From sequence record NZ_CP019209.1: a stretch of DNA of 64,000 nt; one strand, 5' to 3'. Of this stretch, positions 1 through 64,000 are shown in pieces. The stretch is from a plasmid. The first letter of the stretch is position 1. Every line of letters starts with the position of its first letter. A program made the position numbers and the translations under genes. The notes under the pieces were generated by a model. The model saw only the letters and a program-made list of their open reading frames with translations. It made no database searches and was not told the origin of the DNA.

Positions 1-118
1 TATCTCAAAGAATTTGAATAATGGATATGATGCAAATCTTGTTTGTACTAACGTTGTATTGACAAAAAGGATTTTATTTAGTACAATGTTAGTACAAATG
101 ATGAACGGAGGTAGAATC

Positions 119-352
119 ATGTCTCAATCAACCATTACATTTAGGATTCCCGACGATGAAAAAGAACTGGTATTAGAATATGCAAAAGCACACAATTCTT
201 CATTGACCGAACTTTATCGAAATGCTGTACTGGATAAAATCGAAGATGAAATCGATCTACGGACTTTACGGAGTGCAATTGAAGTTTCCAAAGAGAAAAA
301 AGAGAGTGGTATTTCTCAAGAGGAAATGGAGAAACTGCTAAATGAATTATAA
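119..352 (+). CDS. RelB/DinJ-like type II antitoxin (ribbon-helix-helix)
   Basis: Small acidic protein MSQSTITFRIPDDEKELVLEYAKAHN... Its stop overlaps the downstream RelE-like toxin start by 11 bp, the usual toxin-antitoxin operon layout. The ORF track extends the start to 14; the internal ATG at 119 is preferred. Confidence 0.6.
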   Translation: MSQSTITFRIPDDEKELVLEYAKAHNSSLTELYRNAVLDKIEDEIDLRTLRSAIEVSKEKKESGISQEEMEKLLNEL

Positions 353-611
353 AGTCATCTACATGCCGCAAGCCCAGAAGCAATTAAAAAAAATGGACAG
401 AAACCAAGCTAAAATAATTGTCGCCTGGATCAGAAAGAATTTAGAAAACACGACTGACCCGCGTCAGCACGGAAAAGGTTTGACTGGAAATAAGAGTGGG
501 GAATGGCGCTATCGAATTGGAAACTATCGAATATTGGCTAATATTTGTGATTCTGAAATTGAAATCCAGATATTCTCAATTGGACATAGAAGTACAATAT
601 ATAAAAGATAA
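342..611 (+). CDS. RelE/ParE-family type II toxin
   Basis: 89-aa basic protein (…GEWRYRIGNYRILANICDSEIEIQIFSIGHR…), typical RelE/StbE length and C-terminal motif pattern. Its start overlaps the upstream antitoxin. Confidence 0.65.
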   Translation: MNYKVIYMPQAQKQLKKMDRNQAKIIVAWIRKNLENTTDPRQHGKGLTGNKSGEWRYRIGNYRILANICDSEIEIQIFSIGHRSTIYKR

Positions 612-723
612 CCGTTTTTGGAACGAAGTAGAGTTTCGAAAGTCAATGTATAATCTTTTGAATTTTGCATAATACCACAGGTAGAAACTACCCGATACTA
701 TCGGTTGGTTTCTGCTTTTTTAT

Positions 724-2216
724 GGCTCTTTGTCAAATAGGACTGATAGAGTGAGATAAGAACATCTAAGGTAGAATTCCTTTTCTACTTTAGATGTTTT
801 TTGATTCATAGGTAATCAGATTATTTAGTAAGAAAATTCTGGTCTTCATTTTCCGAAAGCTTCGAAAGCCATAAGCGACTCGTTTCAATGCTTTGATGTG
901 GGTATGCAGATTTTCTATTTTGGCATTTGAATAAGGCAATTCGAGGGCTAAACGAATGCCGGATTCATAGTTTATAAAAGCTTTTTTTATAGAATGCAGT
1001 TCTTTTGGAACGGAATTGGGCATCGTTCTTACAAGTTTAAAGAAAGTGTCCGCCTCTTTGTCGTGAAACGCTTGAAGAATTTCTTGATAGTAAAAATAGG
1101 CGATTCGTAATTCGTCAGAGATCGAAAGCAGACGATCCACCACTTCACTTTCGGTGAGATACGCCCAACCAAAATTGCGCCATTTGGTCCATTTGTCATA
1201 AACAAGCTTGTCCTGTCGTTTGATCAGAAGCCGAGACAACGCCTTTAATTGTCGATAATATTTGGCTTGTGTTGGATCGTTTCGATCAAAGCTTTTCATG
1301 ATTCGTACGCGAATATCCTCAAATTTACGAATGAGATGTTTGACAATGTGAAAACGATCCACAACGAGTTTTGCCTTTGGAAAACATTCCTTTATCAGAG
1401 AGGCATAAGAAACATTCATGTCCGTCACGATGACCTTTACCTTCAATCGTGCGCGTCGTTCAAATTGCATAAAATAAGAAACGAGAGCCTTTTTCTTCCG
1501 TGAAGGAAGAATATCCAGTAATTTTCCAGTATCGCCATCCATACAAGAAAAGGAGTAGGGACCGACTTGATTTTTCAGTGAACGAAATTCATCCATTAAT
1601 AAACAACGCGGTAACCAATTTCTTTTTACTTTTGTCATGGGGATCAGAGAAGCGAGTGTCCGAGAAACGGTCGACCAAGAAACGCCGCAATGCTTAGCAA
1701 TTGTCGTCATTGCTTGTTTTTCAGTTAGCTCTTCTAAAATTTTATAGCGCACTTGTTTAGCGATAAAGCAGTTTCTATCGACAATGTAGGTATTCGCCGT
1801 AAAATAGGTGTGGCAGCCACGACAGTGGTAGCGTTGTTTCGCTAAAGCAAGATAAGTCAGTTGGTTCGCACATTTATTAAGTTGAATGAGCGATTTTTTC
1901 TTTCCGTTCTTAACGATCATGCCTTCATGATTCATCTGTTTACACAAAGGACAGCGACGAATTTCTTTACTTAACGTCGCAGAAACAACAAGACTCTTGA
2001 TATTCTTAATGCTCTTCGATTCCACATTTGTGATGAAAATGTTTTTATCTTTGATTCCAAGTAGTAGTTTGATATGATGAAGATCAGGCATACAGAACGC
2101 TCCTTTGATTGTGTTGTGGTGATTCAATTCTAACGGAGCTTCTGTATGTTTTGTTTTTTCATGCTCAAAAGGGACCGATAGAATGATTTTCTATCAGTCC
2201 TAGAAATTATAGAGCC
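724..2216 (-). mobile_element. ISL3-family insertion sequence (about 1.49 kb)
   Basis: Terminal inverted repeats GGCTCTTTGTCAAATAGGACTGATAG (724-) and CTATCAGTCCTAGAAATTATAGAGCC (-2216) bracket one 445-aa ISL3-type transposase. Confidence 0.8.
790..2127 (-). CDS. ISL3-family DDE transposase
   Basis: 445 aa, with the N-terminal zinc-finger (CPLCK…HCRGCH) and central DDE region characteristic of ISL3 transposases. Confidence 0.85.
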   Translation of the reverse strand: MNHHNTIKGAFCMPDLHHIKLLLGIKDKNIFITNVESKSIKNIKSLVVSATLSKEIRRCPLCKQMNHEGMIVKNGKKKSLIQLNKCANQLTYLALAKQRYHCRGCHTYFTANTYIVDRNCFIAKQVRYKILEELTEKQAMTTIAKHCGVSWSTVSRTLASLIPMTKVKRNWLPRCLLMDEFRSLKNQVGPYSFSCMDGDTGKLLDILPSRKKKALVSYFMQFERRARLKVKVIVTDMNVSYASLIKECFPKAKLVVDRFHIVKHLIRKFEDIRVRIMKSFDRNDPTQAKYYRQLKALSRLLIKRQDKLVYDKWTKWRNFGWAYLTESEVVDRLLSISDELRIAYFYYQEILQAFHDKEADTFFKLVRTMPNSVPKELHSIKKAFINYESGIRLALELPYSNAKIENLHTHIKALKRVAYGFRSFRKMKTRIFLLNNLITYESKNI

Positions 2217-2316
2217 TTTTTTTGGTCTTGAAGAAGAAAAGTAAGCGCCCCATAGAACAGTACCTGTACGTCAAATAACCCGACCTATAGAATAGAATCG
2301 GGAATGTTTGGCGTTT

Positions 2317-3864
2317 TTAGTTACGAGAAAAATGTTGTTGTACATCCTTGTTCCAAGGCAACAGTTGATCTAAAGTTTCTGCTGAAAGTACGGGAAGATT
2401 TGGTATCTTATCAAATAGAAACTCTAGATACTTTACAGGATTCAATCCGTTAAGTTCTGCTGTTTTATATACACTCAGAATGATTCCTGAAGTTCGTGCT
2501 CCTTCAAGACTTGTGGAATGCAACCAATTTTTCCGTCCTATCACCAGCTCTTTGATATTTCGCTCCGCACGATTATTTGTGAGTTCTAAACGACCATCTT
2601 CAAAAATAGGTTCAAAACCACTTCGTAGTTTACACGCATATTGAACGGCTGCATCCAACTTGGATTTTGCAACAGGATCTATCGTTGCCATCCACTCATA
2701 AAAAGCAATAAATAATGGACGCAGTTCTTGTTGCCGACAGCTTAATCGCTTCTCAGGAGAAAAGTCTTTCCATTTCTTTTCTAGGACAAACCATTTATCC
2801 AATTGTTTGACTGCTTGAGCTGCGGGAATATCCGTGTTTTTCTTTCCTTTTGGAATTGCTTCGAAAAATTTCCGCCGAACATGCGCGAAACAATAGACAA
2901 GTCGTACACTTTCCACGGCATTATACCCGCTATAGCCGTCACAGTGTAAATACCCTGTAAACTCCTTGAGAAAAGTTTTCGGAACATCTCCAGCACGACT
3001 TTCGTCGTGGTGATAATAAACGATGGGATGCTGACTGTCTTTTCCTGTACAAAACTGCCAGTAATAGGTATCTGTTTTGGCACTTTCAATCACACGATAA
3101 CTTGTTTCATCCCCGTGTAGAATCTCTTCTTGATTAAGATAGACTCTTAATCGTTCTCCTAAAGGGTCTAACGCGTTTTGCACTGCTTTAATATGCCAAT
3201 TGGTGATATTATCTCTCGAAATATCCAACCCATGTGTTTGTTTCCAATAGTTCTCTTGCCGATAGGCAGGAACTTTCTGACCAAATTTCATCCGGATCGT
3301 TTCCGCCACTAAACTATTGGAACCTAAGCTATTAGAAATCAAAGGTTTAGGAACGATCGCTTTTTTAAAAGAAGAAAGTCCTTCTTTTTCGCAGCTTTTA
3401 CAACAATAGGTATGTTGATAATGGGTGAGACAATCCAACATAGCCTGATGGAAACGAATTTCTTCTCGTACTTTTGTCCGTCCGATATCTTTCATCTGTG
3501 AACCGCAATGTTCACAAAATTGTTCTTCCAAAGGAAGGAGATGTTCTTTCTCTGTTATAGGTAAGTGTTTGATTTTGTCTGCTTTCGTTCCTACAACTCG
3601 TTGATGTCCTTTTACTGGAATAATGGTGGCAGCTGCTTCTGGAACACTTACAGAAATTTCTTCATCACTAAAAAGATTCAATTGCCCATTCGTTTCCTCA
3701 AAGAGAGTCTCTTTAGAGCGTCCAAATAATTTGTTGGTTAAATAATTGACCTTTTCATTCAATAGTTGGATTTCAGTTGTAAGATTCTGAATGGTTTGTT
3801 GTTGTGCTTGATTGGTTTTATGGGCTTCTTGAAGCAACTGAAGCAACGTATCTGTAGTTTCCAA
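2317..3864 (-). CDS. IS66-family transposase TnpC
   Basis: 515 aa with an N-terminal coiled coil and zinc finger (CEHCG…CCKSCE), typical of IS66 TnpC. Confidence 0.85.
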   Translation of the reverse strand: METTDTLLQLLQEAHKTNQAQQQTIQNLTTEIQLLNEKVNYLTNKLFGRSKETLFEETNGQLNLFSDEEISVSVPEAAATIIPVKGHQRVVGTKADKIKHLPITEKEHLLPLEEQFCEHCGSQMKDIGRTKVREEIRFHQAMLDCLTHYQHTYCCKSCEKEGLSSFKKAIVPKPLISNSLGSNSLVAETIRMKFGQKVPAYRQENYWKQTHGLDISRDNITNWHIKAVQNALDPLGERLRVYLNQEEILHGDETSYRVIESAKTDTYYWQFCTGKDSQHPIVYYHHDESRAGDVPKTFLKEFTGYLHCDGYSGYNAVESVRLVYCFAHVRRKFFEAIPKGKKNTDIPAAQAVKQLDKWFVLEKKWKDFSPEKRLSCRQQELRPLFIAFYEWMATIDPVAKSKLDAAVQYACKLRSGFEPIFEDGRLELTNNRAERNIKELVIGRKNWLHSTSLEGARTSGIILSVYKTAELNGLNPVKYLEFLFDKIPNLPVLSAETLDQLLPWNKDVQQHFSRN

Positions 3865-3965
3865 AATTTTTCACCACCTTGAATCGAACTGATTTTGTTA
3901 CAGAATACCACAAGAAACGCACAAGAAATAGGGGTTCAACACATTTTTTGTGTTAACCCCCCAGC

Positions 3966-4319
3966 TTAAAAAACTCCTTTTTTTCCTGGCAAAATAGCTC
4001 GAGGTTGATCGATACTTAATCCTTCTAACAACCATCGAACCTGTTGGTTCGTTAAGGTTCGAACTTCGTCTTTCGTCCGAGGCCATTTTAACTTGCCGTT
4101 TTCTATCCGCTTATAACAGAGAAGAAAACCATCACCGTCCCAATAGAGAAGTTTGAAACGGTCTTGACGGTTCCCGCAAAATAAAAAAACGGCATCTTCG
4201 TAAAGCTCGAGTTGATACTCTTGTTGAATAAGACTGGCAAGACCATCAATTCCTTTTCGCAAATCTGTTTTTCCGCACACAATATAAATATGTTTGGTTT
4301 GAAGTAAATCATAAAGCAT
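3966..4319 (-). CDS. IS66 Orf2 (TnpB)
   Basis: 117 aa with the conserved IS66 Orf2 sequence (…YIVCGKTDLRKGIDGLA…LFCGNRQDRFKLLYWDGDGF…). Confidence 0.85.
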   Translation of the reverse strand: MLYDLLQTKHIYIVCGKTDLRKGIDGLASLIQQEYQLELYEDAVFLFCGNRQDRFKLLYWDGDGFLLCYKRIENGKLKWPRTKDEVRTLTNQQVRWLLEGLSIDQPRAILPGKKGVF

Positions 4320-4503
4320 TGGACAACAGTTCTTTCAAAATAGCTTGAAGAATATAATTGTTAATACCGTTATAGATCAAAACTTCAGAACCATTCTCTC
4401 TTTTGATGCGCATCGCTAACTTGGCAGCCGCGGGTTTACCTTTTTCTGGTGCACTCTTTTCGTTTCCTAATTGGACAGGAACAATCTCATTTAATTTATA
4501 CAT
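4309..4503 (-). CDS. IS66 Orf1 (TnpA) accessory protein
   Basis: Small ORF immediately upstream of tnpB, overlapping it, inside the IS66 inverted repeats. The start is taken at the internal Met (MYKLNEIV…). Confidence 0.55.
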   Translation of the reverse strand: MYKLNEIVPVQLGNEKSAPEKGKPAAAKLAMRIKRENGSEVLIYNGINNYILQAILKELLSNAL

Positions 4504-4581
4504 AGAAGACCTCCAGACTTCTTGATAGCTCAAGTATATCTTGAGGTGCATTTGTTAGTAAGGTACTGTTCTATGGGGCGC

Positions 4582-5874
4582 TTACGTTAAAAATGTTTTG
4601 CTATGACGAATCATAATTCGTAGTTTGAAATTGTAAAAGTTGCGAAAGCCGTACGCATTGCGTTTTAATACTTTGATGTGGTTGTTTAAGCATTCCAATG
4701 GTCCGTTTGAATAGCTGTAGTGAAGCGCATTTTGGATCTGTGGCAGAAACTTTTTAAACGTTCGTAAAGTGGTTGTATAGGTTTCTGGCAGACCGCTAAT
4801 GTCTCTAGTTAAACAATCCTCAAATAGTGACTGATCTCTTTTCTTTACCGCATAAAGAATGTCTTGGTATAACTGATAGCCTTGGCGTAAGTTGGGACAA
4901 GCAGCTAACAGTCGATCGGCAATCTCACTTTCAGTCAAATAATCTTTAAAACTGGCACGCCAAACCCGTTTTTCATAGTTTAACTTTGCTTCTTCTTTTT
5001 GTAGGAGTTTCCAATAGCGCTTCAATTTTTTCCCTAACCCTCGTTGAGAGTGGGAATTTCCTTTAAGTCGTACCGTGGTTTCTTTCACTCGATGATTCAA
5101 GAAAGTTCTGCCAATATGTTGGACGATGTGGAAACGATCGATGATCAACTGAGCATTCGGGAAAAGCTTTTTCACCAACGAAACATAAGGCGCATACATA
5201 TCAATAACAATCAATTGAACGGCTTCACGAGTCGCTAATGAAAACCGAGAAAAATAGCGTTCTAAATAAGGCAAGCGTCGATTTTCGACAATATCCAATA
5301 ATGCATGGCTTTGTCCGTCCATCATGATAAAACTCATTGCACTGGCAACACTTCGAACCGATTTGAATTCATCAAAGCATAAGACCTTTGGCAAAGTCTG
5401 TTTGAAAGGATTCAATGGGCGGTAGAATCGCTTCATGACACGATAGACCGAAGAAGTGGAAATATTTTTCTGACGAGCGATTTCCGTCATGGAAGTATTC
5501 TCTTTTAAGCGAGCAATGACAGACCAACGAACTTTTTGACTAATGAAACAGTGTTTTTCAGCAACAGAGGTATCCGCTACGAATGTTCTTTGGCAAGACT
5601 TACATTTAAATCGTTGTTTCTTCAGCTCCAGATAAGTGCGATACTCAGACACATCATTCAGTAACAACCGAACGGTTGTCGTCCCCCAACGAATGATCCT
5701 AGAGGGGACGACACAAAGACAATGGGAACACTCTTCTGGCTTGTACAGAAGAGTTCCTTTGTAAATCAAGCAAATTTGCCCTTTGTATTTTTCTTTAGTT
5801 AAACAATTTTCCTCGAAATAGATATTTAGGTCTAGAATATTTAGGGTATCTTTGATAAGCTGAGTATGAGACAT
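4582..5874 (-). CDS. ISL3-family transposase
   Basis: 430 aa with an N-terminal zinc finger (CSHC…CKSCQ) and the ISL3 transposase core. It is related to, but distinct from, the 790-2127 copy. Confidence 0.8.
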   Translation of the reverse strand: MSHTQLIKDTLNILDLNIYFEENCLTKEKYKGQICLIYKGTLLYKPEECSHCLCVVPSRIIRWGTTTVRLLLNDVSEYRTYLELKKQRFKCKSCQRTFVADTSVAEKHCFISQKVRWSVIARLKENTSMTEIARQKNISTSSVYRVMKRFYRPLNPFKQTLPKVLCFDEFKSVRSVASAMSFIMMDGQSHALLDIVENRRLPYLERYFSRFSLATREAVQLIVIDMYAPYVSLVKKLFPNAQLIIDRFHIVQHIGRTFLNHRVKETTVRLKGNSHSQRGLGKKLKRYWKLLQKEEAKLNYEKRVWRASFKDYLTESEIADRLLAACPNLRQGYQLYQDILYAVKKRDQSLFEDCLTRDISGLPETYTTTLRTFKKFLPQIQNALHYSYSNGPLECLNNHIKVLKRNAYGFRNFYNFKLRIMIRHSKTFLT

Positions 5875-5998
5875 CTTGAATCCTCCTATGAATTGGTAGC
5901 CAAATTAATTCTAAAGGATTTCAGGGTGTCTTTTCTATATTTTTTTTATACAAATAATTCACCAAAAAGGTGAGTAATGCCATTTTTGAAAATTGAGC
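4586..5998 (-). mobile_element. Second ISL3-family insertion sequence, abutting the IS66
   Basis: A 430-aa ISL3-type transposase sits directly after the IS66 right inverted repeat. Boundaries are approximate because the terminal repeats are imperfect. Confidence 0.55.
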
Positions 5999-6117
5999 TT
6001 GTTTTATGTCTACATCTGTATCCGTATATAATCCAAAGGATTATAAACTCAGAAGAGTCTTTATTTTTTCTGAATATAACTACTGTATCAAAAACAATCG
6101 ATTATGAGACAAAACAA

Positions 6118-6158
6118 AATGACCTCTTTTATTTAAGAAAGGAGGTCATTTTTTGTAT
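6118..6158. terminator. Bidirectional rho-independent terminator
   Basis: Hairpin AATGACCTC…GAGGTCATT followed by a T-run, with a T-run on the opposite strand as well. Confidence 0.4.
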
Positions 6159-6496
6159 CATAAATTGTATTAAAATCAATGTATCACTTTTTAATCAGTT
6201 TTAAGACCATAAATTGCGTACTAAAAGAAATTCTGCAATTCAAAATAAAGCATTTTAAGCCATTTTCAAATTTAAGTGCACCCATCTACCCGTCAAATCA
6301 CTTTATTTTCCACTCCAGTAGTTTCCTAATTCAACTGTGTGCAAAAACGATTTCTTCTAAACAAATCAAGACAAACTTATAAACCTTCATCCCAGCACCA
6401 TAATTATTTAAATCATAGGCATTTTTCGAAATTAGTATATGTACTCAAGTTTCACTGCAGATTATTTATATTTTTTAGAGAAATAAATTTTTCCTA

Positions 6497-6565
6497 TTGA
6501 CAAACACAAAGAAAGCGGATACAATGCAATTATGTCACATGACGTTATATGACGTTATGTGATAT
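6497..6565 (+). promoter_or_regulatory. Sigma-A-type promoter with tandem ATGACGTTAT operator-like repeats upstream of the frl-like operon
   Basis: TTGACA, a 17-bp spacer, then TACAAT. Immediately after comes TCACATGACGTTATATGACGTTATGTGA, a direct repeat embedded in a palindrome, about 70 bp upstream of the first gene. Confidence 0.4.
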
Positions 6566-6630
6566 CTTTACATTTAATCAGTTACTTTTATTTTGGATAA
6601 AATTAACATTTTTAAAATTTTAAGGAGGAA

Positions 6631-7605
6631 ATGTTGATGGATGTAGCAAAAACGGTTAACGCAATTGTAGAAAAAAATGATGGAGAGATTTCTGGAATTT
6701 ATTTGGTGGCTTGTGGCGGTTCGCTGGTAGATATGTATGTCTCAGATTATTTTCTTAAAGCCGAAGCATCGAAGTGTATTACAGGCTTATATACAGCGAA
6801 CGAATTTAACCATGTAACCCCAAAGCAATTAGATGATAAATCTGTTGTCATTCTATGTTCTCATGGAGGAAATACAGCAGAAACGGTAAAAGCAGGAGAA
6901 GTCGCTCAAGCTAGAGGAGCTGTGACTGTTGGTCTGACTCATAATAAAACTGCGGATTTATTAAAGGTTTCTGATCATAGTTTCCTTTACGAATGGGGAG
7001 ATGATGCAAAAATAGTCAATAATCCTATGGCCATCATTCTTGATTTAACTGTATCTTTGGTCAATGTTACCGAAACATTTGAACATTACGGTAAATTCAG
7101 AGAAGGCATGAAGGTTATCGATACCGTAATTGAAAATGGCATTAAGCAGGTGCAGGATCGTATTAAAGTGTTTGCTGATAAGTACAAAGATGAAACAATG
7201 TTTTATATCTTAGGTAGTGGACCATCATATGGACATGCTTATGGTTTTTCAATTTGCTCTTTGATGGAAATGCAATGGCTTGATTCAACTTCTGTTCATT
7301 CTGGAGAATTCTTCCATGGACCTTTTGAAGTAACAGACAAAGATACGAATTTTATTCTCTTGATGAGCATTGGACGCACTCGTGCTTTAGATGAACGGGC
7401 AAAACGATTCCTTGATAAATATGCAGAAAGAGTAGAAATCGTTGATGCAAAGGAACTAGGATTGGATATGATATCAGATGAAGTTTCTGAATTCTTCAAT
7501 CCCATTTTATTCTACAGTATTCTTTCAGAATATCGTTCAGCTTTAGCAGATGTACGCAATCATGATTTAGATGTTCGTCGCTATATGGGGAAAGTGGAGT
7601 ACTAG
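6631..7605 (+). CDS. Tandem-SIS-domain sugar-phosphate isomerase/deglycase (FrlB-like fructosamine-6-phosphate deglycase)
   Basis: 324 aa with two SIS domains. It lies in an operon with an FrlD-like kinase and a GntR/HutC regulator. Confidence 0.65.
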   Translation: MLMDVAKTVNAIVEKNDGEISGIYLVACGGSLVDMYVSDYFLKAEASKCITGLYTANEFNHVTPKQLDDKSVVILCSHGGNTAETVKAGEVAQARGAVTVGLTHNKTADLLKVSDHSFLYEWGDDAKIVNNPMAIILDLTVSLVNVTETFEHYGKFREGMKVIDTVIENGIKQVQDRIKVFADKYKDETMFYILGSGPSYGHAYGFSICSLMEMQWLDSTSVHSGEFFHGPFEVTDKDTNFILLMSIGRTRALDERAKRFLDKYAERVEIVDAKELGLDMISDEVSEFFNPILFYSILSEYRSALADVRNHDLDVRRYMGKVEY

Positions 7606-7616
7606 GAGGATTAAAA

Positions 7617-8431
7617 TGAAGGTATTAGGCTTAGGTGATAACGTCGTCGATAAATATGAAAATCTGGGAATTATGTATCCTGGAGGAAATTCATTGAATT
7701 TTGCAGTTTTTGCAAAAAAACTGGGACATGAAAGTAGCTTTATGGGAGTTTTTGGCTCAGATGAGGAGGCAGCTCATGTTTTATCAGCAATAAAAGAAAT
7801 AGGACTGGACAACAGTCACTCTCGCTTTGAAAAAGGCGAGAATGGCTGTGCCAGAGTGAAGATTGATGAGGGCGACCGGATTTTCCTTGGCAGCAATTCG
7901 GGAGGTGTTACTCGTGAATACCCGATTCAGCTTACTGAAGAAGACAGAGAATATTTAAACCAGTTTGAATTGATTCATATGGGATTATATAGCCATGTCA
8001 ATCATCTATTAGAAGAGTTACAAAATGTTTCTGGAAAGATTTCTTATGATTTTTCTGACGACTTTACGGAAGAAGAGGTTCAGCGGGCAATTGATAAAGT
8101 TGATTTTGGCTTCTTTTCTATAGAAGACTTTTCCGATGAAGAAGTAAAGCAGTTTTTGATGAAGCATTTTTGTGAGCGAAATGATGTATTGATTGCAACC
8201 CGAGGAGAAAAAACGGCTATTGGTTATGATGGAGCAAAGTTTTATGAAGTGAACCCCGTGCTAGAAGAACCAGTTGATACAATGGCAGCGGGAGATTCTT
8301 TCTTAACAGCTTTCCTACTTTATTTTCTCGAAGGGGACGATATAGTCACCGCGATGAAAAAGGGGAATGAATTTGCTGGGAAGTCTTGTCTGGTTGACGG
8401 TTCGTTCGGCTTTGGTATTCATTACGATTGA
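7617..8431 (+). CDS. PfkB-family sugar kinase (FrlD-like fructoselysine 6-kinase)
   Basis: Carries the motifs GLGDNVVDKY, YDFSDDF and DTMAAGDSF, which match the FrlD/ribokinase signature. Start taken at the internal MKVLGLGDN. Confidence 0.7.
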
Positions 8432-8498
8432 GCTTGTTTTAAATTCCTGCATTTGATAACCTAAAGAAAGAAATCCCGGTAAAGTGGAGGTTAAAAAA

Positions 8499-9209
8499 AT
8501 GCTGGATACAAATGCACAATTACCATTGTACTTACAATTAAAAGAAATATTAAAAAATAAAATCAATACAGGGGAGTATCCCGAGAATACGAAAATTCCC
8601 GCTGAATCAGAGCTGATAGAAAGTTATGAGGTCAGCCGAATCACAGTGAGAAAAGCAGTAGAAGAACTGGTAGAAGAAGGGTACCTACTTAAAAAACAAG
8701 GGAAAGGAACTTTTGTCAACCGGCATAAAGTTTTTCGTAAAATTGAATATATTATGGGTTTCAGTGAGAGTTGTAAATCTAATGGTTTTACACCGACTAG
8801 CATTGTTTTGGAACGCAAGATCATTCCAGCAACTGAAGGGATGGCAAAAAAACTCGATATCGCTCAAGGTGATGATGTTTTATATATCCAGAGAAAGCGA
8901 ATGGCGGATAACATCCCCATTATGTTAGAAAACAATTATTTTTCTTATGAAAGATATAGTTTCTTAATGGAGGAAGAGCTGACTGATTCTTTGTATGAAG
9001 TACTTAAAGTCCAAGGTACCTTAGCCATCAATCCTGGGGAAACTGCACTTGAAATTGTCACAGCTGATGACCAAATTGCCAAAATAATGGAAGTAGCTGT
9101 TGGGACGCCCTTTTTCTTTATGGATACTTTAATCAACGATCAAAACAACATACCAATTCATGTAGGTAATCAATATTACCTGGGAGAAGTATATCGTTTT
9201 TACTTATGA
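8499..9209 (+). CDS. GntR-family (HutC subfamily, UTRA effector domain) transcriptional regulator
   Basis: N-terminal winged HTH (…SESELIESYEVSRITVRKAVEEL…) and a C-terminal UTRA domain. The layout matches FrlR-type regulators. Confidence 0.75.
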   Translation: MLDTNAQLPLYLQLKEILKNKINTGEYPENTKIPAESELIESYEVSRITVRKAVEELVEEGYLLKKQGKGTFVNRHKVFRKIEYIMGFSESCKSNGFTPTSIVLERKIIPATEGMAKKLDIAQGDDVLYIQRKRMADNIPIMLENNYFSYERYSFLMEEELTDSLYEVLKVQGTLAINPGETALEIVTADDQIAKIMEVAVGTPFFFMDTLINDQNNIPIHVGNQYYLGEVYRFYL

Positions 9210-9244
9210 TTTCCTGTTTGGATTTCAAGGAGTAGATTTTATTT

Positions 9245-10373
9245 ATGAAGCAAATATTGCGGTCAAAAATGATTTTTGATGGAGAGCAGCCACCTTTCAA
9301 AGGTTATATTGTAATCAATGAAGGGATCATTGAAAAGGTGGAAAACAACTGGAATTACAGTGATCTATTAAATGAAAACACGGAATTAATTGCTTATGAT
9401 GATCAATTCGTTATGCCAGCAATTCATGATAATCATGTATTTTTCAGTGGTTATTTGGCTATGAATGCTGGCATAGATTTAAGCGATACATCTTCAGCTA
9501 ACGAGGCTGTAGAGCGTATTAAAGCTGTAATGAACCATAAAAAAGCAGATGAACCAATTTATGCTCATGGCTGGGATGCTGCCCTGTGGAAAACTGACCC
9601 ATCAGAAGAGCTATTGAATGAAATAAACCACTTTGGTCCAATCACAGCGATCGACAAAAATCGCAGCCATTGTTGGATGAATGCTATTGCTAAGCAGACT
9701 TATGGTTTTACAGAAAAAGAAACCAGTGCTGAAAGTCGAGTATTATTAATTAAGGAAATGCTAGCAAACAAAAAGCTTTTAGCAGAGGTTTACGCTGAAT
9801 TTGAAGCATTACTGCTTTCAAAAGGTGTTATATCAATGAAAGAAATCGTTTTTGATGACGCAGAATTTCTTTCTAATATACCTCAGAGGAAAATACTTAG
9901 TAACCTATATGTGCAGGCAGTCCAAGAACCTCTACAGCATGAACTTCTATATGAGTATAAGGAAAAAGTTTTCCCTGAAAAGGTCCGCTTTGGTGGAGTG
10001 AAGATCATGGTAGATGGTGTTGTTGCGGATAGAAGTGGAGATATTTACGGTGTTTATCAGTCAGGAGTAGCTTCACCCGAGATTGACTATGAGGCAATTA
10101 AAGCAGAAGTTGCTGCATTCAATGAAGTAGAGATTCCTTGCTGTTTGACAACGGAAGGAGATAAAGCGGGTTATAAAGCTGCGTCAATTCTTGTCGAATT
10201 TGGAAAGCGGTTACCTGAAGGCGTTTTTAATTCGATTAGTGATTTGGAAATGGTTACTCAAAAGACAGCAGAAAAAATGAACGAAGGACAAGTAGTAGCA
10301 GAGGTATATCCACAAATTCTCGGCTTGAATCAAACGTTAGAAGAGGCTTACATGTCAACTGTTATAAAAAATG
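9245..10373 (+). pseudogene. Amidohydrolase (Amidohydro_3/YtcJ-like), 5' part, interrupted by an IS256-family insertion
   Basis: The amidohydrolase ORF runs in frame to …STVIKN, stops at the IS left end, and resumes in frame after the IS at 11840. Confidence 0.7.
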
Positions 10374-11839
10374 AGTCAAGTCCACAATCTTGTGTAAAAG
10401 TTCAACCTCATCAAAAGCACAATGTTTTGCGTTGTGAACCTAACTGCCATGCCTTTCTTTCTGAGGAGAGAGGTCAGGAGCAGTAGCGCAGCGACTCTTG
10501 ATGTCTCTCCTCAGAAAGAAGAGACTCGCACAGGTTCATGGTGCTAAATGTTATTCGAATTAAATTCTAAATATTTTCGTGGAGAAGCCAGCCACTCAGT
10601 GTCTTTTTCCATCAAAAGTGTTCCAATTATCCGAGTGATGGAATTGATATTTGGAAAAATCCGAATCACTCGTTCTCTCCGGCGAATCTCTTCGTTCAAC
10701 CGTTCCAACACATTGGTTGTACGAATCCTTCGGCGGATATTTTCAGGAAAAGACAAAATTTGAATAGCATCTTCAAAGCCGTTTTCTAAAATGTCGCAAG
10801 CAGCACTTAATTTTGAATCACAACCATATTTTTCCAAGAAGTGCTCTTTTCTTTCACGTGTCAATTCAAGTTCAGAGGCTTTAAAGATACTCTTCAACTC
10901 GTCTTTTACATCAGAAGAAACTTTCTTTGGCAGCTTATCAAAAATATTTCTCAAAAAGTGGGCTTGGCATCTTTGCCAGCTCGCACCTAAAAAGTTCTTG
11001 CGAACAGCCTTAACTAACCCTTTGTGTGCATCAGAAATGACCAGTTTTACACCGAACAAACCTCGTTGAACGAACGATTGAAAAACGGTATCCCAATTAT
11101 CTTCCGATTCGCCGTCTTGAACATCAAAACCAAGAATCGTACGTCGTCCATCAGAATCAATGCCGATACCAATATATACACCTTTTGAGACAATACGATG
11201 ATTTTCCCTTACTTTCATATACAGGGCATCACACATGAAAAATGGATATTCCGAGCCTTCTAGGCTCCGGTTTCTCCACTCAAAAACAAATGGATCCAAC
11301 TGTTTCATCAGATTTGAAACGAATGATTTAGAAACAGTCGCACCATCCGTTAGCAGTTCAACTGTTTTAGTTACTTTGCGAGTGGAGACACCAGAAATGA
11401 CCATTTCAATCATGGCAGCGATCAAAGCTTTTTCGCTTCGCTGATATCTTTCAAAGATAGTAGGACTAAACTTACCGTCTCTGGTTCGTGGAACATGAAG
11501 TTCTAACGTACCAATTCGAGTTGTAAACGAACGATCGTAGTAACCATTTCTTTGTGATTGCCGTTCTTCTGAACGTTCATAGGCATTTGCCTGAATATAT
11601 TGATTTCGTTGTTCTTCCATCAGCTGATTAAACATGATAGTCATAAGTGTTTTTGCGGTATCATTCGCACCGCTTTCGTTTATAATTGCTTGAATTTCTT
11701 CGCTTTCAAAAGTAAAATGTACTTGAGTCATTGATATCAGTCCTATTCGAGTATGTTTTCTGCAAAAAACATTGTACTCCTAACTGAGATCAATGGCTTT
11801 TTTGATGCTTCACTTTTACACAATTATATGGACGTAATC
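10374..11839 (-). mobile_element. IS256-family insertion sequence with 8-bp target-site duplication AAAAAATG
   Basis: The left end reads AGTCAAGTCCACAATCTTGTGTAAAAG and the right end (reverse complement) GATTACGTCCATATAATTGTGTAAAAG, both close to the IS256 inverted repeat. Identical AAAAAATG copies lie at 10366-10373 and 11840-11847. Confidence 0.8.
10544..11731 (-). CDS. IS256-family transposase
   Basis: 395 aa (MTQVHFTFESEE…), clearly related to the IS256 transposase at 45169-46341 but divergent from it. Confidence 0.85.
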   Translation of the reverse strand: MTQVHFTFESEEIQAIINESGANDTAKTLMTIMFNQLMEEQRNQYIQANAYERSEERQSQRNGYYDRSFTTRIGTLELHVPRTRDGKFSPTIFERYQRSEKALIAAMIEMVISGVSTRKVTKTVELLTDGATVSKSFVSNLMKQLDPFVFEWRNRSLEGSEYPFFMCDALYMKVRENHRIVSKGVYIGIGIDSDGRRTILGFDVQDGESEDNWDTVFQSFVQRGLFGVKLVISDAHKGLVKAVRKNFLGASWQRCQAHFLRNIFDKLPKKVSSDVKDELKSIFKASELELTRERKEHFLEKYGCDSKLSAACDILENGFEDAIQILSFPENIRRRIRTTNVLERLNEEIRRRERVIRIFPNINSITRIIGTLLMEKDTEWLASPRKYLEFNSNNI

Positions 11840-12217
11840 AAAAAATGTTTCCACAGAGGACTTCTTTAATTATTGTCGATTAGAGGAAAGTGGTGTAACA
11901 GTCACTAGCGGTACAGATTTACCGCTGTTTATTACTGATATTCCTGAATCGATTATAAGAGCAGTATTCCGTCGTTTTCCTGAAGGAGAAGAAGTCTGGG
12001 AGAAAGAAACAAGCTTCACGACAACCGAGCTGCTGAAAAGTTTTACAAGCAACAGCTTCAAAGTAAATGGTTTATCGGAGTACGGAGAAATAAAAGTAGG
12101 GAAAAGCGCCAGCTTAGCTGTTTTCAGCGAGGACCTCTGTACTGATGACTGGCAAAAAGTGATGGCTGCGGAAGTTATCGCTACCTATCTTGATGGTGAC
12201 TTAGTTTACAAGAAATA
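11840..12217 (+). pseudogene. Amidohydrolase 3' part (after the IS insertion)
   Basis: Translation …KNVSTEDFFNYCRLEESGVTVTSGTDLPLF…GEIKVGKSASLAVFSED…DGDLVYKK* is a typical amidohydrolase C-terminus. It is in frame with the 5' part once the IS and one target-duplication copy are removed. Confidence 0.7.
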
Positions 12218-12265
12218 ATGCTTTTCGATATAACGTTATAAAACGAATTAAAGAGAGGTTAAAAA

Positions 12266-13666
12266 ATGGAAACAATGAAAAGAAAATTCACCTTCCCACA
12301 TAGTTATACATTGATTTTTATCTTAATTATTTTGGCTGCAATTTTAACTTGGATAATTCCTAGTGGTCAGTTTGAGACAGTTGTTGAAAACGTCGCAGGT
12401 ATGGAAAAAACAACGGTTGTTCCGGGAACCTATCACCAAATCGATAAGGCAGATTATGGACAAGGTTTTTCCTCTATACTAATGGCACCAGCTGAAGGGA
12501 TTATTTCAGCTGTTGAGGTTGTTGCTTTTGTTCTCATCGTTGGTGGTGCCTTCGGGATTATCCTAAAAACGGGAGCCATCGATCGAGGGCTGTTTACCTT
12601 AGCAAAAGTTCTGGGAGACAAGGGGATCTTAGTTATTCCGATGTCGATGATTCTATTCAGCTTAGGAGGATCAACCTTTGGCATGAGCGAGGAAGTCATT
12701 CCCTTATTTGCGGTGTTTATTTCTCTGATGTTTTCTCTTGGCTATGATTCCATGACTGCGATCTTGATTCTATTTTTAAGTACACAAGCGGGATATGTTG
12801 GGTCGACGATTAATCCCTTCAACGTTTTAATCGCACAGGGAGTAGCTGGCGTTTACGGAAATCCCCTGCTTTGGTTTCGGATGCTATCCTGGATTGTCAT
12901 TACTGGGATTTCAATTGTTTTCACCATGCTTTATGCTAGCAGAGTCAAAAAGAATCCACTGTCCTCTATTGTTTATGAGAGTGATTTAAAGGTTAAGCAT
13001 AAGTTTCAAAATTTTGACACTGAAAAAGAGTTTTCAACACAAGATAAACTAATTATCGCCGGTTTTATCGTAGGTTTAGGAATCATGATTTGGGGTATCA
13101 TTTCCAAGGGATGGTATATGGTTGAAATTTCTGCACTATTCTTAGGATTAGGTCTTTTTGCTGGGGGCATCGCTAGATTTTCTCAAAAGGAAATTGCTGA
13201 AGCTTTTGTCGAAGGCTGTTCAGATTTCGCCTATGCTGCTGTAATCATTGGGCTAGCTAGAGGAGTCTTGGTAATCTTGGAAGGTGGAATGATTATTGAC
13301 ACTATTCTAAACAGCTTGGCTAACCTTTTAGGTGGTCTTCCAAAATTCCTGTTCACTACGATTCTACTCATTTCTCAAGTAATTGTTTCCTTTTTTGTTC
13401 CATCCTCCTCAGGAGCTGCGGCATTAACGATGCCGGTTATGGCACCATTGGGTGATCTAATGAATGTAAGTCGTGATGTTGTTGTTCTAAGTAACCAGTT
13501 TGGAAATGGTTTAATGAATATTATCTCCCCAACTAGTGGTGTATTACTGGCAGGATTAGCCATCGCAGAGATTAATTTCTCTAAATGGTTTAAGGTTGGC
13601 TTCAAAATATTTGCCATCTTAACCCTTGTTTCTGCTGTTTTGTTATACATTGCTACACTCTTTTAG
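12266..13666 (+). CDS. YfcC/DcuC-like polytopic membrane transporter
   Basis: 466 aa, highly hydrophobic with about 12 transmembrane segments. The architecture resembles YfcC-family transporters often found beside amidohydrolases. Confidence 0.55.
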   Translation: METMKRKFTFPHSYTLIFILIILAAILTWIIPSGQFETVVENVAGMEKTTVVPGTYHQIDKADYGQGFSSILMAPAEGIISAVEVVAFVLIVGGAFGIILKTGAIDRGLFTLAKVLGDKGILVIPMSMILFSLGGSTFGMSEEVIPLFAVFISLMFSLGYDSMTAILILFLSTQAGYVGSTINPFNVLIAQGVAGVYGNPLLWFRMLSWIVITGISIVFTMLYASRVKKNPLSSIVYESDLKVKHKFQNFDTEKEFSTQDKLIIAGFIVGLGIMIWGIISKGWYMVEISALFLGLGLFAGGIARFSQKEIAEAFVEGCSDFAYAAVIIGLARGVLVILEGGMIIDTILNSLANLLGGLPKFLFTTILLISQVIVSFFVPSSSGAAALTMPVMAPLGDLMNVSRDVVVLSNQFGNGLMNIISPTSGVLLAGLAIAEINFSKWFKVGFKIFAILTLVSAVLLYIATLF

Positions 13667-13698
13667 TCTTAATCATCCATTAATAGGAGGCAATAGTT

Positions 13699-13845
13699 AT
13701 GATTAAAATAAATCAATTAGCAGGAATGAATATCCACTATTTATTTTATTCTCTCAAAGAATTTTTCGCTTATCAACAGAAAATTGGTATTTCTTCTGTT
13801 GAACTTTGGGGAGGTGCTCCGCATTTTTTCATAGATGCTTTTACT
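13699..13845 (+). pseudogene. Sugar-phosphate isomerase/epimerase (xylose-isomerase-like TIM barrel, FrlC-like) N-terminal fragment, truncated by IS1216
   Basis: Good ribosome-binding site, then MIKINQLAGMNIHY…GISSVELWGGAPHFF… The ORF ends exactly where the IS6 inverted repeat GGTTCTGTTGCAAAG begins. Confidence 0.4.
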
Positions 13846-14654
13846 GGTTCTGTTGCAAAGTTTTAAATCTACTATCAAATAAGGTAGAATAATAGAAAAA
13901 GATAGCAGGAGGAATGACGATGAATCATTTTAAAGGAAAGCAATTTCAGCAGGATGTGATTATTGTAGCCGTGGGCTACTATCTTCGTTATAACCTTAGC
14001 TATCGTGAAGTTCGAGAAATCTTATATGATCGTGGCATTAACGTTTCTCATACGACGATTTATCGTTGGGTGTAAGAATATGGCAAACTACTCTATCAAA
14101 TTTGGAAAAAGAAAAATAAAAAATCCTTTTATTCATGGAAAATGGATGAAACGTACATCAAAATTAAAGGAAAATGGCATTATTTGTATCGAGCCATCGA
14201 TGCAGATGGTTTAACCTTGGATATTTGGTTACGTAAAAAACGGGACACACAAGCAGCCTATGCTTTTCTTAAGCGGTTAGTGAAGCAGTTTGATGAACCG
14301 AAGGTTGTAGTCACAGATAAAGCCCCCTCTATTACAAGTGCCTTTAAGAAACTAAAAGAATACGGCTTTTATCAAGGGACAGAACATCGTACCATTAAAT
14401 ACCTGAATAATTTGATTGAACAAGACCATCGTCCAGTAAAGAGACGCAATAAATTCTATCGAAGTTTACGCACTGCCTCTACCACGATTAAAGGCATGGA
14501 AGCCATCCGAGGATTATATAAGAAAACCCGAAAAGAAGGCACTCTCTTCGGGTTTTCGGTCTGTACTGAAATCAAGGTATTATTGGGAATCCAAGCTTAA
14601 ATCATAGATACCGTAAGGGACTTTATTCTTTATTTAAAACTTTGCAACAGAACC
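13846..14654 (+). mobile_element. IS6-family IS1216-like element, copy 1; transposase inactivated by a nonsense mutation
   Basis: Terminal inverted repeats GGTTCTGTTGCAAAGTTT…AAACTTTGCAACAGAACC. The transposase frame has a TAA at about 14073, where the intact copy 2 has CAA. Confidence 0.8.
13918..14600 (+). pseudogene. IS1216-like transposase with premature stop (Q to stop near codon 53)
   Basis: Identical to the 228-aa transposase of copy 2 apart from the TAA. The ORF track splits it into the 14005-14214 and 14142-14600 pieces. Confidence 0.75.
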
Positions 14655-14731
14655 TAAAGCATTCCCAAAGAAAACATGCTAAAATCGAGACAGAAATGAT
14701 TTTCGTGTGAGGTCTGATTGGAGAGAAAATA

Positions 14732-15592
14732 ATGAACATTGAAAAATTTATTACGGCAAGAAAGGCTGCCAACTTATCTCAAAAAGAAGTGTCTGAAGGA
14801 ATTTGTACACAAGCAACATTAAGTAAATTTGAGAACAATGGTCAAGTCCCTTCGTTAAAAATTTTAATCAAATTATGTAATCGAATCAATCTTCCGTTAG
14901 TTGAACTTTTTTCTTCGATGAACGTGATCAATACACAACTTGATGAACAGCTAGAAAAAGCAGAGTTTTCACTGATTACGAGTGAATATGAACAATTGAC
15001 ACAGATTTTAGCAGCCATTGATCCCAAGGTAATTGACGAGTCTGAGCTGATTGCACGTTACTACTATCTAAAAGGATTTGAAATGATTTTTACGAATGCA
15101 CCAATTACGGATGTGTTGTTCCATTTTGATCAGTTGTTGATGGCAGAAACAGCCAACACGTTGTTTCGTTTATTGGCATATACAGGTATTGGAATGGTCT
15201 ATGCTAGAGAAAAAGAGTTGGAAAAAGCAGAAGTTTATTTCAATCGAGTGTTTGAAAAAATTTATACGTATCCGATTCGTACAACAGAAGATATCTGGCG
15301 GGTGTTAAATATCGTCTTTCATTGTGGTGTTTTTTTTGCGCAAGACGGTGATTTGGAAACAAGTGATGCACTACTAAATTACGCAATCGATATTTGTTCG
15401 GATAACCATTTGACTTATTACTTAGCACGAGCTGCTGCCCAATTAGCGAAGAACGCACAGGCTAAAAATAAGTCGAAGGCAGAAGTGCTCGAATTGATTC
15501 AAGATGCACTAGCTTTTGCTAAAATTAATAAAAACAAAAAATTAATTGATGAATTAAATCATATGAAAAAAATGATACTATTGATTAACTAA
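14732..15592 (+). CDS. Rgg/MutR/GadR-family transcriptional regulator (XRE HTH plus helical repeat domain)
   Basis: 286 aa with an N-terminal HTH (…LSQKEVSEGICTQATLSKFENNGQVPSLKILIKLCNRINLPLVELF…) and a C-terminal TPR-like domain typical of Rgg regulators. No convincing short hydrophobic peptide gene is nearby. Confidence 0.75.
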   Translation: MNIEKFITARKAANLSQKEVSEGICTQATLSKFENNGQVPSLKILIKLCNRINLPLVELFSSMNVINTQLDEQLEKAEFSLITSEYEQLTQILAAIDPKVIDESELIARYYYLKGFEMIFTNAPITDVLFHFDQLLMAETANTLFRLLAYTGIGMVYAREKELEKAEVYFNRVFEKIYTYPIRTTEDIWRVLNIVFHCGVFFAQDGDLETSDALLNYAIDICSDNHLTYYLARAAAQLAKNAQAKNKSKAEVLELIQDALAFAKINKNKKLIDELNHMKKMILLIN

Positions 15593-15794
15593 GGAAAAAA
15601 TACTTATTTTTGTTATGCTAACTTTGAAAAAATTCACCAAAGATGATTAGGGATAGACGGGTATGGCAGCAAGATAGAGTAATAAAATAAAGTCGTAATT
15701 ATCGTAAAATACGTTACAAAGCATGCTTGATCTCCGTTTGTCGTTGCAGTATTTATTTTAAGTAGGTTAACCATCAAATAGAAAACGATAGTTA

Positions 15795-15850
15795 GAGGGA
15801 AATAAGCAACACACAAAAATGTGTTGTTTGTTTCCCTTATTTGTTTTTTT
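15795..15850 (+). terminator. Rho-independent terminator
   Basis: Imperfect hairpin GGGAAATAAGCAACACAC…GTGTTGTTTGTTTCCC followed by TTATTTGTTTTTTT. Confidence 0.4.
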
Positions 15851-15908
15851 ACAATATAAAATTTTATATTAAAATTACCTTATTATATAAAAAAATATAT
15901 AAAATCGG

Positions 15909-15943
15909 TTGACAAATAAATCTAGCAGGCGTATCATCTGGTT
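15909..15943 (+). promoter_or_regulatory. Candidate sigma-A promoter for the ApbE/FMN-reductase operon
   Basis: TTGACA, a 17-bp spacer, then TATCAT, about 100 bp upstream of the ApbE start. Confidence 0.35.
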
Positions 15944-16012
15944 GTGAAAACAGTAACAAAAATAAAAACTAATTACTCATGTAATCCGTAGTTCAAGTAA
16001 AGAAGGTACAAA

Positions 16013-16945
16013 ATGAATCAGGTGATCGAAGAAACGAAAATCTGGCAAATGATGGGGACAACAATTACATTACAAGTTGGGCATGAAGAGCCTAGTCGAT
16101 TACTAGCAGAGTTAGGCGAATGGTTGCACGTTTATGAACATCGCTTCAGCGCACATGATGCAACTTCTGAATTAATGGCCATCAATCAAGCTGCTGGACG
16201 ACAAGCTGTGATTGTACATCCTGAACTTTTTGAGCTCATCAAATTAGGAAAAGCACATAGTTGTGCAAGAAATAGTTATCTGAATATTGCTATTGGTCCG
16301 GTTGTACAAAAATGGCACATTGGATTTGAAGATGCATTGGTTCCAACAAAAGCAGAGATAACTGAGTTACTTCTGCTAACGGATCCACACCAAATTCAAT
16401 TAGATGAAAAAATGAAAACCGTTTTTTTAACCAAACCAGGAATGATGATTGACTTGGGGGCGTTAGCAAAAGGTTACATTGCAGATAAATTAATTACACA
16501 TTGCCGAGAGCGAAATGCAGCGTTTGCTTTAGTTAACTTAGGAGGAAATATCGTTGTTTTTGGTGAATCACCAAGACGTTCGGATGGTGCTTGGCGTATT
16601 GGTTTGCGAAATCCTAAAGGTTCACGTGAAGAGTCGCTTGCGGTGGTTAAACTAAACAACCAATCTTTAGTTACCTCTGGAATCTACGAACGTTATCTAC
16701 AAAATGGTTCGTCAGTGTATCATCACATCATTGATCCGAAAACTGGCTTTCCAGTTAAAAATGACGTAGCAAGCCTGACGATTTTGTCTGATTCTTCTGT
16801 AGATGGAGAAATCTGGACTACACGTTTATTTGGAGCATCTTCTTTAGAAGTGTTGAAAGCGCTTGAAGAACAGCCGGGTATCGAGGGAGCAGTTGTAACA
16901 AAAGAGAATCAATTCTTGTATACAAAAGGATTTGAAAAAATTTAG
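16013..16945 (+). CDS. ApbE-family FAD:protein FMN transferase, with no signal peptide (predicted cytoplasmic)
   Basis: 310 aa with the conserved ApbE motifs (…DLGALAKGYIADK…, …YHHIIDPKTG…). No lipobox or signal peptide at the N-terminus. Confidence 0.75.
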   Translation: MNQVIEETKIWQMMGTTITLQVGHEEPSRLLAELGEWLHVYEHRFSAHDATSELMAINQAAGRQAVIVHPELFELIKLGKAHSCARNSYLNIAIGPVVQKWHIGFEDALVPTKAEITELLLLTDPHQIQLDEKMKTVFLTKPGMMIDLGALAKGYIADKLITHCRERNAAFALVNLGGNIVVFGESPRRSDGAWRIGLRNPKGSREESLAVVKLNNQSLVTSGIYERYLQNGSSVYHHIIDPKTGFPVKNDVASLTILSDSSVDGEIWTTRLFGASSLEVLKALEEQPGIEGAVVTKENQFLYTKGFEKI

Positions 16946-16987
16946 TACGTGCGAACAGTCAGAAATCGATGTTAGAAAGGAAAGAGA

Positions 16988-17599
16988 ATGAAGATGAAAT
17001 TTATTGGATTAGTAGGAACAAATTCAACGCGGTCAACAAACCGTGAATTATTACAGTTTATGAAAAATTATTTTGTAAATGAGGCAGAAATCGAAATTGT
17101 CGAAATCAAGGAGCTGCCACTATTTAACAAACCTGAAAACACAGAACTACCAAATGTTGTTAAAGAAATTGCTGGAAAAATTGAACAAGCAGATGGCGTA
17201 ATCATCAGCACACCAGAGTATGACCATGCGGTTCCTGCTTCATTGATTAACGCATTAAATTGGCTTTCATATGGTATTTTTCCGTTTGTGGATAAACCAG
17301 TGATGATTACCGGAGCGTCTTATGGCACGTTAGGTTCTTCACGCGCACAAGCACATTTGCGCCAAATATTGGATTCACCAGAGTTAAAGGCACGAATTAT
17401 GCCAAGCTCAGAATTTTTATTGGGTCATTCACTCCAAGCCTTTGATGAGCAAGGACGACTCATTGATGAAGAACAAGTCGCAAAATTACGTGAACTATTC
17501 AAAGATTTCTTACTCTTTGTCACAATCACTAGTCAATTGCAACATGCGCACCAAGCAAATAAACGTGAAGCCGAAAGCTTTTCATGGGAAACGATTTAA
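16988..17599 (+). CDS. NADPH-dependent FMN reductase (flavodoxin-like fold)
   Basis: 203 aa (MKFIGLVGTNSTRSTNRELL…ISTPEYDHAVPASLINALNWLS…), the typical FMN_red / SsuE-like signature. Confidence 0.7.
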   Translation: MKMKFIGLVGTNSTRSTNRELLQFMKNYFVNEAEIEIVEIKELPLFNKPENTELPNVVKEIAGKIEQADGVIISTPEYDHAVPASLINALNWLSYGIFPFVDKPVMITGASYGTLGSSRAQAHLRQILDSPELKARIMPSSEFLLGHSLQAFDEQGRLIDEEQVAKLRELFKDFLLFVTITSQLQHAHQANKREAESFSWETI

Positions 17600-17618
17600 T
17601 CGAGGGGAGCAAACAAAG

Positions 17619-18839
17619 ATGAAATTAATAGGTATCGTCGGATCAGCAGCTGAACTTTCATATAACCGTAAATTATTAACATTTATCCAAAAACAATATC
17701 ATGAACTATTTAATTTAGAAATCATTGAAATCAAAGATTTACCTCTGTTCAATCAAGATGATGATCAAACAAATAGTCCTGCTATTCAACAGCTAAATCG
17801 CAAAATCTTAATGGCTGATGGGGTAATTATTGCTACGCCAGAACACAATCATACGGTTCCAGCAGGATTGAAAAGTGCACTTGAATGGCTATCATTTAAA
17901 ATCCATCCACTTGAAAATAAACCTGTAATGGTTGTGGGTGCTTCTTACTACGATCAAGGAACTTCACGCGCGCAATTACACTTGCGCCAAATTTTGGACG
18001 CACCAGGCGTGAATGCATTAGTGATGCCCGGAAATGAATTTTTATTGGGAAAAGCAAAAGAAGCATTTGACCAAGAAGATCGCTTGATTGATCCACGAAC
18101 TGTTGACTTTTTAGGCAGTACATTAGCAAGTTTTGTAAAATTCATTAAAGTCGTGTCTACCTTAGCAGGGCCTAAAAAGCTTCCACCAGAAGATTTGCAT
18201 GCGACAGGAACAATTGCTACGACAATACCCGATGTTGATATGTCAGATGATCATTGGTTGGAAAAAGCTTCTGAAGCAGTCGGTGCCGTTTCTGGAAATA
18301 CTTACGTCAAATTAAATCGTGGGTTATTGACAGTGGATCAAATCAATTACTTTTTAGATTCGATGCCGATGGAATTAACTTTTGCAGATAATAATAACCA
18401 ATTTTTATATTATAATTTGCGCCAAGAAGCGAAAGAGATGTTAGCTGCTCGTGTGCCCGGTCAGGTAGGGAATCCATTAGCCAACTGTCACCCAGAAAAA
18501 TCGTATAAAAATGTAGAGTGGGTAATTCAACAACTGCGAAGCGGAGCAACAGATGCGGTACGTGTTCATGTACCAAAACAAGTGCCAGAAAAATATATTG
18601 TGCATAATTACCAAGCAATGCATGATGAAAATGGAGAGTATGCTGGAATCAATGAATACATTCTTGATTTCAAACCAATCATTGAGTGGTATTTACAACA
18701 AACGGGTCAACAACTTGTTGGAAATGAAGATGCGGTTTCAAGTGCATCTGTTCATGGTGGAAAAACAGATGCAGTAACCAGCGCCAGCACACACGATGAA
18801 ACTGCAGTAGATGCAGTTTCGAGTGCTTCTGTAAAATAA
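17619..18839 (+). CDS. NADPH-dependent FMN reductase domain fused to a DUF438-like domain, with three tandem C-terminal DAV[ST]SAS motifs
   Basis: The N-terminal 180 aa are paralogous to the upstream FMN reductase. The C-terminal half has a DUF438-like CHP motif (…NCHPEKSYKNVEWV…). The last 45 aa read DAVSSASVHGGKTDAVTSASTHDETAVDAVSSASVK. True start taken at MKLIGIVGS (17619), not the extended ORF-track start at 17442. Confidence 0.6.
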   Translation: MKLIGIVGSAAELSYNRKLLTFIQKQYHELFNLEIIEIKDLPLFNQDDDQTNSPAIQQLNRKILMADGVIIATPEHNHTVPAGLKSALEWLSFKIHPLENKPVMVVGASYYDQGTSRAQLHLRQILDAPGVNALVMPGNEFLLGKAKEAFDQEDRLIDPRTVDFLGSTLASFVKFIKVVSTLAGPKKLPPEDLHATGTIATTIPDVDMSDDHWLEKASEAVGAVSGNTYVKLNRGLLTVDQINYFLDSMPMELTFADNNNQFLYYNLRQEAKEMLAARVPGQVGNPLANCHPEKSYKNVEWVIQQLRSGATDAVRVHVPKQVPEKYIVHNYQAMHDENGEYAGINEYILDFKPIIEWYLQQTGQQLVGNEDAVSSASVHGGKTDAVTSASTHDETAVDAVSSASVK

Positions 18840-18842
18840 AAA

Positions 18843-19651
18843 GGTTCTGTTGCAAAGTTTTAAATAAAGAATAAAGTCCCTTACGGTATCTATGATTTAA
18901 GCTGGGATTCCCAATAATACCTTGATTTCAGTACAGACCGAAAACCCGAAGAGAGTGCCTTCTTTTCGGGTTTTCTTATATAATCCTCGGATGGCTTCCA
19001 TGCCTTTAATCGTGGTAGAGGCAGTGCGTAAACTTCGATAGAATTTATTGCGTCTCTTTACTGGACGATGGTCTTGTTCAATCAAATTATTCAGGTATTT
19101 AATGGTACGATGTTCTGTCCCTTGATAAAAGCCGTATTCTTTTAGTTTCTTAAAGGCACTTGTAATAGAGGGGGCTTTATCTGTGACTACAACCTTCGGT
19201 TCATCAAACTGCTTCACTAACCGCTTAAGAAAAGCATAGGCTGCTTGTGTGTCCCGTTTTTTACGTAACCAAATATCCAAGGTTAAACCATCTGCATCGA
19301 TGGCTCGATACAAATAATGCCATTTTCCTTTAATTTTGATGTACGTTTCATCCATTTTCCATGAATAAAAGGATTTTTTATTTTTCTTTTTCCAAATTTG
19401 ATAGAGTAGTTTGCCATATTCTTGCACCCAACGATAAATCGTCGCATGAGAAACGTTAATGCCACGATCATATAAGATTTCTTGAACTTCACGATAGCTA
19501 AGGTTATAACGAAGATAGTAGCCCACGGCTACAATAATCACATCCTGCTGAAATTGCTTTCCTTTAAAATGATTCATCGTCATTCCTCCTGCTATCTTTT
19601 TCTATTATTCTACCTTATTTGATAGTAGATTTAAAACTTTGCAACAGAACC
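18843..19651 (-). mobile_element. IS1216-like IS6 element, copy 2 (intact)
   Basis: 809 bp with the same 18-bp inverted repeats and an intact 228-aa transposase. Confidence 0.85.
18897..19583 (-). CDS. IS6-family (IS1216) transposase
   Basis: 228 aa (MTMNHFKGKQFQQDVIIVAVGYYLRYNLSYREVQEILYDRG…), the canonical IS6 DDE transposase. Confidence 0.9.
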   Translation of the reverse strand: MTMNHFKGKQFQQDVIIVAVGYYLRYNLSYREVQEILYDRGINVSHATIYRWVQEYGKLLYQIWKKKNKKSFYSWKMDETYIKIKGKWHYLYRAIDADGLTLDIWLRKKRDTQAAYAFLKRLVKQFDEPKVVVTDKAPSITSAFKKLKEYGFYQGTEHRTIKYLNNLIEQDHRPVKRRNKFYRSLRTASTTIKGMEAIRGLYKKTRKEGTLFGFSVCTEIKVLLGIPA

Positions 19652-19930
19652 AAAGAACTCATCAAGCTGGCTAATAAGGGTCAAGATTATGAACATCTAG
19701 CAGATGAGATTGATGAGCTGAGAGACAAGCGACAGCTCCTTTTAGTAGAAGATGCCTCCCTCAGTGGCGAGAACGAGCGAATCAATGAGCTGATTGAATT
19801 TATCCGCAAGAACAAATTCCGTACCTTAGAGTACGATGATAAGCTTGTAAGGAAGATAATCCAGAGCGTTACAGTCTATGAAGAACACTTCGTCATATCC
19901 TTCAAATCTGGCATCGAAATGGAAATATGA
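19652..19930 (+). pseudogene. C-terminal remnant of a large serine recombinase, truncated by IS1216
   Basis: …RINELIEFIRKNKFRTLEYDDKLVRKIIQSVTVYEEHFVISFKSGIEMEI* resembles the extreme C-terminus of TndX/TnpX-type large serine recombinases. The ORF begins inside the IS inverted repeat, so the gene is truncated. Confidence 0.35.
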
Positions 19931-20072
19931 AAACCAGAAGTAAATAGCCCATGATTCTACAGTAGAGTCGTGGGTTTTCTTTTGCTTGCTGATTATAATA
20001 ATATTTTAATAACTATTGTTATTATAAACCAAATGATTTATAATATTCTTAGCGTAAACTTGGAGGTGCTGT

Positions 20073-20294
20073 ATGACTACGGCAGAAATGATTAAAGAAC
20101 TGTGTGAGCAAATGAATATAAGTGTTTCCGAACTTGCTAGACGTATTGGACAGACTCCACAGAATTTCAATAAGAAATTACAACGAGAAACGGTAACCTT
20201 AGATGAGTTGAAAGCGATTGCTGATGTGCTAGGTGTCAAGTTTGTGCAGGCTTTTATATTGCCTGATGGCAATGAAATAAAGATAGGTAATTAG
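20073..20294 (+). CDS. XRE-family helix-turn-helix transcriptional regulator
   Basis: 73 aa (MTTAEMIKELCEQMNISVSELARRIGQTPQNFNKKLQRE…), the classic Cro/C1-type HTH. Confidence 0.65.
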   Translation: MTTAEMIKELCEQMNISVSELARRIGQTPQNFNKKLQRETVTLDELKAIADVLGVKFVQAFILPDGNEIKIGN

Positions 20295-20309
20295 GAGGTG
20301 TAATTTGTA

Positions 20310-21152
20310 TTGAAAATCATAACAATAAATGATGTTGAGTATGCTGTATTTGCTGCTAATGAAGGTACTTCCAAACCACAACCTCATATCATAGAAACGA
20401 AATCTGGTACTATTCCAGAAGGAAAACAACTGAGTTTATTAAAAGAATATCTTAAGCAGAATGATATTTCCCCAATAAAAGGAGCAACAACATATTGGTG
20501 CATTGACAAGGTTCTTAAGCTTGATTCAAGTAAAGAAAAAACTATAAGTGAAACAATCCATAAACAAAAATACTTATCTTTAACTGAAGAAAATATTGAG
20601 AAACAGCATAAGTTTGTAGGTGCAAGCTCTAATTATGGGAAAGAAGGTCTAATAATACATGATGTTTTGAATGCATTTCCTCTTCATAATGATTTAAATA
20701 CTATTGCGATGAAGATTGCGGTAATTGATGTAACAAATTCAACACATCTTTCTCAATATAAGAGCAGGTTGTCTCTATATGATTTGGCTAAAGTAATTCT
20801 GGAGATTCCAAATTTTGATGATCGGTTGGCAAAAGGAGATCCTCAGTTGATAAATATTATCGCAAGGAACATTGGTGCAGTTAATATGTTCTCATTTGCA
20901 TCCAAGTACTGTACATATCATAATGTGGAAGTGTGTGGGAGAGATGATTACTCCATCTTTGATGGTATCGTTAAAAATACTCTTCCACACTATATCCAAG
21001 GACTAACTACGAATAAGATTGATACGTGGCGAAGAAGTTTTGATTACGAGGCATTTAACGAATGTGTTGGAAAACTACTTGATGAAAATAATATACATAT
21101 TCCTTTTAGAAGAAGAAAGTTAGATCACTTCTTGTGGTATGCGAATAGGTAG
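20310..21152 (+). CDS. Hypothetical protein (280 aa), AT-rich, no recognisable domain
   Basis: Long ORF with a ribosome-binding site (AGGAGGTG) and a TTG start, directly downstream of the XRE regulator and upstream of the exonuclease-fusion gene. The sequence is not recognised. Confidence 0.4.
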   Translation: MKIITINDVEYAVFAANEGTSKPQPHIIETKSGTIPEGKQLSLLKEYLKQNDISPIKGATTYWCIDKVLKLDSSKEKTISETIHKQKYLSLTEENIEKQHKFVGASSNYGKEGLIIHDVLNAFPLHNDLNTIAMKIAVIDVTNSTHLSQYKSRLSLYDLAKVILEIPNFDDRLAKGDPQLINIIARNIGAVNMFSFASKYCTYHNVEVCGRDDYSIFDGIVKNTLPHYIQGLTTNKIDTWRRSFDYEAFNECVGKLLDENNIHIPFRRRKLDHFLWYANR

Positions 21153-21196
21153 AATATAAGAAAAAGGCATCGTAAAAGTGATTCTGGATAAAATTA

Positions 21197-23017
21197 ATGG
21201 GGGAGGAAATAATAGTGGGATTATTTGATTTTCTAAAGAAAAAACAAGGAAAGGTTAGTAAACACGTTGATTATCAACTGGCTTCTAGTCTATTTCGTAC
21301 TGGTAAAGTTTTTGCTGAAAAATTGGAAGTGGACATATCAAATGTAGATGAGTTTCGTAAAACTTTTATCGCTTTTGATGTGGAAACAACTGGCCTAAAT
21401 TCTTCTTCAGATAGAATTGTAGAGATTGGTGCGGTGCTATTTAAAGAAGGAGTTCCAATTCAATCATTCGGAACTCTTGTCAATCCAAAAGTTAGAATTG
21501 CAGCCTCAGCTTCGGCAATAAATAATATAACTAATGAAATGCTAAACTCTGCTCCAAATGAGCAGGAAGTTTACCCCCAGTTGGTAGAATTTTTAGGAGA
21601 TGCACTAGATGGAAAAATCACTATGTGTGCACACAATGCAAGTTTCGATTTTGGATTTTTAAGTAACACATTTTCTAGACTTGGGTATGATGCTAAAATT
21701 AAGTATGTTGATACTCTGAGTCTCTCTAGAAAACATATAAAAGGCATTGTAAATCATAAGCAAGAGACTGTAGCGGAATATTTCGGATTAATAAATGACA
21801 CTGCCCATAGAGCGGAATCAGATGCAGATATATGCGGAAAGATTTTTTGGGGTGTTTTAGATATTATTGAGGAGTCGTTGGAAGAACAAAAAAAGCAAAT
21901 AGAAAAGATGACTCCAGACATAAAAGAACTTGAAGCTTGTGCTTTTATTCAAGATATTATTGAGAAAAAAGGATGCGACACCAGTTGGATCAGGTATCGA
22001 AAAAACAGTAATAATTATGTCGATGTAACTTGTCTATATACATTCTTAAAGTTTAAGTTTGCTAAGAAGGGAAATTACATCATTATTAGAAAAGATGCTA
22101 CAAATGGAATTGATTTACCTATAGAACCTTGTACTGTAAGTGAAGGCGGTACAACAAATGTGCGAGTCTATTTTCGTAGCCCCTTTGACTTAACGCCTCT
22201 TTCAAATTATATTTTCAGTGCTTATAGCGATTGTTATAATTCTATGAATGAATATATGAGTGTTAGTAATTACACTAAAAAAGAAGCAGAGCAAAGCCTT
22301 AGTATGCTGAAATCTATTTCAAAATCAGCGATGAAAGAGTTATTATTCGATGCAAAAAATCGTGGATATGATGAGACTGAAGTTAACCTAAATATTGAAA
22401 AAGTGATATCTAGAGAAGATGTAATTATTAACGGGTTGCATAATCGAGTTTCATTAAACAAGATACGAAATATAGGGAATTGGGAGAAAGGATTTGATGC
22501 AGGTTATCCATATTGGGAACGTGGAGAAACTGCTAGGAAAAATGGCAAAGTAGATGAAGCTATTGCACTTTTTGATAAAGCTCGATATAACGGCTATGAT
22601 GCTCCTGCGCTATATGATTCTTATGCTAAAGCTTATCGAAAAATTAAGGATTACGATAATGAAATTCTCATTCTTGATGAAGGAATTATGCGTAAAACAC
22701 GGCACGATGTTGGTACTTTAGAGGCTCGTAGGGATAAGGCAATTAAGCTATTATTTGCTAAACAAGAGGCAGAGCGGATAGCTAAGGAAAAATCTGATTT
22801 TCTAAAAGCGAACAAAAAAGAGGATGCGATTAGTGAGCCTAGCAAGAAGCGTGGAAGACAGATTATTCAAATGACTGATGATGGAACAATAATAAAAGAA
22901 TTCGATACTATAGCTTCTGCTGTAAAAGAAGTTGGCGTTAACTCAAAAAGTATTAGGGATGCTGCAAATGGAGTTCAAAAACATGCTGGAGGATACTACT
23001 GGAAATACAAAGATTAG
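21197..23017 (+). CDS. DEDDh (DnaQ/RNase T-like) 3'-5' exonuclease fused to a central unknown region and a C-terminal NUMOD1/IENR1-like HTH
   Basis: Exo I motif FIAFDVETTGL, Exo II HNASFDFGFL and Exo III HRAESDAD. The C-terminus …GRQIIQMTDDGTIIKEFDTIASAVKEVGVNSKSIRDAANGVQKHAGGYYWKYKD matches the DNA-binding module found at the C-termini of homing endonucleases. The start may be the internal GTG at 21216. Confidence 0.6.
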   Translation: MGEEIIVGLFDFLKKKQGKVSKHVDYQLASSLFRTGKVFAEKLEVDISNVDEFRKTFIAFDVETTGLNSSSDRIVEIGAVLFKEGVPIQSFGTLVNPKVRIAASASAINNITNEMLNSAPNEQEVYPQLVEFLGDALDGKITMCAHNASFDFGFLSNTFSRLGYDAKIKYVDTLSLSRKHIKGIVNHKQETVAEYFGLINDTAHRAESDADICGKIFWGVLDIIEESLEEQKKQIEKMTPDIKELEACAFIQDIIEKKGCDTSWIRYRKNSNNYVDVTCLYTFLKFKFAKKGNYIIIRKDATNGIDLPIEPCTVSEGGTTNVRVYFRSPFDLTPLSNYIFSAYSDCYNSMNEYMSVSNYTKKEAEQSLSMLKSISKSAMKELLFDAKNRGYDETEVNLNIEKVISREDVIINGLHNRVSLNKIRNIGNWEKGFDAGYPYWERGETARKNGKVDEAIALFDKARYNGYDAPALYDSYAKAYRKIKDYDNEILILDEGIMRKTRHDVGTLEARRDKAIKLLFAKQEAERIAKEKSDFLKANKKEDAISEPSKKRGRQIIQMTDDGTIIKEFDTIASAVKEVGVNSKSIRDAANGVQKHAGGYYWKYKD

Positions 23018-23055
23018 CAGATAATCTAAGATAACCTAGGATCTTCTTAATAGAT

Positions 23056-24095
23056 ACCCGTGGTGCTAGTTAATTTTAATATCCTAAAGAATATCTCAAA
23101 GTTCCTTCAAAACGTCGTTGTGCTCGACTTAATAGAACACTGTAAGCCAGTAATATGCTTTCAAATCTACTCTCTAGCCCTTTAACAGAACGTGAGTTGA
23201 AATTTTGACAACCTAATTTTTCTAAGGAAGAAAAAACAGTCCCAACTGTTTTTCTTTGTTTTCCAAGTAAGCTGTGGTCTAGTTTTTCTGATTTATCCAT
23301 GTTTTTACGTGGCGGAATGGATATAGTAATGCCCATAAGGGCAAGCTTTTCATGGATTTTATGGCTAATATATCCTTTGTCCCCTAGGATATTGGGAAGA
23401 TTCGCTTCTTCCGATAAAGTCTCTAACACTTTCACGTCATGGACACCTGGATTCGTGATTGAGTAAGTAATCGGAAAGCCAGTCTTAGTAACGATCATAT
23501 GAATTTTAAGACCATAAAAATAAGATTTTTTTGTTGAGTTATAGCCAACTTTGGCTATTTGATTCAATAGTTTTGCTTGTCTATTTCTAACTGGTTTACA
23601 TAATGGACTAGGAAAACTATCTATAATTCCGACTAGTTCACCTTTGGTGAGCTTCTTGATGAAAAAGTATCGAATAATCTTGATAGTGTAAGCTAAGTTT
23701 GAACTTAAGCGAGTGAATCGACTCCTACTAGGAAAGTCACCATTAGGAAATAAGACGGAACAAACCGCTCTATACGTGGCTCTTTGGCTAGTATAGCCAT
23801 TAATTATGCCCCATATAACACAAGCAATAATCACTGTATCGCGTTGCTTCAGTTGATCAGTATTTCTTCGGTTTTTAATCTTATCTGGTACACAATTGTG
23901 GTATATGTTAGAAACAGTTCTCATAATTTCCTTGAATGTTATAAAAGTATCTGTATAATGTTCAGTATATTTTGATGAACGCATATGTAGTCCTCATTTC
24001 TTGGGAGTTTTGAGACTACTATATGCGTTTTTTTGTTGATTTACCAACATGTTTAGACATTTTCCTCTAGGAAAAAATTAACTAGCACCACGGGT
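23056..24095 (-). mobile_element. IS982/IS4-like insertion sequence, copy 1
   Basis: 22-bp terminal inverted repeats ACCCGTGGTGCTAGTTAATTTT…AAAATTAACTAGCACCACGGGT bracket a single 302-aa DDE transposase. Family assignment is tentative. Confidence 0.7.
23076..23984 (-). CDS. DDE transposase (IS982/IS4-like)
   Basis: 302 aa (MRSSKYTEHYTDTFITFKEIMRTVSNIYHN…). Three near-identical copies occur in the window. Confidence 0.7.
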   Translation of the reverse strand: MRSSKYTEHYTDTFITFKEIMRTVSNIYHNCVPDKIKNRRNTDQLKQRDTVIIACVIWGIINGYTSQRATYRAVCSVLFPNGDFPSRSRFTRLSSNLAYTIKIIRYFFIKKLTKGELVGIIDSFPSPLCKPVRNRQAKLLNQIAKVGYNSTKKSYFYGLKIHMIVTKTGFPITYSITNPGVHDVKVLETLSEEANLPNILGDKGYISHKIHEKLALMGITISIPPRKNMDKSEKLDHSLLGKQRKTVGTVFSSLEKLGCQNFNSRSVKGLESRFESILLAYSVLLSRAQRRFEGTLRYSLGY

Positions 24096-24129
24096 TAAAT
24101 CTATATTTTGATATACAAATTACAGCTTC

Positions 24130-24366
24130 AGATACTAAGTTGCATAAACCTTTTCCGGACCCCATACAAAAGGCAATTGATGAATTGGGCATAAAAAATA
24201 AGAAACGATTTATATTGGTGATTCATTATATGACATGCAAAGTGCGAAAGCTTGTGGGATAGCATTTGGTTTAGCTAAATGGGGAGCCAAAAATATAGAA
24301 AATTTTCAAAGTGTAGATATAATTATTGATTCTCCTCAAGAAATACTTGATTTGTTAGAAAAATAG
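24130..24366 (+). pseudogene. HAD-family hydrolase C-terminal fragment (frameshifted), cut by the IS982-like insertion
   Basis: …PDPIQKAIDELGIKNK… then, after a frame change, …GDSLYDMQSAKACGIAFGLAKWGAKNIENFQSVDIIIDSPQEILDLLEK*, HAD motifs III/IV. A terminator hairpin follows at 24372-24412 (AGAGCGTGAGA…TCTCACGCTCT). Confidence 0.35.
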
Positions 24367-24443
24367 ACAAAGAGCGTGAGATAAGGATAGGGTCTCACGC
24401 TCTTTGTTTTTCGCCATTTAAAGATTGAAATTTTTGCCATCGC

Positions 24444-25498
24444 CGATTGTAAAATTAAGCTAGACAACTAAAAAAGTCATTTGTGCTACACTCAAAATAG
24501 TTCCGACCAAAGAATTATAAGGAGTGAGTACAAATGACCTATACCCATCTTACAACGGATGAACTTGTAATAATAGAGTCTTATTTCAAAATGAATCAAT
24601 CTGTTGCTAAAACTGCCCATTGCTTGAATCGTTCAAGACAAACGATCCATAAAGTATATCTGTTCTTCAAGCAAGGAAAATCAGCCTTAGAATATTATCA
24701 ACAGTATAAGAAAAACAAATCAAACTGTGGTAGACGTCCGCTTGTTTTACCCGAGGAACAATCAGAATATATTCAAAGAAAGGTTGTTCAAGGATGGACA
24801 CCCGATGTGATTGTTGGTCGTGCAGCGTTTCCTATTAGTTGTTCTGCTCGTACCATTTATCGTATGTTCAAAAAGGGGCTATTTGATTCTTCTGACTTAC
24901 CGATGAAAGGCAAGCGTAAACCGAATGGACATCAAGAAAGACGTGGAAAACAAACTTTCCGCCGCTCTATTCATGAACGTGAAAAGGATTATAGCCAATT
25001 CTCAAATGAGTTTGGTCACCTTGAAGGTGACACTATCGTAGGTCTGAAACATAAAAGTGCTGTAATTACCTTAGTTGAACGATTATCAAAAGTTATCATC
25101 ACATTGAAACCGTGTGGTAGACAAGCGATTGATATTGAAAAAAAATTAAATCAATGGTTTGAATCTGTACCGAAAAACCTATTCAAATCCATCACTTTTG
25201 ATTGTGGAAAGGAATTTTCAAATTGGAAACAGATCAGTAATGTCAATGATATTGCCATTTATTTCGCTGATCCAGGAACGCCGTCTCAAAGAGGCCTAAA
25301 CGAGAATTCTAACGGATTGTTACGTAGAGATGGTTTATTGAAATCTATGGATTTCAATTCAGTAGATGAATTTTTTATTCAATCTGTCGCATCTAAACGA
25401 AATAATATTCCTAGAAAATCACTGGATTATCGAACACCTTTGGAAGTATTTTTGAGTTACGTAAGTATTGATGATCTGTCTAACTTAATTTGACAATT
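24444..25498 (+). mobile_element. IS30-family insertion sequence
   Basis: Left end GATTGTAAAATTAAG and right end CTTAATTTGACAAT are imperfect inverted repeats around a 319-aa IS30 transposase. Confidence 0.7.
24534..25493 (+). CDS. IS30-family transposase
   Basis: 319 aa with an N-terminal HTH and the C-terminal DDE region (…HLEGDTIVG…FDCGKEF…). Confidence 0.85.
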   Translation: MTYTHLTTDELVIIESYFKMNQSVAKTAHCLNRSRQTIHKVYLFFKQGKSALEYYQQYKKNKSNCGRRPLVLPEEQSEYIQRKVVQGWTPDVIVGRAAFPISCSARTIYRMFKKGLFDSSDLPMKGKRKPNGHQERRGKQTFRRSIHEREKDYSQFSNEFGHLEGDTIVGLKHKSAVITLVERLSKVIITLKPCGRQAIDIEKKLNQWFESVPKNLFKSITFDCGKEFSNWKQISNVNDIAIYFADPGTPSQRGLNENSNGLLRRDGLLKSMDFNSVDEFFIQSVASKRNNIPRKSLDYRTPLEVFLSYVSIDDLSNLI

Positions 25499-25517
25499 AA
25501 GACATTTAAAAAGAAAA

Positions 25518-25763
25518 GTGACAGATAGGAATAAAAACTTATTAAATGTAGTTATGATCTGTTATATTTCATTTCTAATACTAGGTCTTCCACAAGCAGT
25601 GTTTCCTGAAATGTTTTCTGGAGACTGGGGTATTGTCAGCTATTCTATATTAACATTGATTGCTATGGTTTTAGGTACTTCATTTTATAATGCTTTTGTA
25701 AGTAAGCATGTTGAGGAATATGAAGTATTAATGTACTTAAAAGAGAAAAAAACAAGTAATTAA
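25518..25763 (+). CDS. Small two-transmembrane-segment hypothetical membrane protein
   Basis: 81 aa with two hydrophobic segments and no recognisable family. A hairpin terminator lies downstream at about 25918-25958. Confidence 0.3.
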   Translation: MTDRNKNLLNVVMICYISFLILGLPQAVFPEMFSGDWGIVSYSILTLIAMVLGTSFYNAFVSKHVEEYEVLMYLKEKKTSN

Positions 25764-26370
25764 TATGAGAACACCACGCATAGTTTTTATTTTGAGATAT
25801 TCTAGAATGAAACACATTAAGAACGAAAGCAAAGCAAAAGACGCCAGAACTTCTACTACCTTCTAAGTTTTTTCATATTTGTTTGTTATGCTATACATAG
25901 ATCTGCATAATTAGACTTGCGCTGCCCGTTATTGAAGTTTCAGGCAGCGCTCTTTTTGGGGGATCGATAATGGAAGAAGAAAAAATATTTGAGAAACGCT
26001 GGCAGCTAGCATCAAGTGAACAAAGAGCAAGATACAATAATTTGATCACCTCCTACCCCACTGTTGACTAGACATATAAGGAAAAGAAATACTTACTTTG
26101 GCTGTGCCAGTTAGATATAGATACCTTTGAAACATTTGAAGTGATCCTAGATAAAATTAAACAGAATTGATCAGAAACAAGCGAAGCCTTCTCTCGGTTC
26201 GCTTGTTTTGCTATTTATTAGTTGGCTCAGGGCAACTCTAAGCTCGTTTGAAAGAAAACCGATGGATAATCCCCTTGTTTGTACCACTTTAGAATACATG
26301 GATGTACGTATTGCCATTGACTCCTATTAGTTACTGAAAAAAAATTTAAACAAGTTGAGTATTGCAGATA

Positions 26371-26460
26371 AATAGCTCCAGTGAGGTGAATAACTGCTCC
26401 ACTCAAGGCAATAGATAGCTCCATCCAGGGCAACAAACTGCTCCACTTTCATATTTAATA
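26371..26460. repeat. Four direct repeats of 21-22 bp (iteron-like), each containing GCTCCA
   Basis: TAGCTCCAGTGAGGTGAATAA / CTGCTCCACTCAAGGCAATAGA / TAGCTCCATCCAGGGCAACAAA / CTGCTCCACTTTCATATTTAAT. GCTCCA recurs at 26375, 26396, 26418 and 26439 with two-helical-turn spacing. An AT-rich tract follows. Confidence 0.45.
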
Positions 26461-26489
26461 GATGAATAACCTTCTGTATAATAGAAAGG

Positions 26490-26830
26490 CATACCTTTCG
26501 GTATGACAACTTATACAGAATGTTATTTTATTGGTTCACTATCGAAAAATTTTGGAGCTTTATTTTTCCGGTATTTCTCAACGAACGATTAGTTTAACTG
26601 TGGGAAGCTCCAGACATACGATTCGAGAAGTTACTTCTCGAGCAGACAGGAAGGGGGTGACTGAACTAACCGCTGATATGAGCGATACTTGGCTGTAGGA
26701 ATATCTTTTTCCGGAAAAACAAACAACAGCACGAGGTTACCTTCCTGTAGACTGGGAATATGTTCATAAAGAACTAATGAAAAAGAATATGACATTGAAA
26801 CTCCTTCATAGAGAATATGGGGTACATGGA
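26490..26830 (+). pseudogene. IS21-family IstA N-terminal fragment
   Basis: …GISQRTISLTVGSSRHTIREVTSRADRKGVTELTADMSDTWL*EYLFPEKQTTARGYLPVDWEYVHKELMKKNMTLKLLHREY… resembles the IstA HTH and N-terminal region. It has an internal stop and is truncated. Confidence 0.4.
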
Positions 26831-26881
26831 ACATAGAAACGAAAATGCACGGTAGAAAAGCGAATGAATATAGTATAAATT

Positions 26882-27487
26882 CTACAAATCATTCGCTTTC
26901 TTTATTTTATATATGGTTGGTCGAGAGAGACCATTTTCTTTGGCAATTTCTGCAACTGGAACTCCTTGATTTAACATGTCCACCACAGTTTTAAAGACTA
27001 ATCGTTTTTGCGGATCTGTTGAGTTCTCAGAATATTCAATTGGTCGCCCCTTATATCGACCAGCTTTTTTGGCCAATAATACTCCTTGCCGCTGACGTTC
27101 ACGGATTTTCTCACGTTCGTTTTGTGCAATATAACTTAGCAATGATAAAAACATATCGAACATAGCAGTATCTAGGAGTTCATTTCCAGTATTAAAATCT
27201 AAAAACTGTGCATCTAGTATTTTTAATGCTACTTTTTTCTGTTTCATAAAGGTAACTGTATTTTTTATGTCTTCATAATCTCTGCCTAGGCGATCCAGTG
27301 ATGCAACAATGACACAATCACCTTCTCGGATATAATTTAGTAATTTTTGAAACTCAGGTCGCTGGATATCTTTACCACTGGCTTTTTCTTGGAATAATTT
27401 ATCAATGTTAAGGTCTTCCATCATTGCCAATTGTCGATCTAAATTTTGATCTTGTGAAGACACTCTAATATATCCAATTTTTGCCAT
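26882..27487 (-). CDS. Serine recombinase (Tn3-family resolvase TnpR)
   Basis: MAKIGYIRVSSQDQNLDRQ… with the catalytic serine and a C-terminal HTH, about 200 aa. The ORF-track start at 27553 is a spurious extension. Confidence 0.8.
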   Translation of the reverse strand: MAKIGYIRVSSQDQNLDRQLAMMEDLNIDKLFQEKASGKDIQRPEFQKLLNYIREGDCVIVASLDRLGRDYEDIKNTVTFMKQKKVALKILDAQFLDFNTGNELLDTAMFDMFLSLLSYIAQNEREKIRERQRQGVLLAKKAGRYKGRPIEYSENSTDPQKRLVFKTVVDMLNQGVPVAEIAKENGLSRPTIYKIKKANDL

Positions 27488-27608
27488 AAAAACTCCTTTT
27501 AAAAAATGATATAATTTACATGTAAAATTTACTTGTAGTTTTACTGTTATCATAGCATTTTTAAAAATAAATTTTAAGTCTACTTATAATTTACTTTGGA
27601 GGTTTTGA

Positions 27609-28004
27609 ATGAATGAAATTAAGCGCAATAAAAATTCTTTTGGTGTTTATTTAGGAGAGCCTAGCTCGGAACAGTTAAATAAAGGTGAAGCTCGTCATGC
27701 TCTATGTCGAAATATATTTTATGGTAGAAAAGGCAAACTTTATCAAACTTATTACGACGGTATGGAGGAACAGCTCAACGCATTAGGATTAGTAACTAAT
27801 GCTATCATATATTGGAATTCACTATATTTAGAAAAAGTCTTTGAACAAATTAAAACGGAAGGGTTCGACTGTTCCGAAGAAGTGTTACGCAAGCAATTTC
27901 CATTAATTAGTGATCACATTAATTTTGTTGGCAAATATAGTTTCCGCTATGAAAAAGAATTATCGAATGGAATACTACGTCCGTTAAATATAGAGAATTA
28001 TTGA
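27609..28004 (+). pseudogene. Tn3-family transposase TnpA, C-terminal fragment only
   Basis: …HINFVGKYSFRYEKELSNGILRPL… matches the extreme C-terminus of Tn3-family TnpA. The 5' 2.5 kb or so of the gene is absent. Confidence 0.6.
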
Positions 28005-28175
28005 GAATGTTCGTCTTTTGGTTCCTACCGTGCATTTTCGCACGGATGTTCCAGATACTATTTTTGAATGTATAAAATTGAAAACACAAGAATACTAATA
28101 AATCAACGATTCTTGTGTTTTTAATTTTTCACTACCGTGCATTTTCGTTTCTATGTTCCATGTACCCCAATCTTG

Positions 28176-28400
28176 AAAAATTAATTAAAGACTTAGATAA
28201 AGCCATTGACGACTTAGTCGTGGTGCTACCGGAGTATCAATGTTTAACCAGTATCCCAGGTATTGGTCCTGTTTAGGCTGCTGGAATACTCGCTGAAATT
28301 GGTCCAATTGAACGTTTTTCTGATGAAATAAAATTGACAAAGTATGCCGGCCTATATTGGCGACAGAGTCAATCCGGTAAATCTGAATACGAAAATTTTT
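28176..28400 (+). pseudogene. IS110-family transposase C-terminal fragment (in-frame stop)
   Basis: …VLPEYQCLTSIPGIGPV*AAGILAEIGPIERFSDEIKLTKYAGLYWRQSQSG…, a conserved IS110 C-terminal block interrupted by TAG. Confidence 0.45.
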
Positions 28401-28524
28401 TTACGAAAAGCTTCACGTCTAATATCTATTTTAAAATAAAAATATTCCTGCTAATTTGGAATCGTTTCCTTCTTTTGGTATAATAATACCTGAAATTCTT
28501 TTGAGAGGAGTTGTTCGTGAAGTG

Positions 28525-29493
28525 AAAACTACTATGAAGGATGTTGCTGCGTTAGCAGGAGTTGGTGTGGGTACGGTATCTAGAGTAATAAATGGAGTAA
28601 AGGTGAAAGAGGTTACCAAAGAAAAAGTAATGGCTGCAATTAGTGAGCTTAATTATGAGCCTGATGAATATGCCAGAGGTATGAAAACGAATAGTAGCAA
28701 TACAATAGCTCTTATTTTACCTACGATTTGGCATCCCTTCTTTTCCGAGTTTGCCTACTATGTAGAGGAAGCTCTCAGCCAAAAAAATTATAAGCTTTTT
28801 TTGTGTAATGCGAACGGCAGTGCGGAAAAAGAAAAAGAATATATCCAAATGGTCAAGCAGAGTAAAGTAGACGGAATTATAGGTATTACCTATTCAGACA
28901 TTGATAAATATGTATCATCAAATTTACCATTTGTCAGTATAGACCGCCATTTTTCGGAACAGGTTTCTTATGTAACGGCAGATAATTATTTAGGTGGGCA
29001 AATTGCCGCTCAAGAACTACTTACTCGTAACTGTAAAAACTTGTGCTATGTTGGGGGTGTTTCACCTTACCCTAACGAAACAAACAATCGTAAAGCTGGT
29101 TTTTACAATATTTGTGAGGAAAATAAAATAGCTGTGAAGGTATTGGATATGCCTGAACCAATTAGCAATTTAGAGGAACAATTGCTCGCTTTTTTTTCGG
29201 ATAATCCTGAAATTGATAGCATTTTTACCATCAATGATTTCATGGCTTTGGATGTGATAAAAGCCCAAAAAAAACTAGGGAAGGAAGCACCTAAGGATTT
29301 TCAAATTATTGGTTTTGATGGAGTCAAGCTATCGTTGCAAAAAGACTATTTACTATCAACGATTGTACAGCCGATAGAGGAAATGGCCAAGGTTTCAGTA
29401 GAAACACTCATGGCGATGATTTTAAATGAAGAACCGCCTAAGCGTGTGGTAGTACCGGTTTTCTTTCACGCTGGAGAGACGACTAAAGAGTAA
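28525..29493 (+). CDS. LacI-family transcriptional regulator
   Basis: MKDVAALAGVGVGTVSRVINGV… HTH followed by a periplasmic-binding-protein-like effector domain. Start taken at the internal Met, not the ORF-track start at 28456. Confidence 0.75.
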   Translation, partial: KTTMKDVAALAGVGVGTVSRVINGVKVKEVTKEKVMAAISELNYEPDEYARGMKTNSSNTIALILPTIWHPFFSEFAYYVEEALSQKNYKLFLCNANGSAEKEKEYIQMVKQSKVDGIIGITYSDIDKYVSSNLPFVSIDRHFSEQVSYVTADNYLGGQIAAQELLTRNCKNLCYVGGVSPYPNETNNRKAGFYNICEENKIAVKVLDMPEPISNLEEQLLAFFSDNPEIDSIFTINDFMALDVIKAQKKLGKEAPKDFQIIGFDGVKLSLQKDYLLSTIVQPIEEMAKVSVETLMAMILNEEPPKRVVVPVFFHAGETTKE

Positions 29494-29562
29494 AAAACCG
29501 GTTTATAACGATTTTTTTGAGATAGGTTGACAGAAAGTGATTTCAATGATATCTTAAAACCA

Positions 29563-29616
29563 ATTAATTGGAAACGTTACCAATTAATTGAAAAATAAAA
29601 CGGAAACGTTTCAAAA
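29563..29616. promoter_or_regulatory. Two palindromic LacI/cre-like operators upstream of the ABC-transporter genes
   Basis: AATTGGAAACGTTACCAATT and AACGGAAACGTTTCAAAA are both palindromes centred on AACGTT. They lie just downstream of a TTGACA…TATCTT promoter. Confidence 0.4.
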
Positions 29617-29632
29617 AATAGGAGGAACATCG

Positions 29633-30946
29633 ATGAAAAAGAGAATGTTAGCAATTGCAGCAATTTTAGCATTAACAGCTGGAGGACTTGCAGGATGTGG
29701 CAGTAAGGAGAAAAGTTCAGGTAGCAGTGATCCAGGAGAAATTAAGATTTGGGTTCAGTTTTCTGATGAAACGCCTGAAGGAAAAGCTTGGGCAGAGATT
29801 GTGAACAATTTTAATGATGAATACGAGGGTGAATATAAAGCTGTTACTGAGTATATTCCTCGTAGCGGAAGCGGCGGTGGATATGAGGATAAAGTAAATG
29901 CTGCAATTACAACCAATACCCTTCCTGATGTTATTACGTTAGATGGACCGAATACTGCAGCTTATGCTCATTCAGGAGTCATTGCTCCATTAGATGATTA
30001 TTTGAAAGATGCGGACATGGATGATGTATTAGACAGCATTATTCAGCAAGGAACCTACGATGGCAAAATGTATGCGTTTGGTTTCTCAGAGTCCAGTGTG
30101 GGTGTCTATTACAATAAGTCGCTGTTCAAAGATGCTGGAATTACAGAAGATCAATTGCCGACGTTAGAAGATCCTTGGACTTGGACGGAATTTCAAGCAA
30201 TTTGCCAAAAGCTGACTGATAAATACAAAACGCCTGCAATTGATATGCAAATGGCGTCGGGAGACGAAATGCTGACCTACGCATATACACCATTTATATG
30301 GTCGAATGGCGGCGATGTCGTTAATGCTGATGGAACCAAAGCCGAAGACTATTTTAACGGTAAAAAATCCGTTGAAGCGTTGGAATTTATTCAAGAATTG
30401 GTTGAAAAAGGTTACACCACAATCAGTCCTATTGAAAAAGGATTTGAAACTGGCAAATATGCCATGATGCTGAGCGGTTCTTGGACAATGGCAGATTTAG
30501 AGGAAAACTATCAAGAGATTGATTATGGTATTTTGCCTTACCCCGTTTCAGATGCAACTGGGGAGTTAGTTTCACCAACCGGAAGCTGGCAGTTAGCAAT
30601 GACTGAGAAAACAGAGAAAAAGGATGCTTCTGCGGCCTTTATTAAGTTTGCAACCAGTACAGAATCTAGTCGTATTATGAGTTTAGGGAACAGTGTTCTA
30701 CCTATCAGAAATTCAACAGTTGATTTAATTAAAGATGAAGTGTCGGAAGGAATGCAGGTATTAATTAAGCAAAACCAACTTTCTGGACATGCCCGCCCAG
30801 TGGTTGTAGCTTATCCGCAAGTATCTAGAGCATTCCAACAAGCAGTTCAAGATATTAGCTACTTCGAGGAAAACCCAGATGTACAAAAAGTAGCAGATAG
30901 TCGCGCTGCTGAAATGCAACAGGCAATTGATACTTCACTAAAATAG
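29633..30946 (+). CDS. ABC-transporter extracellular sugar-binding lipoprotein
   Basis: Lipoprotein signal MKKRMLAIAAILALTAGGLAGCGS, then a family-1 solute-binding fold. Start is the internal Met at 29633. Confidence 0.75.
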   Translation: MKKRMLAIAAILALTAGGLAGCGSKEKSSGSSDPGEIKIWVQFSDETPEGKAWAEIVNNFNDEYEGEYKAVTEYIPRSGSGGGYEDKVNAAITTNTLPDVITLDGPNTAAYAHSGVIAPLDDYLKDADMDDVLDSIIQQGTYDGKMYAFGFSESSVGVYYNKSLFKDAGITEDQLPTLEDPWTWTEFQAICQKLTDKYKTPAIDMQMASGDEMLTYAYTPFIWSNGGDVVNADGTKAEDYFNGKKSVEALEFIQELVEKGYTTISPIEKGFETGKYAMMLSGSWTMADLEENYQEIDYGILPYPVSDATGELVSPTGSWQLAMTEKTEKKDASAAFIKFATSTESSRIMSLGNSVLPIRNSTVDLIKDEVSEGMQVLIKQNQLSGHARPVVVAYPQVSRAFQQAVQDISYFEENPDVQKVADSRAAEMQQAIDTSLK

Positions 30947-30970
30947 AAGTTTCTAAAGGGGGCCAATCAA

Positions 30971-31855
30971 GTGTTAAAAAAACCGACAATGAAAGACAAT
31001 TTGATAGGTTACGGCTTTCTAGCGCCAGCTTTGCTGCTGCTGACGATTTTTCTGATCATACCCGTAATCATGGTAATTTATTATGCCTTTACTGATTATT
31101 ATTTGTTAACGCCAGATGCTAGACAATTTATCGGCTTAGAAAATTTTAAGCGACTGTTCGCTGATCCAATTTTTGTAAAAAGTATTTGGAACACGGCTAA
31201 ATTTGTTGTTTGGATTATTCCGGTCCAAATAGGGGCAGCTTTAGGAATGGCACTTATTATCAACAAAAATCGTAAAGGAAATATCTTTTTTAAAGTAGCC
31301 TTTTTTGCGCCAGTCGTGATGTCCTTAGTCGTTATTTCGATTTTATGGTTGTACTTGTTAAATCCTAATGAAGGTCTGGTTAATACGCTATTTGCAAAGA
31401 TTGGAATTGCTTCGCAGCCTTTTTTGACTAGTCCCAAACAAGCAATGTATACGCTTGTTTTCGTATCGGCATGGCAAGGTGCAGGATATCAGATGCTGCT
31501 GTTTTTAGGGGGAATGCAAAATATTCCGCAAGACGTTTATGAGGCAGCCGAAATTGATGGTTTTTCTAAGTTTCAGCAATTTCGCTATATCACCATGCCA
31601 TTATTAAAGCCCACGGCGATTTTTATTTTACTTACCACATTGATTTCGGCCTTTAAACTAATCATTCAGCCAATGGTAATGACTCAAGGTGGACCAATGA
31701 ATTCTACTATGACAATGGTTTATTACATTTACCAAACTGGATTTACAGACCGTATGGTAGGCTACTCCAGCTCCATTGCGTTAATCTTTACCACTATGAT
31801 TGGTTTAATTACAATTGCTCAAAGAAAATTGGTAAAGGAGGATGATCCAGCATGA
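30971..31855 (+). CDS. ABC sugar-transporter permease (MalF/UgpA-type)
   Basis: Six transmembrane segments with an EAA loop motif (…EAAEIDGFSKFQQFRYITMP…). Confidence 0.8.
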   Translation: MLKKPTMKDNLIGYGFLAPALLLLTIFLIIPVIMVIYYAFTDYYLLTPDARQFIGLENFKRLFADPIFVKSIWNTAKFVVWIIPVQIGAALGMALIINKNRKGNIFFKVAFFAPVVMSLVVISILWLYLLNPNEGLVNTLFAKIGIASQPFLTSPKQAMYTLVFVSAWQGAGYQMLLFLGGMQNIPQDVYEAAEIDGFSKFQQFRYITMPLLKPTAIFILLTTLISAFKLIIQPMVMTQGGPMNSTMTMVYYIYQTGFTDRMVGYSSSIALIFTTMIGLITIAQRKLVKEDDPA

Positions 31856-32700
31856 CCAAGAAATTTGGACCGCTAATGATCGTAGAATATTGTTTGCTGT
31901 TCCTTTTAGCGGCATTATTCATTTTCCCGATGCTGTGGATGGTAGTTTCCTCTATGAAGCCTGAAGCAGATGTCTATCAAAATTTAGCTTCCTTCAAAGC
32001 TTTTTTACCTAGTTTGAATCCAGCTAATTGGTTTAAAACTTATCAAGAGGTTATTTCCCGGTTCAGTGTGGGAACTTATTTATTAAACAGTATTTTTTAT
32101 GGTTTAACCTTTGCCTGTGGGTCAATCATTGTAAACTCTTTGGCGGGTTTTGCCTTTGCGAAGGTTAATTTTTCAGGCAAGAAAATTATCTTTGGAGCTT
32201 TGTTAGCTCTGCTGATTGTCCCGATGGAGACGGTTTTAATTCCGCAATTTACCATCGTTAATTCACTAGGCTTAGTGAATACTCGCTTGGCAGTGATTTT
32301 ACCAGCGATGGCCAGCGCGTTTAATATCTATCTGTTTAGAAATTTCTTTATCGCGATTCCAGAAGAAATCATTGAATCAGCGAAATTAGATGGTGCAAAT
32401 ATTGTTAAAATTTTCTTTCACATCATGCTGCCAATGTCTAAACCAGCCATAGCCACAGTAGGTGTCTTATCCTTTATCTCCAGCTGGAATGATTATATTT
32501 GGCCGTTAATGGTCTTAACTGACAGCAGCAAATTTTCAATGCAAGTGGCAATTACTACGATCAATACTACACAGCCAGTTTATATCAATCAAGTGATGGC
32601 TGTTTTAACCATTGCAACGATTCCACTGATTATTGTTTATATCGTTGCACAAAAATATATTCTGCAGGGACTTGGCGGTTCTGGAACGGGTATAAAATAG
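31852..32700 (+). CDS. ABC sugar-transporter permease (MalG/UgpE-type)
   Basis: EAA motif (…ESAKLDGANIVKIFFHIMLPMSKPA…) and translational coupling to the upstream permease. Confidence 0.8.
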   Translation: MTKKFGPLMIVEYCLLFLLAALFIFPMLWMVVSSMKPEADVYQNLASFKAFLPSLNPANWFKTYQEVISRFSVGTYLLNSIFYGLTFACGSIIVNSLAGFAFAKVNFSGKKIIFGALLALLIVPMETVLIPQFTIVNSLGLVNTRLAVILPAMASAFNIYLFRNFFIAIPEEIIESAKLDGANIVKIFFHIMLPMSKPAIATVGVLSFISSWNDYIWPLMVLTDSSKFSMQVAITTINTTQPVYINQVMAVLTIATIPLIIVYIVAQKYILQGLGGSGTGIK

Positions 32701-32713
32701 GAGTGAATAGTGA

Positions 32714-34186
32714 ATGTTGCAAAAACTTTTAAAGGCCAATGAGTTTATTGAGAAAAATGCTCAAACAGTCAATCAAGAATACCGGAATAAATTTCATTTG
32801 ATGGCTCCGATTGGCTGGATGAATGATCCAAATGGTTTTGTTTATTATCAAGAGGAGTATCACTTGTTTTATCAATATTATCCTTACGACAGCATCTGGG
32901 GACCAATGCATTGGGGCCATGCTAAAAGCAAGGATCTAATTCACTGGGAGCATTTGCCAGTAGCACTGGCACCAGGTGAAAGCTATGACAAGGAAGGCTG
33001 TTTTTCCGGCAGTGCCATAGAAAAGGATGGCAAGCTGTATTTGATTTATACAGGACACAATGTTGTGGAAGGGCAAGTTCGACAAGTTCAGTGTTTGGCA
33101 GTTTCAGAAGATGGCATTCACTTTGAAAAATATGCCGGAAATCCAATCATCGCAGAAGATCACTTAGCTTCTGTTGCAACGACCGAAGATTTCCGCGATC
33201 CCAAAGTGTTTCAGCGAAAAGAAGACTATTTTACTGTAGTCGCTACTAAAACTGCAGATGCTCGTGGACAAATTGTGATGTTCCATTCCAAAGATTTACT
33301 AACTTGGGAGTTTTATTCCGTATTGCTGGAGGGAACTCCAGAACAAGGCATTGTATGGGAATGCCCAGACTTGTTTGAACTAGATGGCAAAGAAGTCTTG
33401 ATTCTTTCTCCTATTCAAATGACTCCACAAGGCAATGCTTACCAAAATACGAACTCAACTGTTGCTTTCATCGGTACTGTCGATTGGCAAACAGGCAAAT
33501 TTCTAGTAGAGAATTTTCATGAAATCGATGGCGGTTTAGATTTTTATGCACCCCAGACCTGTGAAAACGAAGCAGGCCAAAGAATAATGATTGCTTGGAT
33601 GCAAATGTGGCAGCGTAAAATACCTACGAATGATCTGGGCCATGGTTGGTCAGGTTCCATGACCTTGCCTAGAGAGCTGAGGGTGGCTGATAATCAATTG
33701 TTGCAACGGCCAGTTTCATCAATTTATCAAGTAATTGATCCGCAGGAAAGGATTGAATGGGCGAAGACTGAAGAGAATCGCTTCTTACTGAAGGACTTAG
33801 TATATGACCAGCACTATTTACGCTTGGAAATCAATTTAAAACAGGCAACGAAACTAGAACTTCACTATGCGAAGGGACCCGACCATACATTACTGCTTAA
33901 CTATGATGTTGAACGGGAGTGCTTTACTGCTTCCAGGGAACACATGCCGTATGATTTATCAGGAGCTGAAAAGGAAGTGTTGAAAAAGCGCAGTGTGACG
34001 ATTCCTTTGGAAAATAATTGTCTAACCATCGAAATTTTCCGTGATACTTCAGCTATTGAGCTTTTTCTAAATGATCGTCTGACTATGAGTACAACTTTTT
34101 ATGAGACAGAAAAAGGACAGGATTTTCTTTTGCTGGCAGACAGTGAAGTAACCTTTTCATTGGAAAGCGGCTTAATTAATCTATAG
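32714..34186 (+). CDS. GH32 beta-fructofuranosidase / sucrose-6-phosphate hydrolase
   Basis: WMNDPNG, FRDPKV and WECPD motifs of glycoside hydrolase family 32. Confidence 0.8.
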   Translation: MLQKLLKANEFIEKNAQTVNQEYRNKFHLMAPIGWMNDPNGFVYYQEEYHLFYQYYPYDSIWGPMHWGHAKSKDLIHWEHLPVALAPGESYDKEGCFSGSAIEKDGKLYLIYTGHNVVEGQVRQVQCLAVSEDGIHFEKYAGNPIIAEDHLASVATTEDFRDPKVFQRKEDYFTVVATKTADARGQIVMFHSKDLLTWEFYSVLLEGTPEQGIVWECPDLFELDGKEVLILSPIQMTPQGNAYQNTNSTVAFIGTVDWQTGKFLVENFHEIDGGLDFYAPQTCENEAGQRIMIAWMQMWQRKIPTNDLGHGWSGSMTLPRELRVADNQLLQRPVSSIYQVIDPQERIEWAKTEENRFLLKDLVYDQHYLRLEINLKQATKLELHYAKGPDHTLLLNYDVERECFTASREHMPYDLSGAEKEVLKKRSVTIPLENNCLTIEIFRDTSAIELFLNDRLTMSTTFYETEKGQDFLLLADSEVTFSLESGLINL

Positions 34187-34199
34187 AAGGGAGAGCTCA

Positions 34200-35075
34200 G
34201 TGATGATTTATGGTTCAATCGAAGCAGGCGGCACAAAATTTGTGTGTGCCATTAGCGATGAAGAAATGACGATCAAGGAAAGAGTGAGCTTTCCGACAAC
34301 GACACCTGAGGAAACAATACCTTTAGTCATTGACTTCTTCAAACAATACCAAGCAGATTTAGCAGGGATTGGGATTGGCTCATTTGGGCCTATCGATATC
34401 CATCGCGATTCCGCCACTTATGGGTACATTACCTCGACCCCGAAAGTGGCATGGCAAAATTTTGATTTCATCGGTACCATGAAAAAAGAATTTCCGATCC
34501 CGATTTCTTGGACAACAGATGTCAATGCGGCTGCCTATGGTGAGTATGTCTTCGGCAGTGGCAAAGGATTGAGCAGTGTCGTTTACTATACGATCGGTAC
34601 GGGTGTTGGCGGCGGTGCCTTACAAGAAGGGCGCTTTATCGAAGGGTTTAGTCATCCAGAAATGGGGCATATGCTCGTCGTCCCTCATCCAAAAGATGAC
34701 TTTGCTGGCAGCTGTCCATTTCATGGCAACTGTTTAGAAGGGATGGCCGCTGGACCCGCCATCGAAAAACGCTTAGGGAAAAAAGGACAAGAGGTTGCAG
34801 AAGATGATCCTTATTGGGAAATCGAAGCCTCCTATATTGCTCAATGTGCCTACAATACAACCTTGATGTTTTCTCCAGATGTGATCATTTTTGGCGGTGG
34901 TGTGATGAAACAACGCCATATGCTGCAAAACGTCCACGACGCATTTGCAAAATTGGTCAATGGGTATGTCGAAACACCTGAGTTAAGCAAATATATCGTG
35001 ACCCCAGCATTAGAAGACAACGCTGGAACGCTCGGTTGTTTGGCATTGGCTCGAGAAGCGGTCTTACATTCATAA
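34200..35075 (+). CDS. ROK-family fructokinase
   Basis: N-terminal GGTKF, the ROK signature, and the cysteine/histidine zinc motif (…HPEMGHMLV…CPFHGNCLEG…). Confidence 0.75.
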   Translation: MMIYGSIEAGGTKFVCAISDEEMTIKERVSFPTTTPEETIPLVIDFFKQYQADLAGIGIGSFGPIDIHRDSATYGYITSTPKVAWQNFDFIGTMKKEFPIPISWTTDVNAAAYGEYVFGSGKGLSSVVYYTIGTGVGGGALQEGRFIEGFSHPEMGHMLVVPHPKDDFAGSCPFHGNCLEGMAAGPAIEKRLGKKGQEVAEDDPYWEIEASYIAQCAYNTTLMFSPDVIIFGGGVMKQRHMLQNVHDAFAKLVNGYVETPELSKYIVTPALEDNAGTLGCLALAREAVLHS

Positions 35076-35310
35076 ACGAAAAAAGGCTCTTCGACATTTA
35101 GTGTTGGTAGAGAAAGATACAACTGAAAATTTAGTCATAACCAGTTAGGCAGAGTGCTTAACTGGTTTTTGTTTTACTTGGAAGATCAAGCCTTGAATGA
35201 GATAAGTTCTTGCTCGAAAGTTATGGAAATTTCGATAGCCGTAGGCTACTTGTATTGTGCAATAGTTTTTTACAAAAAAAAGGGGGTGCGGATATTTTTT
35301 TTGGACCTTT

Positions 35311-35936
35311 TTAACAAATATATCTTTGCTTCTTCCGATATTGAAGAGGGCTTAGCCTTCCTAAAGATAACTTAATTCGTTGATTATTATACCAATGAAT
35401 ATAATCATCCAATTTGTTTATAAACTGATTGATTGTTGTATTCTTCCAGTCACGTTGATAAAACATCTCGTTTTTTAATCGTCCAAAGAAACCTTCGCAC
35501 GCTGAATTATCTGGTGAATAACTCTTTTTAGACATAGAGTGAAGCAAGTTGGCTTTGTTCCAATAGTCCAACTAACAATAGCACCATCGTAACAATCGAC
35601 AAGTGGTGATAAGTAGATTTTCCCTGCGAGAATTCTAAATTCAGTAATATCTGTTAACCATTTTTCATTTGGCTTCTTTGCTTTAAAATTCCGATTTAAT
35701 AAATTGGGGTGTGCAGGAGAAATTTCCCCAGCATACGAAGAATACTTTTTTCGTCTAGAAAATTTAACAAATAGATTTTCCTCAGTCATCAATCTACGTA
35801 CAACTTTTTCAGAAAGCTTTTTACCCATATTTTTTAAAGCTTGGTGAATTCTACGGTAACCATACGCACAGAAGTTATGATTGAAAATCGTGATAATTAA
35901 TTTGACGTTCTTTGTAATACTTATCTGGTTTCTCAA
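35311..35936 (-). pseudogene. IS3-family OrfB (DDE integrase domain), frameshifted
   Basis: DDE-region hallmarks (…WLTDITEF…, …DNSACEGFFGRLKNEMFY…) are split between ORFs 35475-35936 and 35311-35571 in different frames. Confidence 0.6.
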
Positions 35937-36693
35937 GTGCTTGTTTTTGATAAAAATAGCTGCTTTTAGGAAACTGGAGCTGTTGAAGAAGCTCTTTCAA
36001 GGTGAACTGATTTCGTAAGGCATCAATCAATATCGTTTTTTCTTGATTTGATAGACAAAGAAGATTGACGCCTTTTTCTTTTTTTAGCAGTTCAGCCGCT
36101 CCTTCGAGTAATGCTTTTTCGAGCTGTAATTGGTGTACTTGTTTTTGTAAGTCTTCTACTTCCTTTAAAAGTAGCTCTTTTTGTTTTTCCTGATTTTTTA
36201 AAGTCATACACAATGGAAAATCCTTTCCAAGAACCGTGTTTTTCCATTGATATAGAGTAACTCTACTAATTCCTCCAGATTCGGCTAAATTTTTCCTATT
36301 AGTTTGCGGTTTATAGAATTTTTTCAACACAGCTTCTTTTTGATCTTGTGTTAACTTTACCGCACTTTTTCGGAGTTTTCTAGCTCCTGGTGCAAGTTCT
36401 TCACACCGCTGCCGCAAGGACTCTCTATTAGGATAACCAAGCATGCGAATGGTTCGTGCATAACATTGACCATATTCAAAATAATGATTCACCGCTATTC
36501 GTTTTTGTTCTTCAGAATACTTTGATTTTTTTCGGTGCTCCTGATGGAGCTCTCCGGATTCCAAATACTCTTTATACCATTTCCGTAGTGCACCAATCGA
36601 CGGATACCCTAATTCTCGAATGGTTGCAGCATAAGAGCAATCGTATTTTAAAAATAACTGAATTGCCCTTACACGCTCTTTGTGGGAAAACAC
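35875..36693 (-). CDS. IS3-family OrfA (HTH DNA-binding protein)
   Basis: 272 aa with HTH motifs and a leucine-zipper/coiled-coil C-terminus. Confidence 0.7.
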   Translation of the reverse strand: MFSHKERVRAIQLFLKYDCSYAATIRELGYPSIGALRKWYKEYLESGELHQEHRKKSKYSEEQKRIAVNHYFEYGQCYARTIRMLGYPNRESLRQRCEELAPGARKLRKSAVKLTQDQKEAVLKKFYKPQTNRKNLAESGGISRVTLYQWKNTVLGKDFPLCMTLKNQEKQKELLLKEVEDLQKQVHQLQLEKALLEGAAELLKKEKGVNLLCLSNQEKTILIDALRNQFTLKELLQQLQFPKSSYFYQKQALEKPDKYYKERQINYHDFQS

Positions 36694-37154
36694 ACGGACA
36701 TTCCTCCTAAGTTTATTTTTTCGTCCAGGATTATGTCCGCACCCCCTTGCTTTCTGATGACTTATTCTGGTTCTTTGAGTGTCAATGCATAGATGTGATG
36801 TAGCTAGTTAGAAAAAAATTTTGAATACTCTTTTTTTCTTTCAGACTCCTTTTTAAGTAAGATTTTGAAGTGTGAGTTACGGGGTCAGAAACTTAAAAGT
36901 TTTTGATCCTTTATTTTCAAGTCTGATTTGGCAGCTTTTCGGCAGCTCATTTATTTATGGTCAGAAATAGATGCTGAAATTTTAATCTATTAGCAAATAG
37001 TCCAGAACGTATGAAGAGGAGTCGGATATCATTTGTCATTAACACCATAAATATTTATAAAATTCGTGTTCACCTACAATTAAATTTAATATATAATATT
37101 CGTTGTAAGGGCTTATAATTTTTTGTTAATGAACAAGATAGGAAGAAACATTTA

Positions 37155-37436
37155 ATGGACAGTTTTCAGAGATTGTCACTAGTAAATCAATTTGAGTTAT
37201 TGGCTAAATTTGAGGACCAAAACAGATCTTATTATGAAAGAAAAATCGAAATATTGAGAGAAGGTTACGAGTATCATTATGATGATGAAATTTGGAGTGA
37301 TCTTTCTGAGCCATTTCCGAAAGAAGATTCTCGATTTGTATTAGATGTATTGAACATGTATCGAGATATCAATTTTAGTAAATCAAAGCTAAACTTAGAT
37401 GAAAACCAAATTACTAATTCATACTATACTCATTTC
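37155..37436 (+). pseudogene. YfbU-family (UPF0304) protein, N-terminal part, truncated by IS1216
   Basis: …FQRLSLVNQFELLAKFED…YERKIEILREGYEYHY… follows the YfbU pattern. The reading frame runs straight into the IS6 inverted repeat at 37437. Confidence 0.4.
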
Positions 37437-38244
37437 GGTTCTGTTGCAAAGTTTTCCAAAAAATCTATTTTAGTGTAAAATTGAGAAAAAAGACAGAGAG
37501 GACAGAGTAATGAATCATTTTAAAGGCAAACAATTCAAAAAAGACGTCATTATTGTCGCTGTTGGTTACTACCTGCGTTACAATCTAAGCTATCGTGAAG
37601 TTCAGGAATTGTGATATGATCGTGGAATAAATGTTTGTCATACTACGATTTATCGTTGGGTACAAGAGTACAGCAAAGTCCTCTATTATCTTTGGAAGAA
37701 GAAAAATAGACAATCCTTCTATTCATGGAAAATGGACGAAACCTATATCAAAATTAAGGGACGTTGGCATTATCTTTATCGTGCAATTGATGCGGACGGC
37801 TTAACCTTAGATATCTGGTTACGAAAGAAACGGGACACACAAGCAGCCTATGCTTTTCTTAAGCGGTTAGTGAAGCAGTTTGATGAACCGAAGGTTGTAG
37901 TCACAGATAAAGCCCCCTCTATTACAAGTGCCTTTAAGAAACTAAAAGAATACGGCTTTTATCAAGGGACAGAACATCGTACCATTAAATACCTGAATAA
38001 TTTGATTGAACAAGACCATCGTCCAGTAAAGAGACGCAATAAATTCTATCGAAGTTTACGCACTGCCTCTACCACGATTAAAGGCATGGAAGCCATTCGA
38101 GGATTATATAAGAAAACCCGAAAAGAAGGCACTCTCTTCGGGTTTTCGGTCTGTACTGAAATCAAGGTATTATTGGGAATCCCAGCTTAAATCATAGATA
38201 CCGTAAGGGATTTTATTCTTTATTTAAAACTTTGCAACAGAACC
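37437..38244 (+). mobile_element. Chimeric IS1216-like IS6 element, copy 3 (variant-B left part, variant-A right part; transposase has a nonsense mutation)
   Basis: The left 390 bp or so match variant B (as in copy 4, MNHFKGKQFKKDV…). The right 420 bp or so are identical to variant A (copies 1 and 2). The switch is near 37810-37830. A TGA replaces the TTA (Leu) codon at about 37613. Confidence 0.75.
37510..38190 (+). pseudogene. IS6 transposase, chimeric, with premature stop at codon about 35
   Basis: VQEL*YDRG here versus VQELLYDRG in copy 4. The ORF track reports only the 37732-38190 remainder. Confidence 0.7.
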
Positions 38245-38338
38245 CATTACGAGTCACAGTAATTACTTGTAAATACATTATCTCGTGGTATAATGTATTT
38301 ACTAAGTAATTACATACTGTTAGAAATGAGGGATTTAA

Positions 38339-38668
38339 ATGATTACAAAAACAAGAAAACAAGGCAATTCAATCATGTTGACAGTACCTAAAGATTTTAA
38401 TGTTCCTAATGGAGTCGAAGTTGAAGCAAAGTTGGTAGAGAATGGTATTCTTTATGAATTTGTTGAACCACAAAAAGAATTTTATGATTTTAGCGAAGAT
38501 ATTTTGTCTGATATAATTGCAGAAGGCTACGATAAAGATGAGATTCTTGTAGAATTTAAGAATAGAAAAAACAAAATGCATTCTTCCTTTAGAGATATTG
38601 CTGAAGATACACTTACTAATTCTAAAGTAATGACTAAAGAGGAGTTGGCAACAGAAATTGGCTTATGA
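38339..38668 (+). CDS. AbrB/MazE (SpoVT-AbrB fold) type II antitoxin
   Basis: N-terminus MITKTRKQGNSIMLTVPKDF is the swapped-hairpin AbrB/MazE signature. The gene overlaps the downstream RelE/ParE-like toxin start. Confidence 0.5.
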   Translation: MITKTRKQGNSIMLTVPKDFNVPNGVEVEAKLVENGILYEFVEPQKEFYDFSEDILSDIIAEGYDKDEILVEFKNRKNKMHSSFRDIAEDTLTNSKVMTKEELATEIGL

Positions 38669-38944
38669 AATCGTTCCTTCAAAACATGTCATTAAGTATT
38701 TAAAAAGCTAAAAGAGAAGCCATTGAAAGAAAAATTTTTGAATTTAATTTATGATGAAATTGCGATTGATCCATATAAGGGTGAACAAAAAACTGGGGAT
38801 TTATCAGGTATTTGGTCTAGTGGGTTCAAATATGCGGGCACAACATATAGAGTAGCTTACGAGATTATAGAAAACAAGGTTATTCCAGTATTGTTATGTG
38901 GAACGCATGAAAACTTTTATGAACAGTTGAAAAAATTAATCTAG
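38655..38944 (+). pseudogene. RelE/ParE-family toxin with a frameshift in an A-run
   Basis: Frame A gives LAYEIVPSKHVIKYLKS*. The remainder, KKLKEKPLKEKFLNLIYDEIAIDPYKGEQKTGDLSGIWSSGFKYAGTTYRVAYEIIENKVIPVLLCGTHENFYEQLKKLI, is in the next frame. One extra A in the A5 run near 38697 would restore a 96-aa toxin. Confidence 0.5.
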
Positions 38945-39105
38945 TGATTTGTTGTCGTTCTTAAGAAGGACGGCTTCTTTTTTATCGAAAATCTGATTCG
39001 TCTACATGACTAAAGTCGCGAGTATTCTCTGCTTCTCGATAAATTAAATAACGTCATTACTTTGAGGAAAGCTATAAATCAATATATTTCAGCTTTTCCT
39101 TATTT

Positions 39106-39150
39106 ATGTACTACCTTTTACTTATTAATTATAAGGTAGTACATATATAT
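39106..39150. promoter_or_regulatory. Palindrome upstream of parA (candidate operator or centromere-like site)
   Basis: ATGTACTACCTT-TTACTTATTAATTAT-AAGGTAGTACAT has 12-bp perfect arms. It lies just upstream of a TTGGTA…TATAAT promoter for parA. Confidence 0.4.
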
Positions 39151-39229
39151 CTTTTTTTTGGTAGTAACTAAAAATAAATATGTTATAATAGTATCAAATG
39201 AATATTGCTAAAAGAAAAGAGGTAGGAAC

Positions 39230-40087
39230 GTGGTAGCGAAGAAATATGTAATCGGTAATTTTAAAGGTGGCGTAGGTAAAAGTACGTGCGCGCAAATGTT
39301 AGGGTTTGAATCAGCAGTTAATGAAGGAAAAAGAACCTTGATAATTGACTTGGATATGCAAGGAAATACTTCTGATGTGATGAACTTAACGCATATGAAC
39401 TTCACTAACGAAGAAGGAGGCGGAGAAGGTGAACCGATTGTTTACGAAAATACTGTGACTGACGTGTTGATAAACAATCTTCCACCTAAAGAGGCTGTCT
39501 ATAAAGTAATCAATAACCTCTATATACTTCCAGCAGACATGTCCTTTGAAATGTATGATGATTGGATCAAAGACCAATATAATGATTCATTATCCCAATT
39601 CAAATATATGAAAGAAAAGCTAGAACCATTATTTGATGAGTTTGACGTCATCTATTTAGATGTCCCACCTTCTATTTCTGTATATAGTAAATCCGCGATG
39701 TACATTGCGGATTGGGCAATCGTCGTCTTACAGACCCAAGTAAAATCGATGAGAAATGCGATGCAATATCTTGAGTATATGGACTTTTTTGTGAAAGAAT
39801 TTGATACAAATTTATATGTTGCTGGTGTTATTCCTTTCATGTTGGAAAGCGGTGACGCAGTAGATCAGGAAATGTATAAACAAGCCCAAGAGATTTATGG
39901 GGAACATTTGATTAAAAATGTTGTACTCAAAAATGCGCGCTTAAAACGATACGACGGATCAGGTATTACGATGGAGAAGACAAAGAAAGGTCTCTTAAAA
40001 CAATGGGATCGCAAAAGCCACGAATTATTTATCAGTATTTTGAAAGAATTGGAAGAACACGAGAATTGGTATGCGGAGGTGGAGTAA
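39230..40087 (+). CDS. ParA/Soj-family partition ATPase
   Basis: Deviant Walker A KGGVGKST, then the ParA core. Probable start at a GTG with a ribosome-binding site. Confidence 0.8.
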   Translation: MVAKKYVIGNFKGGVGKSTCAQMLGFESAVNEGKRTLIIDLDMQGNTSDVMNLTHMNFTNEEGGGEGEPIVYENTVTDVLINNLPPKEAVYKVINNLYILPADMSFEMYDDWIKDQYNDSLSQFKYMKEKLEPLFDEFDVIYLDVPPSISVYSKSAMYIADWAIVVLQTQVKSMRNAMQYLEYMDFFVKEFDTNLYVAGVIPFMLESGDAVDQEMYKQAQEIYGEHLIKNVVLKNARLKRYDGSGITMEKTKKGLLKQWDRKSHELFISILKELEEHENWYAEVE

Positions 40088-40636
40088 TTGGCTGACATCA
40101 AAGGACTTGATATTTTTGGGAACAACAAAGGACTCGCCAAAATAAAAAAAGAAGCAGAAGCAAAGAAAAAGCAGCAAGCAATTACACCATCTGAAAATAA
40201 GCAATTAGAAGTGCACCAAGTTCAAGAAATAAAAACTTCCTCCAATGTTGAAAGACAGAGTAGAGGAAGAACAAAAAAAGTTGGCGCACCAATCAGAAAG
40301 TTTGATAAGGTTTATTCCACCAAGCATCCTTTAAAACTGTCGACTTTGTTAAATGCGACTTCCAGAGTTTTAGTAGAAAAGTATGAGACTAATATGACAA
40401 GAGATGAATTGCTTAGAAAAGCTTTAGATGAGTATATTAAACAGAATCTTACGCAAGAAGATAAGCAAGATTTGTTTAATGACGTGGTGAAAGAACTAGA
40501 CTTGTTCAGAGAAAAATATCCAATTGTTCCAGAATTAGATGATCGTGGAGAAATAATAAGAACTACCAGTCAGATAAAACAAGATACCGAAGACTCACTG
40601 CGCAAAGGGTGGGGAATGAATAATAAAGTTAGATAA
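40088..40636 (+). CDS. Partition adaptor protein (ParB/ParG-like, PrgO-like)
   Basis: 182-aa charged protein immediately downstream of parA. The position and composition suit a centromere-binding protein. Low sequence-level certainty. Confidence 0.45.
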   Translation: MADIKGLDIFGNNKGLAKIKKEAEAKKKQQAITPSENKQLEVHQVQEIKTSSNVERQSRGRTKKVGAPIRKFDKVYSTKHPLKLSTLLNATSRVLVEKYETNMTRDELLRKALDEYIKQNLTQEDKQDLFNDVVKELDLFREKYPIVPELDDRGEIIRTTSQIKQDTEDSLRKGWGMNNKVR

Positions 40637-40697
40637 TAATCAAAGAAGAACTAAGTAACTACCTTTAAACGGTAGTTACTTAGTTCTTCTTTGATTT
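40635..40697. terminator. Long perfect hairpin (23-bp stem) immediately after the parB-like gene
   Basis: CAAAGAAGAACTAAGTAACTACC-TTTAAAC-GGTAGTTACTTAGTTCTTCTTTG. This is a terminator or a protein-binding palindrome. Confidence 0.45.
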
Positions 40698-40895
40698 GCA
40701 TGAAATAGAGGGGATTTATTTTTCTGGTTACGTGATTAAAAAATCCAAAAAATGAGCATAGGAACGGTTATGATTTTAGGGTGTGTTTTAATGAGATATT
40801 GTGATTTCATTAACAAGTGTATGATAATCTGTTGTTGAGTTAGTAAATAAGTAATAGAGCTAACTCTAAAATAAAACTATTAGGAGGAGATGTAG

Positions 40896-41192
40896 GTGAA
40901 AAAGTTTAAAAAGAAAATATATTTAGGATTGGTTGTTGGGGTGAGTATGTTTGGGTTCATGGCTCATACTAAACAAGTAACTGCAGATACTAACCAAAAA
41001 GAAAGGATTATGAGCCAATTAGATGACTCTCAAATAAGTATGTACCCAATGAGCTAATTGTCAGTTTAAAGGCTACACAAAGAATTTCAACAGAGAAAAA
41101 TAAACCGCAAAATTTATTGGGTGTAAAAGTTATGGTGGAAAAAGATTTGACTCTTAGGACAAATGAAAGCGATTGTAATAAGCGAGATCAAG
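40896..41192 (+). pseudogene. Subtilisin-like (S8) protease, N-terminal signal/propeptide fragment, frameshifted and truncated by IS1216
   Basis: Strong ribosome-binding site AGGAGGAG, a GTG start, a signal peptide (KKIYLGLVVGVSMFGFMAHTKQVTA|DT), then after a frame change …PNELIVSLKATQR…LGVKVMVEKDL…, resembling the I9 propeptide block. The frame ends at the IS inverted repeat. Confidence 0.3.
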
Positions 41193-42000
41193 GGTTCTGT
41201 TGCAAAGTTTTCCAAAAAATCTATTTTAGTGTAAAATTGAGAAAAAAGACAGAGAGGACAGAGTAATGAATCATTTTAAAGGCAAACAATTCAAAAAAGA
41301 CGTCATTATTGTCGCTGTTGGTTACTACCTGCGTTACAATCTAAGCTATCGTGAAGTTCAGGAATTGTTATATGATCGTGGAATAAATGTTTGTCATACT
41401 ACGATTTATCGTTGGGTACAAGAGTACAGCAAAGTCCTCTATTATCTTTGGAAGAAGAAAAATAGACAATCCTTCTATTCATGGAAAATGGACGAAACCT
41501 ATATCAAAATTAAGGGACGTTGGCATTATCTTTATCGTGCAATTGATGCGGACGGCTTAACCTTAGATATCTGGTTACGAAAGAAACGGGATACGCAAGC
41601 AGCCTATGCTTTCTTAAAACGACTCCATAAACAGTTTGGTGAGCCGAAAGCAATTGTGACCGATAAAGCACCTTCTCTTGGCTCCGCCTTTAGAAAGTTA
41701 CAGAGTGTGGGTTTATATACTAAGACAGAGCACCGAACTGTGAAGTATCTTAACAATTTAATAGAACAAGACCATCGACCTATTAAACGACGAAATAAAT
41801 TTTATCAAAGTCTCCGTACAGCCTCTTCCACGATTAAGGGCATGGAGACCATTCGAGGAATATATAAAAAGAACCGAAGAAATGGAACGCTCTTCGGCTT
41901 TTCGGTGTCTACTGAAATCAAGGTATTAATGGGAGTAACAGCCTAAGATATTTGGAGTTCAGAGAGGGCGCGTTTGATTTTCAAACTTCGCAACAGAACC
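41193..42000 (+). mobile_element. IS1216-like IS6 element, variant B, copy 4 (intact)
   Basis: 808 bp with inverted repeats GGTTCTGTTGCAAAGTTTTCC…GCAACAGAACC and a 226-aa transposase about 85% identical to variant A. Confidence 0.85.
41266..41946 (+). CDS. IS6-family transposase (variant B)
   Basis: MNHFKGKQFKKDVIIVAVGYYLRYNLSYREVQELLYDRGINVCHTTIYRW…, full length. Confidence 0.9.
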   Translation: MNHFKGKQFKKDVIIVAVGYYLRYNLSYREVQELLYDRGINVCHTTIYRWVQEYSKVLYYLWKKKNRQSFYSWKMDETYIKIKGRWHYLYRAIDADGLTLDIWLRKKRDTQAAYAFLKRLHKQFGEPKAIVTDKAPSLGSAFRKLQSVGLYTKTEHRTVKYLNNLIEQDHRPIKRRNKFYQSLRTASSTIKGMETIRGIYKKNRRNGTLFGFSVSTEIKVLMGVTA

Positions 42001-42392
42001 ATGTTGCCAATATCGATTTATTTGATTCAGAACACATTCAAACTGAAGATAATAGTGACAACTCAACTCTAAATAGTCATATATCAATCATATTTGGAGA
42101 ATCATTATATACTGGGAAATCATATAGAGATGTATTTACGCAATTAGTTTCTAATTTAGTATTATCCGCAGAGTTGGATAAATTGATTCCTTTAATGAGT
42201 CCTAATGAACCCACTACAGTACAAATACTTGGCAATAGAGAACATATATCAGCTAAAGGGGCGAAGTTGACTAAACCAATAGAACTAACTAAATACCATA
42301 TGTATGTTAATTTTTCAAAAATAGGCTTATACAATCAAATCAAAAAATTAGCTGAACTGACTGGGAAAAAAGTTATATTTGAAAGGTGGTAA
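42001..42392 (+). pseudogene. C-terminal fragment of an unknown protein, truncated by IS1216
   Basis: The ORF-track start (MEFREG…) lies inside the IS inverted repeat. The real remnant, …IDLFDSEHIQTEDNSDN…KVIFERW*, is not recognised. Its stop overlaps the downstream recombinase start. Confidence 0.3.
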
Positions 42393-42397
42393 TTCAT

Positions 42398-42988
42398 ATG
42401 GTTCAACAGATTGTTTTACCTATCAAAGATTCAAATATTTTAAAAATGGTTCAAGATACACTCCTTGATAGCTTTCATGCTGGACGTCGTAACTATACGA
42501 TATTCCAAGTGGGGAAAGCCACTCTCTTAAGGGTAAGTGATGTCATGAAACTTAAAAAATCAGATGTCTTTAATCCTGATGGAACGGTTAAACAAACCGC
42601 TTTTATTCATGATCAAAAAACAGGAAAAGCGAATACGTTATATTTGAAACCAGTACAACAAGATTTATTAATTTATCATGATTGGCTGGTCCAACAAAAT
42701 CTTAATTCTGAGTGGTTGTTTCCCTCAACGACTCACCCAGACCGTCACATCACCGAGAAGCAATTTTATAAGGTCATGGCACGTGTTGGTGATCTTTTAG
42801 GAATCAACTATCTAGGGACGCATACCATGCGTAAAACAGGCGCTTATCGTGTTTATACGCAGTCGAATTATAATATTGGTTTAGTCATGCATTTATTAAA
42901 CCATTCAAGCGAAGCCATGACTTTAACCTATCTTGGGTTAGATCAAGCCAGTCGAGAAACGATGTTAGACCAAATAGATTTTGGATAA
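42398..42988 (+). CDS. Small tyrosine recombinase (catalytic domain only, about 196 aa; invertase/resolvase-like)
   Basis: …GRRNYTIF…HTMRKTGAYRVY…HSSEAMTLTYLG… carries the R…H-x-x-R…Y tyrosine-recombinase catalytic motifs. It has no N-terminal arm-binding or SAM-like domain. Confidence 0.6.
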   Translation: MVQQIVLPIKDSNILKMVQDTLLDSFHAGRRNYTIFQVGKATLLRVSDVMKLKKSDVFNPDGTVKQTAFIHDQKTGKANTLYLKPVQQDLLIYHDWLVQQNLNSEWLFPSTTHPDRHITEKQFYKVMARVGDLLGINYLGTHTMRKTGAYRVYTQSNYNIGLVMHLLNHSSEAMTLTYLGLDQASRETMLDQIDFG

Positions 42989-43033
42989 TGTTTTTTATTT
43001 AAAAAGAGGGACAATCATTATGTTAAAAAATTA

Positions 43034-43481
43034 GGTTCTGTTGCAAAGTTTTCCAAAAAATCTATTTTAGTTTAAAATTGAGAAAAAAGACAGAGAGGAC
43101 AGAGTAATGAATCATTTTGGTGAGCCGAAAGCAATTGTGACCGATAAAGCACCTTCTCTTGGCTCCGCCTTTAGAAAGTTACAGAGTGTGGGTTTATATA
43201 CTAAGACAGAGCACCGAACTGTGAAGTATCTTAACAATTTAATAGAACAAGACCATCGACCTATTAAACGACGGAATAAATTTTATCAAAGTCTCCGTAC
43301 AGTCTCTTCCACGATTAAGGGCATGGAGACCATTCGAGGAATATATAAAAAGAACCGAAGAAATGGAACGCTCTTCGGCTTTTCGGTGTCTACTGAAATC
43401 AAGGTATTAATGGGAATAACAGCCTAAGATATTTGGAGTTCAGAGAGGGCGCGTTTGATTTTCAAACTTCGCAACAGAACC
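43034..43481 (+). mobile_element. IS1216-like variant B, copy 5, with an internal in-frame deletion of about 360 bp
   Basis: Both inverted repeats are intact. The transposase reads MNHF|GEPKAIVTDKAPSLGS…, so codons 5 to about 125 are missing. Confidence 0.75.
43107..43427 (+). pseudogene. IS6 transposase with internal deletion (N-terminal DDE residues lost)
   Basis: 106 aa, aligning only to the C-terminal 100 aa of the copy 4 transposase. Confidence 0.7.
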
Positions 43482-43735
43482 AAATAGTCTATACAGTAGA
43501 AGATGCCGATGAGCAAAATATCACATTACCTGTATTCAATTATTGGGGAACAGTTGTGAAAGTAAATGGGAAAAAGAGCACTATAGAAAATGACAATGGT
43601 TTAGTGTCTATTAAAGGTACGGGAAAAAGAACTATAGTTGAGGTTTCATCTACGTATCCAACTACGATGATTCTATCTTTATTAATTAGTTCAATAACTT
43701 TTATATTCTTATTTACACGTTATTTAATAAGATGA
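43482..43735 (+). pseudogene. C-terminal fragment of a cell-surface/membrane-anchored protein
   Basis: …GTVVKVNGKKSTIENDNGLVSIKGTGKRTIVEVSSTYPTTMILSLLISSITFIFLFTRYLIR* has a C-terminal hydrophobic anchor and a basic tail. The start lies inside the IS inverted repeat, so it is truncated. Confidence 0.3.
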
Positions 43736-43740
43736 TAGCG

Positions 43741-45052
43741 TAAAATATTTTGTGTAAATAGATATTTAGGGTAGAAAAAAAGAAAGTCCATTCTGTAAAA
43801 TTAAAGTTACCACAACCAAAATTTTATAGGAGGACTTTCTCATGCCCAATTTTACTACAGAAATTATGGAAACACTAATCAATAAAGGTGATTTAGATGA
43901 ATTATTTCGATGTCATTTAGAATTAGCTGTTAATTCATTATTGCAGGCTGAATTAACAGCTTTTCTTGATTATGAAAAATATGATCGTGCTGGGTTCAAT
44001 TCAGGTAATTCCCGTAATGGGAATTATTCACGTTCATTCAGAACAGAGTATGGAGAATTAAATTTGGTGATTCCTAGAGATAGAAATGGTAAGTTTTCTC
44101 AACAAACTTTACCTGCTTATAAAAGAACCAATGACTCTTTAGAAACCACTATTATTCAGCTATTTCAAAAAGGAATTACTATGTCTGAAATCTCTGAATT
44201 GATTGAAAAAATGTACGGGCATCACTATACGCCACAAACCATTTCAAATATGACTAAAATAGTTTCTGAAGATATTATTGCCTTTAAAGAAAGGTCCTTA
44301 GAATCCAGATACTCTGTCATTTTTATGGATGCTACTCACATTCCTTTAAAAAGACAAACTGTTTCAAAAGAAGCAGTTTATATTGTAATTGGCATTCGAT
44401 TAGATGGAACCAAAGAGGTTCTTGGGTTTAGTCTTGCTCCAACTGAATCTGCTTATGTTTGGAAAGAGATTCTTCAAGACCTAAAAGACCGTGGTTTAAA
44501 AGAGGTTTTATCAGTCGTAACTGATGGTTTAAGTGGCATTAACGATAGTATTCATAGTGTTTATCCAAATGCTCAATTTCAACAATGTTGTGTCCATATA
44601 TCTAGAAATATCGCTCATAAGGTTCGTGTTAGTGATCGACAAGAAATCTGTAGCGATTTCAAATTAGTTTATCAAGCAAGTTCAAAAGAAGAAGCAAATA
44701 ATCAAATAAGGTTTATGATAGATAAATGGAAAAAGCAGTATCCACGAGTGGTTAAATTGCTCATGAATCCTGCTATATTAACCTTTTATAATTTCCCTCC
44801 GTCAATCAGAAGAACTATTTATTCAACTAATTTGATTGAAGGTTTTAACAAACAATTAAAGAAATATACCAAAAGAAAAGAGCAATTTCCTAATGAAGAA
44901 TCTCTGGAGAGATTTCTAGTATCTCAATTCAACAACTATAATCAAAAGTTTCTATGCCGAGTTCATAAAGGTTTTAAAGAAATACATGATACATTAGAAT
45001 CAATGTTTTAACTTGATCAACAGAATGGGCTTTTCCATTTACACATAATTCT
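43741..45052 (+). mobile_element. IS256-family insertion sequence (distinct member)
   Basis: Ends GTAAAATATTTTGTGTAAATAG… and …CCATTTACACATAATTCTTGAC enclose a 389-aa IS256-family transposase. The same left end recurs at 51143. Confidence 0.6.
43842..45011 (+). CDS. IS256-family transposase
   Basis: 389 aa (MPNFTTEIMETLINKGDLDELF…), with the mutator-type DDE core. Confidence 0.8.
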   Translation: MPNFTTEIMETLINKGDLDELFRCHLELAVNSLLQAELTAFLDYEKYDRAGFNSGNSRNGNYSRSFRTEYGELNLVIPRDRNGKFSQQTLPAYKRTNDSLETTIIQLFQKGITMSEISELIEKMYGHHYTPQTISNMTKIVSEDIIAFKERSLESRYSVIFMDATHIPLKRQTVSKEAVYIVIGIRLDGTKEVLGFSLAPTESAYVWKEILQDLKDRGLKEVLSVVTDGLSGINDSIHSVYPNAQFQQCCVHISRNIAHKVRVSDRQEICSDFKLVYQASSKEEANNQIRFMIDKWKKQYPRVVKLLMNPAILTFYNFPPSIRRTIYSTNLIEGFNKQLKKYTKRKEQFPNEESLERFLVSQFNNYNQKFLCRVHKGFKEIHDTLESMF

Positions 45053-45066
45053 TGACGCAACCAATA

Positions 45067-46391
45067 AGGATAAAGTCCATATAATTGTGTAAAAGATAAA
45101 AGGCCATGTAACAGCCCTTTTACGGTACAATGTTTTTAACCACAAAAACATACCCAGGAGGACGTTACATGACCCAAGTACATTTTACACTGAACAACGA
45201 AGAGGTTCAAAGTATTATTGAATATTCGGTAAAAGATGAAGTTTCTAAAAATATTTTGACCACTGTTTTCAACCAATTGATGGAAAATCAACGAACAGAA
45301 TATATTCAAGCCGATGACTATGAACGTTCAGAAAGTCGTCAGAGTCAAAGAAATGGCTATTATGAGCGAGACTTTACGACTCGTGTGGGCACACTCGAGT
45401 TAAAAGTGCCTAGAACACGTGATGGTGAATTTTCACCGACGGTGTTTGAGCATTATCAGCGAAATGAAAAGGCACTGCTCGCTTCAATGCTTGAGATGTA
45501 TGTTTCAGGCGTTTCGACACGTAAAGTTTCAAAGATTGTTGAAGAGCTATGTGGAAAATCGGTATCGAAATCTTTTGTTTCTAGCCTGACTGAGCAGTTA
45601 GACCCGATGGTCAACGAATGGCAGAACCGTTCACTCTCAGGTACGAGTTATCCTTATCTGATGACTGATGTTCTCTACATAAAAGTCCGTGAGGACCATC
45701 GAGTGCTTTCTAAAAGCTGCCATATTGCGATCGGGATAACAGAAGGTGGTGATCGTGAAATCATTGGCTTCATGATCCAAAATGAAGAAAGTGATGACAC
45801 ATGGTCCATCTTCTTTGAATACTTAAAAGAACGCGGTCTACAGGGGACAGAACTCATCATTTCTGATGCCCATAAAGGCCTAGTGTCTGCAATTCGTAAG
45901 TCATTTACCAACGTAAGTTGGCAGAGATGCCAGGTCCATTTTTTAAGAAACATCTTCAGTTCCATTCCAAAAAAGAATTCAAAACCGTTTAGAGAAGCAG
46001 TAAAAGCGATCTTTAAGTTTACGGATATTGAACTCGCTCGAACAGCTAAGAATGCCTTAGTCGGTGAATATATCGACCAGTCTAAATATACAAAAGCTTG
46101 CGAAACATTGGATAATGGCTTCGAAGATGCCTTTCAATACACGGTTATCGGAAATGGTCACAATCGGCTAAAAAGCACCAACCTTCTTGAACGACTGAAC
46201 CAGGAAGTCCGCAGAAGAGAAAAGATTATTCGGATTTTTCCCAACCGAACGTCTGCCAATCGATTAATTGGAGCTGTCCTTATGGACCTTCATGACGAAT
46301 GGCTCAGTTCTACAAGAAAATATATTAAGTTTGATCAATGAGAGACCGGTAAAACATTGTATAGTATTTTACACAGGATTATGGACTTGAC
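45067..46391 (+). mobile_element. IS256 (canonical, about 1.32 kb), inserted 14 bp from the neighbouring IS256-family element
   Basis: Left inverted repeat GATAAAGTCCATATAATTGTGTAAAAG; right end …TTTTACACAGGATTATGGACTTGAC. Confidence 0.8.
45169..46341 (+). CDS. IS256 transposase
   Basis: MTQVHFTLNNEEVQSIIEYSVKDEVSKNILTTVFNQLMENQRTEYIQ… is near-identical to the IS256 transposase (recalled). The ORF-track start at 45130 is a spurious extension. Confidence 0.9.
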   Translation: MTQVHFTLNNEEVQSIIEYSVKDEVSKNILTTVFNQLMENQRTEYIQADDYERSESRQSQRNGYYERDFTTRVGTLELKVPRTRDGEFSPTVFEHYQRNEKALLASMLEMYVSGVSTRKVSKIVEELCGKSVSKSFVSSLTEQLDPMVNEWQNRSLSGTSYPYLMTDVLYIKVREDHRVLSKSCHIAIGITEGGDREIIGFMIQNEESDDTWSIFFEYLKERGLQGTELIISDAHKGLVSAIRKSFTNVSWQRCQVHFLRNIFSSIPKKNSKPFREAVKAIFKFTDIELARTAKNALVGEYIDQSKYTKACETLDNGFEDAFQYTVIGNGHNRLKSTNLLERLNQEVRRREKIIRIFPNRTSANRLIGAVLMDLHDEWLSSTRKYIKFDQ

Positions 46392-46559
46392 TTTTGGACC
46401 TAGCAAACAATATTAATGAGGTCATTAAATCTTATTATCTTTAGTGATATAACGAAATATCTACACAGACAAAATTATGATCTTGCGTAAAGTTATAAAA
46501 TATTAATAAAAATCGTAAATTTCAAGTTTAAGTTAGCCACTACAGGTAACTCATTTGTT

Positions 46560-47845
46560 TGATACCGTAACTGCCTCGTTATTCTAAATCAGTGAGGCCT
46601 TGATAATGAACTGAGGTATGATAGTCTTCAGACGATTCTGGCCCCAGGCCAGCTTTCCAGACATGAAGCCATGTCCCGAGTGAGGATCGTTATCAAGGAA
46701 TAATGGGTCAAGCCACCAACCGTTCTTGCTTGAATGCCTGGACGAATGTATCATGTGGTGTCGCATAACCCAAAATTTTCCGCGGGTAATCGTTCATCCA
46801 ACGCTGGATCCGCAAAATCTGGTTCTCGCTCACCTCACTAATCGGGCTTCCCTTGGGGACGAAACGGCGAATTAATTTGTGCTGGTTTTCGCTCGTCCCA
46901 CGCTCCCAAGAAGCATAGGGGTGGCTGAAATAGACGTCAGCTACATCTTGCAGAGCATCGTGTAGCCCAGAAAACTCCGAGCCATTGTCGGATGTAACGG
47001 TCTTAAATAATTGATCGAAGTTAGCGCCAGCCCGTTCTCTTAGCTGTTGAACCGCTTGGTCCACCGATTCGGTGTCCTTCCCGTTCAACTTTAGGATGAC
47101 TTCAAAGCGTGTCTGCCGTTCAGCCAGCGTCAGCAGCACGGCATCCGACTTGGTCTTGTTTCCCACTACCGTGTCGATTTCCCAATGACCGAACGTTTCC
47201 CGTGTTTCAACTTCTTTAGGGCGTTCTTCAATTGACGTCCCGAGAACACGCTTGTTGGGACGGTGTCCTGGGCGGACCGCTTTGATTTTACGGGACAGTT
47301 TTTCAAGCAAGTCCATGTTCTTTGTTCGCATGATTCCGCGGTCAATCCATTGATAAAGAGCGGTTGTGCCAGGAATGATGGCACAATCGAACAGCTCGTG
47401 TTTTCTGGCAAATCCGACCACGACGTCCGGCGACCATTTTTCATTTAACATTTTGTCATCTGCCCAATCAATGAAGGCATTTGTGTTCGCCCATTTGGGG
47501 CGTCTGCCACAGTTCAGTCGTTGCTTTTCATAGAAGGCCTGTCCTGCATCAGCGTCATAAACAGAATAGTAGGTGTCATACACTTTTCCATTTTGCGTTT
47601 GGCGTTTTAACTGGGTGATGGTTCCGCGATCAATCTCATTGTTTATGGTTTGCGGAACACGTCCCAGCACTTTGGCAACCTGACGGTTGGAATAGCCTTC
47701 CTTTTTCAGGATAGCGATTTGGCAACGTTCTGAGTAGGAAAGATGTTTTCCCTTGCGTGAAACTGTGTTATCATGGGTTTGCGTCATGTGAATTCATCCT
47801 TGTCTATTGAGAGTTGTGGTAACTTCAATATAACATGGAATTCAC
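46560..47845 (-). mobile_element. IS30-family insertion sequence (second, different member); boundaries approximate
   Basis: 359-aa IS30 transposase with about 150 bp downstream and about 55 bp upstream flank. Inverted repeats not confidently identified. Confidence 0.45.
46708..47787 (-). CDS. IS30-family transposase
   Basis: 359 aa with an HTH (…LSYSERCQIAILKKEGYSNRQVAKVLGR…) and a DDE region (…HWEIDTVVG…DNGSEF…). Confidence 0.85.
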   Translation of the reverse strand: MTQTHDNTVSRKGKHLSYSERCQIAILKKEGYSNRQVAKVLGRVPQTINNEIDRGTITQLKRQTQNGKVYDTYYSVYDADAGQAFYEKQRLNCGRRPKWANTNAFIDWADDKMLNEKWSPDVVVGFARKHELFDCAIIPGTTALYQWIDRGIMRTKNMDLLEKLSRKIKAVRPGHRPNKRVLGTSIEERPKEVETRETFGHWEIDTVVGNKTKSDAVLLTLAERQTRFEVILKLNGKDTESVDQAVQQLRERAGANFDQLFKTVTSDNGSEFSGLHDALQDVADVYFSHPYASWERGTSENQHKLIRRFVPKGSPISEVSENQILRIQRWMNDYPRKILGYATPHDTFVQAFKQERLVA

Positions 47846-48132
47846 GTGGCGTTTTTTTTATTTTAAATGGCTAAGTTCATTATAAAATCCGCCTATTAAT
47901 AAAAATATTTTATTAATGAAAAGCTTGGTAGCACGGTTATTCATATGCTAATTTATTTCACTTTATAGTAAGGGGAGTTCTTAGTATATTGTTCAAACTT
48001 AAATTTCATATAATTTAATTATGTAAATTAGCTATTCTAAGAACTTCTACGGATAACTGCCCGTCTAAAATTTAAATAAGAGCTTAGAATCTTCATATAA
48101 GTAAGGTTAATTTTTTTGTACAAAAAAGTCGG

Positions 48133-48262
48133 AATATTCTGAGTTACTGAAATGATATAAAATCATAAACTAAATCCCTTGATTTTATTGACTTTCAAAA
48201 GTTTATATATATAAGTTAATGATTATGGTAAAATATATATATAATCATGAACTCAGAATATT
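48133..48262. repeat. Perfect 13-bp inverted repeats (AATATTCTGAGTT / AACTCAGAATATT) flanking a 104-bp promoter-like segment upstream of a small tyrosine recombinase gene
   Basis: Arms at 48133-48145 and 48250-48262. The intervening sequence contains TTGACT and an extended -10-like TGGTAAAAT. Confidence 0.4.
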
Positions 48263-48284
48263 TTTAAGAAGGGAAACAATAGTG

Positions 48285-48836
48285 AGCTATAATGTACAAC
48301 CGTTAAGGACAAATGAAGAGATACAAGATTTTCAGTTTTGGCTAAGAAGAACAAGTAATCCAGAAAGAGATAGTTTTTTATTTTTGTTTGGAATCAATAA
48401 TGGGTTACGTATGTCAGATATTATAGGATTAAAAGTTGGAGACATACGAGGTAAAAGTAAGCCCATTATTGTTGAACATAAAACAGGTAAGCGAAAACCG
48501 ATTTTTATAGATAATTTGAGAGAAGAGATTTTATTATATACTGAAGGTAAAGAAGAAAATGATTGGTTATTTCCAAGTCGGCAACAAGGTCGACATATAA
48601 CAAGGGATCGTGTCTATCAGATATATGCAGATATAGCAGAAAAATTAGGAAGAGATGATATAGGAACACATACATTAAGAAAAACTTTTGGGTACCACTA
48701 CTACAAGAAAACTAGAGACATTGCTACCTTAATGTTTATTTTTAATCATAGCTCGCAAGCAATTACAAAAAGGTACATTGGTATAACTGAAGATGAAATA
48801 GGGGCATCGTTACGTGGTTTTAAATTGGGAGGCTAA
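48285..48836 (+). CDS. Small tyrosine recombinase (about 184 aa, catalytic domain only)
   Basis: …HTLRKTFGYHYY…NHSSQAITKRYIG… catalytic motifs; paralogous in architecture to 42398-42988. Start taken at the GTG at 48285, which has a ribosome-binding site (AGAAGGGAAA). The ORF-track start at 48219 overlaps the inverted repeat. Confidence 0.6.
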   Translation, partial: SYNVQPLRTNEEIQDFQFWLRRTSNPERDSFLFLFGINNGLRMSDIIGLKVGDIRGKSKPIIVEHKTGKRKPIFIDNLREEILLYTEGKEENDWLFPSRQQGRHITRDRVYQIYADIAEKLGRDDIGTHTLRKTFGYHYYKKTRDIATLMFIFNHSSQAITKRYIGITEDEIGASLRGFKLGG

Positions 48837-48891
48837 TTGAGATATTAGGATATATTTTTTGTGTATAATGAAAACTTAGAAGGTGAGATTA

Positions 48892-49644
48892 ATGAAGATA
48901 ACTGAATTTTCGGAAGTATTTAAAACGTTTAGTAACATTTACAATAGAATACCAGAGATAGAACAAAATGTTGTAGTTGATAATGATTATTATATAGAGA
49001 ATGATTTTAATAAACCAAGAAAATATGACAACCTATACAATTTTATACACAATAGAACAACAATAAATAACAACAGTAACACTCGAGTTTTGATTAATTC
49101 AGCATATTTTCATATTAAATATTTAAAGAAATATGAGTATGAAGAAGTTGTATTAGATTATGGGCTAAATAGACAGTCATTTTTAATTTATGCAATAAAT
49201 AACGGAAATTTGCCAAGTAATAAAAAGAACAAAATTATTGAAACATATGCCTATCTGGAGGGGGGATCTAAAAAACTAATTAAGTCATGTAATATAGAGT
49301 ATCAATTATCAGTAGGAGAAATTAAATGTGTTTTCGAAGAAGATTTAGAACTTGACTTAAAAAAAATTATTGCCAGCATTCATGATTATATAGGTTTGAT
49401 TTATAAAATTATTGAGGATCATAAACAAACTGAACTTAATATGTGCTATTTTGATAGAGAACAAGATTTTTTTTGTTATGGTGGAATGGGTGGAGGATCT
49501 ATTGTTCCAAAGATAAATTTAGTAGAGTTAGATGTAAATAATTACAGGGAATTATATGTTTTTAATAGTTTAGATTTTGAAATACCTATGAAACAGATGA
49601 AAAATATTGACATACATATACTGCCAAGTGAGTCGTGCCAATAG
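48892..49644 (+). CDS. Hypothetical protein (about 250 aa), very AT-rich, unknown function
   Basis: Long ORF in an AT-rich island, with no recognisable motif. Its stop overlaps the next ORF by 10 bp. Confidence 0.35.
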   Translation: MKITEFSEVFKTFSNIYNRIPEIEQNVVVDNDYYIENDFNKPRKYDNLYNFIHNRTTINNNSNTRVLINSAYFHIKYLKKYEYEEVVLDYGLNRQSFLIYAINNGNLPSNKKNKIIETYAYLEGGSKKLIKSCNIEYQLSVGEIKCVFEEDLELDLKKIIASIHDYIGLIYKIIEDHKQTELNMCYFDREQDFFCYGGMGGGSIVPKINLVELDVNNYRELYVFNSLDFEIPMKQMKNIDIHILPSESCQ

Positions 49645-49919
49645 AATATTCAATCGAATATTTTTACAAAGGTAAAAAAATAAAAAAATGTGACAAGTGT
49701 TTTGAATCAGCTGTGGTAAAGGTTCCTCAATTTAAACTAAATCCAGCTGCCTCGATACAATTTCAAGGACATGTATTTGATGTTTTAGCTAAAGATAACA
49801 TAAAAAAATACAAAAAAGGTAATATATTCCATATTGATATACAAATATCTTCTAATTTAGAAGATATAAAAAAAGCCTTTAAAATTAAAACAATTGGCAC
49901 TGCTTCTAATTTTAAATAA
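49635..49919 (+). CDS. Hypothetical small protein (94 aa)
   Basis: Overlaps the upstream gene as in an operon. Contains a C-x-x-C pair (KCDKCFES). Unknown family. Confidence 0.3.
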   Translation: MPIEYSIEYFYKGKKIKKCDKCFESAVVKVPQFKLNPAASIQFQGHVFDVLAKDNIKKYKKGNIFHIDIQISSNLEDIKKAFKIKTIGTASNFK

Positions 49920-50067
49920 CAAAAAAATTACTAGATAATCTAAAAACAGGATGGCATTATGAGAACAATAACTAAACTTCCTATATCACATATTTTGTAA
50001 TTAGTGAAAAGCAAATTGACTACTATCATAAGTTAATGACTCTCATCTTAATATTTAAAATATATTC

Positions 50068-51109
50068 ACCCGTGGTGCTAGTTAATTTTAATATCCTAAA
50101 GAATATCTCAAAGTTCCTTCAAAACGTCGTTGTGCTCGACTTAATAGAGAACACTGTAAGCCAGTAATATGCTTTCAAATCTACTCTCTAGCCCTTTAAC
50201 AGAACGTGAGTTGAAATTTTGACAACCTAATTTTTCTAAGGAAGAAAAAACAGTCTCAACTGTTTTTCTTTGTTTTCCAAGTAAGCTGTGGTCTAGTTTT
50301 TCTGATTTATCCATGTTTTTACGTGGCGGAACGGATATAGTAATGCCCATAAGGGCAAGCTTTTCATGGATTTTATGGCTAATATATCCTTTGTTCCCTA
50401 GGATATTGGGAAGATTCGCTTCTTCCGATAAAGTCTCTAACACTTTCACGTCATGGACACCTGGATTCGTGATTGAGTAAGTAATCGGAAAGCCAGTCTT
50501 AGTAACGATCATATGAATTTTAAGACCATAAAAATAAGATTTTTTTGTTGAGTTATAGCCAACTTTGGTTATTTGATTCAATAGTTTTGCTTGTCTATTT
50601 CTAACTGGTTTACATAATGGACTAGGAAAACTATCTATAATTCCGACTAGTTCACCTTTGGTGAGCTTCTTGATGAAAAAGTATCGAATAATCTTGATAG
50701 TGTAAGCTAAGTTTGAACTTAAGCGAGTGAATCGACTCCTACTAGGAAAGTCACCATTAGGAAATAAGACGGAACAAACCGCTCTATACGTGGCTCTTTG
50801 GCTAGTATAGCCATTAATTATGCCCCATATAACACAAGCAATAATCACTGTATCGCGTTGCTTCAGTTGATCAGTATTTCTTCGGTTTTTAATCTTATCT
50901 GGTACACAATTGTGGTATATGTTAGAAACAGTTCTCATAATTTCCTTGAATGTTATAAAAGTATCTGTATAATGTTCAGTATATTTTGATGAACGCATAT
51001 GTAGTCCTCATTTCTTGGGAGTTTTGAGACTACTATATGCGTTTTTTTGTTGATTTACCAACATGTTTAGACATTTTCCTCTAGGAAAAAATTAACTAGC
51101 ACCACGGGT
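50068..51109 (-). mobile_element. IS982/IS4-like insertion sequence, copy 2 (transposase C-terminus frameshifted)
   Basis: Same 22-bp inverted repeats as copy 1. A 2-bp insertion near the 3' end (TTAATAGAGAACACTG versus TTAATAGAACACTG) changes the last 20 or so residues. Confidence 0.7.
50141..50998 (-). CDS. DDE transposase (IS982/IS4-like), C-terminally frameshifted
   Basis: 285 aa, identical to copy 1 over the first 280 residues. Confidence 0.65.
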   Translation of the reverse strand: MRSSKYTEHYTDTFITFKEIMRTVSNIYHNCVPDKIKNRRNTDQLKQRDTVIIACVIWGIINGYTSQRATYRAVCSVLFPNGDFPSRSRFTRLSSNLAYTIKIIRYFFIKKLTKGELVGIIDSFPSPLCKPVRNRQAKLLNQITKVGYNSTKKSYFYGLKIHMIVTKTGFPITYSITNPGVHDVKVLETLSEEANLPNILGNKGYISHKIHEKLALMGITISVPPRKNMDKSEKLDHSLLGKQRKTVETVFSSLEKLGCQNFNSRSVKGLESRFESILLAYSVLY

Positions 51110-51142
51110 TATATTCATATTTTTCTATTTTATCTAAATGCG

Positions 51143-52480
51143 ATTTTCATGAGAGTGTAAAATATTTTGTGTAAATAGAAAAAAGGAAGTCCCTTCTGTA
51201 GAATAGAGTTACCACAACACATTCACAGAAAAGAGGACTTCCATATGAACGATTTTACTACAGAAATTCTAAAGACTCTAGCGAACAAAGGCGATTTGAA
51301 TGAATTATTCCGTGTCCATTTGGAAAAAGCTGTCAATACGCTTCTCAAAACGGAGTTAACGGCTTTCCTCGATTACGAAAAGTACGATCGCATTGGTTTT
51401 AACACGGGTAATTCTCGTAACGGCTCCTATGACCGTACGGTCAAGACCGAGTACGGGGAACTTCATCTCCAGATTCCGCGCGACCGCAACGGCGAGTTCA
51501 AGCAACAGACTGTTCCTGCTTATAGACGGACGAATGATACCTTAGAGGAGACCGTCATTCACCTCTTCCGAAAAGGTATTACCATGTCGGAAATCGCAGA
51601 CTTGATTGAGAAAATGTATGGGCATCACTACACGTCCCAAACCATGTCCAATATGACTAAATCATTTACGGAAGAAGTCACTTCATTTAAGGAACGTGAG
51701 CTTCATGACCGTTATGCCGCTATTTATATGGACGCAACCTATATCCCTTTAAAGCGGAAAACCGTCGCCAAGGAAGCTATTCATATCGCAGTTGGCATTC
51801 GCCCGGACGTATCAAAGGAAGTATTGAGCTATGCGATTGCACCGACTGAATCCATCACGATTTGGGAGGAAATTTTATTGGACCTTCAAGAGCGCGGTTT
51901 GAAAAATGTCCTCCTGTTCATCACGGATGGCTTAAAGGGGATGGTAGGAGCGATTAGTCGGTTCTATCCCTAAGCTCGTTTTCAACATTGTTGTGTACAC
52001 GTTTCCCGTAATATCAGTCACAAAGTGCGTGTCAATAATCGTAAGGAAGTCTGTGATGATTTTAAAATGGTGTATCAAGCCTCATCTAAAGAGGTGGCGT
52101 TGGAAGCACGTGGTGCTTTTGCGAAAAAATGGAAAACCAGTTATCCAAAAATGGTGGAATCGATCCTTTCGAACGATTACCTGCTCACTTTCTATGATTT
52201 CCCCTTGGCCATACGCAAGAGTATTTATTCTACGAACTTGATTGAATCCTTTAATAAGCAAATCAAGAAATACAGCCACCGCAAGGAACAGTTCCAAAAC
52301 GAAGAGTCGATGGAACGTTTCTTAGTCTCGTCTTTTGATACTTACAACCAAAAATTCCTAGGTCGCAGTCATAAAGGCTTTCAACAGGCCGAAGGCGAAC
52401 TTGAACAAATGCTGAGTCAACCGATGGAGAATTAGAAACGATCTACAGTAGGGAAGAACCATTTACACAAAATTATTGAC
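51143..52480 (+). mobile_element. IS256-family element with a frameshifted transposase
   Basis: Shares the left end GTAAAATATTTTGTGTAAATAG with the element at 43741. The transposase is split into 51245-51973 and 52025-52435. Confidence 0.55.
51245..52435 (+). pseudogene. IS256-family transposase, frameshifted
   Basis: Two consecutive ORFs in different frames together cover a protein homologous to 43842-45011. Confidence 0.7.
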
Positions 52481-52853
52481 GCTCCCAAATGTTTGGATTT
52501 ACCTTATAGATATAAAAAGAAACAAATCATTCTGCAGGAATCGATTACTCGATCCCTGCTTTTTTTAACTTCCTTTGCAGCAAAAAAAGCTCGTAATCTA
52601 AGAGATGATGGATAGTTTTTAGAATATATATATTTTCTTCAATTCCAGAAAAAAATGACCAAGCTAGTATGCTAAAAAAGTACGATGCTTCTATGATCTT
52701 TTTTCCGTCTTTATTAACAGATGTTTTAATTGATCAACGCATATTGTAATCTACCCTAATTTCCATAGTTCTTCACCACTTTTAAAAATAGTAAAACCCC
52801 TACAAGTATGCTATAGTAAATTGCTAAAGAAAAACCAATAAGGTGGGAGATGT

Positions 52854-54053
52854 ATGCGCGATCAAACAAGCGGAAAAATGATTCGTTTTTATTATACAAG
52901 TTTGCAATTTCTCTATTGGATGATGTTTTGTTCTGTCTATGGGTTTGCGACATTGTTTTTGATTTATTTCAAGATTGATCCAGCTAAAATCGGAGGGATC
53001 TTAGCATTGGTCAATATTGTTTCAACGGTGCTTCAGCCTTTTATCAGTCAAGTGATCATCAAGAAAAGAAAGATCCCACTGATCACCGTGCTGAAGACGA
53101 TGATAGCAGGATTAGGAGTGATTCTCTTAGCTGGGGTATTGATTCCGAATTTGCCGATCATTACTTATATCTTGGGTGGGATTTTAGTAGTTTCTATGCA
53201 ATCATTTCTCAATGCGCTGGCATTTGAGTATTCAAATACCGGCTACAGGATCAACTTTGGCTTTTCAAGAGCTGGTGGTTTATTTTCTTATGCTGTAACT
53301 TCTTTTTTACTGGGACAGCTGTTAGCGATTTATTCTGCCGCGAATTTGCCGATCTTGGTTATAGTTGAAGCAGTGATATTTTTCGTTATTTTGCATCTGC
53401 TGCCGGATGTAAAAAATCAAGAAGTTTTTCCTATGACAAAAGAACAGGATCGCTCAGTTTCTTTGAGAAAAAAATATCCTTTCCTGATTTTGTTATTTTT
53501 AGGTTTCAGTTTTCTTTTTACTTTCCACACCATGATCAACAGTTTTTTGGCACAGATCTTTGAAAACATCCACGGTGGCAGTAAAGAAGTCGGCATCGCA
53601 TTGATGATCGCCGCTTTATGCGAATTACCGGGAATGATCTTTTTTGAACAGCTTGTCAAAAAGAAATCCAGCAAATTTTGGCTGTCTATTGCCAGTATTT
53701 CATTTGCTGTCAGAGGATTCATGATGCTGCTGGCCGGTTCGATCTTGATGATGGAAATGACGCATCTCCTGCAAGCCTTTAGTTTTGCTTTGTTTATTCC
53801 AGCTTCAGCTTATTTATTCAATCAATTTCTGGCGGATGACGACCGTGTATTTGGACAAACGATGATCATTATCGCCACAACTCTTGGTGGGGTGATAGGA
53901 AATGTCTTGGGCGGCAGTCTGCTGCAGCATTTCGGTGTATGGGAGATGCTGATTTTCGGTACTGGTTTTGCGGTGCTAGGTGCTTTATTAACTATTTTGG
54001 GCATTCGAAAAATACCGAAGACAGGAAACGATAGTGATTCTCTTGTTGAGTAG
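52854..54053 (+). CDS. Major facilitator superfamily (MFS) transporter
   Basis: About 12 predicted transmembrane helices in a two-times-six arrangement typical of MFS. Confidence 0.65.
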   Translation: MRDQTSGKMIRFYYTSLQFLYWMMFCSVYGFATLFLIYFKIDPAKIGGILALVNIVSTVLQPFISQVIIKKRKIPLITVLKTMIAGLGVILLAGVLIPNLPIITYILGGILVVSMQSFLNALAFEYSNTGYRINFGFSRAGGLFSYAVTSFLLGQLLAIYSAANLPILVIVEAVIFFVILHLLPDVKNQEVFPMTKEQDRSVSLRKKYPFLILLFLGFSFLFTFHTMINSFLAQIFENIHGGSKEVGIALMIAALCELPGMIFFEQLVKKKSSKFWLSIASISFAVRGFMMLLAGSILMMEMTHLLQAFSFALFIPASAYLFNQFLADDDRVFGQTMIIIATTLGGVIGNVLGGSLLQHFGVWEMLIFGTGFAVLGALLTILGIRKIPKTGNDSDSLVE

Positions 54054-54248
54054 CATAAAAATACTTAGATACTAGTTTTATATAAATAACATATAGTGAT
54101 TATTGGTGTAATTACAAAAAACGAGAATAACTTAAGTAAGCATTTCTAAATAATTGAGAAACCTCATCTAAAAAGATAAGAAAATATCCCTAATAAAACT
54201 TCTGTAACATTTTAGATAACTGATTGTAAGCTGAATAATAAACTATAA

Positions 54249-54278
54249 GGAGACGGTTAGACGGTCTCCTTTTTTTGC
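54249..54278 (+). terminator. Rho-independent terminator
   Basis: GGAGACGGTTAGACGGTCTCC followed by TTTTTTT. Confidence 0.6.
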
Positions 54279-54587
54279 GTATTATAATTCTAGAATTGTT
54301 GGAAATTGATAATAATTAACAAGAAATATTAGACAGGAACTTCGAACTGCTTATCACATTCTTATTATTATATATTTGCGTAAGTAGTCCTGGTAGTCTC
54401 AATGCACTATTCTATCTTGAAACTAAGAAGTTATAGAAGGAGCAATGATAGAAAGCACGAGAATACAAATAGCGATTAAATATTTTTCTAGACAACCTTA
54501 GTTAATTCACACTGGATAGGCTACAATTAACTAGACAGAAAAATTAAGGTGTGTAGACTAGAAAAAAACATACCAGGAGGAATTTTT

Positions 54588-54878
54588 ATGTCTAAGAGAA
54601 CACGAAGAACTTTTTCACAAGAATTCAAGCAACAAATCGTCAATCTTTACTTAGCTGGAAAGCCACGTGTAGAAATCATTCGAGAATATGAACTAACGGC
54701 TTCAGCATTTGACAAATGGGTAAAGCAATCTAAAACGAGTGGTTCATTCAAAGAAAAAGATAATCTTACGCCTGAACAAAAAGAATTGTTAGAACTACGT
54801 AAAAGAAACCAACAATTAGAAATGGAAAATGATATTTTAAAGCAAGCAGCGCTGATATTCGGACGAAGAGACAAGTAA
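54588..54878 (+). CDS. IS3-family OrfA (IS150 group-like)
   Basis: MSKRTRRTFSQEFKQQIVNLYLAGKPRVEIIREYELTASAFDKWVKQ… HTH plus leucine zipper. Confidence 0.75.
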   Translation: MSKRTRRTFSQEFKQQIVNLYLAGKPRVEIIREYELTASAFDKWVKQSKTSGSFKEKDNLTPEQKELLELRKRNQQLEMENDILKQAALIFGRRDK

Positions 54879-54879
54879 T

Positions 54880-55750
54880 CGATGCGAATAAGCATCTTTA
54901 CCCTATATCAGCGATGTGCAGAATATTAGGTCTATCACGTCAGTCCTATTATTATCAATCAAAACCAAAGAAAGACGAATCAGAACTTGAATAAGTAGTC
55001 GCTGAAGAATTTATCCGCAGCCGAAAGGCCTACGGCTCAAGAAAAATAAAAAAAGCCTTATCAAAACGAGGCATTCAGATCAGCCGACGAAAAATTAGTA
55101 GAATCATGAAAAATAGAGGATTAAAATCGAGCTATACTGTTGCTTATTTTAAAGTACATCATTCTACTTGCAATGAAGCCAAAACGACAAACGTATTGAA
55201 TCGTAAATTCTTAAGAGACAACCCATTAGAAGCGATCGTAACAGACTTGACTTATGTACGAGTCGGGAAAAAATGGAATTATGTCTGTTTCATTTTGGAT
55301 CTGTTCAATCGAGAAATTCTCGGCTATTCTTGTGGAGAACATAAAGATGCCGTTCTAGTAAAAAAAGCATTTAGCCGTATCAAACAACCTCTGACAGAGG
55401 TTGAGATTTTTCATACTGATCGTGGAAAAGAATTTGATAACCAAGCTATTGATGAATTATTAACAACTTTTGACATCAATCGATCATTGAGTCATAAAGG
55501 CTGTCCTTTTGATAATGCCGTAGCTGAATCAACTTATAAGTCGTTGAAAGTAGAATTTGTCTATCAATACACATTTGAAACCTTACAACAATTGGATTTG
55601 GAGTTATTTGACTATGTCAATTGGTGGAACCACCTTCGGTTGCACGGTACACTTGGCTACGAGACACCGGTTGGTTACCGTAACCAGAGATTGGCGCAGC
55701 GAATCCTTGATAATGAGCTCGGATGTGCTAACGCTAGCGAGGCAGTCTAA
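54880..55750 (+). pseudogene. IS3-family OrfB (DDE integrase domain) with an in-frame stop
   Basis: …IVTDLTYVRVGKKWNYVCFILDLFNREILGYS…HTDRGKEF… DDE motifs. A TGA at about 54990 splits the frame; the ORF track reports only 55106-55750. Confidence 0.65.
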
Positions 55751-55916
55751 CTTTAACTGTTAGCTCCTGCCGAAGATCGTCACATCCGAGGAGGCTCATT
55801 GTCAAGGACAATCGGAATAGCATACGGAAAGAAGTTCTGCACCTTATAAAATTTGTCAAAAAAACTGTTGCCATTCCACACAGATATATTTTAGGTACAG
55901 TCTTACAGATATAGAG

Positions 55917-56675
55917 TTAGTGCTGTGTGAATCCTGATGTTCGCAGTGCATAGGAGTCAAGTAAGATTCTAGCCAGTATAGAAAGTGGAAGTCTGGAGCG
56001 TACCTCATAATCTGGGAAGAAGGAGCCTTCTGATTTAAAGCCAACAAAAGGAATCTCGATATGTTCCATCAAACTTGAATGACGATTAGCAGTAAGCAAA
56101 ATTGTCCCGATCTCAGCTTTATAACAGTTTTCAGCTGCGGTAATCAATTCCTTTGTTTCACCGTTTAGTGAAACAAAGATCACGATGTCATCTTTGGATA
56201 ATTTTCTACTAATGTTTTTTATGATATTGGGATCAGTATGCATCTCACAATATTTACCGGTAAGTTGAAATTTGACCATCATTTCCTGAGCAATCAATTC
56301 TGAAAAACCTCGGGCAAAAATCATGATTCTTCTAGCAGCCTTGATTCGTTGAATAGCATCTTCAATATTCCCGCTTTCTACCATATTGATGGTGCGGATT
56401 ACCTCTTGCTCATTTTTAAGAATAGCAGTCTTTATTCCTTCATCAACTTTATCAAGAGCGGCAAAATTGATATTTGTATTTTCTTTTTCTTTTAACGAAT
56501 GTTTAAAAGACGTAAACCCCTCATATCCTTTTTTCTTCATAGTACGAACGACGGTTGCTGTTGAAACGTTGGCATATTCACTTAGTTTTACAATGGAATA
56601 GGAGGGGATTTCGAGTATGTGACTTTGAATAAAATCCCAGAGATATTTCTCCGATTCACTTAATTTTGTATCCAT
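55917..56675 (-). CDS. RpiR/MurR-family transcriptional regulator (HTH plus SIS domain)
   Basis: N-terminal HTH (…SIVKLSEYANVSTATVVRTMKKKGYEG…) and a C-terminal SIS domain. Confidence 0.75.
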   Translation of the reverse strand: MDTKLSESEKYLWDFIQSHILEIPSYSIVKLSEYANVSTATVVRTMKKKGYEGFTSFKHSLKEKENTNINFAALDKVDEGIKTAILKNEQEVIRTINMVESGNIEDAIQRIKAARRIMIFARGFSELIAQEMMVKFQLTGKYCEMHTDPNIIKNISRKLSKDDIVIFVSLNGETKELITAAENCYKAEIGTILLTANRHSSLMEHIEIPFVGFKSEGSFFPDYEVRSRLPLSILARILLDSYALRTSGFTQH

Positions 56676-56746
56676 ATTTTGCCTCCGATTAGTTAGGATA
56701 ATTCTATTGTAAAGCGGGAGTTTCCTTTACTTCAAGTTTATTTAAT

Positions 56747-57787
56747 ACCCGTGGTGCTAGTTAATTTTTTCCTAGAGGAAAATGTCTAAACATGTTGGTA
56801 AATCAACAAAAAAAACGCATATAGTAGTCTCAAAACTCCCAAGAAATGAGGACTACATATGCATTCATCAAAATATACTGAACATTATACAGATACTTTT
56901 ATAACATTCAAGGAAATTACGAGAACTGTTTCTAACATATACCACAATTGTGTACCAGATAAAATTAAAAACCGAAGAAATACTGATCAACTGAAGCAAC
57001 GCGATACAGTGATTATTGCTTGTGTTATATGGGGCATAATTAATGGCTATACTAGCCAAAGAGCCACGTATAGAGCGGTTTGTTCCTTCTTATTTCCTAA
57101 TGGTGACTTTCCTAGTAGGAGTCGATTCACTCGCTTAAGTTCAAACTTAGCTTACACTATCAAGATTATTCGATACTTTTTCATCAAGAAGCTCACCAAA
57201 GGTGAACTAGTCGGAATTATAGATAGTTTTCCTAGTCCATTATGTAAACCAGTTAGAAATAGACAAGCAAAACTATTGAATCAAATAACCAAAGTTGGCT
57301 ATAACTCAACAAAAAAATCTTATTTTTATGGTCTTAAAATTCATATGATCGTTACTAAGACTGGCTTTCCGATTACTTACTCAATCACGAATCCAGGTGT
57401 CCATGACGTGAAAGTGTTAGAGACTTTATCGGAAGAAGCGAATCTTCCCAATATCCTAGGGAACAAAGGATATATTAGCCATAAAATCCATGAAAAGCTT
57501 GCCCTTATGGGCATTACTATATCCGTTCCGCCACGTAAAAACATGGATAAATCAGAAAAACTAGACCACAGCTTACTTGGAAAACAAAGAAAAACAGTTG
57601 AGACTGTTTTTTCTTCCTTAGAAAAATTAGGTTGTCAAAATTTCAACTCACGTTCTGTTAAAGGGCTAGAGAGTAGATTTGAAAGCATATTACTGGCTTA
57701 CAGTGTTCTATTAAGTCGAGCACAACGACGTTTTGAAGGAACTTTGAGATATTCTTTAGGATATTAAAATTAACTAGCACCACGGGT
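56747..57787 (+). mobile_element. IS982/IS4-like insertion sequence, copy 3 (intact), between the rpiR gene and the tagatose PTS operon
   Basis: Same 22-bp inverted repeats and a 302-aa transposase. It occupies the whole divergent intergenic region. Confidence 0.75.
56859..57767 (+). CDS. DDE transposase (IS982/IS4-like)
   Basis: 302 aa, near-identical to copy 1. Confidence 0.7.
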   Translation: MHSSKYTEHYTDTFITFKEITRTVSNIYHNCVPDKIKNRRNTDQLKQRDTVIIACVIWGIINGYTSQRATYRAVCSFLFPNGDFPSRSRFTRLSSNLAYTIKIIRYFFIKKLTKGELVGIIDSFPSPLCKPVRNRQAKLLNQITKVGYNSTKKSYFYGLKIHMIVTKTGFPITYSITNPGVHDVKVLETLSEEANLPNILGNKGYISHKIHEKLALMGITISVPPRKNMDKSEKLDHSLLGKQRKTVETVFSSLEKLGCQNFNSRSVKGLESRFESILLAYSVLLSRAQRRFEGTLRYSLGY

Positions 57788-57891
57788 TATTTAATATATT
57801 TTGTAAAAGTTTTCAATGAATTTAGTCATTTATGAAAACATTTACATTCGATCTTGATACATAATGAATATGTAAGAAAGGAGGAGCGTAA

Positions 57892-58827
57892 ATGTCAGTT
57901 TATACATGTACTTTAAACTTGGCAATCGACCTTTTTATCGAAACAGATGAAATGAAACCATCCCAAGTCAATCGAACAAACGATTATGATATACAAGCTA
58001 ATGGAAAAGGGGTGAATGTTTCATTGATCATGAAGCAATTAGGTATCGATAGTACAGCTTTAGGATTTAAAGCAGGTTTTACCGGGAATTATATTGAGGA
58101 TTATTTGCATCAAAAAGATATTAGCACTGATTTTATTAGCGTACCGGGAATGACTAGAATCAACGTTTTTACACAAGTTAATAAAACCAATGAAGAATTC
58201 AAATTGGTTAATAAAGGACCTGAGATTCCTCAGGAACAAATCAAAACTTTTCTAAATCAAATACAAAAGCTGCAAGCTGACGATTATTTGTGTGTTTCTG
58301 GCAGTTTGCCGCGAGGGGTCTCACCCGAAATTCTTATTAATATCAGTCGTATTTGTTTTGAAAATAAGGTCCATCTGATTATTGATTCAAGCTATCCGGA
58401 AATAATTGATTGTCTGCCGTATCAGCCGTTCTTATTAAAACCAAACGAGGAGGAATTGCAATCTTGGTATAATGTCGAGCTTAGTGATCGTGAAGGATAT
58501 ATTCATTATGCTGAACGCTTGATTGCCGATGGAGCGAAAAATGTTCTCCTTTCTCTAGGAGGAGAGGGAGGAATATTTTTAAATAAGGATATCGTTTATT
58601 CTGGGAATTCTCCTAAAGGTAAAGTAGTCAATACAGCGTGTGCTGGTGACACTTTGTTGGGAACATTTCTTGCAGGATATTTAAAAGGTGAACAGGTAGA
58701 TATTAATTTGAAGAAAAGTTTAGCAGCTGGAAGTTCAACCGCTTTTCGTAAAGGATTAACAGATTTTTCGGATGTTGCAGAGTTGGAAAAACAAATCGAA
58801 ATCAAAGAGGGAGCGAGTAAAAAATGA
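57892..58827 (+). CDS. PfkB-family 1-phosphofructokinase / tagatose-6-phosphate kinase (LacC/FruK-like)
   Basis: …ANGKGVNVS… and …ACAGDTLLGTF… are the PfkB signature. Its stop overlaps the PTS EIIBC start. Confidence 0.75.
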   Translation: MSVYTCTLNLAIDLFIETDEMKPSQVNRTNDYDIQANGKGVNVSLIMKQLGIDSTALGFKAGFTGNYIEDYLHQKDISTDFISVPGMTRINVFTQVNKTNEEFKLVNKGPEIPQEQIKTFLNQIQKLQADDYLCVSGSLPRGVSPEILINISRICFENKVHLIIDSSYPEIIDCLPYQPFLLKPNEEELQSWYNVELSDREGYIHYAERLIADGAKNVLLSLGGEGGIFLNKDIVYSGNSPKGKVVNTACAGDTLLGTFLAGYLKGEQVDINLKKSLAAGSSTAFRKGLTDFSDVAELEKQIEIKEGASKK

Positions 58828-60269
58828 CAACTTACAAAATTGTTGCCGCAACAGGATGTCCAACAGGAATTGCCCACACTTATATGGCTCAAGAAGCATT
58901 GGAGCAGGCAGCTAAGCGCAAAGGGGTATCTATCAAAGTTGAAACCCATGGTCAAGTAGGGATAGAGAATGAATTAACACCAGAAGAAATAAAAAACGCT
59001 GACGCTGTAATCATTGCAGCTGACAAAGATGTTCAAGCAGAACGTTTCGCAGGTAAGCGTGTAATCGATGTGCCTGTCAGCAAGGGGATTAAAGATGCTG
59101 ACCAATTGATCGAAGATGCGTTGGCTGGTAAAGGTTCAATCATTGCAGAAAACAAAACAGTTGACGCTGCTGGTGAGAAAGCGGAGATGGGGGTTGCAGC
59201 AGGCATTGGTCACAGTATTTATAAAAATCTCATGAACGGTGTTTCTCATATGCTGCCGTTTGTAGTGGCAGGTGGGGTAATTATTGCAATTTCGTTTGCC
59301 ATCTGGGGTGTGTACTCTTTTGATCCCAATGATCCTACTTACAATCCGACTGCCGCTATGTTAAAGGGTGTTGGTGATGCGGCAATGGGAATGATGGTTC
59401 CTATTTTAGCAGCTTATATCGCTGAAGGAATCGCTAAACGTCCTGGTTTGGTTGTTGGGTTTGTTGGCGGACTGTTAGCCAATTCTGGCGGAGCCGGTTT
59501 CTTAGGCGGAATTTTTGCAGGTTTCTTAGCAGGCTACTTTATCTTACTATTGCAAAAGGTCATGAAAGGCTTGCCTAAACAATTGGATGGTCTGAAGGCG
59601 ATCTTCTTATATCCGGTGATCGGTGTCTTGTTTGTTGGTGTAGTCATGTCTTTATTAGCAAATCCAATGGAAGCAGTCAACCAAGGAATGATGAATTTCT
59701 TGGCAGGATTCCAAAATTCTAATCCATTAATTTTAGGGATTATCGTTGGCTGTATGTCAGCATTTGATATGGGAGGTCCAGTCAATAAAGCGGCTTATGT
59801 TACAGGGACTGCGTTGTTGGCACAAGGTAACCATACATTTATGGCAGGGGTTTCGGCAGCTTGTATCGCGCCCCCATTGATTACTGGATTTGCCGTACTG
59901 TTTTTTGGAAAATATTTCGACACGAATGATCGCAACGCTGGTTTAGTCAACTTTATCTTGGGCTCAACGCACATTACCGAAGGAGCAATTCCATTTGCGG
60001 CTAAAGATCCGCTGCGTGTTCTGCCAACTATGATGCTAGGTTCATCAATTGCTGCTGTACTGACATATATGTTTGGTGTCCAAGTTCCCGCACCTCATGG
60101 AGGTTTTCTAGTATTACCTGTTGTTACTGGTAAGGTTGCATGGGTAGGGTCGATTTTACTTGGTTCAATCGTTGGCGGAGTAATTTTAGGGTTGATCCAA
60201 AAACGTAGTGTAGAAAAACGTGAAGCAGAAGCAGCTACTGTTGAAATGAAAGAAGAAACCAACAACTAA
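58824..60269 (+). CDS. PTS fructose-family EIIB-EIIC component
   Basis: N-terminal IIB domain with the active cysteine (IVAATGCPTGIAHTYMA) fused to a large IIC membrane domain. Confidence 0.75.
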   Translation: MTTYKIVAATGCPTGIAHTYMAQEALEQAAKRKGVSIKVETHGQVGIENELTPEEIKNADAVIIAADKDVQAERFAGKRVIDVPVSKGIKDADQLIEDALAGKGSIIAENKTVDAAGEKAEMGVAAGIGHSIYKNLMNGVSHMLPFVVAGGVIIAISFAIWGVYSFDPNDPTYNPTAAMLKGVGDAAMGMMVPILAAYIAEGIAKRPGLVVGFVGGLLANSGGAGFLGGIFAGFLAGYFILLLQKVMKGLPKQLDGLKAIFLYPVIGVLFVGVVMSLLANPMEAVNQGMMNFLAGFQNSNPLILGIIVGCMSAFDMGGPVNKAAYVTGTALLAQGNHTFMAGVSAACIAPPLITGFAVLFFGKYFDTNDRNAGLVNFILGSTHITEGAIPFAAKDPLRVLPTMMLGSSIAAVLTYMFGVQVPAPHGGFLVLPVVTGKVAWVGSILLGSIVGGVILGLIQKRSVEKREAEAATVEMKEETNN

Positions 60270-60296
60270 AGGTTATTCTAGAAAGAAGGATTTCAA

Positions 60297-60752
60297 ATGA
60301 CTTTGATCAAAACAAATAAAGTTTTTATGAATAAAAATTTTACGACGCAAGATGAGGTAATGAACTTCCTTGCAGATCAGTCAATTGTCTTGAGCATTAG
60401 TGAAGACCGAGATGCAGTTTACGAAAAATTGATGGAAAGAGAAGAAGAAAGCACGACTGGTATGATGGATGGTTTTGCCATCCCTCATGCCAAAGATGCT
60501 AGTATCAAGGATGCCGATATTGTGATTGTTCGGTTAAACGGTAAGGTCGATTGGAAAAGTTTAGATGGAGAAGGAACGGATTTTGTAATCGCTCTGTTTA
60601 TTCCAGATTCAGAGGCTGGAACAACCCATCTAAAATTTTTATCTCAGGTAGCCAGACTTTTGATGCACAAAGATGTGACAGAAGGTCTGAAACAAGCCCA
60701 GTCTGCTGAAGAAATAGCTGAACTTTTAAACCAAAAATTAGAAGAAAACTAA
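60297..60752 (+). CDS. PTS fructose/mannitol-family EIIA component
   Basis: 151 aa with the phosphorylatable histidine region (…MMDGFAIPHAKD…). Confidence 0.7.
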   Translation: MTLIKTNKVFMNKNFTTQDEVMNFLADQSIVLSISEDRDAVYEKLMEREEESTTGMMDGFAIPHAKDASIKDADIVIVRLNGKVDWKSLDGEGTDFVIALFIPDSEAGTTHLKFLSQVARLLMHKDVTEGLKQAQSAEEIAELLNQKLEEN

Positions 60753-60770
60753 AAAGGAAGTAGTGAAATC

Positions 60771-61745
60771 ATGCCTTTAACAGAAAAAAAGAAAACTTAT
60801 ATTCGTCAACTAAGTAATGAAAGTGGCATCATCAGTGCGTTAGCAATCGATCAACGTGGTGCCTTGAAAAAAATGATCGGTAAATTTCAAAATCAATCAG
60901 CAACCGATGAACAAATCATCAATTTCAAAAAAATCATTTCTTCTGAATTGACTCCATATGCTTCAGCAATCTTATTAGATCCAGAATATGGGTTGCCGGC
61001 AGCCGAAGTTCGCGATAAAAATGCTGGTCTGTTGTTGGCCTATGAAAAAACTGGTTACGATGCTTCAACTCCAGGACGTTTACCGGATATTTTATCTATT
61101 TGGTCTGTAAAACGTCTAAAGGAGCAAGGGGCCGATGCTTGTAAGTTCTTGTTATACTACGATGTAGATGAATCTGATGATATCAATGACCAAAAGAAGG
61201 CGTTTATGGAGCGGATTGGTTCTGAATGTGTTGCTGAAGATTTGCCATTTTTCTTAGAATTGGTTTCTTATGATGCCAACGATCCTGATACTTCTTCGAA
61301 GGAATATGCCTTGAAAAAACCGCATAAAGTAAATGAAATGATGAAGGAATTTTCTAAGCCTCGCTATGGAGTTGACGTTTTGAAAGTGGAAGTTCCTGTT
61401 AATATGAACTATGTGGATGGTTACACTAAAAATGAAGTTGCTTATACCAAAGAAGAAGCTGCTGCTTATTTCAAAGAACAATCCGAGACTACCAACCTGC
61501 CATTTATTTTCTTGAGCGCAGGAGTAACTGCTGAATTGTTCCAAGAAACCTTGAAATTTGCAAAAGAGGCTGGCTCTACATTCAATGGGGTACTCTGTGG
61601 GCGCGCAACTTGGGCGAATGGTGTAGAACCATTCGTTACTAAAGGTGAATATGCTGCCAAAGAATGGATGCAGACACAAGGACGCAAGAACATCGAAGAG
61701 CTGAATAATGTTTTGAAAGAAACAGCAACAGCTATTAAATTGTAA
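60771..61745 (+). CDS. lacD: Tagatose-1,6-bisphosphate aldolase (class I, LacD-like)
   Basis: [36 protein letters not shown]… closely follows the LacD N-terminus (recalled). 324 aa. Confidence 0.8.
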
Positions 61746-61822
61746 GAAAGCTTTAACTATAACCTTAAGTTTGTAACCTAATGATTTTTAATAATCAATT
61801 TGAGCTTTTAAATAAAGAATTG

Positions 61823-61850
61823 GAAGCGTCCCGACGCTTCCTTTTTCGTT
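61823..61850. terminator. Bidirectional rho-independent terminator
   Basis: GGAAGCGTCCCGACGCTTCC with T-runs on both strands, between convergent lacD and the TetR pseudogene. Confidence 0.5.
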
Positions 61851-61854
61851 TGTC

Positions 61855-62340
61855 TTAAGGCATGATAGGTTCTATGTTGTCGTTCAATAAGCGCAAGAAG
61901 GTCAGCATTTTTTTCTTAGAGTATGCAAAATTGCTTTCTACCCAATGATTTAAAACGGAGAGGCACCCTTGGATATGGTAAATGGTGAAGTAACGCATTT
62001 CTTCTGTGATCACGGTTTTTTTGTCTTCTTGTAGCCAGATTTTTAAATAATTTTCTTCGATCAGATTATTTAATCTCTTTTGGAATTGGATATCTCCGTG
62101 GTTGATAACGAATAACTTGTACACGAACGTATTTGTATAGACATAGTCGATCAAATGAGCGTATAGATCCTCGTAGCTGTGTGTCGTGTCATAGGAAATG
62201 ATTTCATCCAAGTCTTAGAAAAAGCTATTTTCTAGCTTTTCATAAAGATCATAGATATCCGTATAATGTTTATAAAATGTCGAACGGTGAAGATCAGCAG
62301 TTTCGGTCAGTTCACGGATAGTGATGTTTTGAATTTTTCG
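61855..62340 (-). pseudogene. TetR-family regulator, interrupted by a stop after the HTH and truncated at the N-terminus by an IS30 fragment
   Basis: The minus-strand translation gives …IQNITIRELTETADLHRSTFYKHYTDIYDLYEKLENSFF*DLDEI…. The ORF 61855-62211 then supplies the TetR C-terminal domain. Confidence 0.5.
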
Positions 62341-62445
62341 CGAATTGTAAAATTAAGTTAGAAAAATAAAAAGGCATTTATGGTACACTCAAATTGTATT
62401 TCCGACGAAAGAAAACAAAGGAGTGTAACCATAAATGACCTACAA
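62340..62445 (+). mobile_element. Left-end fragment of the IS30-family element (same type as 24444-25498), truncated by IS1216
   Basis: GAATTGTAAAATTAAGTTAGAAAAATAAAAAGGCATTTATGGTACACTCAAATTGTATTTCCGAC…ATGACCTACAAG parallels 24444-24545 (inverted repeat, then the start of MTYTHLT…). It ends at the IS6 inverted repeat. Confidence 0.55.
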
Positions 62446-63257
62446 GGTTCTGTTGCAAAGTTTTAAATAAAGAATAAAATCCCTTACGGTATCTATGATT
62501 TAAGCTGGGATTCCCAATAATACCTTGATTTCAGTACAGACCGAAAACCCGAAGAGAGTGCCTTCTTTTCGGGTTTTCTTATATAATCCTCGAATGGCTT
62601 CCATGCCTTTAATCGTGGTAGAGCCAGTGCGTAAACTTCGATAGAATTTATTGCGTCTCTTTACTGGACGATGGTCTTGTTCAATCAAATTATTCAGGTA
62701 TTTAATGGTACGATGTTCTGTCCCTTGATAAAAGCCGCCGTATTCTTTTAGTTTCTTAAAGGCACTTGTAATAGAGGGGGCTTTATCTGTGACTACAACC
62801 TTCGGTTCATCAAACTGCTTCACTAACCGCTTAAGAAAAGCATAGGCTGCTTGTGTGTCCCGTTTTTTACGTAACCAAATATCCAAGGTTAAACCATCTG
62901 CATCGATGGCTCGATACAAATAATGCCATTTTCCTTTAATTTTGATGTACGTTTCATCCATTTTCCATGAATAAAAGGATTTTTTATTTTTCTTTTTCCA
63001 AATTTGATAGAGTAGTTTGCCATATTCTTGCACCCAACGATAAATCGTCGTATGAGAAACGTTAATGCCACGATCATATAAGATTTCTTGAACTTCACGA
63101 TAGCTAAGGTTATAACGAAGATAGTAGCCCACGGCTACAATAATCACATCCTGCTGAAATTGCTTTCCTTTAAAATGATTCATCGTCATTCCTCCTGCTA
63201 TCTTTTTCTATTATTCTACCTTATTTGATAGTAGATTTAAAACTTTGCAACAGAACC
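62446..63257 (-). mobile_element. IS1216-like IS6 element, copy 6 (3-bp in-frame insertion in the transposase)
   Basis: Variant-A sequence with an extra GCC (KEYGGFYQG versus KEYGFYQG) and an A-to-G substitution. Inverted repeats intact. Confidence 0.85.
62500..63189 (-). CDS. IS6-family transposase (229 aa)
   Basis: Full-length ORF with a one-residue insertion relative to copy 2. Confidence 0.85.
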   Translation of the reverse strand: MTMNHFKGKQFQQDVIIVAVGYYLRYNLSYREVQEILYDRGINVSHTTIYRWVQEYGKLLYQIWKKKNKKSFYSWKMDETYIKIKGKWHYLYRAIDADGLTLDIWLRKKRDTQAAYAFLKRLVKQFDEPKVVVTDKAPSITSAFKKLKEYGGFYQGTEHRTIKYLNNLIEQDHRPVKRRNKFYRSLRTGSTTIKGMEAIRGLYKKTRKEGTLFGFSVCTEIKVLLGIPA

Positions 63258-63520
63258 ATTTAGCGGCTAAATTAGTAAAATTTTTAAAAAATAAGAATAA
63301 ACGAGTGATGGAACAATTATCGATTATTGGATTTGATGATATTACTTTTGCAGAATTAATGGATCCTGCGTTGACAACAATACGACTAAATCCAGGTAAC
63401 AAGGGGGCGATTGCTTTTCACCAACTGATTGGACTGGCCAAACAAGAAGAAATAAAAAATCAAGTACTACTATTAGAGGGAGAATTGATTTCTCGAGACT
63501 CTGTTCACAAAATCAAATAA
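63258..63520 (+). pseudogene. LacI-family regulator C-terminal fragment, truncated by IS1216
   Basis: …IIGFDDITFAELMDPALTTIRLNPGNKGAIAFHQLIGLAKQEE… is the C-terminal end of a LacI effector domain. The ORF-track start lies in the IS inverted repeat. Confidence 0.5.
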
Positions 63521-63734
63521 AAAAGCTCTGTGAAATAAGTATAGTTAACAATAAAATATCCGAACGATAGAGAGAATGAACTGTGATCTAGCAGTTCCTC
63601 GTCGGAAATTCACTAGAATTAGCATTATTTACTCTAAATTGTTCGGATATTTTTTCTTGTTTTTAATTATGATTACAGTGCCTATTTTTAACGAAATTTG
63701 CTTATTTTCAAAATGTATGATTATATTTTAGTAA

Positions 63735-64000
<266 letters not shown>

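Follow-up and report, generated by a model that had tools for sequence, protein, structure and literature searches.

The 4188-bp segment between two IS1216 copies in the window (the whole 64-kb stretch of plasmid DNA that was analysed) probably carries an entire conserved operon of four genes, which encodes a cytoplasmic flavin reductase and the enzyme that attaches flavin to it. Systems of this kind are already known from Lactococcus and Lactobacillus. Its features are collected in Table 1. The sequence-only reading had placed an inverted IS1216 pair around exactly four genes, and the coordinates of the pair, the gene count, the ApbE transferase and the two FMN reductases were all borne out, while the DUF438 domain and a match to Rgg models were not found.

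Table 1. Features of the segment and its IS1216 frame (positions in the window)
Feature	Position	Strand	Remarks
IS1216 copy (IS6 family), left	13846..14654	+	809 bp; 23-bp perfect terminal inverted repeats
Leader 5' of regulator gene	14655..14731	+	contains extended -10-like TGCTAAAAT; putative promoter
Regulator, 286 aa	14732..15592	+	XRE-type HTH, then all-helical TPR-like domain (RRNPP fold, PlcR/ComR/Rgg-like)
Terminator-like hairpin	15795..15838	+	3' of regulator gene; 19-bp stem, then T run
Promoter-like site TTGACA-17-TATCAT	15909..15937	+	5' of apbE; 11/12 matches; consensus match only
ApbE FAD:protein FMN transferase, 310 aa	16013..16945	+	PF02424; without signal peptide or lipobox
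FRedA-like FMN_red subunit, 203 aa	16988..17599	+	PF03358 2.9e-34; no flavinylation motif
Fusion protein, 406 aa	17619..18839	+	FMN_red, linker, PAS_10, disordered tail
PAS_10 domain of fusion	18303..18704	+	PF13596 1.6e-30; tail-bearing subfamily
Flavinylation motif 1, DAVSSAS	18729..18749	+	residues 371-377; predicted FMN acceptor Ser377
Flavinylation motif 2, DAVTSAS	18768..18788	+	residues 384-390; predicted FMN acceptor Ser390
Flavinylation motif 3, DAVSSAS	18810..18830	+	residues 398-404; predicted FMN acceptor Ser404
IS1216 copy, right	18843..19651	-	809 bp; 23-bp perfect terminal inverted repeats

A cytoplasmic transferase and two paralogous reductases

The transferase was assigned through PF02424 (245 bits) and PDB entry 7esa (2.5e-57), with the Pfam domain beginning at residue 14. 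On re-analysis the protein contained no hydrophobic stretch and no lipobox, and because a signal peptide and a lipobox are absent it is predicted to be cytoplasmic; the same holds for its orthologues, 72 of 73 of which have merely 8-31 residues before the domain, without a hydrophobic segment or lipobox. As the first beta-strand of both reductases also lies right at the N-terminus, the earlier proposal of a cytoplasmic transferase with a likely cytoplasmic substrate stood up.

PF03358 matched both reductase genes, and the FRedA-like subunit and the fusion's N-terminal domain share 48% identity. In the fusion, residues 1-183 form FMN_red and residues 229-362 PAS_10, joined by a linker that has an N-terminal cap; residues 369-406 make up the tail. 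Its gene begins at an ATG; a 465-aa open reading frame starting with TTG at 17442 was rejected as the fusion gene. The second domain had been read as DUF438, which was wrong: DUF438 gave no match in the fusion even at E<=10, and the PAS_10 domain, for which PDB entries 2qkp and 3cax are solved structures, resembles 2qkp both by sequence (3.9e-22) and by fold (TM 0.85). The fusion also carries WYLxxTGQxLV, the extra C-terminal helix of the tail-bearing PAS_10 subfamily.

Tandem flavinylation motifs in the fusion tail

The tail of the fusion is predicted to be disordered (pLDDT <30), and its three motifs, the last of which ends two residues short of the C-terminus, are the sole matches to D..[STA][GS]A[ST] in the whole 64-kb window, scanned as six-frame open segments of at least 80 aa. 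Because of these motifs the fusion is the likely substrate of ApbE. Among the 120 closest fusion homologues, 119 have one to four motifs in the tail, and all 78 species-level orthologues carry them (one motif, n=1; two, n=37; three, n=31; four, n=9), with a median spacing of 15 residues, variable rather than conserved linkers, and the last motif 2-4 residues before the C-terminus in 75/78. The tail motifs had been overlooked in the sequence-only reading.

The natural tail resembles tandem copies of the engineered flavin-tag (Tong, Lee, Drenth, Fraaije 2021; PMC12052999), for which, as outlined in that source, a seven-residue terminal motif suffices for full flavinylation by ApbE; the tag is an artificial labelling tool, whereas the fusion motif is natural, repeated and conserved. 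The fusion has no FMN_bind domain, and its motifs follow PAS_10 on a disordered tail; in the soluble fumarate reductase of Klebsiella, by contrast, the flavinylation site reportedly lies within a folded FMN_bind domain. That reductase is, in the summary given by PMC12052999, the substrate of the Klebsiella pneumoniae ApbE, which like the transferase here has no signal peptide and flavinylates a cytoplasmic oxidoreductase. Cytosolic ApbEs are known to exist (PMC12052999).

A conserved operon with described relatives

The four-gene unit was found at 80 species-level genome loci in Lactobacillales and Bacillales, where it is chromosomal and syntenic. The FRedA gene adjoins the fusion gene in 80/80 loci and apbE is present in 73/80, and no further neighbouring gene family occurred in more than 12/80. 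The module had been read as possibly uncharacterised, but both a flavinylated ApbE-associated FMN_red protein (PMC11334425) and a FRedA/FRedB reductase with PAS_10 (PMC4500961) are known. With synteny in 80 species, it proved to be largely a common chromosomal operon of known function.

ApbE-associated FMN_red proteins with C-terminal motifs were described in Firmicutes by Huang, Meheust, Barquera and Light in 2024 (PMC11334425). Those with one or two C-terminal motifs were flavinylated on co-expression with their own ApbE, as shown for two Lactococcus proteins (L. lactis WP_021723379.1 and L. taiwanensis WP_205872264.1), and a Ser/Thr-to-Ala change in the motif abolished flavinylation (PMC11334425). 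These proteins likewise combine FMN_red with an unstructured, motif-bearing C-terminal extension and an adjacent apbE; they have one to two motifs compared to three in the window fusion, and the PAS_10 domain, the second FMN_red subunit, the cytoplasmic location and the regulator are absent from that paper (PMC11334425). At the L. lactis locus (L083) the order is apbE, FMN_red, FMN_red-PAS_10-tail, and the L. lactis fusion (403 aa), which shares 55% identity with the window protein, has two copies of DATSGAS; motifs occur in the fusion only. This locus suggests that WP_021723379.1 belongs to the PAS_10-containing fusion family. A Crp/Fnr-family regulator lies near the L. lactis locus, in contrast to the RRNPP-fold regulator of the window.

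The second relative, likened here by its published description, is the heterodimeric NADH:FMN reductase FRedA/FRedB of Lactobacillus johnsonii with its PAS_10 partner LjPAS (Valladares 2015, PMC4500961; also Hertzberger 2014, as cited there), likewise two consecutive paralogous FMN_red genes and a PAS_10 protein. The FRedA/FRedB enzyme, an obligate heterodimer, has two FMN sites, is specific for NADH and produces superoxide and H2O2 (PMC4500961). In L. johnsonii the PAS protein stands alone and its gene lies elsewhere, whereas PAS_10 is fused to FMN_red in the window, as reported for Lp_2732 and EF1227 of other lactic acid bacteria; the FMN given to the enzyme was free (KD about 2 uM), and neither ApbE nor covalent flavin was considered for FRedA/FRedB (PMC4500961). 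Among solved structures, those nearest to the FMN_red domain are YieF/ChrR (3svl, 3.1e-24), FerB and azoreductases, which would fit a detoxifying two-electron reductase of the ChrR/YieF/AzoR type, acting on metals or, as the sequence-only reading had ventured, on quinones, azo or nitro compounds, with covalent FMN merely stabilising the cofactor. We hold this to be quite unlikely, as FRedA/FRedB, the nearest characterised two-gene homologue, transfers one electron to O2 and does not reduce menaquinone or menadione (PMC4500961), and no transporter or xenobiotic-related gene is conserved beside the operon across the 80 loci.

Proposed mechanism and the role of PAS_10

In the mechanism we propose, ApbE would draw on cytosolic FAD and join FMN to the final Ser of every tail motif by a phosphoester bond, and the two FMN_red paralogues would pair, as in L. 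johnsonii FRedA/FRedB, into a heterodimer whose interface holds two flavin sites. The tail-held flavins, reduced by the putative donor NADH, would serve as captive cofactor or substrate and pass electrons either to O2, with superoxide and H2O2 as products, or to some other small acceptor, and PAS_10 may keep the tail beside the reductase and modulate its activity. Counting against this explanation, there are more motifs (3-4, with up to 8 in relatives) than the heterodimer has flavin sites (two), and the plasmid copy is without its native terminator.

As a new lead, the flavinylated tail appears to track a PAS_10 subfamily rather than FMN_red. Standalone PAS_10 proteins (L065, L066 and L. hamsteri P0475) and lipoprotein PAS_10 forms (P0292, P0294, P0303 and P0318) carry the motifs without an FMN_red domain, and a motif after the PAS domain is absent from 62/62 tail-less PAS_10 representatives, DUF438-type proteins included. 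The tail on standalone proteins suggests that the tethered flavin may serve PAS_10 and not the reductase pocket. Together with the slowing of active FRedA/B complex assembly by LjPAS, this distribution would be consistent with a redox sensor, in which the tethered FMN docks in PAS_10 instead of the FMN_red pocket, making PAS_10 a covalent-flavin sensor whose redox state turns the reductase on or off. Such a sensor nevertheless seems unlikely, given that no example of flavin-binding residues is known for PAS_10, that Cys290, at the position of the LOV-domain cysteine, is not conserved among the tail-bearing group, and that up to 8 motifs per protein are hard to square with one sensor pocket.

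Regulator and upstream signals

The AF2 model of the regulator (pLDDT 88.9) was compared using Foldseek, with PlcR as the best match (E 5e-9, TM 0.62-0.65), followed by ComR and then Rgg2/3, and E-values reaching about 1e-3 for Rgg2 and PrgX. By sequence, it matched Pfam HTH_3 (1.6e-11) and, weakly, TPR models, with zero matches to Rgg family models and none to the PlcR model; the earlier label of an Rgg-type regulator thus holds for the fold and not for the sequence. The RRNPP regulators (PlcR, ComR, Rgg2/3, PrgX) likewise combine an N-terminal XRE HTH with a TPR-like helical domain at equal size, but here no conserved small peptide gene was found adjoining the regulator gene. The regulator family is small (449 proteins), co-occurs with the operon and adjoins apbE directly in most genomes; the gene lies within 8 kb of the operon in 54/80 loci, mostly directly upstream on the same strand. 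E. thailandicus and Ca. E. courvalinii have an identical leader. The regulator may control an apbE-fredA-fusion transcript from the promoter-like site upstream of apbE.

Origin and spread of the plasmid copy

The host replicon is an Enterococcus faecium megaplasmid. The two IS1216 copies differ at 4 positions; in the left one a CAA>TAA change at 14073 puts a stop codon (TAA, 14073-14075) into the transposase reading frame (13914-14600), and the right transposase is intact (18897-19583, 228 aa). RefSeq names the transposase 'IS6-like element IS1216 family'. The right copy, beginning 3 nt beyond the fusion gene's stop codon, cuts the plasmid operon off from its native terminator. In IS6-family (IS26/IS1216) pseudo-compound transposons, two IS6-family copies likewise surround a cargo on an enterococcal plasmid, but here the copies are inverted, one transposase is a pseudogene and no 8-bp target duplication was found at the two copies bracketing the segment. 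IS6-family movement by way of a cointegrate and its resolution requires direct repeats. Packaging as a mobile unit, which the sequence-only reading had thought possible, is thus doubtful.

The state of the IS1216 frame, the lost terminator and flanks that are a mosaic of other IS elements would all suit passenger DNA, that is, an operon that IS1216 recombination brought onto the E. faecium megaplasmid by accident and that serves no selected function there. This is very unlikely in our judgement, as four of four open reading frames are intact, the promoter-like sites are kept, and the 25 plasmids listed all carry the segment at 100% identity, all 94 E. faecium plasmids carry it at 99% or more, and several contigs of ~2.9 Mb have it too. 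Between the IS copies, the segment matches a chromosomal locus of E. thailandicus at 99.3% identity, and this identity ends exactly at the IS1216 ends. IS1216 would have captured the operon once, and E. faecium megaplasmids would now carry it; the data are compatible with a single capture, after which IS1216 reshuffled the flanks.

The fusion protein ends in repeated ApbE recognition motifs

The recognition motif given in the ApbE literature is D-x-x-S/T-S/G-A-S/T, and three copies of it lie within the C-terminal 38 residues of the fusion protein (NEDAVSSASVHGGKTDAVTSASTHDETAVDAVSSASVK), at residues 371-377, 384-390 and 398-404. When open segments of at least 80 aa were searched in all six frames, these three were the sole matches in the 64-kb window. 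AlphaFold2, run on a 62-sequence alignment, yielded confident FMN_red (residues 1-183) and PAS_10 (residues 229-362) domains in the fusion and a pLDDT below 30 for residues 369-406, so the tail is predicted to be disordered. Between one and four motifs were present in the tails of 119 of the 120 closest fusion homologues and, with one genome taken per species, in all 78 fusions of normal length (1 motif in 1, 2 in 37, 3 in 31 and 4 in 9). Across these 78 proteins the median motif spacing was 15 residues, the linker sequences varied freely, and the final motif ended 2-4 residues before the C-terminus in 75; such a pattern characterises short linear motifs that are under selection within disordered regions. 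Substrates of the FMN_bind and DUF2271 types carry a folded domain around the motif, whereas the motifs of the fusion sit on the predicted disordered tail: no folded FMN_bind domain (PF04205) was matched around them, and the tail matched DUF2271 below threshold only (14 bits, cut-off 27.3; E = 0.042). The motifs, a feature overlooked in the sequence-only reading, bear out at the sequence level its proposal that the fusion is a likely ApbE substrate.

Variant motifs were observed as well. The Lapidilactobacillus fusions at comparison loci L063 and L070 have tails with D-x-V-A-S-A-S, in which Ala replaces Ser/Thr at position 4, and two representative relatives (P0043 and P0113) carry DAVAGAS; Ala at this position suggests that the strict requirement is limited to D...(G/S)-A-(S/T).

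The PAS-type domain of the fusion, previously read as DUF438, proved to be PAS_10: DUF438 (PF04282) gave no match to the fusion at E ≤ 10, and PAS_10 proteins of the DUF438 type fall into a group of their own, which lacks the tail. The 406-aa PGAP start (ATG at 17619) is preceded by a ribosome-binding site (GAGGGGAG), and the N-terminus is common to the orthologues. Fold matches of the FMN_red domain were 1rtt, 3svl and 3u7r; among solved structures, this domain is closest to YieF/ChrR (3svl), and PAS_10 to the C-terminal domain of S. mutans SMU_1151c (2qkp). The FMN_red subunit is a paralogue of the fusion's FMN_red domain, with 48% identity over 182 residues. Cys290-His291-Pro292 is invariant among the fusions. 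A LOV-like role for Cys290 was considered and rejected, as conservation of this residue does not extend to the wider tail-bearing group, and tail-less PAS_10 proteins have His-Pro too.

Features of the IS1216-bounded segment and its borders
Feature	Position	Strand	Description and matches
ORF cut off by left IS1216	13699-13845		small ORF (MIKINQLAGMNIHYLFYSLKEFFAYQQKIGISSVELWGGAPHFF...); by eye, resembles the start of a sugar-phosphate isomerase/epimerase-type TIM-barrel
IS1216, left copy	13846-14654	+	809 bp
Regulator	14732-15592		XRE-type HTH; weak TPR signals
Hairpin	15795-15838		strong, terminator-like; between regulator and apbE
Promoter-like site	15909-15937		near-consensus; between regulator and apbE
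ApbE	16013-16945		PF02424, 245 bits, profile positions 1-263 of 266; PDB 7esa, 2.5e-57
FMN_red subunit	16988-17599		203 aa
Fusion	17619-18839	+	FMN_red (PF03358), 1e-36, residues 1-147; PAS_10 (PF13596), 1.6e-30
IS1216, right copy	18843-19651	-	809 bp; intact 228-aa transposase, DDE_Tnp_IS240; RefSeq name 'IS6-like element IS1216 family'
ORF cut by right IS1216	19652-19930		~90 C-terminal residues left; by eye, resembles a large serine recombinase C-terminus; no Pfam match
HTH_26 gene, HI_0787_N-domain gene	20073-21152 and downstream

A signal-less ApbE within a conserved operon

Secreted ApbEs typically, though not by definition, carry an N-terminal lipoprotein signal peptide, whereas the ApbE domain of the module is preceded by 13 hydrophilic residues and no such signal. 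Among its 73 orthologues, 72 likewise have 8-31 residues before the domain and neither a hydrophobic stretch nor a lipobox, and the ORF of the one remaining protein appears to have been called too long. A cytoplasmic location of the system follows, in line with the earlier description, in which the transferase lacked a signal peptide and looked cytoplasmic. Cytosolic ApbEs exist elsewhere, for example in Klebsiella, and ApbE fully flavinylates proteins that carry a seven-residue tag at one terminus (PMC12052999).

Conservation of the operon was scanned with one genome per species, which returned 80 loci, most of them on large contigs, from Enterococcus, Vagococcus, Trichococcus, Carnobacterium, Desemzia, Marinilactibacillus, Alkalibacterium, Atopostipes, Lapidilactobacillus, Amphibacillus, Oceanobacillus and other genera. 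The short FMN_red gene stood directly 5' of the fusion gene in every locus. An apbE gene was found within 73 of them, usually just upstream and sometimes just downstream (two genes upstream of the fusion in the window), and a regulator gene in 54, usually abutting apbE. No other linked family, whether a transporter, an acceptor enzyme or any other, occurred in more than 12 of the 80 loci; the IS1216 pair thus encloses precisely the conserved unit.

Related systems and a proposed mechanism

Two published descriptions place the module in an already described kind of system, so that its presentation as uncharacterised overestimated its novelty. The class of Huang et al. (2024, PMC11334425) combines an FMN_red domain, an unstructured motif-bearing C-terminal extension and a nearby apbE, all three of which are present here; L. 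lactis and L. taiwanensis proteins were flavinylated by their cognate ApbEs, and no longer so after a point mutation. On an L. lactis plasmid and on L. lactis chromosomes we found apbE, FMN_red and a 403-aa FMN_red-PAS_10 fusion with two copies of DATSGAS, the motifs occurring in the fusion only. This fusion family very probably includes the L. lactis protein that Huang et al. tested; the accession of that protein was not among the entries returned for the exact sequence of the L. lactis fusion.

In L. johnsonii, two consecutive FMN_red proteins (FRedA/FRedB) associate as an obligate heterodimer that has two FMN sites and a KD of ~2 μM for free FMN and that oxidises NADH to give superoxide and H2O2; assembly of the heterodimer is influenced by a PAS_10 protein (LjPAS), which other lactic acid bacteria have as a fusion with the reductase (Valladares et al. 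2015, PMC4500961). The module likewise has consecutive paralogous FMN_red genes and a PAS_10 domain, here fused to the second reductase. Our literature search found no work on the E. faecium module, nor any that treats PAS_10 and flavinylation jointly or ties a flavinylated tail to PAS_10.

We infer that the cytosolic ApbE would take FMN from FAD and attach it to Ser377, Ser390 and Ser404, each the final Ser of its motif. By analogy with the L. johnsonii enzyme, the 203-aa FMN_red protein and the fusion may form a heterodimer, and NADH would reduce the tethered flavins, with electrons passing on to O2 or another small acceptor; the tether would hold a weakly bound flavin on the enzyme. This scheme offers a testable annotation for genes that now bear no other name than 'NAD(P)H-dependent oxidoreductase' or 'PAS domain-containing protein' and are present on at least 94 E. 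faecium megaplasmids, which come mostly from clinical samples. Should the complex resemble its L. johnsonii relative in making H2O2 or consuming O2, the plasmid might influence oxygen tolerance or competition in the gut.

On L. lactis plasmid pUC11A (locus L083, 1-7871), apbE, FMN_red and the fusion lie beside the gene of a Crp/Fnr-family regulator and beside nrdI-nrdE-nrdF, which encode a class Ib ribonucleotide reductase and its flavodoxin-like NrdI; an RRNPP-fold regulator is absent from the locus. The neighbourhood of the nrd genes may be a coincidence or a hint of a partner that uses reduced flavin.

PAS_10 and the tail beyond the fusions

When the PAS_10-plus-tail part was searched against 1.84 billion representative proteins and the matches were inspected, the PAS_10 proteins separated into a tail-less and a tail-bearing group. 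None of the 62 tail-less representatives, DUF438-type proteins included, had a motif beyond the PAS domain; in the tail-bearing group an extra helix, WYLxxTGQxLV, is followed by 1-8 motifs. The latter group includes standalone proteins of ~200-260 aa, among them three of 230-248 aa ending in 2-3 motifs (L065, 4111-4803; L066, 1247-1954; L092, 6001-6747). The last of these, from L. hamsteri (P0475; 248 aa, three motifs), matches LjPAS in genus and size, and no apbE or FMN_red gene lies within 6 kb of its gene. Four representatives, P0292 (Dolosigranulum pigrum), P0294, P0303 and P0318, are lipoprotein forms with an N-terminal lipobox, so that the tail-bearing module appears to occur outside the cytoplasm too; P0292 has internal FMN_bind-like motifs besides. 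Double-PAS proteins (L038, 1464-3680, 738 aa; P0042, 711 aa) run from FMN_red through PAS_10 and a multi-motif tail to a second PAS_10 and a second tail.

The standalone, lipoprotein and tail-less forms indicate that the tail goes with PAS_10 and not with FMN_red. It is conceivable, if somewhat doubtful, that the tail is the hallmark of a PAS_10 subfamily and that PAS_10 plus tail constitutes a portable covalent-flavin module; by analogy, LjPAS may be an unrecognised ApbE substrate. Were the module portable in this sense, the FMNs on a flexible arm would be a captive substrate or electron carrier of FRedA/FRedB-type reductases, LjPAS would be an ApbE substrate rather than a plain regulator, and the in vitro work of 2015 would have used the apo-protein. 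The link between PAS_10 and the tail joins two literatures, that on ApbE substrates and that on the H2O2-producing flavin reductase of lactobacilli, and natural tandem 'flavin-tags' could be of interest to protein engineers.

The regulator has a predicted RRNPP fold and is not a member of the Rgg family

Even at E ≤ 10, profile searches matched the regulator only to HTH_3 and HTH_19 and, weakly, to TPR models; neither the Pfam nor the NCBIfam model of the Rgg-specific C-terminal domain matched, and the name 'Rgg' was absent among the 120 homologues listed of 449 found. The AlphaFold2 model (pLDDT 88.9) was closest by Foldseek to PlcR (E = 5e-9, TM 0.62-0.65), followed by ComR (~1e-5) and then Rgg2 (~4e-4), Rgg3 and PrgX. 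Thus 'Rgg-type', as the protein had been called, is correct for its fold, an HTH plus TPR-like repeats of the RRNPP class, and wrong for its family.

No credible small ORF for a partner peptide was found within the module, in the stretch 15593-16012, and none 5' of the regulator was conserved across 16 loci. In E. thailandicus the regulator is closely preceded by a 16-codon ORF (MLLNKQKQKTIDILTN; L003, 4988-5038), whose stop codon forms the first triplet of the plasmid-shared segment, exactly at the IS1216 junction. This ORF was rejected as a peptide gene and is probably no gene at all, since the ATG is not preserved in Ca. E. courvalinii; the conserved DNA at this place looks like promoter sequence. 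An Rfam scan of 13000-20500 (E ≤ 1) was empty, and the region therefore contains no FMN riboswitch.

The segment was probably captured once between inverted IS1216 copies

The repeat search and the ORFs confirmed the IS1216 coordinates and the enclosed gene count of four exactly. The search returned an 822-nt inverted repeat, whose core is the two 809-bp elements; its 12-nt extension beyond IS1216 is not a genuine match. Each copy has perfect 23-bp terminal inverted repeats. Left and right copies differ at 4 positions, and a C>T change at 14073 converts codon 54 of the left transposase from CAA to TAA (nonsense). The left copy is intact in other plasmids and contigs, and the split ORF is common to at least one comparison locus (L088). 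The flanks read CTTTTACT/TAAAGCAT and AATAAAAA/AAAGAACT; no pairing of them gives an 8-bp target duplication, and there is therefore no duplicated target site. A pseudo-compound transposon of the IS6 family has direct IS copies and an 8-bp target duplication, whereas the copies here are inverted and lack one. With the left transposase broken in addition, the suggestion that the genes are packaged as a mobile unit was overstated.

The 4188-bp inter-IS segment was matched at full length in 94 E. faecium plasmids of ~170-380 kb, with at least 99% identity in all 94 and 100% in the 25 listed. It is 99.3% identical to an E. thailandicus chromosomal scaffold and 88.5% identical to Ca. E. courvalinii, and both identities end precisely at the IS ends. 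In E. thailandicus a native terminator lies 3' of the fusion gene; on the plasmid IS1216 begins 3 nt past the fusion stop codon, and that terminator has been removed. Outside the IS copies the DNA varies between plasmids and ~2.9 Mb contigs, with DcuC, or ParE and then another IS1216, on the left and an HTH/exonuclease block or a sucrose operon on the right; no common outer flank for the pair was found. Because the outer flanks vary, and also because the copies are inverted, lack target duplications and include a broken transposase, the data fit one capture followed by IS1216-mediated recombination and not repeated transposition of a composite element.

The block downstream of the right IS1216, in which the matching plasmids have an RNase_T-type exonuclease gene in addition to the HTH_26 and HI_0787_N-domain genes, is conserved in several plasmids.

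Follow-up and report, generated by a model that had tools for sequence, protein, structure and literature searches.

The window, by which we mean the whole 64-kb stretch of DNA analyzed here, carries an operon that lies between two IS1216 copies on a megaplasmid of E. faecium and matches the chromosome of E. thailandicus at 99.3% identity (Table 1). The left and right IS1216 copies are 99.5% identical and stand in inverted orientation, and the presence of flanking IS1216 on the megaplasmids of many clinical E. faecium isolates suggests that the operon is mobile. A DcuC transporter gene (12266-13666) was considered as a member of the system and set aside, being outside the IS-bounded segment and absent from 80 of 80 related loci.

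Table 1. Features in and around the IS1216-bounded segment; positions are those of the window.
Feature	Position	Strand	Description
Left IS1216 copy	13847..14647	+	Transposase split into two ORFs; plasmid annotation 'IS6-like element IS1216'
HTH_3 + TPR (Rgg/XRE-like) regulator	14732..15592	+	Pfam assignment
Terminator-like hairpin, 19 bp	15795-15838		Precedes the promoter-like site; consensus scan only
Promoter-like site	15909..15937	+	TTGACA-17-TATCAT, 11/12; ahead of apbE; consensus scan only
ApbE (FAD:protein FMN transferase), leaderless	16013..16945	+	310 aa; Pfam ApbE 1.2e-72, full length
Tail-less FMN_red paralogue, FRedA type	16988..17599	+	203 aa; Pfam FMN_red 2.9e-34
FRedB-PAS type fusion	17619..18839	+	406 aa; FMN_red aa 1-183, PAS_10 aa 213-362, then tail
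Disordered C-terminal tail	18723..18836	+	aa 369-406, 38 residues; AlphaFold2 pLDDT <50
Motif 1, DAVSSAS	18729..18749	+	aa 371-377; predicted FMN acceptor Ser377 (18747-18749)
Motif 2, DAVTSAS	18768..18788	+	aa 384-390; predicted acceptor Ser390
Motif 3, DAVSSAS	18810..18830	+	aa 398-404; predicted acceptor Ser404, two residues before the C-terminus
Right IS1216 copy	18850..19650	-	Intact 228-aa transposase; begins 11 nt past the fusion stop codon

Gene order and domain organization

Given the promoter-like site and the little space that separates the genes, apbE, the paralogue gene (fredA) and the fusion gene (fredB-PAS_10-tail) may be read as one operon. A reading made from the DNA sequence only had placed the ApbE gene directly upstream of the fusion; the FMN_red paralogue gene sits between them, and ApbE is two genes upstream, apparently in the same operon. 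The co-occurrence with ApbE proposed in that reading is seen among homologues, since 73 of the 80 loci have an ApbE gene no more than 6 kb away, the usual order there being regulator, ApbE, FMN_red A and fusion. The HTH_3 + TPR regulator travels with the operon, standing upstream of ApbE at the majority of the 80 loci. The ApbE N-terminus (MNQVIEETKIWQMMGT) has no hydrophobic leader and no lipobox, and the same is true at 73 of 73 orthologous loci; in each of these ApbE proteins the conserved MGT strand is reached after about 15 residues at most, too few to accommodate a signal peptide, and a leaderless ApbE points to a cytoplasmic one. Inspection of the ApbE, FMN_red A and fusion sequences revealed no signal peptide, lipobox or hydrophobic N-terminus, and all three proteins are predicted to share one compartment, the cytoplasm. 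The FMN_red paralogue is 47-49% identical to the N-terminal domain of the fusion; across loci it is always directly upstream of the fusion gene, never bears a motif and keeps a conserved C-terminus (..AENFSWE..), and it is presumably the heterodimer partner of the fusion.

The start of the fusion was placed at ATG 17619 (MKLIGIVG...), a position common to all homologues; TTG 17442, which would give the longest ORF, was ruled out because every homologue begins at the equivalent of ATG 17619. Pfam matches of the 406-aa protein were FMN_red (7.7e-37), Flavodoxin_2 and PAS_10 (PF13596, 1.5e-30), and nothing else. The second domain had been taken for DUF438, a label that we dropped since the fusion has no PF04282 match and Pfam gives PAS_10 instead; the name 'DUF438 domain-containing' does appear for the protein in some sources. 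Some of the related loci (L049, L050, L053, L075) encode true DUF438-hemerythrin-PAS_10 proteins, all of them without a tail. A search of the fusion for an FMN_bind domain (PF04205, by Pfam) and for a leader sequence found neither. Sequence matches in the PDB were ChrR/YieF (3svl, 3e-24) for FMN_red and the PAS_10 domain of S. mutans SMU_1151c (2qkp, 4e-22) for PAS_10, and both domains are confident in the AlphaFold2 model. The phosphate-binding loop of FMN_red is intact in both subunits, with S9, S14, N16 and R17 invariant or nearly so.

Three motifs in a conserved C-terminal tail

The translation of the fusion gene ends ...LVGNEDAVSSASVHGGKTDAVTSASTHDETAVDAVSSASVK and bears out the three C-terminal DAV[ST]SAS motifs noticed in the sequence-only reading, although the tail string quoted there as 45 residues is actually 36 residues long. 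Each motif fits the ApbE target pattern D-x-x-[ST]-G-A-[ST] at six of seven positions, with Ser replacing Gly, and the sites are 6-7 residues apart along one disordered tail. When the tail was shuffled 200,000 times, no shuffle yielded three matches to D-x-x-[ST]-[GS]-A-[ST], and 0.013 matches are expected from the tail's own composition, which excludes a chance origin of the three motifs. The two DAVSSAS copies differ in synonymous codons (GATGCGGTTTCAAGTGCATCT versus GATGCAGTTTCGAGTGCTTCT); thus, the motifs are kept at the protein level, and a recent DNA duplication as their source was ruled out.

To follow the tail in relatives, motifs were scored as D-x-x-[STA]-[GS]-A-[ST] in 78 scorable species-level loci. 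Tail conservation had been set beforehand as a check, and all 78 tails bear the motif in one to four copies, mostly two or three (two in 42 loci, three in 24 and four in 6); overall, motif number spans 1-7. The last motif lies 1-4 residues before the C-terminus in 76 of the 78 tails, and the inter-motif linkers vary from 3 to 28 residues with unconserved sequences. Among the 195 motifs, position 5 is Gly in 98 and Ser in 97, and the acceptor is Ser in 183 and Thr in 12; at the orthologous site of the first motif, position 5 is Gly in 42 of the 78 species and Ser in 36. The motifs had been called degenerate, and Ser does indeed sit at the Gly position, but with the two residues equally frequent Ser appears to be a normal variant there.

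These data bear on whether the tail might be a generic Ser/Ala-rich linker, or a target of phosphorylation or glycosylation, with ApbE serving another substrate. The tail is compositionally biased and disordered, as such a linker would be. Against this, the heptad is conserved and the linkers between heptads are not, the copies differ in synonymous codons, half of the orthologous copies are the exact canonical ApbE motif, and flavinylation has been demonstrated by experiment for the class (PMC11334425). Furthermore, the ORF-length reading frames of the 64-kb window contain no match to D-x-x-[ST]-[GS]-A-[ST] beyond the three in the tail, leaving no other motif-bearing ORF in the window for ApbE. 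We therefore regard the linker explanation as very improbable.

Relation to known flavin reductases and flavinylated proteins

Huang et al. 2024 (PMC11334425) described ApbE-associated FMN_red proteins of Firmicutes that carry C-terminal extensions with one to two motifs. Lactococcus FMN_red proteins of this kind were covalently flavinylated by their cognate ApbE, as seen by SDS-PAGE/UV, and changing the acceptor Ser/Thr to Ala abolished the modification (PMC11334425). The tailed FMN_red class was thus already described and tested in 2024, and the window protein is one more member, with its FMN_red domain, three C-terminal motifs of the type D-x-x-[ST]-[GS]-A-[ST], apbE in the same gene cluster and operon, and a Firmicute host, Enterococcus. 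It differs from the proteins of that study (L. lactis WP_021723379.1, L. taiwanensis WP_205872264.1) in having three motifs, each of which carries Ser where the canonical motif has Gly. PAS_10, the tail-less paralogue or a heterodimer, and a cytosolic location are unmentioned in that paper, which modelled homodimers. L. lactis plasmid pGdh442 has the gene order of the window, namely ApbE, FMN_red and FMN_red+PAS_10, with ApbE again two genes upstream of the fusion; the pGdh442 fusion is 55% identical to the window protein (97% of the query) and has two DATSGAS motifs, ending ...VDATSGASSTSNTTIENETDATSGASSH. WP_021723379.1 is not among the accessions listed for the 90% cluster of the pGdh442 protein, a cluster that includes L. 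lactis entries. It was tentatively assigned to the pGdh442 type by elimination, being matched to the only motif-bearing FMN_red beside apbE in the L. lactis locus examined, and the tested Lactococcus proteins are most likely relatives of the window protein. The proposal that the motifs are ApbE sites is therefore supported by tail conservation, by ApbE linkage and by the flavinylated Lactococcus class, and it withstood every comparative check that had been set for it; the sequence-only reading had arrived independently at a real and recently published class of ApbE substrate.

The domain organization also leads to a second system. FRedA and FRedB of L. johnsonii form an NADH-dependent, H2O2-forming FMN reductase (Hertzberger 2014; Valladares 2015, PMC4500961), an obligate heterodimer with two FMN pockets, a KD of about 2 uM and 0.58 FMN per dimer as purified (PMC4500961). 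Its PAS_10 partner, LjPAS, influences only the FMN-dependent assembly step, and in Lp2732 and EF1227 the equivalent partner and the reductase are reported to form a single fused protein (PMC4500961). The window has the same architecture, with two tandem FMN_red paralogues and a PAS_10 module, which is fused to the second paralogue, whereas LjPAS (T285_08005) is encoded by a separate gene. By analogy, the window system matches L. johnsonii FRedA/B + LjPAS, and H2O2-forming activity is predicted for it. The L. johnsonii proteins were produced in E. coli without the cognate ApbE, and neither ApbE nor covalent flavin was considered there. A legacy mis-annotation, 'fumarate reductase flavoprotein subunit precursor', is common to LjPAS and members of the present cluster. 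A homology search with a stand-alone PAS_10 query gave no Lactobacillus names among its matches, and a literature search on EF1227, EF1226, lp_2732 and later flavinylated PAS/FMN reductases gave nothing beyond the two key papers. The analysis thus connects the flavinylated FMN_red proteins of 2024 with the FRedA/B-LjPAS reductase of lactobacilli of 2014-2015, between which no cross-citation was found. What it adds to Huang et al. 2024 is the link between tail and PAS_10, the L. johnsonii match and the IS1216-flanked megaplasmid operon, a modest gain.

Other cytoplasmic ApbE systems, i.e., the soluble fumarate reductase of K. pneumoniae, the acrylate and cinnamate reductases of Vibrio and the trypanosomatid FRD with a fused ApbE, likewise pair a leaderless ApbE with a soluble oxidoreductase and have the phosphoester chemistry and motif in common with the window class (PMC12052999). 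In those systems the FMN sits inside a folded FMN_bind domain with one site per domain, whereas here the sites lie in 2-4 copies on a disordered tail beside PAS_10, with no FMN_bind. The multi-flavinylated extracytosolic proteins (Meheust 2021, Huang 2024) resemble the window protein in having several ApbE sites per polypeptide, but they are secreted, and each folded FMN_bind domain in them has a single site ('beads on a string'); the window protein has neither a signal peptide nor tandem FMN_bind domains. A further parallel is offered by laboratory-made constructs. According to the account of Tong et al. 2021 given in PMC12052999, a 7-residue motif at a protein terminus suffices for ApbE, and in the 'flavin-tag' or 'flavin-fixing' approach described there an FMN tethered beside a non-covalent FMN site turns a dissociable flavoprotein into a covalent one. 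The window tail, in contrast, is natural and multi-copy. ApbE is usually regarded mainly as a safeguard against the loss of flavin outside the cell, a view with which a cytoplasmic system of this kind would contrast.

Proposed flavinylation and possible role of the tethered FMN

We propose that the operon encodes a cytoplasmic NAD(P)H-dependent flavin reductase with covalently tethered FMN. In the first step, the leaderless ApbE, using FAD and Mg2+, would move FMN via a phosphoester onto Ser377, Ser390 and Ser404, the last Ser of each D-A-V-[ST]-S-A-S motif in the disordered tail. The 406-aa subunit would then join the tail-less paralogue in a heterodimer of the FRedA/B type, whose interface would form two FMN pockets; homology and the strict conservation of the gene pair point to such an A/B arrangement. 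Finally, the tethered FMNs would fold back into the pockets, or shuttle at them, and a weakly bound, dissociable cofactor would become permanently attached. The physiological reaction is presumably electron transfer from NADH to O2 or another acceptor. We consider it probable that the operon's ApbE flavinylates the tail at one site or more, in the service of the reductase. Control of NADH oxidase and H2O2 output by the tethered flavins, if real, could affect how enterococci tolerate oxygen and colonise the gut.

The number of sites in use is less certain, and we give the use of all three Ser-for-Gly sites an even chance. Exchanging the motif Gly for Ala in the K. pneumoniae fumarate reductase halved flavinylation, and with V. 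cholerae-type ApbE a Ser acceptor is modified 10-55% less efficiently than Thr (PMC12052999); occupancy of the three sites may therefore be partial. A rival reading holds that only one or two motifs are modified and that the Ser-for-Gly copies are poor substrates kept as spacers or evolutionary remnants. These lowered efficiencies, the modal copy number of two in relatives and the 'one to two' motifs of Huang et al. (PMC11334425) fit this idea. However, Ser and Gly are equally frequent at position 5, and in many species that lack any Gly copy (the window protein, L005 and L052 among them) Ser is present in the first, middle and last copies, so that at least some Ser-containing copies of the SSAS/TSAS type are probably functional. 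All three copies are, moreover, conserved in the closest relatives (L001, L002, L004-L006). Modification of only one or two of the three motifs appears rather unlikely.

The seating of tethered FMN in the canonical pockets has, in our estimate, slightly less than an even chance. The AlphaFold models of Huang et al. place the L. lactis sites beside the canonical FMN pockets, and the tail was read there as securing the cofactor (PMC11334425). Since the phosphate loop is shaped to receive a phosphate monoester that is free, seating stays conjecture, and a motif number of 1 to 7 fits no fixed count of two pockets. An alternative is that the tail is flavinylated and its FMNs are mobile substrates or electron carriers ('swinging arms') and not fixed cofactors. 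PAS_10 would then present them to the FMN_red active sites, which would retain their own non-covalent FMN, or, in a variant, the tethered FMNs might settle in PAS_10 and serve there for redox sensing. In line with this, the motif cluster comes after PAS_10 and not after FMN_red; stand-alone PAS_10 proteins terminate in 1-3 motifs, and at locus L085 one such gene starts 16 nt after an ApbE gene; and the multi-PAS proteins P0042 and L039 have a motif cluster behind every PAS_10. These arrangements suggest, from sequence, that the flavinylation tail is a property of the PAS_10 module. The wide range in copy number and the conservation of the FMN phosphate loops in both subunits fit mobile carriers as well, as does the L. 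johnsonii enzyme, an NADH-dependent flavin reductase in which LjPAS acts only at FMN-dependent assembly (PMC4500961). Against mobile carriers stands the placement of the L. lactis sites in the models of Huang et al. The PAS_10 domains of the DUF438-hemerythrin proteins, moreover, have the conserved NNQF..YYN and HP motifs yet no tail, which means that conservation of the PAS pocket is no specific mark of a tethered flavin. Taken together, the carrier role is possible but doubtful.

Equally tentative is its extension to a portable module of PAS_10 and flavinylated tail that would act as a cytoplasmic flavin carrier, its tethered FMNs being passed on to the two FRedA/B pockets or cycling through them, loosely analogous to the swinging arms of ACP or lipoyl domains. 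If this were true, LjPAS would have been studied solely in unmodified form, from E. coli without a cytoplasmic ApbE, and in lactic acid bacteria both the formation of H2O2 and the consumption of oxygen would be under the control of flavinylation by ApbE. The module itself would occur in three forms, fused (the window protein, EF1227, Lp2732), stand-alone (LjPAS-like, 207-250 aa) and tandem (P0042, L039).

Architecture of the fusion protein and its operon

The sequence-only reading had placed three tandem DAV[ST]SAS motifs, read as ApbE flavinylation sites, at the C-terminus of the FMN_red fusion protein, and this observation was borne out. The final 38 residues of the 406-aa product are NEDAVSSASVHGGKTDAVTSASTHDETAVDAVSSASVK (the tail string quoted in that reading has 36 residues, not 45), and no window ORF of at least 60 codons, six frames included, has a match to D-x-x-[ST]-[GS]-A-[ST] other than the three heptads in it. 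In 200,000 shuffles of the tail, three motif matches never occurred, and the tail's own biased composition predicts 0.013. Four synonymous differences separate the two DAVSSAS copies, so the repeat has been kept at the protein level. The longest ORF of the fusion gene begins at a TTG (17442); because all homologues begin at the ATG at 17619 (MKLIGIVG...), we assigned the start there, which corrects the earlier description. The second domain, previously read as DUF438, was identified by Pfam as PAS_10, and the Pfam search of the fusion protein returned no DUF438 match. An AlphaFold2 model with a 96-sequence alignment as input predicted the FMN_red domain (1-183) and the PAS domain (213-362) with confidence and gave pLDDT values below 50 for residues 369-406, so that the motifs lie on a disordered tail.

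Contrary to the earlier description, the ApbE gene does not directly adjoin the fusion gene; a second FMN_red gene lies between them, with gaps of 42 nt after ApbE and 19 nt before the fusion gene. The two FMN_red proteins share 47-49% identity. No hydrophobic leader was found in ApbE, the tail-less FMN_red or the fusion protein, and the ApbE N-terminus, MNQVIEETKIWQMMGT, reaches the conserved MGT strand after only 12 residues.

Features of the operon and of the fusion protein (nt, window positions; aa, residues of the fusion protein)
Feature	nt	aa	Placement	Support
HTH_3/TPR regulator	14732-15592		same strand as fusion gene, upstream	
Terminator-like hairpin, 19-bp	15795-15838		upstream of fusion gene	
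Promoter-like site, near-consensus	15909-15937		upstream of fusion gene, same strand	
ApbE	16013-16945		same strand	Pfam 1.2e-72 across whole model
Tail-less FMN_red, 203-aa	16988-17599		same strand	
FMN_red (PF03358)		1-147	fusion protein	Pfam E 7.7e-37
PAS_10 (PF13596)		242-351	fusion protein	Pfam E 1.5e-30
Heptad DAVSSAS	18729-18749	371-377	tail	
Heptad DAVTSAS	18768-18788	384-390	tail	
Heptad DAVSSAS	18810-18830	398-404	tail	

Conservation of the tail and its association with PAS_10

A protein search yielded 1,421 relatives, and the best 120 were inspected. All of these 120 combine FMN_red with PAS_10, and nearly all end in two to four motif copies, many with the canonical Gly (e.g., DAVSGAT and DAVSGAS). 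When one genome per species was scanned, a relative was present in 252 species, and the best 80 loci were studied. ApbE lay within 6 kb in 73 of the 80, usually in the order regulator, ApbE, FMN_red A (the tail-less partner), fusion, and none of the 73 operon-linked ApbE proteins has room for a signal peptide. The repeated tail, whose conservation had been proposed as a check together with co-occurrence of ApbE, is kept, counted with the strict motif, as two copies in 42 loci, three in 24, four in six and one in five; of two apparent zero-motif loci, one is a truncated contig (L068) and the other (L071) encodes three ..VASAS variants. In the 78 scorable tails we counted 195 motifs, the search pattern itself fixing D at position 1, A at 6 and [ST] at 7. 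Position 5 was Gly in 98 and Ser in 97, and thus the Ser copies, earlier called degenerate, are an ordinary family variant. Positions 2 and 3 were mostly Ala and Val, the acceptor was Ser in 183 and Thr in 12, and Lys was the commonest residue at acceptor +2 (119/195). The last motif lay one to four residues from the C-terminus in 76 of the 78 tails, and the linkers (3 to 28 residues) showed no conservation. The possibility that the tail is a generic linker, raised beforehand as a refuting case, is effectively excluded. Across the 80 loci the motif was never seen in the tail-less partner, whose own C-terminus, ..(A)ENFSWE.. (window 17570-17599), is conserved in almost all 80 species.

Domain arrangements link the tail to PAS_10. 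PAS_10 proteins that stand alone (207-250 aa; one of them in L074) terminate in one to three motifs. At L085 (5044-6675) 16 nt separate ApbE from the downstream gene of a 224-aa stand-alone PAS_10 protein that bears a motif tail; 3 kb further downstream is an FMN_red pair in which one member is fused to PAS_10. In two-PAS_10 proteins (P0042, 711 aa; the L039 protein, 3051-3593 region) a motif cluster follows each PAS_10, with up to seven motifs, and P0042 has an additional motif directly after its FMN_red domain. The DUF438-hemerythrin-PAS_10 proteins of some loci (L049, L050, L053 and L075) carry no tail. Within PAS_10 of the fusion protein (window 18390-18500, aa 257-292), D257, N259-N260-Q261-F262, Y264-Y265-N266 and H291-P292 are invariant and C290 nearly so; similar NNQF..YYN/HP-type motifs occur in the same tail-less proteins, which suggests a conserved putative ligand site, and L. 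lactis has VHS instead of CHP. At L084 (5071-6939, Streptococcus pseudoporcinus) a 200-aa FMN_red, an 89-aa FMN_red fragment and a 312-aa PAS_10 protein with a tail are called; this trio has the look of a fusion gene broken by a frameshift, as opposed to a genuine stand-alone PAS protein.

Flavinylated relatives and the proposed role of the tail

Flavinylation of close relatives has already been published, so the earlier interpretation is supported and correct in kind, and its novelty is low. Huang, Meheust, Barquera and Light (mSystems 2024) searched GTDB for genes linked to apbE and expressed L. lactis WP_021723379.1 and L. taiwanensis WP_205872264.1 each together with its cognate ApbE; both carried covalent flavin by SDS-PAGE/UV, which was lost in Ser/Thr to Ala mutants (PMC11334425). 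On L. lactis plasmid pGdh442 three genes stand in the same order as in the window: ApbE, then an FMN_red of 202 aa, then an FMN_red+PAS_10 protein of 403 aa. The third protein shares 55% identity with the window protein across 97% of its length and ends in ...VDATSGASSTSNTTIENETDATSGASSH, with two motifs. It very probably belongs to the family tested by Huang et al., because it is the only motif-bearing FMN_red adjoining apbE in that locus. Covalent modification has thus been shown by others for ApbE-associated Lactococcus FMN_red proteins that are most likely relatives of the window protein. The published class has one or two sites, and the window protein has three of the Ser type. Huang et al. 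modelled homodimers and made no reference to PAS_10, to a paralogue lacking the tail, to a heterodimer or to a location in the cytosol (PMC11334425). A 7-residue motif at a protein terminus is enough for ApbE, cytoplasmic ApbEs are known (e.g., K. pneumoniae), and in other systems Gly to Ala, or Ser replacing Thr as acceptor, cuts efficiency (ApbE review 2025; PMC12052999).

What the present comparison adds is the predicted cytoplasmic location, the PAS_10-tail module and a previously unrecognised link to the FRedA/B-LjPAS system of L. johnsonii, whose architecture is that of the window's FMN_red gene pair and fused PAS_10. FRedA and FRedB are tandem FMN_red paralogues forming an obligate heterodimer with two asymmetric FMN pockets; they bind FMN weakly (KD about 2 uM; 0.58 FMN per dimer as purified), oxidise NADH and make H2O2, and LjPAS, a 28-kDa PAS_10 protein, slows their FMN-dependent assembly; Lp2732 and EF1227 are noted as fusions of LjPAS with the reductase (PMC4500961). 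An old annotation, 'Fumarate reductase flavoprotein subunit precursor', is shared by LjPAS (T285_08005), by members of the window protein's own cluster and by several database entries of the family (clusters of P0121 and P0136).

Most likely, a cytoplasmic ApbE would move FMN from FAD onto Ser377, Ser390 and Ser404 of the flexible tail, the tailed subunit would pair with the tail-less paralogue, and the tethered FMNs would serve the two interface pockets, such that a weakly held cofactor could not dissociate. The modal two motifs per tail across species fits two pockets per heterodimer, one tailed subunit supplying both, and extra copies may be redundancy. The main alternative accepts flavinylation but assigns the tethered FMNs the role of mobile carriers or of sensors docked at PAS_10; in its favor are the link of the tail to PAS_10, a copy number that varies (1-7), phosphate loops that are intact in both FMN_red domains and the flavin reductase activity of the L. 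johnsonii enzyme. For the tethered-cofactor mechanism we infer the use of all three sites, the heterodimerisation, the docking place of the flavin and the physiological acceptor.

Plasmid setting and IS1216

By nucleotide identity the window matches Enterococcus faecium megaplasmids; over 15900-18900 (3 kb) it shows 100% identity to NZ_CP025426 and to dozens of further E. faecium plasmids, about 170-380 kb in size. The 4.19-kb regulator-apbE-fredA-fredB/PAS segment (14655-18842) matches the Enterococcus thailandicus chromosome at 99.3% identity and is flanked by inverted IS1216 copies (13847-14647 and 18850-19650), and on these grounds the operon appears to have been captured onto the megaplasmid as an IS1216-flanked composite-transposon-like unit, of further interest for IS1216-mediated spread on plasmids of many clinical E. 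faecium isolates. Since the E. thailandicus identity stops 3 nt past the fusion stop codon, any native terminator would have been lost. The left IS1216 is 99.5% identical to the right copy but has probably suffered a frameshift, since two ORFs of 53 aa and 152 aa (window 13914-14600) take the place of the intact 228-aa transposase. Two more IS1216-like copies lie at 37510-38237 (91.5% identity to the 18850-19650 copy) and 62453-63256 (99.1%). At 12266-13866, next to but not within the IS-bounded module, are a DcuC-family C4-dicarboxylate carrier (466 aa, Pfam 2e-112) and a short ORF, the latter adjoining the left IS1216; the carrier had no match across the 80 related loci. Other E. faecium plasmids (NZ_CP012461.1 and AP027228.1) carry the fusion gene as a second allele with about 84% identity, and the 80-90% identity band for the gene holds 31 records.
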